A DNA stretch of 24,000 nucleotides, taken from positions 1-24,000 of the forward strand of contig JBCNVN010000017.1 in assembly GCA_039630055.1 (NCBI GenBank), read 5' to 3'. Of this stretch, positions 1 to 24,000 are shown one piece after another. The notes below the pieces were generated by a model, which did no database searches, was not told the origin of the DNA, and saw nothing but the letters and a program-made list of their open reading frames with translations. The DNA is from Candidatus Caldarchaeales archaeon. GTDB lineage: Archaea > Thermoproteota > Nitrososphaeria_A > Caldarchaeales > Wolframiiraptoraceae. Every line of letters begins with the position of its first letter. The stretch's first letter is position 1. Position numbers and translations under genes: made by a program.

Positions 1-1
1 T

Positions 2-442
2 AGAAAGTTTGGAAAATCTGATGTAAACATAGTTGAGAGGCTTGCAAACATGTTTATGAAGCCTGGGAGGAACGGCGGTAAGAAGACTAAAGGATTGAAG
101 ATCGTTAAGAATGCATTCGAGATAATCCATCTAAAGACAGGTAAAAATCCGTTAGAGGTCTTAGTGAGAGCTCTCGAGAATTCTGCTCCGAGAGAAGATA
201 CAACAAAACTTGTCTATGGAGGTATACTCTATCTTAAAGCAGTCGATATATCTCCTCAGAGAAGATTAGACCTAGCTTTAAGATATATCTCTCAAGCGAG
301 TAGAGAGGCTTCTTTCAGAAGTAGGAAGAAGGTTGAAGAAGCATTAGCTGAAGAGATAATACTAGCCGCAGAGAATGATAGTAAGAGCTATTCTATAAGA
401 AAGAAGGTCGAGCTTGAAAGAATGGCATATGCATCTCGCTAA
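2..442 (+). CDS. rps7: 30S ribosomal protein uS7 (archaeal S7P), 5'-truncated by the window edge
   Basis: The frame is open from nt 2 (RKFGKSDVNIVERLANMFMKPGRNGGKK...), so the listed 50..442 ORF is only the tail of a longer gene. GRNGGKK, IVKNAFEII, PREDTT and QRRLDLALR are the conserved C-terminal blocks of archaeal/eukaryotic-type S7. Confidence 0.9.
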   Translation, partial: RKFGKSDVNIVERLANMFMKPGRNGGKKTKGLKIVKNAFEIIHLKTGKNPLEVLVRALENSAPREDTTKLVYGGILYLKAVDISPQRRLDLALRYISQASREASFRSRKKVEEALAEEIILAAENDSKSYSIRKKVELERMAYASR

Positions 443-591
443 ATCTCATCAACCATATCCAGCTATCTAACCTATAGACGAGAAGGATCATGATGAAACT
501 TGAGAGATAGAAGAAAATAGAAAAATATATCTTGAGAATCCTCGTTTATAGAATGTCTAAGGATAGCTACTAGATAGAGTGTATCAGTAGT

Positions 592-1094
592 ATGACCACT
601 ATTAATGGCTTGCTGAGTATCTCTACTATAGGATTGTCAAGCCTTTTAGAGATCTCTCCACGTCTAACAGACTCTAGGATGCTCTCGTATACTCTATCTA
701 AAACTTCTTTTGGAACTATCCCCAATGATCTAACAAAGATAAAGACTTTACTTGATGGCTTCATAAGGAAGTAGGGCTGCTTGGGAGAATCCTTCCATTA
801 GATTCAGAATCGATACTATTTACATCAGTCCTAATCTTAGTTGGCATGAATGGATGGCCTCTAATCATAATATCATTCTTTAACTCAATCTTAAAAACAG
901 AATACGTTGGGTTAGCACAGACCATTACAGGTATGAGCAGGATGATAATTGGGGTTCCACTGGTCTATCTAGGCTTAGACTTTTATGGTGTAATGGTTGG
1001 ATACGTCACAGCCGCTTTAATATCTGACATCATATACATTCTATGGTCTAGCCCGAGAAAAAGTAGAGCTATTGCTATGTCTATTATTGAATAG
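592..1094 (+). pseudogene. Possible decayed multi-TM membrane-protein gene (flippase/transporter-like C-terminal fragments in two frames)
   Basis: Two adjacent + strand ORF pieces (592..774 and 756/846..1094) lie in different frames. The second is strongly hydrophobic (WPLIIISFFNSIL..., IIGVPLVYLGLDFYGVMVGYVTAALISDIIYILW), like the last TM helices of a polytopic protein. There is no credible N-terminus, promoter or SD. This is weak, composition-level evidence only. Confidence 0.2.
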
Positions 1095-1116
1095 GAAGAT
1101 TAAGGAAGATTAAGGA
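1094..1116. repeat. Short tandem repeat, 10-mer ggaagattaa x2.3
   Basis: Direct reading gives ggaagattaa ggaagattaa gga, immediately after the 846..1094 ORF stop. Confidence 0.9.
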
Positions 1117-1378
1117 TGAGTAGAAGTATCTGCCTAATGCTGATTTATCTCTACGCGCATATTCTTTTCCTAGAGATCGCATGATGCCCTCATCTCTTTT
1201 CAAAGACTCCAACATCAGAACCAGACCTATAAGCCTTCAAAATTTTAAGCGAGATCATAAAATGAATCTTACAATATTAAGATTGTAGAGTAGCATAGAT
1301 ATTGGATCATCTGACAAGGATATTTGATTTCTTGAAATATATTTTAGATTATGTATTGTGATATAGTCTAAGGATGTT

Positions 1379-1708
1379 TTAGGCGGCTCCAAGTATGAAG
1401 AATGATATAACGATTCCATAGATCGCTAAAGCCTCTGCGAAAGCAGAGATGATTATCGCAACAGTCCTTATCTCTGGCCTTTCAGCAGATGCAGCGAGAC
1501 CTGCTGAACCTGCACGTGAGATAGCCCATCCAGCGGATATTACGGCTGAAGTGAATGCCGCTGCAGCGGCCAAGACTTTTGCAGCAAAATCAGATACTGG
1601 AGCTTCTTGTGATAATCTGAAGGACTCTGCATAGGCTGGTGAGGTTGAAAGAGAGATTAGGAGCAGGATAGTTAATGATAATAGTATACTTCTCTCCATA
1701 ACCATCAA
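1379..1708 (-). CDS. atpK: A-type (A1A0) ATP synthase subunit K / proteolipid c subunit
   Basis: The 109-aa product is Ala/Gly-rich and hydrophobic, with a hairpin of two TM helices. The loop is ERPEIRT and the ion-binding Glu sits in helix 2 (SAFAEALAIYGIVISFFILG), typical of archaeal K subunits. An N-terminal extra hydrophobic segment ends in AYA-E. Confidence 0.8.
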   Translation of the reverse strand: MMVMERSILLSLTILLLISLSTSPAYAESFRLSQEAPVSDFAAKVLAAAAAFTSAVISAGWAISRAGSAGLAASAERPEIRTVAIIISAFAEALAIYGIVISFFILGAA

Positions 1709-1969
1709 CCTGACTGGATTCTTATAGTTGTCTCCAATATTTATCTATTCTTACTGTATATTTGGAGTCCATCCAATATTAGTATACTTTGAAAAGTATT
1801 TGGATAAGGATCTTCTCTAATCTGTCCAGATGATCAATCATCTAAAGATTATTCAAAGATGTCTTCTCTATATCGGAGAATAAGAATCAATTTAAGGTCT
1901 TCCAAATAGATGAAACCTCGACTCTTGAAATCCTCTACATTAACTCTACTCTCCTAAAATACATTTTAT

Positions 1970-1985
1970 GTTTTAACGTTAAAAC
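1970..1985. repeat. Perfect 16-bp palindrome GTTTTAACGTTAAAAC
   Basis: Read directly; the sequence is its own reverse complement. It lies between the 3' end of tRNA-Ser and the atpK upstream region. Function unknown. Confidence 0.9.
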
Positions 1986-2035
1986 CTGTTTTACAGATAA
2001 TGTTAAAGGATTTTTAATGGTTGGAGAAGATGAGT

Positions 2036-2120
2036 CGCGGCGGGCGGGATTTGAACCCGCGCGGCCACATAGGCCAGTGGCTTAGCAGGCCACCCCCCTA
2101 CCGGGCTAGGGAACCGCCGC
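2036..2120 (-). tRNA. tRNA-Ser (anticodon GCU), no intron
   Basis: The reverse complement folds as a class II cloverleaf. Acceptor GCGGCGG/CCGCCGC; D arm CCC-TAGCCCGGTA-GGG; anticodon stem GTGGC/GCCAC with loop CTGCTAA (GCT). The long variable arm is GGCC-TATGT-GGCC, the T arm GCGGG-TTCAAAT-CCCGC, and the discriminator G. CCA is not encoded. Confidence 0.9.
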
Positions 2121-2681
2121 ATCAACCCTCCAACACAATTCTTTCTCCCTACATATATTATTATCTCTATACTATTTATTAGGTTATGCTATATTATTCC
2201 ATAAATCTTCTCTTAGTATATGTTTTCTTATAGATGATCGTTAGGTTCTGGTTGCCGATGGCTATACTATTTTATATTTTGATGAAATTAGAAGAATATT
2301 TGACATGCTATATCATGTATTGGCTCAGAATGTGTTGGTGAATCGGATGAAATAGAGAAGTACAGGAGAGATAATAGAAATGTTGATGATATTCAAGTTG
2401 CTTAAGTCTATGGAGCCTATGTAAGTGTAGAGATAACGTCAGTCCAAGCAGATTCAACCTTATCCAATAATGTGGACGTATCAGTCTCTTCACCATATGC
2501 TTATAGATCGATTATTTGAACTACTAGAGAAGATACAGCCCTCATATACTCAAAGATAATAGTCTTTACATAGTTCTTTATTCATGGCCCATCTCTTAGA
2601 AAAATCTCTGATTCTAGGTCAATATTATCAGAATATAATCTATAGATATCAAGTGGTATTCACAGACTTGCATCTTCTCAA

Positions 2682-3716
2682 CTAGTCAGCCAATCTTCTT
2701 AATTCTTCAGGTCTGAATACTCCTTTCTCCGTAACTATGTAAGATATTAATTCTGGTGGGGTAATATCGAATGCAGGATTAACTATATGCACGTCTCTAG
2801 GAGCTATTCTAATACCATCTATGTAGAGGACTTCACTAGCGTCTCTCTCTTCTATTACTATCTCATCTACATTATGTTTGAAATCTATGCTTGAAGATGG
2901 TGCAGCTACTATAAAAGGCACCCCATAGTATCCTGCAGATATAGCATGAGTTAGGGTGCCTATCTTATTTATTACGTGGCCCGTTTTAGCGATTACTCTA
3001 TCAGCTCCAACTACGACCTTACTGATCTCTTTCCTCTGCATAAGGAAGGCGGCCATATTATCTGTAATCAATTTGAAAGGTATCTTTTCTCTAATAAGCT
3101 CCCAAGTAGTCAGCTTGGCTCCCTGAAGCCTCGGCCTAGTCTCCGAGACATATACCATTATCTTCTTACCTTGAGCATATGCCGTTCTAACTACTCCTAG
3201 AGCGGTACCATAACCAGCTGTTGCGAGGGCGCCTGCATTACAGTGGGTCAGTATCCTATCTCCATCCTCTATCAGTCTCGAACCATTCTCTCCAATCTTC
3301 TTATTCATCTCAATATCTTCTTCAGCTATTTTTAATGCTTCACTTAGAACATCTTTCTTTAATCTCTCTCCAGATGGAGATGCTCTAGCAACCTCAATTA
3401 TCCTATCTACTGCCCAGAAAAGGTTTACCGCTGTGGGTCTTGTAGATCTAATTACTTCTCCAGCCTTCTCTAATCTACGTAACAAGGCTTCTTTATTGTT
3501 AGTCTTAGTGTTTACCACCGATAATGCTAGCCCCATCGCTGCTGCAACGCCTATAGCTGGCGCACCTCTAATAGCCATACTCTTAATCGCTTTAGCCACC
3601 TCTCTGTAATCTCTTATCTTAAGATACTTGACTTTATTGGGTAGAAGCCGTTGATCGATGATTGTGACTGTGCCCTTATCCCACCAGATCGTTCTAAACT
3701 CTCTCTCCATATACAC
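2682..3716 (-). CDS. mtnA: S-methyl-5-thioribose-1-phosphate isomerase (MtnA; aIF-2B-I / eIF-2B alpha-beta-delta-like family)
   Basis: The N-terminal block is TIWWDKGTVTIIDQRLLP..V.YL, followed by M.IRGAPAIGVAAA, TRPTAVNLFWA, THCNAGALAT, ETRP.LQGA.LT.WEL and GADR. This is the MtnA-type architecture with the N-terminal beta domain, not the shorter ribose-1,5-bisphosphate isomerase type. Confidence 0.8.
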   Translation of the reverse strand: MYMEREFRTIWWDKGTVTIIDQRLLPNKVKYLKIRDYREVAKAIKSMAIRGAPAIGVAAAMGLALSVVNTKTNNKEALLRRLEKAGEVIRSTRPTAVNLFWAVDRIIEVARASPSGERLKKDVLSEALKIAEEDIEMNKKIGENGSRLIEDGDRILTHCNAGALATAGYGTALGVVRTAYAQGKKIMVYVSETRPRLQGAKLTTWELIREKIPFKLITDNMAAFLMQRKEISKVVVGADRVIAKTGHVINKIGTLTHAISAGYYGVPFIVAAPSSSIDFKHNVDEIVIEERDASEVLYIDGIRIAPRDVHIVNPAFDITPPELISYIVTEKGVFRPEELRRLAD

Positions 3717-3816
3717 TCACTCTAACATTGAGTTACCATCTAGGAAATAACTTTTTACATATTACAATTTTTAAACATTTCAGTAGTAGACTCTCTAAAA
3801 TCTTATCCTAACTAGA

Positions 3817-4782
3817 CTATATATCTTTGAGATCTATGTGGACTACTCTATTCTTTTGGATCGACTCTAAAATAGATTCAGCTATTGCAACAGCTTTCAT
3901 ACCATCGATCTCATCCGGTGAAGGTTTAACATTATTTCTCAAACACTCAACGAAACTTGTCAACTCTATTTTTAATGGTTCTTCATACTTCATTATAGGC
4001 TCAGTAACCATCTCTGCCTTCTCAATTACTATCTGCTGAGTTAGGAACTGTATAGTGATTACTCCACTAGACCCTGTGATAAACATCTCTCTCTTCTTTC
4101 TCGGCGTCAGCCAGTTAGCCTCGATGAAAGCCATCTCCTCTTCTTCTCCAAACGATATTATCGCTTGTACATGGTCTTCTAATCTACTATGTTTTTGCCT
4201 TCCCCCTCTAGCATAAACAGATGTAGGCTCGTGGCAGAAGATATATCTCGCCAAGTCTATATCATGTATCGCAGTATCTTTAACCACGCCTACATCTCCG
4301 ATCCTTTCAGGCCACCATCCAATCCTCCTACTATGCGTAACGATTACATCTCCAATCTCTCCACCATTGAGTAATTCTTTCGCTTTCCTAACAGCTGGAT
4401 TAAACCTCTCTATAAAGCCTACCATAACTTTTTTACCACTAGACTTTACAGCATCGACAATCTTAAAACACTCTTCTATAGTTGATGCTAGAGGCTTCTC
4501 AACCAAAACATTTACACCTGCTTCAAGAGATTTTATGGTCAGCTCTGAATGGGTTACTGATGGGGTGCATATCGAGACAGCGTCCAGCTCATGTCTTCTT
4601 AGGACATCATCCAGGCTAGAATAAAAATTTTTAATATTGTATTTAGATGCTACCTGTTTCGCCCGCTCATAATCTATATCGCAGACGGCCTCTATCTGTA
4701 CATCGGAGATTTCAGAGAATACTCTTACATGATTTCTACCCCAGAAGCCTACACCGATAACCCCGATCTTTAATGGATACAA
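3817..4782 (-). CDS. Gfo/Idh/MocA-family NAD(P)-dependent oxidoreductase (sugar/nucleotide-sugar dehydrogenase-like)
   Basis: N-terminal Rossmann block KIGVIGVGFWGRNHVRVF, then the family EKP motif (VLVEKPLAS) and a C-terminal alpha/beta domain. The start is TTG, preceded by GGAGGATC (SD). It is the last gene of the aglH operon. Confidence 0.8.
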   Translation of the reverse strand: MYPLKIGVIGVGFWGRNHVRVFSEISDVQIEAVCDIDYERAKQVASKYNIKNFYSSLDDVLRRHELDAVSICTPSVTHSELTIKSLEAGVNVLVEKPLASTIEECFKIVDAVKSSGKKVMVGFIERFNPAVRKAKELLNGGEIGDVIVTHSRRIGWWPERIGDVGVVKDTAIHDIDLARYIFCHEPTSVYARGGRQKHSRLEDHVQAIISFGEEEEMAFIEANWLTPRKKREMFITGSSGVITIQFLTQQIVIEKAEMVTEPIMKYEEPLKIELTSFVECLRNNVKPSPDEIDGMKAVAIAESILESIQKNRVVHIDLKDI

Positions 4783-4833
4783 GATCCTCCGACCCCAAAA
4801 TCCTAGAACGCTACGTAAATTTTAGTTTAGAAA

Positions 4834-5073
4834 TTATTCTTTAAGCATTAATCTGTAGAACCATCTCTTTGTTAATTCATACCATCCATAGACCCATAAA
4901 GCTATTACCGTGACTCCAAGAGTGACTCTAATCAATCCTAGAATAGGTTCTCCATCTGCATACTCTATCACGGGAAATAATGTATATGCGAGTATGAATG
5001 TTACCGTTAAGAATCCTGCCCATACAATCGTTAAAAGGATGGCGGTCATCAAAGTATTTTTTAGCAGAGACAT
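4834..5073 (-). CDS. Small 2-TM membrane protein (79 aa), unknown function, translationally coupled to aglH
   Basis: There are two clear hydrophobic helices. The ATG lies 7 nt downstream of a perfect GAGGTGA SD that overlaps the aglH stop codon (nt 5081-5087 on the minus strand). The gene is packed between two operon genes. Confidence 0.55.
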   Translation of the reverse strand: MSLLKNTLMTAILLTIVWAGFLTVTFILAYTLFPVIEYADGEPILGLIRVTLGVTVIALWVYGWYELTKRWFYRLMLKE

Positions 5074-5080
5074 GAATTTC

Positions 5081-6058
5081 TCACCTCATGAAGGCCAAAT
5101 CCGTCAAGACTGCGAGGAATGCAGAGTAAAATGACAAGATGCTTATCGATTTTACCAAGTTATCTTCTCTAGCCTTGATATTTGCTGATAGAATCCTAAC
5201 CAGTGTTAGGGGTGCTTTATGGTCTGAGTTAGCAGAGATCATCCCATCTTGAATAATAATAGGTCTCGAGTCGTAATTTTTCGCCGACTTCAATCCACGC
5301 ATAGAAAATATAACATGCATCTCGTTCATAATGTGTGGGAGAAGAGCAATTATAGCGGCCACCTCTACTCTACCGATTATGGCCGTTGAGGCCATGACCG
5401 CTCCGATGAGGAGGCTTCCAGAATTGCCGGCAAATATTCTTGCTGGATACCTATTATAGATCGTAAAGGCTGTTAGAGAAGCCAACATGATTACAGATAC
5501 CAGTAGAGGAAACTCTGATTGATGGAGAAGAGATATAATAAATATGGCTGTGAAGAATGCTATCGATGTAAAGGATATCGACCCATTCAATACATCAATA
5601 CTATTAACTGCGTTACATACAATTGGAAAACTTGCTATAGCCAATACTGGATAGATCTTCGTCAATCTTGTAGCACCGATGAATGGTAGCTCGGGTCGAG
5701 GAGAATAGGTAGAGAATAAGAGGATGGGGATACCTGCGGATAAAAGAAAGATGGGTTTAGCCTTAGGATTGATCTCTACTTTAAGGTCTTCTATCAAACC
5801 TATAATCCACGCTATAGCTGAAGAACAAGTCAGTGCTAGAACATCTAGAGAGAGGCCTTCTAGAAAGATATAGATTGCAAGACTAGAGAATATTCCGATT
5901 ATTAAAACTATGCCCCCGGTCTTAGGTATTATCGGCCTATGAGGTTTATGGATATCCACGCCAACTAGATTTATCTTTCTCCCAATCTTGATGAAGAATG
6001 GAGTAAAAAGCATCACAGAGATGAAGGAAGCCATAAAGACTATTAAATAGATAAACAT
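5081..6058 (-). CDS. aglH: UDP-GlcNAc:dolichyl-phosphate GlcNAc-1-phosphate transferase (GT4 / MraY-WecA-Alg7 family)
   Basis: A polytopic protein carrying the family motifs: IPKTGGI near the N-terminus, IGLIEDL (Mg site), NAVNSIDVLNG (the N..N..DG.DG-type loop) and FAGNSGSLLIG. Confidence 0.85.
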   Translation of the reverse strand: MFIYLIVFMASFISVMLFTPFFIKIGRKINLVGVDIHKPHRPIIPKTGGIVLIIGIFSSLAIYIFLEGLSLDVLALTCSSAIAWIIGLIEDLKVEINPKAKPIFLLSAGIPILLFSTYSPRPELPFIGATRLTKIYPVLAIASFPIVCNAVNSIDVLNGSISFTSIAFFTAIFIISLLHQSEFPLLVSVIMLASLTAFTIYNRYPARIFAGNSGSLLIGAVMASTAIIGRVEVAAIIALLPHIMNEMHVIFSMRGLKSAKNYDSRPIIIQDGMISANSDHKAPLTLVRILSANIKAREDNLVKSISILSFYSAFLAVLTDLAFMR

Positions 6059-6208
6059 ATCCGCTCTCCCAAACCTCCATCAATCCTACTTTAAAGTATT
6101 ATTATTCTAGTATCTTAGAGGATCGATTCTAAAAATTCTAAATCTGTGAGGTGGATCAATGATAGATAAAGAAGACGAAAAACATTATAATAGAATCTAT
6201 TTAGAGTT

Positions 6209-7285
6209 ATGAAGATGAAGGTCTGGCTCGATATACTGACTCCGAAGCAGCTCTTCTTCTTCACATCCATTGCAAAGATATTGAGGAAGGAGGGTTTTGA
6301 ATTATTTCTATCAGCTCGAAGATATGAACAGCTGGATGGACTTATCAAAGAGTTCTTCTCAGATTGGAAGATAGAGATCTTTGGTAGATTCGGTGGCTAC
6401 AGTTTATATGAGAAGCTGAGAGCAAGCAGTGAGAGGCTCAACCTCTTGATAGATAATGCTCCTCTTAAAGAAGTAGATTTGGTAGCTTCAAGTGGGTCTG
6501 TAGAAGCATCTAGAATAGCTTATGGTCTCCAGATACCCCATATACTGGTCTCAGATTCTCCTCATTCTCCAGTAAATCTTCTCACCGCCCCGGTCTCAAA
6601 ACTTGTTCTAACACCTTGGGTCATAGATAAAAAAGAGTGGATAAAGTATGGTGTAAAATCTTCTATGGTCAAGAGGTATCGAGCACTCGATCCATACTTC
6701 TGGCTTAGAGACTTTAAGCCTGATAAGACTATCCTAGAAAGATTAGGAGTAGATAGTGGATATGTCTTGATTAGACTTCCAGAGTCTGCTGCTTCTTATC
6801 TTAGAATAGATGATAGAGAATATGTTAAGATCTTAACCAAGTTTCTAGATATTGTCAAGGTTTACGGGTTCAGAACTTTGGTTATGGCAAGATATAGAGA
6901 GCAGATAGAACTTGTAGAGAAGGTCATTAAAAATTATGATGTGATCTTGGTTGATAAGCCTGTAATCGGGAGTAACCTGATTTACTATTCTAGGATATTT
7001 ATCGGTGGTGGAGGAACCATGAGTCAGGAGGCCGCACTCCTAGGCAAACCCTGTGTATCGATCTATCCTGGAAAGCAGCCGACCATACTCAAATTCCTAT
7101 CTAGAATAGGGTTGATCAGACACTGTAGTGAGATCGACTACTCTCTCAAAGTCATAGATAATATCCTGAAAGATATTGATAGATTTCATCAAGAAGTTTA
7201 TGATAAGTCTAGAAGACTCTGGAAGCTTATGAAAGACCCTGAAGACCAGATATCTAGATGGTTTAAAGAGGCTAAGACTAAGTAA
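6209..7285 (+). CDS. DUF354-family protein (predicted GT-B-fold glycosyltransferase/epimerase-like)
   Basis: The N-terminus KVWLDILTPKQLFFF..I...L...G.E, then PHI.V.DSPHS, TPW.I....W.KYG, Y.ALDP..WL.DFKPD and the C-terminal GGGGTMSQEAALLGKP match my recollection of archaeal DUF354 proteins. Divergent from aglH. Confidence 0.65.
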   Translation: MKMKVWLDILTPKQLFFFTSIAKILRKEGFELFLSARRYEQLDGLIKEFFSDWKIEIFGRFGGYSLYEKLRASSERLNLLIDNAPLKEVDLVASSGSVEASRIAYGLQIPHILVSDSPHSPVNLLTAPVSKLVLTPWVIDKKEWIKYGVKSSMVKRYRALDPYFWLRDFKPDKTILERLGVDSGYVLIRLPESAASYLRIDDREYVKILTKFLDIVKVYGFRTLVMARYREQIELVEKVIKNYDVILVDKPVIGSNLIYYSRIFIGGGGTMSQEAALLGKPCVSIYPGKQPTILKFLSRIGLIRHCSEIDYSLKVIDNILKDIDRFHQEVYDKSRRLWKLMKDPEDQISRWFKEAKTK

Positions 7286-8885
7286 GACTTCTCCTCAAAG
7301 CCTCTAATTCTCTAACCATCTTCTCAGAATTTTTAAGAATGTTCTTATAAACATCTTCTACCTGTTTATCGAATACTTTTCTACCCATGCTTCCCGATAG
7401 ATACTTGTGCACCATCATCCATAGCTGCTCGATAGACTGCTCTATCATCTTAGAAGTATTGGTCAATATGTCTATCTTATCTGAAGCCTCTGGAACGGTC
7501 TTCTTCAGATCTATAGAGATGCTGGAGATCCTACTAATGTATTTAGAGACATCATTTCTTATCTCAAGTATTCTCGGTCTAACATATCCTTTATCAAGTA
7601 TCTTCCTACTGGTAATCAAGTCTCCTACTAGATTACATGATCTTATCAATCCCTCTACATCCTCGATCAGCTTCCTAGCCTTCTCCTCATATTCTCTTAG
7701 TGGAGGCTTAAAAACCGGTCTCAATGAATATACCAAGATTCCTACAATGAAGATTGTTAAAGATGCTCCAAGGACGTATGGGATGAATGATGATAGGCTG
7801 AGAGTACGTTTAACCTCTATCTTAAAACTCTTCGTATCCTCGGTTAGAGGTGAGAGCATACCTAATGTAAAGGTTATAGAAGTCTTCTCAGGATATATTC
7901 TTTTAACCTCTATAGGTTCGATATTTGATGAGATATACTCCATTGAGGGTAGAATCACGTTTACCCTATAATCTGGAGTACTTATGTTGAAAGGTAGATG
8001 GGGGTAGACTATTATAGAATCTTCACCTAGACTGTAAAATGTGTTCTCAGGAGGATTGAACCTGATTATTACCGTCTGGCTCTCACCTACATTTAGAACC
8101 CTTCCAAAATATACACGTAATCTTCCACTATTTTCATCATAACTGTTTGAGAGTTTTCTTAACAGGTCTTCAGTCTCGATAAGTCTTGAACCATTTGGTA
8201 GAGTAAAATCGAAACCATCGACTGTTCTTCCATCTCTTAGATTAAGCTTAACCATATATTCAGCTTGATTTGATGATAAATCTAGTCTAAGATGAATGTT
8301 GACCGGTCTAATCGAACTGATCTCTCCAATATTGAACTCCATCCGTAGATTGTTTACCTTGGTAGTATCTAGAGAAAGCTCTCCGACTGCTGTTACACCA
8401 TCTCCTCCAATCTTTATAGCCTCTGGATAGACCTCACTTATATTTGACCAATCAGGTAGAAACATTCTTAGCTTGATCTGCTTTAAATCTTCTCTTGTTA
8501 ACGGGTTCAAGGGAAACTCTAAACTAAAGCTATCAGCTCCACTCTTCCCCAATAGGTCTCCAAAGATCGTTATTAGCTTCATACTATATGATGATTGATT
8601 TGAATATACTCTGAACCAGAATGCCTCATCTTCTATATTCATCTCTACTCTGCCATCAGGCGAATAATAATCTACCAGATTTCGTAGGAGTTCTCTCGGA
8701 AATCCTATCTCTATACTTCCTCCAAGTGCTGGAAGAGTATCAATCACATAGATAAACCCATACCTATCGATCTCTATGATTCTCTCAGCTTCCTTTTCCC
8801 CTAATACTATGTTTGGATGAGACGTATACATGAAGAGAATCATTATGAAGATTATTGTAACAAGTATCTTCTTCAAATCTCTCAC
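7278..8885 (-). CDS. Type I membrane protein with a large Cys-free ectodomain, one TM and a helical cytoplasmic tail; ribophorin-I/Ost1-like (hypothesis)
   Basis: A long ORF with a GTG start. Layout: signal/anchor (aa 7-21), about 340 aa of beta-rich ectodomain with 4 N-x-S/T sequons, a TM at aa ~364-388 (nt 7722-7796), then a ~145-aa K/E-rich helical tail. The coding call is solid. The functional call rests on architecture, pattern similarity recalled from eukaryotic RPN1/Ost1, and genomic context. Confidence 0.5.
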   Translation of the reverse strand: MRDLKKILVTIIFIMILFMYTSHPNIVLGEKEAERIIEIDRYGFIYVIDTLPALGGSIEIGFPRELLRNLVDYYSPDGRVEMNIEDEAFWFRVYSNQSSYSMKLITIFGDLLGKSGADSFSLEFPLNPLTREDLKQIKLRMFLPDWSNISEVYPEAIKIGGDGVTAVGELSLDTTKVNNLRMEFNIGEISSIRPVNIHLRLDLSSNQAEYMVKLNLRDGRTVDGFDFTLPNGSRLIETEDLLRKLSNSYDENSGRLRVYFGRVLNVGESQTVIIRFNPPENTFYSLGEDSIIVYPHLPFNISTPDYRVNVILPSMEYISSNIEPIEVKRIYPEKTSITFTLGMLSPLTEDTKSFKIEVKRTLSLSSFIPYVLGASLTIFIVGILVYSLRPVFKPPLREYEEKARKLIEDVEGLIRSCNLVGDLITSRKILDKGYVRPRILEIRNDVSKYISRISSISIDLKKTVPEASDKIDILTNTSKMIEQSIEQLWMMVHKYLSGSMGRKVFDKQVEDVYKNILKNSEKMVRELEALRRSLT

Positions 8886-9175
8886 CTGCTATCAAACACT
8901 AATCATTATTTAAAGCCTTCACAAGAGAGGAGAATATATGGATATCCTTCATAATCCTAGTGAGATAATGAGATGTCTCGAAGATTTAAACCTAGAATTC
9001 AGCATATACAATTAAAAATCATATTAATGTGCAACCTCTCCACATCTTCTTATTCATATCCATACTATTAATAATCATGTAGAAATCTTATCTTCAAGGA
9101 AGTTGAAGATTAAGTTAGAAGAGATAGGTACATTGTAAAATAATAAAAAGAATATAGAGACATTGATTAGATATA

Positions 9176-9270
9176 TGCTCCGGCCGGGATTTGAACCCGG
9201 GTCCCTGGCTCGAAAGGCCATTTTACGGCTCTTGGAGCCTGTATACTTGTCCGGGCTATACTACCGGAGC
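9176..9270 (-). tRNA. tRNA-Glu (anticodon UUC) with a 20-nt intron at a non-canonical site (between positions 27 and 28)
   Basis: On the reverse complement, exon 1 runs: acceptor GCTCCGG, then TA, D stem GTAT, D loop AGCCCGGACAA, D stem GTAT, then A and C27. The intron is [AGGCTCCAAGAGCCGTAAAA]. Exon 2 runs: TGGC, anticodon loop CTTTCGA, GCCAG, variable GGAC, T arm CCGGG-TTCAAAT-CCCGG, acceptor CCGGAGC and discriminator A. Removing the bracketed 20 nt gives a 75-nt cloverleaf nearly identical to known crenarchaeal tRNA-Glu(UUC). Confidence 0.85.
9221..9240 (-). other. tRNA-Glu intron (20 nt) in the 5' strand of the anticodon stem
   Basis: Deduced from the mature cloverleaf. The intron folds as a GGCTC-CAA-GAGCC hairpin flanked by 3-nt bulges (AC|a and aa|T). 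These are separated by a 4-position helix, GUAU (tRNA 22-25) against intron GUAA. That is a relaxed bulge-helix-bulge geometry. Confidence 0.7.
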
Positions 9271-9454
9271 ACGGTATACTATACCAATAATGTTAGAGGG
9301 ATATTTTATACTTAGCTTCATCCTAGTTCTTCTTACATTTTCTTATAACAGATTTTATAGTTTATCCATCTTTTTATTATAAAGATTGCTTACTGGAGAT
9401 TGGAGAAGATGGTTATTGACCACTACTTAACCCTTACCTATCTTTTTAATACTA

Positions 9455-9607
9455 TTATTTTGGAAACTCGTATCCGCACTCGGGGCATTTAACATAGTTG
9501 CATGAGATGATGGATGGACATTCACCACATGAGAAGACTCTAGAGTAGCTGACTTCAAAACTAAAACCACATCTGGGACATTTAACGATGTTCTTCTGAT
9601 ACTTCAT
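9455..9607 (-). CDS. Unannotated 50-aa zinc-ribbon microprotein
   Basis: Absent from the supplied track because it is under 60 aa. The minus-strand ORF is MKYQKNIVKCPRCGFSFEVSYSRVFSCGECPSIISCNYVKCPECGYEFPK, with three CxxC pairs (CPRC, CGEC, CPEC) plus one extra Cys. That pattern is unlikely by chance in an AT-rich spacer. Promoter and SD evidence is weak. Confidence 0.45.
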   Translation of the reverse strand: MKYQKNIVKCPRCGFSFEVSYSRVFSCGECPSIISCNYVKCPECGYEFPK

Positions 9608-9769
9608 CTTCCATCTTAAATACTAGTATGTGTAGTAGAAAAACCTTGTCTAGCTTAGAAAGAGCATCTCTTGATGATTGTGAGAATCTTATAGAATCAT
9701 TCTAATATCTCGACATAGGGGTTTGGAGTATGATAACTCTCTTAAAAGAATATTCTCTATAAGATTATC

Positions 9770-10753
9770 CTAATCACTCCACCATTTCATGCTATCTCTA
9801 TACTGTCTTATATCATCTTCTCTCAACGGCTTTCTGAATATGAAGAGATGCTCATAATAGAGTAGATAGAAATCTGTATAGTATCTCCTACCTTTTTCTA
9901 TGTCTACCCAGCACTCATCTGCTGTCTTTGCTAATCCAGCCCACTTCTCTCTAGTCGTCTTAGTCTTCCACTGATATTTTATAATGTCTTCCCTAAGGAT
10001 GAAGCCAGCCTCTAGAAAAGCCTGCATAGTCCTGAAGGCTACTGGAACATGATGCCTCTGCCTCCTAATATCTCCTACAAGTATTGCACAGAATCTTCCA
10101 GGTTTCAAGACTCTATAACTTTCTCTCGCTATCTCTTTCATACTGTCTATGTATTCGTCGAGACTACCTACAGCCGATATGTCTCCAGGCATCCTCTCTC
10201 TCTTGTTGTAGCGTATGATGTTTACATATGGTGGATGCGTGGCTATCAGGTCTATGGTCTCGTCTTCGATCAAGTCGAGGTTCCTCGCATCTCCTACATA
10301 CGTTCTTATCCAAGTTCTAGGAAAGCTGGGATCGGGAGGATTATACTCAAAGTTTAATCTATCAAGTGTGAGCATTATGCAGTTGATATTTATATCGACT
10401 CCGATAGCATTTCTTCCGAGAAGCTTGCACTCTATCAGCGTTGTTCCAGACCCGCACATCTGGTCTAAAACCGTCTCATTAAGTTTAGAATATCTGATTA
10501 TTATGTTTCTCACCATCTGTGGAGGCCAATTCCCTCTAAAATCTCCTTGATGGGTTGCCCACGTCCCCCTCTCTGGGAAAGACCAGACATTCGTGGTCTC
10601 AAGCTTGAAACCTCTAGGTTGAAGCTCTCTGATCCTTTTAGGCTTTCCAATCCTAATCTTTACATCCTCTATAACCACTTCACCATTAACCTCTATGAAC
10701 CTCTCATAATCTTTACAGGTTACCTCTTTCATCCCAATGTATCTCTCCGACAT
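9770..10753 (-). CDS. SAM-dependent amino-methyltransferase, most likely an N6-adenine/N4-cytosine DNA methyltransferase (motif I before motif IV; HPPY catalytic tetrapeptide)
   Basis: The NVWSFP...H.G.F.GNWPPQMVRNIIIRYSK.NETVLDQMCGSGTT block resembles the X+I region of N4/N6 DNA methylases. It is followed by GVDIN (motif II), VGDARNL (III) and IATHPPY (IV). No nuclease-like ORF is adjacent. Confidence 0.7.
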   Translation of the reverse strand: MSERYIGMKEVTCKDYERFIEVNGEVVIEDVKIRIGKPKRIRELQPRGFKLETTNVWSFPERGTWATHQGDFRGNWPPQMVRNIIIRYSKLNETVLDQMCGSGTTLIECKLLGRNAIGVDININCIMLTLDRLNFEYNPPDPSFPRTWIRTYVGDARNLDLIEDETIDLIATHPPYVNIIRYNKRERMPGDISAVGSLDEYIDSMKEIARESYRVLKPGRFCAILVGDIRRQRHHVPVAFRTMQAFLEAGFILREDIIKYQWKTKTTREKWAGLAKTADECWVDIEKGRRYYTDFYLLYYEHLFIFRKPLREDDIRQYRDSMKWWSD

Positions 10754-10965
10754 CTCATACTCCTCCTTGGGTCACGAATTCCTACACGATAACTTTCTCC
10801 ATAGTAGATGGTCTCGAAGTAAGCTTTAAAGTATTGATGACTGGGATAACTATAACATCAAAAACTATTGACATGGTCTGAATCGAATGGATTAGTAACT
10901 TTTAAATTCGACATATAGACTATCTCTACCTTGACAAGGGGATCAGAGATCGAAGAGGTGAATAG

Positions 10966-11529
10966 GTGGACTATTTAACACTCATCCTTCTCTCTCTAGG
11001 CTTATCTCTAGATGATTTCGGAATAGCTTTTGCTCTTAGCCTTCTAACACTTGGAGAATCTTTTAGAATTCGGATGGCTTATGCGGGTAAGATAGCGGTG
11101 GCATTCTCTATCTCAACCGCTCTCCTACCTTTAATAGGCTGGATAGCAGGCTTAATGATCTATGGTTGGGTTGCTGTATTCGATGATTGGATCGTTTTGA
11201 TAGTCTTCTGCGGAGTCGGGCTATGGATCATTAAAGAAGCTTTTGAAGATGAAAAGCTTAAGTCTGTTAACATGTTTTCCTCATCATTCTGGATGCTTGT
11301 GGCCACTGGCGTATTTGGAAGCTTAGACGAGAGCGTATTAGGGGTTAGTTACCCATTCCTCGATATCTCCATCCCATGGATAATAACCGCGGTCATCTTG
11401 GCTAACACAGCTCTAGTATACATGGCGATGCTGTTGAGTATCTGGATAAGGGGTCTAAGCAAGAGATTCACCTCAATCCTCTCCGGCTCAATCCTTATAT
11501 TGCTCGGCATAATGAACTTCATAAGATAA
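10966..11529 (+). CDS. mntP: Manganese efflux pump MntP (DUF204 family)
   Basis: LSLGLSLDDFGIAFALS at the N-terminus and a second internal repeat (GSLDESVLGVS), with about 6 TM helices in 187 aa. The GTG start lies 5 nt after a GAGGTGA SD. Confidence 0.8.
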   Translation: MDYLTLILLSLGLSLDDFGIAFALSLLTLGESFRIRMAYAGKIAVAFSISTALLPLIGWIAGLMIYGWVAVFDDWIVLIVFCGVGLWIIKEAFEDEKLKSVNMFSSSFWMLVATGVFGSLDESVLGVSYPFLDISIPWIITAVILANTALVYMAMLLSIWIRGLSKRFTSILSGSILILLGIMNFIR

Positions 11530-11741
11530 CTAGTCAAAGCATCAGAATTCTTCATCAACTTCACATTCTCTACTTGGAAAGCACGTAATCTTCGATCTAT
11601 CGATAGGCTTAACGATCTATAGATAAGATAATCTTCAAGATTTCAGCACAACTCTTACCCTAAACTAAATTGGTCGAAGACATTATAGAAAGCTCTTATA
11701 CTCTTTGAACCATGTTCTAGTTAAAAGACTGATCAGCCGAG

Positions 11742-12653
11742 GTGGTAGGGATTAAGATCGGTTATCCTTGCATAAACCTAAGGATAGGTTGCAGAAGCGA
11801 TAAAACCTTTAGGCTCAAATCATACTCGGAGAAACGCTTGATAGAGACGGTAGATAACAACCTCGACTGTCTACTCAGAATCCTCAAATTCAACTATGAA
11901 CACAATATATTATTCTTCAGGATAACATCTGACCTCATACCTTTCGCATCTCATCCAATCTGTAGATTTAACTGGCAGAACCACTTTAAGAAAAAGTTTG
12001 AAGAAATAGGAGAATTCATAATGAGAACTGGTATGAGGATCTCGATGCATCCAGACCAGTTCACCTTGATAAACTCTATCGATGAAGAAGTATTCCAGAG
12101 AAGCGTTAAAGAACTTTCTTACCATGCTCAAGTTCTAGAACTTATGAAGCTAGATACCACTGCAAAGATCCAGATCCACATCGGTGGAGCTTATGGAGAT
12201 AAAAGAGAAAGCATGAGAAGATTCATTAAAAGATTCTATCAGCTCGATGACCAAATCGCCCGTAGGCTTACAATAGAGAATGATGATAAAATATTCTCTT
12301 TTCAAGATTGTCTAGATGTAAGTAGAGAAACAGAAATACCTATCGTGTTCGATGTCTTTCATCATTCACTTAACAATTCTGGTGAGAGTATCTCTCAAGT
12401 TTTCGAAAAACTAGTTAGAACTTGGAGTACTGATAAGGATGGTGTCCCCATGGTAGATTATAGTTCTCGAAAACGTGGAGGCTCTCCGCGACAGCATGCA
12501 GAGTCCATAGACCTGAAACACTTTAAATCTTTCATAAAAGAATCCAGACCATACGATTTTGATATTATGCTAGAGATAAAAGATAAGGAGAGGAGTGCTC
12601 TTAAAGCTGTCAAGATAGCTATGGATGATCCCCGATTCATAAAAGTATCATGA
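11742..12653 (+). CDS. uvdE: UV damage endonuclease (UvdE/UvsE)
   Basis: Collinear with the bacterial UvsE sequence as I recall it. Shared blocks: IGYPCIN, FRITSDLIPFASHP, ISMHPDQFTLINS, IQIHIGGAYGDK, RLTIENDDK, IPIVFDVFHH, and a C-terminal MLEIKDKE. Confidence 0.9.
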   Translation: MVGIKIGYPCINLRIGCRSDKTFRLKSYSEKRLIETVDNNLDCLLRILKFNYEHNILFFRITSDLIPFASHPICRFNWQNHFKKKFEEIGEFIMRTGMRISMHPDQFTLINSIDEEVFQRSVKELSYHAQVLELMKLDTTAKIQIHIGGAYGDKRESMRRFIKRFYQLDDQIARRLTIENDDKIFSFQDCLDVSRETEIPIVFDVFHHSLNNSGESISQVFEKLVRTWSTDKDGVPMVDYSSRKRGGSPRQHAESIDLKHFKSFIKESRPYDFDIMLEIKDKERSALKAVKIAMDDPRFIKVS

Positions 12654-12731
12654 AGCCGGATATATGTTGAAAACTATATCAGAAATCTGTATTGATATAA
12701 GATGCTGGGTAGACCTATCTAAAGATCTAGG

Positions 12732-12827
12732 TGGGCCGGGCCGGATTCGAACCGGCGACCTCCGCCGCATCCCCGCCGATATATTCTTGCTGTCAGGGCG
12801 GCGTCATAGCCGCTAGACTACCGGCCC
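12732..12827 (-). tRNA. tRNA-Val (anticodon GAC) with a ~23-nt intron next to the anticodon (37/38)
   Basis: On the reverse complement, exon 1 runs: acceptor GGGCCGG, then TA, D stem GTCT, D loop AGCGGCTA, D stem TGAC, then G, anticodon stem strand CCGCC and CTGACA. The intron is [GCAAGAATATATCGGCGGGGATG]. Exon 2 runs: C, GGCGG, variable AGGTC, T arm GCCGG-TTCGAAT-CCGGC, acceptor CCGGCCC and discriminator A. The mature length is 73 nt. Confidence 0.85.
12768..12790 (-). other. tRNA-Val intron (about 23 nt)
   Basis: Deduced from the cloverleaf. The exact junction is ambiguous by 1 nt (37/38 or 38/39). The intron contains a second copy of CGGCGG, the 3' strand of the anticodon stem. Confidence 0.6.
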
Positions 12828-13082
12828 TCCGATGATGTTTAATCATGAGAATTAATAAATCCATCGCTCTACCTATCTATATGTGTATCTCCAGTGGTAG
12901 TCGGGTGTTTTTCTTCTAACTATGCTGGAAAAATTATCCGATTCGGTAGAGAGGGTTTAACCATCTTTCTAATCCTTGGAAAAAGCATTAAAGAGTCTTC
13001 GAATTAAGTATTCTAGGAAGGCTTGTACCATACTTTTCCCTCATGGAGATGACATATCCTAGATTTAGAGTTTAGGCATAAT

Positions 13083-13628
13083 TTAATTCCTAGTCTGTCT
13101 TTCCACTTTCTTTCCACATCTTTGTGGTATTATTCTTAGTTCTGCAGACTTGAACTCTCTAGTTAGCTCCTTTCCCTCTTGGAGCCAGTCTAGGAAAGTG
13201 GCTAACGCTGCCACCTCGCTGTGCGGTTGGTTAGATACCGCTATATTATAGTCTGCTAGCTCATATACCTCTCTCGGAACCTTCTCTGAACCAACTATAA
13301 CCATTATATCTTTCTCTCTCCAAATTCTTCTCACCTCATCTATAACATCTGGTAGATTTAATCCGTATACTGTTAGATGAATAATCTTTCCATCATTCTT
13401 CTTCCATTCCATTATAATCTTCCTCCACTCTTCTTCATATTCTATCTCGATCTCTCCACCCCATCTCTTAACAAACTTCTTCATCCTCTCGATCAGCTTA
13501 TCGTCTCTCTCCCCTGAGATTATGACTTTATCAGCACCGTAGGCTCTAGCCGTTAAGAAAACATGTGTAGTAATCCTCTTATCTCTCATGATTCTATGTC
13601 CAAGCCTTAGCACTACGATGTTACCCAT
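13083..13628 (-). CDS. trm56: tRNA (cytidine56-2'-O)-methyltransferase aTrm56 (SPOUT)
   Basis: [24 protein letters not shown] at the N-terminus and [34 protein letters not shown] at the C-terminus are the aTrm56 signature blocks. Confidence 0.9.
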
Positions 13629-13630
13629 CT

Positions 13631-14215
13631 CTACTTCTTAGCTTTAAGAGCCTTAGATACTTCTTCTTTTATAGGAAGTTCTTCAACCTTCTTAGCCCTA
13701 GCTATCTGTTCGAGATACCTCTTTATCTCATCGATTTTAGATTCTATTGCTTTCAATACTTCTTCATTATCGATTGGTTGAAGCATGTTACCGCATAATC
13801 GACATCTGAATAGATTGTCTAAAGCTTCCTCGAATGTGAGCTTTCTACATCCCTTGGTTCCACACCAGTAAAACTGGTGGCTTCTCTCATACTCTAACCT
13901 CTCCTCCAACCTCTCAAGTATCTTCTTCATATTAGTTATTATGAAGCCTGTTACCTGCTCTTGTCCAACATACCATCTAAATATTCTATGACCTGTATCT
14001 TTATCTCTAGCCAGCTCATAATGTAAGATTCCCTGCTCATTCAGTTTATGAAGTATTTTTCTAACCTCTCTAACATCTATCTGGAGGAGGCTTGATAGTT
14101 CTTCATCGGTTATGCCAGGTCTCTTCAGTAGATTCTTCATGATCTGTCCTGAAGTCTCTCCTCCAATAAGAATGGCAAGCTCCACAATCGTATCTTCATC
14201 GATGTGTAGAAGCAT
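13631..14215 (-). CDS. tfe: Transcription factor E, alpha subunit (TFE / TFIIE-alpha homologue)
   Basis: An N-terminal winged helix ([30 protein letters not shown]...RWYV) is followed by a zinc ribbon (YWCGTKGC...FRCRLCG) and an acidic/helical tail. It sits 2 nt upstream of trm56 on the same strand. Confidence 0.85.
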
Positions 14216-14886
14216 ACCATCATAAAAATAATTTAATAGAAATTAAAATACGTTTCCAAGTTATGATAAGTTATTTATAGCTCCATCATCGAAGAGCAGA
14301 TGTAGACGATATATTAGTTAAGAATGCTTTTCTAAGAAAATGATGGTAGAATAGTTAAGATAGGAGAAGCAGAAGAGATAGACCAACTTACTCTATCTTC
14401 TAGTAGAATAGACACTCTCCTCATCATATCTCTTAATCTTCTCCATCAATGGTTTGGAGACTGGGCTTAGTCTATCTGCTCTTTCAGACATAGAAATGCA
14501 TCTATACTTCTCTTTAGATCTTCCTTCAAGTCTCCCAAGTACCGAATCCCAGACATCTAACCTCACTTTAGAACTCAGTAGATGTTAAGTGGTCTATACC
14601 TATATCTCCAAATGAGTAGGATAACCCAAAGGATTTCTGAACTCTTAGTAGGAGTTTAGACGTCTCCAAACGTCTGATCTATACCCTAGCAGTCTCCTCA
14701 AATATGATCATTTATTCCTATAAATTACTCTTCAAAGATCCTTAATCCTAGAAGATAGATGAGCTCAATGCTAGATAATTGATAGGGGTGAGGTTGAGAC
14801 TAGGCTCACCGAGTCTATAGCTGAGAGGATAGAGGGCTCCCTTGATATACTCTCTGTTTTAGACGCTTTCTGGTCTTGAAATAAGC

Positions 14887-14894
14887 TTAAAATA
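14887..14894 (+). promoter_or_regulatory. TATA-like box (TTAAAATA) upstream of codA
   Basis: It lies only 8 nt before ATG 14902 but 23 nt before the in-frame ATG at 14917. This suggests a leaderless transcript starting at or near 14917 (MIIRKARI...). Confidence 0.35.
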
Positions 14895-14901
14895 CGTCAA
14901 A

Positions 14902-16200
14902 ATGACCGGTTTAATTATGATAATTAGAAAAGCTAGGATTAGAGGTAAAGATGGATTATTCGATATCAAGATAGAGGATGGGTTGATAAAGAGTATCTCC
15001 CCACATATCTCAGCTAGAGATGAAGAAGAAATAGATGTAGAGGGTCGCCTAGTGATGCCAACATTCATAGATATGCATTTCCATCTAGACTCGGTACTAA
15101 CCCTAGGAGATCCAAGATTCAATAAATCTGGAACACTGCTAGAAGGAATAGAGATATGGTCAGAATACAAGAAAAAGCTTAGTGTAGAGGATATTCTAGA
15201 CAGAGCAGGGAGAGCTTTAATGCTTATGGTCTCATACGGTACTACAATGATTAGAACGCATGCAGACATTACTGATAAAAACTTGATTACGCTTAAAGGA
15301 TTACTAGAGGTTAAGCGATTATTCAAAGATATAATCGATATACAGATAACCGCTTTTCCCCAGGATGGAATATTGACAGATCCAGAAAATGTCGAACTGC
15401 TTGAGAAGAGTATAGAAATGGGTGCTGACAATGTTGGAATGATCCCACATCTCGAATATACTAGAGAGGATGGAGTCAGATCTATAGATATATCATTCGA
15501 GATAGCTAAAAAATATAATAAAGATATAGATGGACATGTAGATGAGACTGATGATGAGCATTCTAGATTTCTCGAAGTTGTCGCTGCGAAAACTATAAGG
15601 GAAGAATATTTTGGTAGGGTGACCGCTGGACATGCTACCGCTATGCACTCTTATAACGATGCATATGCAGACAAGCTTTACAGATTGCTCAAGATAGCTC
15701 AGATAACCATAGTCCCAAACCCCTTGATAAACATCCATCTCCAAGGAAGATATGATAAGTATCCAAAGAGGAGAGGGTTAGCAAGGATCAAGGAGCTGAT
15801 GGATAATGGGATAAATGTGGCCCTCGGACATGATTGCATCATGGATCCATGGTATCCACTCGGTAGAGGAGACATGATGCTCGTACTCTTCATGGCCGTC
15901 CACATAGCCCAGATGATGGGTTACGATGAGCTCGTAAGATCTTTAGACCTCATAACGGTAAACTCTGCCAAAGCACTTAGGATAGATTCTAAATATGGGG
16001 TGGGAGTAGGAAGAATGGCGAACCTAGTAGTACTTGACGCATACAGCGAGATCGAGGCCTTAACATATCTTAAACGACCACTCTACGTTATAAAAAATGG
16101 GAAGATAATATCTGAGAAGAAACCTGATGAAGTTAAGGTTATAGACCCTTTATATGGAAAGCTCTCCCGATTTGAAGAACCCTTACATAGAAAGCCTTGA
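14902..16200 (+). CDS. codA: Cytosine deaminase-type amidohydrolase (CodA family)
   Basis: PTFIDMHFHLD...NKSGTLLEGIEIWSEYK...RTHADI parallels E. coli CodA (PPFVEPHIHLD...NQSGTLFEGIERWAERK...RTHVDV). A later HVDETDD and the GHD/metal-ligand blocks are also present. The true start may be ATG 14917. Confidence 0.85.
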   Translation: MTGLIMIIRKARIRGKDGLFDIKIEDGLIKSISPHISARDEEEIDVEGRLVMPTFIDMHFHLDSVLTLGDPRFNKSGTLLEGIEIWSEYKKKLSVEDILDRAGRALMLMVSYGTTMIRTHADITDKNLITLKGLLEVKRLFKDIIDIQITAFPQDGILTDPENVELLEKSIEMGADNVGMIPHLEYTREDGVRSIDISFEIAKKYNKDIDGHVDETDDEHSRFLEVVAAKTIREEYFGRVTAGHATAMHSYNDAYADKLYRLLKIAQITIVPNPLINIHLQGRYDKYPKRRGLARIKELMDNGINVALGHDCIMDPWYPLGRGDMMLVLFMAVHIAQMMGYDELVRSLDLITVNSAKALRIDSKYGVGVGRMANLVVLDAYSEIEALTYLKRPLYVIKNGKIISEKKPDEVKVIDPLYGKLSRFEEPLHRKP

Positions 16201-16452
16201 ATAGACTATAAACCTGCATTATGAGTTTTCTTAAAAACAATATAAGTAAAAATTAACGTAAAGTTCCTCCTACACTGTTAGAATAATCGTGGGAATATCT
16301 GAGGTTAGTACTCTAATCTCGTGAAATCGTATCTTGAATTTATAATTATTTACTGAAAATTTTAAAGTTAATAAGTTGTCTCTATGTAGTGATAGCAAAG
16401 GTTTAATTGTCTCTACCTTGATATGCTATAGTGAGATATGGAGTGATGTATA

Positions 16453-17673
16453 TTGGTGAGTAAAAAATCTATTAATGCTGTATCTAAAACCGTTGCTATC
16501 CTGATCGCATTAGTGATAATTTTGGCTATCGTCGCAGCGGTTGAGCCGGTAATGCTGCCTGCAACAACTATAACGAAGACTGACGTTATAACCGAAACTA
16601 AGACTTTTACGACTAGTGTAGGAGCAGCAACGGTAACGGAGACGAGAACAGTATCTACAACAGTGGAGAAGACCGTTACCGTTGGGAAACCTCAGAAGAC
16701 GGAGCTTGTGGTTAGAGCCGTCTTCCAGACCCCTGTAAGCGAGCCTTGGGATGGAGCTATACATACAGCAATCCTCGCAGTTAAGGAAGAGTATGCCGCC
16801 AAAGGTATAAAAGTTGATTATCAGTTTGTAGATAGGAAGATAGACCCGAAAGAGTATGAACTGGCTCTTGAAGATGCAGCAAAAGTTGCAGATATAGTCT
16901 TCCTAGACGCATTCTTAAAAGAAGATATAGCTAGAAGAGTAGCTCAGAAGTATCCTAACGTAGCGTTTGCAGCTGGAAGCGAGTATCTGCCAACACCTCC
17001 GAACTTCGCCGTCTTCGATAACTGGCTACATCAACCAGCCTTCCTGGCCGGGGTAATTGCTGGAAGGGTTACTAAAACGAATAAGATAGGTGTTGTAGCG
17101 GCCATGGAGATAAACGAGGTAAATAGGATAGTTAATGCATTCATACTTGGTGCGAAGACTGTGAACCCAAACGTTAAAGCTAAAGTTGTATATCTACTTG
17201 GAAACATTCCGCCTGGAGAGTCTCCATGGTATCATCCAGCAACTGCTAAGAGACTTGCCAAGACCCTGATAGATCTAGGAGCAGATGTAATCTTTGCCGA
17301 GAGGGTTGGAGCAGAAGAGGCAGCTAGAGAAGCATATGCTGGAGGGAAGGAGGTCTGGGTTATAGGGATGATGGCAGATCAATATGATAGAGCTCCTGAA
17401 GTAACTGTAACCAGTCTAGTCTGGGATATGAGACCAACTGTAAGAGTAGCTTTCGAGAGAGTACTGGCTGGAACATGGACAGCGGACAATCTTGGAACAT
17501 ATTCTTGGATGAGCTTTGGAGGATCATATCTAGCAGATTTCCATCACTTTGGCAAGCCTTCACCTCCACTCAACTCTGAAATACTGAAAGAAGTCAAAGA
17601 ATGGGAGAAAAGAATAATAGATGGTTTAACATGGATACCGATAGTCGAAACACCACCGGTATCAGATTATTAA
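16453..17673 (+). CDS. BMP-family (PnrA/Med-like) nucleoside ABC transporter substrate-binding protein, membrane anchored
   Basis: An N-terminal TM anchor is followed by a Thr/Val-rich linker (TTITKTDVITETKTFTTSVGAATVTETRTVSTTVEKTVTV) and then a BMP-type periplasmic-binding fold. The start is TTG/GTG, 6-9 nt after GGAGTGATG (SD). Confidence 0.8.
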   Translation: MVSKKSINAVSKTVAILIALVIILAIVAAVEPVMLPATTITKTDVITETKTFTTSVGAATVTETRTVSTTVEKTVTVGKPQKTELVVRAVFQTPVSEPWDGAIHTAILAVKEEYAAKGIKVDYQFVDRKIDPKEYELALEDAAKVADIVFLDAFLKEDIARRVAQKYPNVAFAAGSEYLPTPPNFAVFDNWLHQPAFLAGVIAGRVTKTNKIGVVAAMEINEVNRIVNAFILGAKTVNPNVKAKVVYLLGNIPPGESPWYHPATAKRLAKTLIDLGADVIFAERVGAEEAAREAYAGGKEVWVIGMMADQYDRAPEVTVTSLVWDMRPTVRVAFERVLAGTWTADNLGTYSWMSFGGSYLADFHHFGKPSPPLNSEILKEVKEWEKRIIDGLTWIPIVETPPVSDY

Positions 17674-17681
17674 AACCATCC

Positions 17682-17693
17682 TTTTTTTTCTTT
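17682..17693 (+). terminator. Oligo-T tract (T8 C T3) between the binding-protein gene and the ATPase gene
   Basis: ccTTTTTTTTcTTT begins 9 nt after the TAA stop. Oligo-T runs act as archaeal termination signals, so this could be a partial (attenuating) intra-operon terminator. Confidence 0.3.
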
Positions 17694-17731
17694 AACTATT
17701 TAAACTGGAACATAATCTTGAAGTTGGAATC

Positions 17732-19255
17732 ATGGGGCACTCAGTAAAACTGGTCAATGTTTGCAAAACTTTTCCCGGCGGCGTCGTAGCTGTAGACAAC
17801 GTATCTTTAGAACTCGAAGAAGGGGTATTGTATGGGTATGTTGGACCTAATGGTGCGGGGAAATCTACCCTAACAAATCTGATAAGCGGCTACTATACCC
17901 CAGATAGAGGAGAGATATATGTTCATGGAGTTAGAATAACAGATTTCCATAAAGCGATCTCAGAGGGAGTGGTAAAGGTAGAACAGCATCCGAATCTAGC
18001 CCCATGGCTTACTCCAGCTGAGCATCTCGCCCTCCTTATCCCCAAGATCTTCTATAATGTCGAGGATTTGAAAGAGAAGGTGGAAGAGTTGATAGATGTG
18101 ATAGGTGTCAAAGTAGATCTAGATGCACGGGTTGAAGATCTACCGATAGGCCATCTGAGAGTATTCGAGATAGTCAAGGCATTAACTTTATGCGATCTCT
18201 TATATCAGGCTGGAAAGAAACCTATTCTAATCTTGGATGAGGCAACAGCCTTTCTCCCAATCCAGCAGAAGAAAGTATTGAAGGATGTGTTGAGAGGTTT
18301 AACTCCCCTCGGATACACGATCATTCTTATCTCACACGATCTAGCTGAGGTTATAGATGTCTCAGATGAGATTCTCGTGATGACTATGGGGAAGATAGTC
18401 GCAAGGTTTAGGTCTGAGAAGCTAGATATGACAGAGCTTATCAGGTCCATGTTCGACACCGTCCCATTACTAGAATCTGCCAAGACTGACCGCACCCATA
18501 TTAGAGAGGAGCCTGCATTAAAGATAGAGTCGTTGAAAGTTAAAGATGATAGAGGTCATATCGTTGTAAGAGACTTAGACTTGACCGTGTATGCTGGAGA
18601 GGTACATGGAGTGGTAGCTATTCCTGGAACGGGAGAGAAAGAGCTTGCTGAATGTATATATGGTCTAAGATCTCCAGAGTCTGGCAGAATCATATTATTT
18701 GGAGAAGATATAACTAAACTAGATGTTTCCCGGAAGAAGATGAAAGGTTTATCGTTTATCTCTGATGATAGGATCAGAGATGGACTTATCCCTGAGGCAA
18801 CGGTTGAAGACAACATGACTATAGGAAGCGAGGATAAGTTTACCTACCTACGGGGACTATTAATAAATACAAAGATCAGGGAGGCGTTGGCCAGACAATT
18901 GATAAGAGAATACTCTATTATTGCTAAAGATATCAAGTCTCCTATAACGACCCTCTCAGGTGGAAACATGCAGCGGGCGTATCTAGCAAGGATTATAGGT
19001 AGACTTGGAAGATTACTGATAGCACTTCACCCAACCATAGGGCTAGATCCCATGGGGACAAAAATCTTCTTCGATAAAGTTGGTGAAAGAAAAGCTAAAG
19101 GGCTTACAACACTTATCTTCTCACCAAATATAAAAGAACTCATAGCATTCTGTGACAGGATCTCCGTTATGAGTGGTGGAAGAATTATCGGGACCTTCAA
19201 GGCGGAAGAGGCAGATATTGAGAAGCTTGGATTGATGGTGAGTGGGGTAGCATAG
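17732..19255 (+). CDS. ABC transporter ATP-binding protein with two tandem NBDs (nucleoside/sugar CUT2-like)
   Basis: NBD1 has Walker A GPNGAGKST and Walker B ILILDEAT. NBD2 has the signature LSGGNMQR but a degenerate Walker A (IPGTGEKEL) and Walker B (LLIALHPTIGLD). Confidence 0.9.
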   Translation: MGHSVKLVNVCKTFPGGVVAVDNVSLELEEGVLYGYVGPNGAGKSTLTNLISGYYTPDRGEIYVHGVRITDFHKAISEGVVKVEQHPNLAPWLTPAEHLALLIPKIFYNVEDLKEKVEELIDVIGVKVDLDARVEDLPIGHLRVFEIVKALTLCDLLYQAGKKPILILDEATAFLPIQQKKVLKDVLRGLTPLGYTIILISHDLAEVIDVSDEILVMTMGKIVARFRSEKLDMTELIRSMFDTVPLLESAKTDRTHIREEPALKIESLKVKDDRGHIVVRDLDLTVYAGEVHGVVAIPGTGEKELAECIYGLRSPESGRIILFGEDITKLDVSRKKMKGLSFISDDRIRDGLIPEATVEDNMTIGSEDKFTYLRGLLINTKIREALARQLIREYSIIAKDIKSPITTLSGGNMQRAYLARIIGRLGRLLIALHPTIGLDPMGTKIFFDKVGERKAKGLTTLIFSPNIKELIAFCDRISVMSGGRIIGTFKAEEADIEKLGLMVSGVA

Positions 19256-19256
19256 A

Positions 19257-21401
19257 TTGTTTAAGGTAATGCTGGTTAAGAGAGAACCTCTATCGATGAA
19301 GTACCGTATACTATTACCAATATTCTCAACGTTCCTCGCTATAGTCACTGCATCAGTATATGTTCTAATAGCTGGACGAGACGTAATCCAAGTATACTAC
19401 TACCTAATTACATGGCCACTTACATATCCGGCTGAGATACTGGTTACTGCAACGCCTCTACTTTTACTAGCTCTTGCAATAGCGGTTGCATTCAAGGCAA
19501 GATTCTGGAATATAGGAACTCATGGACAGTTTATCATAGGTGGATTGATAGCTGCTTGGCTAGGGGTAAGGTTTGGAGATCTTCCCCCATTTCTTCTAAT
19601 ACCCTTGATCATGGTGCTAGCTTGGCTTGGAGGGGCTGGAGTCGCTCTAATATCTTGGTGGTTGAAAGTTAAGAGAAATCAAGATGAAGTTCTTACAACG
19701 ATACTAATCTGGTCGGCTATCTTACTAATCAATGCTGGTCTATTAACCGGTCCTCTCCGCTCTCCCTATACCACCTATCCCCAGTCTCAAGAGATAAGTA
19801 TTAATGCTAAACTTCCCATACTGTTTCCAGAGACGAGACTTCATGCAGGAGCGATAGTTCCATTCATATTGGCCATCATAATATGGATAATATTCAATAG
19901 AGTAAGTTTTAGAAATAAGATAATTGCTGTTACTGTTCCTAGAGTAGCTTTACTTGAAGGGATAAACATATCGAGAACATATTTCTGGGTGGCTTTCATT
20001 AGTGGTGGGATCGCTGGATTGGCCGGCTCGATAGAGCTCATGGGCATACTATACTATATGACGCCATTCGTAGGACCATATTATGGTCTAGTAGCCTTAG
20101 CGATAGCTATGCTTGGAAATCTAAACCCGATAGGAATCGTGGCCGCAGCATTCTTCTTCAGCATCTTGATTAATGGCGCCAATGCGATGAGCTGGAACAC
20201 TGGGGTTCCAAGCTTCCTATCAGACATAATCCAAGCCCAAACTCTAATATTCTTCCTAATCTTCAGCACTTTCAACAATTATAAGCTAACATTCGTCAGG
20301 TCTGAGGGGATTAAGAGCAATCCTAAACCAGTAATCTTAAAGCCTCCTAAAAAGACTAGGCCTACTAGAAGCCCGTATAGAATTAGTAAAACCAATCTGA
20401 AGATCTTGACGGCCGCTATCTTGATTTTATTATCCTTCTCAGTTCTAGACCTAGTATATCCTGAGCTTAGAACAAGCTTGATCGGAACGATCGCTTCAAG
20501 CATAATCGTCTTAACTCTAGTGATCTCAACCCCTATAATCTTCGCTGGAATAGGTGAGACCTTCACAGAGAAATCCGGTATAATAAACCTCGGCATACTG
20601 GGGATAATGATCGCTGGAGCAGCATGGGGGTTTATGGGAGCATACTTTAGTGGAAACATACTTGTAGGAATATTCACCGCAGCTTTATCAGGGATTGTCT
20701 TCGGAATCCTACTAGCATTTCTAGTGGTAACTCTTGGAGTCCAGCAACACATCGCCGGCATAGCTATAACCTTCTACTCTATGAATGTTGCATACTTCTT
20801 CCACAGACTTCTAATAGGTTCTCCACTCGTCGAACCTACCATCCCTCCCGTAACATCTCTTCGGATACCTTTCCTAGAATCTCTACCCATCATAGGTGAA
20901 ATGTTTAAACAGAACCTCTACACATATTCTGGAATGTATATTTTACCTCTACTAGCAATCTTCATATTCTTTAAGACTAGGTGGGGTCTCATATTAAGAG
21001 CGGTTGGAGAGAATCCGAAAACAGTTGACTCAGCTAGGGTTAGAGTTCACCTAACCAGATATCTTGCAGTAATCTTAGGTGCTGCACTAATGTCTATAGG
21101 TGGAGCATACTACTCTCTAGTCGATCTAAGAACCTTCAACTTAAATGTGGGAGGAGAGTGGAGTTGGATAGCTCTCGCACTAGTAGTTTTAGGAAACTGG
21201 AATCCATTATGGGTCTGGGTAGCCTGCATCTTCTTCGGTATGTTGAACGCTGTCCAAGCATGGCTTGTAGCAACCGTAATCCAGATACCCTACCAGTTCT
21301 TCCAATCAATACCTTACGTGGTAACGGTTGGAGCCTCAGCTATACTAGGTAAACGTGTAAGACCTCCTAAAGCTCTACTACAACCGTATAGAAGAGAGTA
21401 A
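19257..21401 (+). CDS. Fused double permease of the BMP-type nucleoside ABC transporter (two YufP/YufQ-like membrane domains in one 714-aa chain)
   Basis: Two polytopic halves are each similar in pattern to binding-protein-dependent branched permeases. They are joined by a basic Pro/Lys-rich linker (FVRSEGIKSNPKPVILKPPKKTRPTRSPYRISK, nt ~20286-20402). The start is TTG 19257 or ATG 19269, 1 nt after the ATPase stop. Confidence 0.8.
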   Translation: MFKVMLVKREPLSMKYRILLPIFSTFLAIVTASVYVLIAGRDVIQVYYYLITWPLTYPAEILVTATPLLLLALAIAVAFKARFWNIGTHGQFIIGGLIAAWLGVRFGDLPPFLLIPLIMVLAWLGGAGVALISWWLKVKRNQDEVLTTILIWSAILLINAGLLTGPLRSPYTTYPQSQEISINAKLPILFPETRLHAGAIVPFILAIIIWIIFNRVSFRNKIIAVTVPRVALLEGINISRTYFWVAFISGGIAGLAGSIELMGILYYMTPFVGPYYGLVALAIAMLGNLNPIGIVAAAFFFSILINGANAMSWNTGVPSFLSDIIQAQTLIFFLIFSTFNNYKLTFVRSEGIKSNPKPVILKPPKKTRPTRSPYRISKTNLKILTAAILILLSFSVLDLVYPELRTSLIGTIASSIIVLTLVISTPIIFAGIGETFTEKSGIINLGILGIMIAGAAWGFMGAYFSGNILVGIFTAALSGIVFGILLAFLVVTLGVQQHIAGIAITFYSMNVAYFFHRLLIGSPLVEPTIPPVTSLRIPFLESLPIIGEMFKQNLYTYSGMYILPLLAIFIFFKTRWGLILRAVGENPKTVDSARVRVHLTRYLAVILGAALMSIGGAYYSLVDLRTFNLNVGGEWSWIALALVVLGNWNPLWVWVACIFFGMLNAVQAWLVATVIQIPYQFFQSIPYVVTVGASAILGKRVRPPKALLQPYRRE

Positions 21402-21511
21402 CTCGTATCTGGATAGACCTCATCAAGGACCTTTACTGATAATATAGTCAGAATCTATAAAAGAACCCTATATACTCAACACTTTTACCAACATATTGTT
21501 AATACAGAATC

Positions 21512-21518
21512 TTTATAT
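21512..21518 (+). promoter_or_regulatory. TATA-like box (TTTATAT) upstream of the DsrE-like gene
   Basis: It ends 23 nt before ATG 21542 and no SD is present. This is consistent with a leaderless first gene of the dsrE-tusA-sqr operon. Confidence 0.35.
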
Positions 21519-21541
21519 CATGTTGAGAGAAAGTTATACCC

Positions 21542-21967
21542 ATGAGCACTAAAAAGGATAAATTATCAATAATAGCCTTTTCCGGAACAGATGATAAACT
21601 ATATCCAGTCTCTATACTTGCTAACGGTGCAGCCGCACTAGGATTAGATGTAGAGATCTTCCTAACATTCTGGGGGTTAAACGCTTTCAGGAAAGATACA
21701 TTAAAAAAGAGTATGAAGATATCTAAAGACTTTGAAGAGGTTGGCCCCATGGTGTCTAAGGTTATGAGAGATAAGAATGTTCCCCACTGGTATGATATGC
21801 TTAAACAAGCTAAAGAGTTAGGGAATGTTAAAGTATATGCATGTGCTATGACCTATGACCTATTTAACATGAAGAGAGAAGACTTAGCGGATATCATAGA
21901 CGGTGTTGTCGGGGTAGGAGAGTTCTTAGAAAAAGCTAAAGAGAGCAGCATAACATTATTCATATAG
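21542..21967 (+). CDS. DsrE/DsrF/DrsH-like sulfur-relay family protein
   Basis: [38 protein letters not shown] and the C-terminal Cys block [18 protein letters not shown]...GVGEFL match the DrsE_2-type DsrE-like proteins. Confidence 0.75.
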
Positions 21968-21969
21968 CT

Positions 21970-22230
21970 TTGTGGGGTGGACTGTTGAGCAAAGGAGAAC
22001 AAAAGATAGATAGAATCGTAGATGCGAGAGGAAGCCATTGTCCAGGTCCCTTAATGGAGCTTATAAAAGCTGTAAAGAATGCTCAAGTTGGAGAAGTAGT
22101 AGCAGTATATTCTACGGATAGTGGCTCGAAGACCGATATACCACTGTGGGTGAAGAAAGCTGGACATGAGTTGCTAGGAATATACGAGAGAGATGGATAT
22201 ACAGAATTCGTTATAAGAAAGGCTCGATAA
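21970..22230 (+). CDS. tusA: TusA-like sulfurtransferase (SirA/TusA family)
   Basis: [28 protein letters not shown] carries the CP.P active-site motif in the canonical position. The likely start is TTG 21985, 5 nt after GGGGTGGA, rather than TTG 21970. Confidence 0.8.
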
Positions 22231-22240
22231 TCTAGTATAT

Positions 22241-23371
22241 ATGAAGAAGATCATAATAGTCGGTGGGGGCACCGGCGGAACAGTAGCAGCAAATGTATTG
22301 GCGAGAAAGATATCAAAAGATGCTGAGATAGTGGTCGTCAACGACTCCTCCAGCCACATCTACCAACCAGCTCTTCTATACAGAGCCCTCGGAGAAGTGA
22401 TAGATGAATCAAAGATCATAAGAGAAGAGAGGACCCTACTCGATAAGAGGGTAAAATTGATTATCGATAAAGCTCTAAAGATAGATGTAAACAATAGGCT
22501 AATACAATTACAGAGTGGAAAACAGCTAGACTATGATTATCTAATCATCTCAACCGGCTCAAGGATAGTTCCCGAAGAAGTTCCAGGATATCAGACAGCA
22601 TACCACTTCTATAGTCTTGAAGGAGCTGTAAGGCTTCATGAAGAATTAGAGAGATATAGTGGAGGGGTGATAGCGGTAGGGGTAGGAGGTCTACCCTATA
22701 AATGTCCACCAGCTCCAGCAGAGTTCTGCTGTCTTCTAGACTATTACTTTACCAAGAAGGGGATTAGAGACAAGGTTGAGATACATTATCTATCTCCTCT
22801 ACCTAGAACCTTTCCCCACGAGGCCGTGGCAGAATCTATAACAGAGATGATGGAGGCGAAAGGGATACACTGGCATCCAATGTTTAATATAGAATCTATA
22901 GACTCTGAGAAGAAGATAGTAAACTCTCTTGAAGGAGAGTCTCTAAAATTCGATCTATTAGTTATGGTCCCACCCCATAGAGGCGCTGAGGTAGTAGAGA
23001 GATCTGAGCTTGGGGTAGATGGTGGATGGATACCTGTAGATAAGCACACCTTACAATACAGAGATTACAGAGAGGTCTATGTTATAGGTGATGCAACGAA
23101 CCTACCCGTATCTAAGGCGGGATCGGTTGCACATTTTGAAGCAAAGGTGGTGGCCGAACGGATAAGTTCAGACATTCAAGGATATACTCCTAGAGCGATC
23201 TACGATGGAAGAGTAACATGCTTCTGTGATGCAGGCTTTAAGAAAGCAATATATATGAGCTTCAACTATGAGAAACCACCTAAAAAGCCCGGATTCAGCT
23301 ATTTATGGTATCTTGGAAAACAGATGGTAAATAGATTTTACTGGAGCTTGATACTCAAAGGAATAGTTTAG
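22241..23371 (+). CDS. Sulfide:quinone oxidoreductase-like FAD-dependent pyridine-nucleotide-disulfide oxidoreductase
   Basis: Features are the N-terminal IIIVGGGTGG dinucleotide fold, YKCPPAPAEF (the conserved Cys region of SQR-type flavoproteins), VYVIGDATN, and a C-terminal Cys pair (VTCFCDAG). It lies 10 nt after tusA. Confidence 0.7.
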   Translation: MKKIIIVGGGTGGTVAANVLARKISKDAEIVVVNDSSSHIYQPALLYRALGEVIDESKIIREERTLLDKRVKLIIDKALKIDVNNRLIQLQSGKQLDYDYLIISTGSRIVPEEVPGYQTAYHFYSLEGAVRLHEELERYSGGVIAVGVGGLPYKCPPAPAEFCCLLDYYFTKKGIRDKVEIHYLSPLPRTFPHEAVAESITEMMEAKGIHWHPMFNIESIDSEKKIVNSLEGESLKFDLLVMVPPHRGAEVVERSELGVDGGWIPVDKHTLQYRDYREVYVIGDATNLPVSKAGSVAHFEAKVVAERISSDIQGYTPRAIYDGRVTCFCDAGFKKAIYMSFNYEKPPKKPGFSYLWYLGKQMVNRFYWSLILKGIV

Positions 23372-23763
23372 AGATCGAGATCCGATTCGGTCAGAGACTA
23401 GAAACTATAATCTTCTTTACCCTGGAGAAGCCTCTTAACATAGAATCGGTCTAATCTCGGTTTTTAATAGTAAAGTTGCTTAGAGAGTTTTACGATCATC
23501 CTCCTTTAACCTCCTGAAATCAATCGGCAGAATCACTTCAAATACTGAGAAATCATCCTAAATTCTTTAAAGGTGGTCTAGTAGATATCTCGCCGTAAGT
23601 GGGTCATATATCGTGGAAGATAAAAAAGATGTGTCTCCATATAGATACAAGCCTATAGATAAGTGATCGGTCTGAGGATTGGTGAAAGCCATGGATTCCT
23701 AAGGCCGTTCTCTACAATTTGTGTTCCCCTCATTTTATCCTTTATTAGTTGGAGAAGGATACT

Positions 23764-24000
23764 ATGCTAACGATGTTGAAAGCTATATACTGGTTTAAGA
23801 GAGACTTAAGGGTTGACGATAATCGAGCTCTCAACGAGGCAGTAGCTTTAGCCGACAGAATAATACCGATATTTATCATAGATGAAGGTCTGCTCAAGGA
23901 TCTGAATATAGATAGAGAAGATCTGAGATTAAGCTTCATTATCAGTGCTTTAAGAAGGCTGAGCAGACAGGTCAAGTTATACGTTTTTTATGGGAAGACT
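23764..24000 (+). CDS. phr: Deoxyribodipyrimidine photolyase / cryptochrome family, N-terminal part (3'-truncated by the window edge)
   Basis: Not in the supplied track because it has no stop in the window. ATG 23764 opens MLTMLKAIYWFKRDLRVDDNRALNEAVALADRIIPIFIIDE...LRLSFIISALRRLSRQ.... The WF(K/R)RDLR..DN.AL ... P.FI.D pattern is the photolyase N-terminal alpha/beta domain. The listed 23745..23975 minus ORF is its antisense shadow. Confidence 0.8.
   Translation, partial: MLTMLKAIYWFKRDLRVDDNRALNEAVALADRIIPIFIIDEGLLKDLNIDREDLRLSFIISALRRLSRQVKLYVFYGKT

Follow-up and report, generated by a model that had tools for sequence, protein, structure and literature searches.

A very divergent Ost1/ribophorin I-like protein in a Caldarchaeales archaeon is encoded beside lipid-linked oligosaccharide genes

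We analysed a window of 24,000 nucleotides from a hot-spring archaeon (Aigarchaeota/Caldarchaeales) and find that a minus-strand gene at 7278..8885, which starts with GTG and encodes 535 aa plus a stop, almost certainly specifies a real, very divergent member of the Ost1/ribophorin I family. The homology is concluded from three independent lines of evidence: fold search, profile links through intermediate sequences, and synteny shared with an orthologue scoring above the Pfam threshold for PF04597 (Ribophorin_I). These lines support the ribophorin I/Ost1 relationship proposed in an earlier sequence-only reading of the same DNA. Homology and architecture go together, within Caldarchaeales, with linkage to the first lipid-linked oligosaccharide (LLO) genes (GT4/AglH and DUF354). 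The best explanation overall is that the protein is a divergent archaeal Ost1/ribophorin I, probably a non-catalytic partner of AglB. The nearest genomes are those of Aigarchaeota and Ca. Geocrenenecus MAGs, in line with the TACK-type thermophile that had been supposed as the source.

The reading frame is not a chance ORF, because 21 homologues (37-99% identity) and 74 cluster representatives have the same architecture. Translation could also begin at a TTG at 8876, which is preceded by GGTGA at 5 nt; the product would then have 532 aa, the length of the 99%-identical homologue P0001. Residues 1-29 (8799..8885; this and all other segments of the gene are on the minus strand) are a predicted signal peptide/anchor, consisting of a basic MRDLKK, a hydrophobic helix (aa 2-21 by DSSP of the AlphaFold, AF2, model) and a linker (aa 22-29) at pLDDT <50. 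The ectodomain that follows (aa 30-363) is nearly all beta strand by DSSP of the same model, and is free of cysteine because the sole Cys of the protein, C417, lies in the tail. Its first extracellular beta-sandwich domain (~aa 30-189, 8319..8798) was delimited from the strand pattern of the model, and the second (~aa 190-363, 7797..8318) from the model together with profile alignments. The first domain opens with a conserved R-[LI]-IE-[VI]-D-[RK]-[YH]-G motif that includes invariant columns in the alignment of close homologues and aligns to a 13-residue stretch of RPN1. Across the region equivalent to the second domain, the orthologue P0030 covers PF04597 positions 250-436. All four ectodomain sequons that had been listed are present (NQS96, NIS148, NGS231 and NIS300), with a fifth, NTS476, located in the cytosolic tail; N300-I-S302 (7980..7988) is the sole sequon kept in 14/14 close homologues, with N300 and S302 invariant. 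A single TM helix (aa 364-388, 7722..7796; DSSP helix aa 365-387) aligns to the RPN1 TM segment in profile alignments and is directly followed by the basic residues LRPVFKPPLREYEEKARK. The order of N-terminal helix, TM helix and basic residues predicts a type I topology. The remainder (aa 389-535, 7281..7721) is modelled in isolation as a cytoplasmic four-helix bundle (pLDDT 91), 146 aa in four long helices with a net basic composition (28 K+R vs 22 D+E). The 535-aa ORF, N-terminal signal/anchor, Cys-free beta-rich ectodomain, one TM and helical tail had each been described from the letters alone, and each was confirmed.

A Foldseek search of the PDB with the AF2 model (pLDDT 85.9) fills all of the best 8 positions with RPN1/Ost1 chains from OST complexes, human and yeast, with E-values ranging from 1.6e-24 to 1.5e-14 over 430-586 columns (8b6l_O at 1.6e-24, 8pn9_E, 6s7o_E, 7oci_A, 6ezn_A, 8agb_E, 6s7t_E, and 6c26_1 at 1.5e-14). 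In the PDB sequence listing 6s7o_E and 6c26_1 are named OST subunit 1, and the remaining entries hold the same two sequences. RPN1 of OST-A, in which the tail is resolved, aligns over 571-586 columns, while RPN1 of OST-B and yeast Ost1 align over 430-437. The M1 aminopeptidase N-domain is the fold ranked after them, at E ~1e-6 over only ~200 columns; the Ost1/RPN1 matches beat it by 8-18 orders of magnitude and span both sandwiches as well as the TM helix. The ectodomain is thus modelled as two tandem beta-sandwich domains with the topology of Ost1, and an S-layer, adhesin or pilin-like fold is rejected in view of the ranking of the fold search.

The same ranking bears on whether the protein could be a generic cell-surface beta-sandwich (S-layer-associated, adhesin-like or a protease-domain-like anchor), its likeness to Ost1 being convergent and the position of its gene coincidental. 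Such a protein would fit the lack of a direct Pfam or PDB sequence match for the window protein, and beta-sandwiches are common, the M1 aminopeptidase N-domains matching as well. This explanation is nevertheless already largely refuted, and we consider it extremely improbable: Ost1/RPN1 lies far ahead of the next fold in 8/8 top matches, the intermediate-sequence profile links are highly significant, motifs are in register along the whole length, and the synteny with glycosylation genes is kept down to ~15-18% identity.

Used alone as a query, the window protein found no match in Pfam, NCBIfam or PDB sequences. PF04597 does not match it even at E 10, and direct sequence searches returned only chance matches (picornavirus VP3, BBH37). 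A narrow profile (A1) built from its 14 closest homologues likewise had no match among PDB sequences, and hhalign comparisons of this profile with RPN1 fragments and the 8whn tail were not significant (probability <1%), the best local pairing being the tail motif of the sequence-only reading. When run against 1.84 billion proteins, the 14-sequence profile retrieved the 74 cluster representatives. Most of these are 520-590 aa long and align over their full length; 65 of the 74 were aligned to give a second profile (A2). PF04597 matches 35 of these 65 (best E 2e-24). The bridging orthologue P0030 matches the window profile with E 3e-29 and reaches 33.8 bits on PF04597, where the cut-off is 25. 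The Pfam check that had been proposed is negative for the window protein itself but positive for its family; the miss reflects a limit of model sensitivity and does not concern a structural feature that defines the family.

The 65-sequence profile matches human RPN1 over its whole length (residues 8-607, E 1.2e-32), the crystal structure of the MK-D1 OST1 tail (8whn_A, E 1.9e-17) and yeast Ost1 (E 1.4e-10). A profile restricted to 30 Caldarchaeales-type sequences matches RPN1 273-607 with E 1.6e-7, its model positions 222-531 aligning to RPN1 275-606. At the level of sequence profiles, intermediate sequences thus connect the window protein to bona fide Ost1/RPN1. A homologue search with the 65-sequence alignment added nothing to the 21 known proteins, and a locus search with the 14-sequence profile returned close Caldarchaeales relatives only. 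Five pairings with RPN1 had originally been proposed; aligned to the family HMMs, four fall in exact register, and the fifth, IRPVNIHLRLDL, is ~6 residues off.

The cytosolic tail carries the motif YLSGSMGRKVF (7371..7403), in which Y495, L496 and G498 are invariant and which aligns to RLVAGKLKKDTY of RPN1 and YKRGKLPSKAAY of Asgard OST1. Structure superposition, suggested at the outset, identifies the whole model as Ost1/RPN1 but does not discriminate for the tail alone: nothing in the PDB reaches E 0.001, RPN1 ranks second (E 0.028) in a list of designed bundles, and the top 50 does not include 8whn_A. Taken singly, the tail has the generic up-down form of a four-helix bundle, and its homology to the RPN1 tail is only weakly indicated. 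Alternatively, the ectodomain and TM could be homologous to Ost1 while the tail is an independent acquisition, a coiled-coil/four-helix bundle unrelated to the RPN1 domain. This would account for the tail-alone fold search and for the E of 48 obtained between the RPN1 tail on its own and the Caldarchaeales-only profile; helical K/E-rich segments are also known here to draw spurious matches (GvpG, CdvA and BBH37, for example), and yeast Ost1 has no tail domain at all. We judge a separate origin very unlikely, however, as a tail of similar length occurs in most full-length members found, those examined from Bathyarchaeota and Asgard archaea among them, and alignments with the 14-sequence profile continue through it. 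The 65-sequence profile covers RPN1 as far as residue 607, tail included, and tail-only matches are significant library-wide (P0088 at positions 372-532, for example). The match to 8whn_A seen with the 65-sequence profile persists at E 1.2e-3 with the Caldarchaeales-only profile, which holds no Asgard sequences, and a G-[KR]-[IL] motif stands at the same helix position.

The Ost1-like gene converges on a DUF354 gene (6209..7285, plus strand; PF04007, E 2.2e-42), the two overlapping by 8 bp at 7278-7285. Beyond it lies a gene for a GT4 polyprenol-phosphate HexNAc-1-P transferase of the AglH/Alg7/MraY family (5081..6058, minus strand; PF00953, E 1.7e-27); both the overlap and this neighbour are as first described. 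The GT4 product has a polytopic Glycos_transf_4 domain and its best NCBIfam matches are MraY-type, weak and far below cut-offs. We assign it by domain as AglH/Alg7-type, with a putative specificity for transfer of GlcNAc-1-P to dolichol-P. Immediately downstream of GT4, a conserved hydrophobic protein of 79 aa (4834..5073, minus strand) aligns with its syntenic homologues; it has two TM segments, predicted by sequence, and no match in Pfam. The conserved cluster also contains a GFO/IDH/MocA oxidoreductase, a probable nucleotide-sugar dehydrogenase (3817..4782, minus strand). For the DUF354 protein, a role as second-step glycosyltransferase is purely hypothetical. Its identification as Agl24, the archaeal Alg13/14-MurG-like chitobiose synthase, was rejected: Agl24 carries near its N-terminus a GGH motif that contains the catalytic residue His14 (PMC8993221), and the N-terminus of the DUF354 protein, MKMKVWLDILTPKQLFFF, has no GGH. 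No PDB sequence relative of this protein was found, nor, judged by titles, any literature evidently connected to the DUF354 family.

The core of Ost1-like, DUF354 and GT4 genes occurs in 6/6 further Caldarchaeales-type loci examined (L008-L013), and is followed by the small membrane ORF, GFO_IDH_MocA and eIF2B in the five loci of sufficient length (L008, L009, L010, L012 and L013). An additional locus outside this count, L016, has the core together with the same three genes. One of these five encodes P0030, the orthologue above the Pfam threshold, in the same whole gene neighbourhood. The anticipated linkage of homologues to glycosylation genes thus holds within Caldarchaeales but is absent from the relatives examined in Bathyarchaeota, Culexmicrobium and Asgard archaea (one Asgard locus). 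With a profile link, the two-beta-sandwich plan and glycosylation-gene linkage within Caldarchaeales all found, the sequence-only reading stands on the points by which it had offered to be judged.

The conserved neighbours are LLO enzymes of the cytoplasmic face and not the transferase. The window has no AglB/STT3 gene, and neither do the 8-10 kb around any locus examined. A protein with the Ost1 fold might serve LLO assembly and not AglB or the ribosome, its tail bundle recruiting or organising GT4/AglH, the soluble DUF354 protein and the small membrane protein at the membrane; the anchoring of Alg13 by Alg14 is a loose parallel. The make-up of the neighbourhood (AglH-type GT4, DUF354, small membrane protein and sugar oxidoreductase) argues for this, as do the position of the L012 and L013 genes at the margin of a large GT/NDP-sugar cluster and the weak specific homology of the tail to the ribosome-binding domain. 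It is nonetheless distinctly unlikely in our estimation. Only Caldarchaeales-type lineages show the synteny, and the members examined in Bathyarchaeota, Culexmicrobium and Asgard archaea keep the architecture without it; the Ost1-like and DUF354 genes are convergent, hence not co-transcribed and not an operon. Furthermore, the tail motif Y-x-x-G-[KR]-[IL]-x3-4-[YF] is one that the protein has in common with RPN1 and MK-D1 OST1, whose tail binds ribosomes (PMC11417166).

We favour the reading as an archaeal Ost1/ribophorin I. The protein is predicted to be a type I protein of the cytoplasmic membrane, with two tandem beta-sandwiches outside, one TM and, on the cytoplasmic side, a basic four-helix bundle. 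Eukaryotic OST and the Asgard MK-D1 protein offer the analogy for its most likely role, that of a non-catalytic partner to the oligosaccharyltransferase AglB. The ectodomain may sit next to the emerging polypeptide, and the tail may contact the translating ribosome/Sec translocon, which would couple glycosylation to translocation. By this analogy, an AglB-accessory role has a somewhat better than even chance of being correct. Docking of the tail to the ribosome is a more tentative proposal, to which we give slightly less than even weight; mammalian RPN1 touches eukaryote-type ribosomal elements such as eL28, of which an archaeal counterpart may not exist. Contact with AglB, binding to ribosomes and whatever influence the protein has on glycosylation are inferred from these parallels.

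OST1 in TACK archaea has been stated in one sentence by Carilo et al. 2024 (PMC11417166), and a Bathyarchaeota protein (KYH42048.1) is already annotated 'Ribophorin 1 superfamily protein'. The gain is therefore incremental, and the novelty originally claimed, on the ground that archaeal relatives are discussed mainly for Asgard genomes, was overstated. Ribophorin I/Ost1 is generally counted among the 'eukaryotic signature proteins' of Asgard archaea (PMC10307638, PMC8813620). What the window contributes is a full-length version in a deep thermophilic TACK lineage, complete with the two beta-sandwiches, the TM and a cytosolic helical bundle like that of RPN1. This supports the view that the OST accessory subunit, and possibly the coupling of OST to the ribosome, arose before the Asgard-eukaryote lineage. 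A census that relies on PF04597 will undercount the Ost1 family, since the present subfamily is too divergent for current Pfam models. The linkage to AglH and DUF354 is the first genomic-context hint found that archaeal Ost1 belongs to N-glycosylation. A bolder proposal, which we regard as speculative and rather unlikely, is that the full RPN1-type architecture, ribosome-docking bundle included, predates the TACK/Asgard split and that Caldarchaeales Ost1 works in a module with AglH, DUF354 and the small membrane protein. If true, archaeal Ost1 would physically organise a membrane glycosylation assembly joining LLO synthesis, AglB and the translating ribosome, and the RPN1-type architecture would be no innovation of Asgard archaea or eukaryotes.

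Among known systems, yeast Ost1 (6ezn_A, 6c26_1, 7oci_A) shares the two luminal beta-sandwiches and TM with the window protein (Foldseek E 1e-14 to 1e-16, TM-score 0.55-0.59 normalised to target) but lacks the cytosolic helical domain. Mammalian RPN1 (6s7o_E, 8b6l, 8pn9), the best fold match at E 1.6e-24, has the same plan throughout: signal, two beta-sandwiches, one TM and a ~145-aa cytosolic four-helix bundle. The RPN1 motifs R-x-[IV]-[ED]-[IVL], LP-x-G and G-K-L-x3-Y are in register with the window protein, despite an identity of only 13-15% and no direct sequence match. RPN1 resides in the ER and the window protein in the cytoplasmic membrane, and the N300 sequon is placed differently from the N-x-S sequon of RPN1 (EIGNVSTS), which aligns to window aa 237-250. 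The TACK 'Ribophorin 1 superfamily' proteins (Bathyarchaeota KYH42048.1 and the Nitrososphaerota P0030 with PF04597) belong to the same family and share its architecture. Unlike P0030, the window subfamily (Wolframiiraptoraceae-like; Ca. Geocrenenecus and relatives, 52-67% identity) lies below Pfam detection, and the named database records found for it all read 'hypothetical protein'. OST1 of the Asgard archaeon Ca. Prometheoarchaeum syntrophicum MK-D1 is longer (~607 aa against 535 aa) and comes from a different lineage than the TACK (Caldarchaeales) protein; the window gene is syntenic with AglH/DUF354, whereas the one Asgard locus examined is not. MK-D1 OST1 is likewise an Ost1 of an archaeal plasma membrane, its cytosolic part a four-helix bundle, and has in common with the window protein a basic tail and the Y-[KR]-x-G-[KR]-[IL] motif. 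The MK-D1 tail (8whn) is a four-helix bundle of human topology that pulls down ribosomes, binding having been shown for the human and MK-D1 tails with human ribosomes (Carilo et al. 2024, PMC11417166).

The Ost1-like ORF (7278-8885, minus strand) proved to be real and as the sequence-only reading had described it, opening with a GTG codon and encoding 535 aa. An alternative TTG start at 8876, with the Shine-Dalgarno-like GGTGA 5 nt before it, yields a 532-aa product, which is the length of the metagenomic protein P0001 (99% identical). The start codon (8876-8890) is ambiguous between the GTG at 8885 and the TTG at 8876. A TATA-like box, TTTAAATAA, is located ~25-30 nt upstream of GTG 8885. The AlphaFold2 model of the window protein, computed with 14 homologues as input, has a mean pLDDT of 85.9 and consists of an N-terminal helix (aa 2-21), a disordered linker (aa 22-29), a nearly all-beta ectodomain (aa 30-360), a TM helix (aa 365-387) and a tail of four long helices (aa 396-534). 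The ectodomain is Cys-free as had been claimed, with the sole Cys of the protein (C417) located in the tail, and all four of the sequons reported for it were found; N300-x-S302 is the only one that is invariant among close homologues.

No significant match to Pfam, NCBIfam or PDB sequences was obtained with the window protein alone. The A1 profile, made from the 14 homologues closest to it, found nothing in PDB sequences, and hhalign of A1 with RPN1 fragments, or with the Asgard OST1 tail, was not significant. A direct sequence match therefore cannot be the basis for family assignment. A Foldseek comparison of the full model with the PDB placed chains of oligosaccharyltransferase complex entries in all of the best eight positions, bearing out the resemblance to RPN1/Ost1 proposed earlier: the human matches are 8b6l_O (E 1.6e-24), then 8pn9_E, 6s7o_E and 6s7t_E, and the yeast matches 7oci_A, 6ezn_A, 8agb_E and 6c26_1 (the weakest of the eight, E 1.5e-14). 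Both 6s7o_E and 6c26_1 are named as OST subunit 1 (RPN1 and Ost1, respectively) in a search of PDB sequences with A2, a profile of 65 aligned wider-family representatives, and the remaining entries are listed there as containing those two sequences. The alignments span 571-586 columns with the RPN1 tail resolved (OST-A), and 430-437 columns with the tail unresolved (OST-B, yeast). Next in rank, at ~1e-6 over only ~200 columns, comes another fold class, the M1 aminopeptidase N-terminal beta domain.

Scored against 1.84 billion cluster representatives (E < 1e-3), the A1 profile matches 74 proteins, mostly 520-590 aa in length, with alignment near end to end. The Ribophorin_I match anticipated by the sequence-only reading was absent for the window protein itself and present for 35 of the 65 aligned family proteins (PF04597, best E 2e-24). 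Among homologues, the Nitrososphaerota orthologue P0030 scores E 3e-29 against A1 and 33.8 bits against PF04597 (gathering score 25). The A2 profile matches human RPN1 over residues 8-607 (E 1.2e-32), the crystallised tail of MK-D1 OST1 from the Asgard archaeon Ca. Prometheoarchaeum syntrophicum (8whn_A, E 1.9e-17) and yeast Ost1 (E 1.4e-10). As Asgard sequences might carry this signal, a Caldarchaeales-only HMM was built from 30 sequences of four Caldarchaeales-type clusters and scored at PDB-scale Z. It matches RPN1 273-607 with E 1.6e-7, keeping register from the second sandwich across the TM up to the C-terminus, and 8whn with E 1.2e-3. With both proteins aligned to the family HMMs, four of the five RPN1 motif pairings proposed earlier are in exact register, and the fifth is displaced by about six residues.

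Modelled alone, the cytosolic tail (aa 389-535; K+R = 28 vs D+E = 22) forms a confident four-helix bundle (pLDDT 91). Foldseek with the tail alone gave no separation from designed bundles, with RPN1 ranked second (E 0.028, TM-score 0.61) and 8whn_A absent from the best 50 matches. The A2 match to 8whn, the marginal Caldarchaeales-only match, tail-only matches within the family in the A1 search, and a conserved motif Y-x-x-G-[KR/S]-[ILM]-x3-4-[YF] (YLSGSMGRKVF in the window protein, LVAGKLKKDTY in RPN1 and YKRGKLPSKAAY in MK-D1) make it probable, if not proven, that this is the same domain as the RPN1 and MK-D1 tails. The tail (7281-7721, minus strand) contains two alike hairpin motifs, KILDKGYVRPR (aa 425-440) and YLSGSMGRKVF (aa 495-510), with equivalents RRKRIQKKVY and KRGKLPSKAAY in MK-D1 OST1; this pairing suggests that the four-helix bundle arose through helical-hairpin duplication.

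The convergent DUF354 gene (6209-7285, plus strand) overlaps the Ost1-like ORF by 8 bp, as noted earlier, and is neighboured by an AglH/Alg7-type GT4 gene (5081-6058, minus strand). The core order, Ost1-like convergent with DUF354 and then GT4, occurs in 6/6 further Caldarchaeales-type loci examined (L008-L013). All five that are long enough (L008, L009, L010, L012 and L013) also have a membrane ORF of 77-96 aa plus GFO_IDH_MocA and eIF2B-like genes, and L016 has an identical arrangement with a small ORF of 70 aa. This synteny was not found in the loci examined from Bathyarchaeota, Culexmicrobium and Asgard; an AglB gene is found neither in the window nor within 8-10 kb in any locus examined. 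Identification of the DUF354 neighbour as Agl24 was rejected, as this DUF354 protein is without the GGH motif that defines Agl24 (PMC8993221). Directly downstream of the GT4 gene lies a 79-aa hydrophobic protein (4834-5073, minus strand), with two TM segments predicted from sequence and no Pfam match. Four distant syntenic loci (L008, L010, L012 and L016) have it in an equivalent position, with Trp, Pro and Arg residues that do not vary, and it may belong to the glycosylation machinery as a small subunit. The Nitrososphaerota orthologous locus (L012/L013, 1-9783) carries a ~10-kb cluster directly upstream of the Ost1 orthologue, with GT1, GT2 and NDP-sugar genes (RmlA-like, epimerases, UDP-glucose dehydrogenase).

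In eukaryotes, Ost1/RPN1 belongs to the OST complex as a subunit without catalytic function, and in mammals OST-A is docked on the ribosome through the cytosolic bundle of RPN1. For MK-D1 OST1, Carilo et al. (2024) showed a tail with the four-helix topology of the human domain, and pull-down of human ribosomes by this tail (PMC11417166). Read at face value, the synteny with DUF354/GT4 would favour the main rival explanation, whereby the tail organises the cytoplasmic enzymes initiating the lipid-linked oligosaccharide rather than contacting ribosome or Sec. By homology, the window protein would most likely be located beside AglB in the cytoplasmic membrane, and its basic tail would most likely contact the ribosome/Sec machinery.

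Beyond the Ost1-like gene, two over-long tRNA genes (9175-9271 and 12732-12827, both minus strand; 95-97 nt) score 45.6 and 58.8 bits with Rfam, respectively. For the former, ARAGORN reports an anticodon of four bases, which is impossible, and it misses the latter; both probably contain introns. Upstream of the Ost1-like gene, past tRNA 9175-9271, is a 50-aa ORF (9455-9607, minus strand) with four CxxC pairs (zinc ribbon); at this position, L008, L010 and L011 have ORFs that are 50-52 aa long and match UPF0547 faintly. Only in the window do an N6/N4 DNA methylase (9770-10753, minus strand) and an MntP manganese exporter (10966-11529, plus strand) separate this ORF from UvdE, which directly adjoins it in L008; L010 has neither gene, with sulfur-transfer genes in their place. 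The region 9770-11529 appears to have been inserted locally and to include an orphan methyltransferase. At 14902-16500, the window lacks the tungsten-type aldehyde:ferredoxin oxidoreductase and ferredoxin genes found between the Bmp lipoprotein and amidohydrolase genes in L008 (2414-5077) and L010 (1159-3841).

Aigarchaeota isolate SKYB24 (67% identity) and Ca. Geocrenenecus species (52-58%) provide the nearest genomes, with the wider family drawn from Ca. Caldiarchaeum, Ca. Pelearchaeum and Nitrososphaerota MAGs, as well as Bathyarchaeota, Methanomethylicota/Culexmicrobium and Asgard. The Bathyarchaeota member KYH42048.1 already carries the annotation 'Ribophorin 1 superfamily protein'. Ost1 is counted among Asgard signature proteins in most papers (PMC10307638, PMC8813620), and prokaryotic homologues were not found by Lombard (2016; PMC4973528). 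In a single sentence, Carilo et al. (2024) place OST1 and OST3/6 in both TACK and Asgard archaea (PMC11417166), and there are existing database annotations. Relative to these reports, what is new here is a divergent subfamily in Caldarchaeales that PF04597 misses, the full-length RPN1-type plan carried by TACK proteins, and the conserved AglH/DUF354 linkage of the Ost1-like gene.
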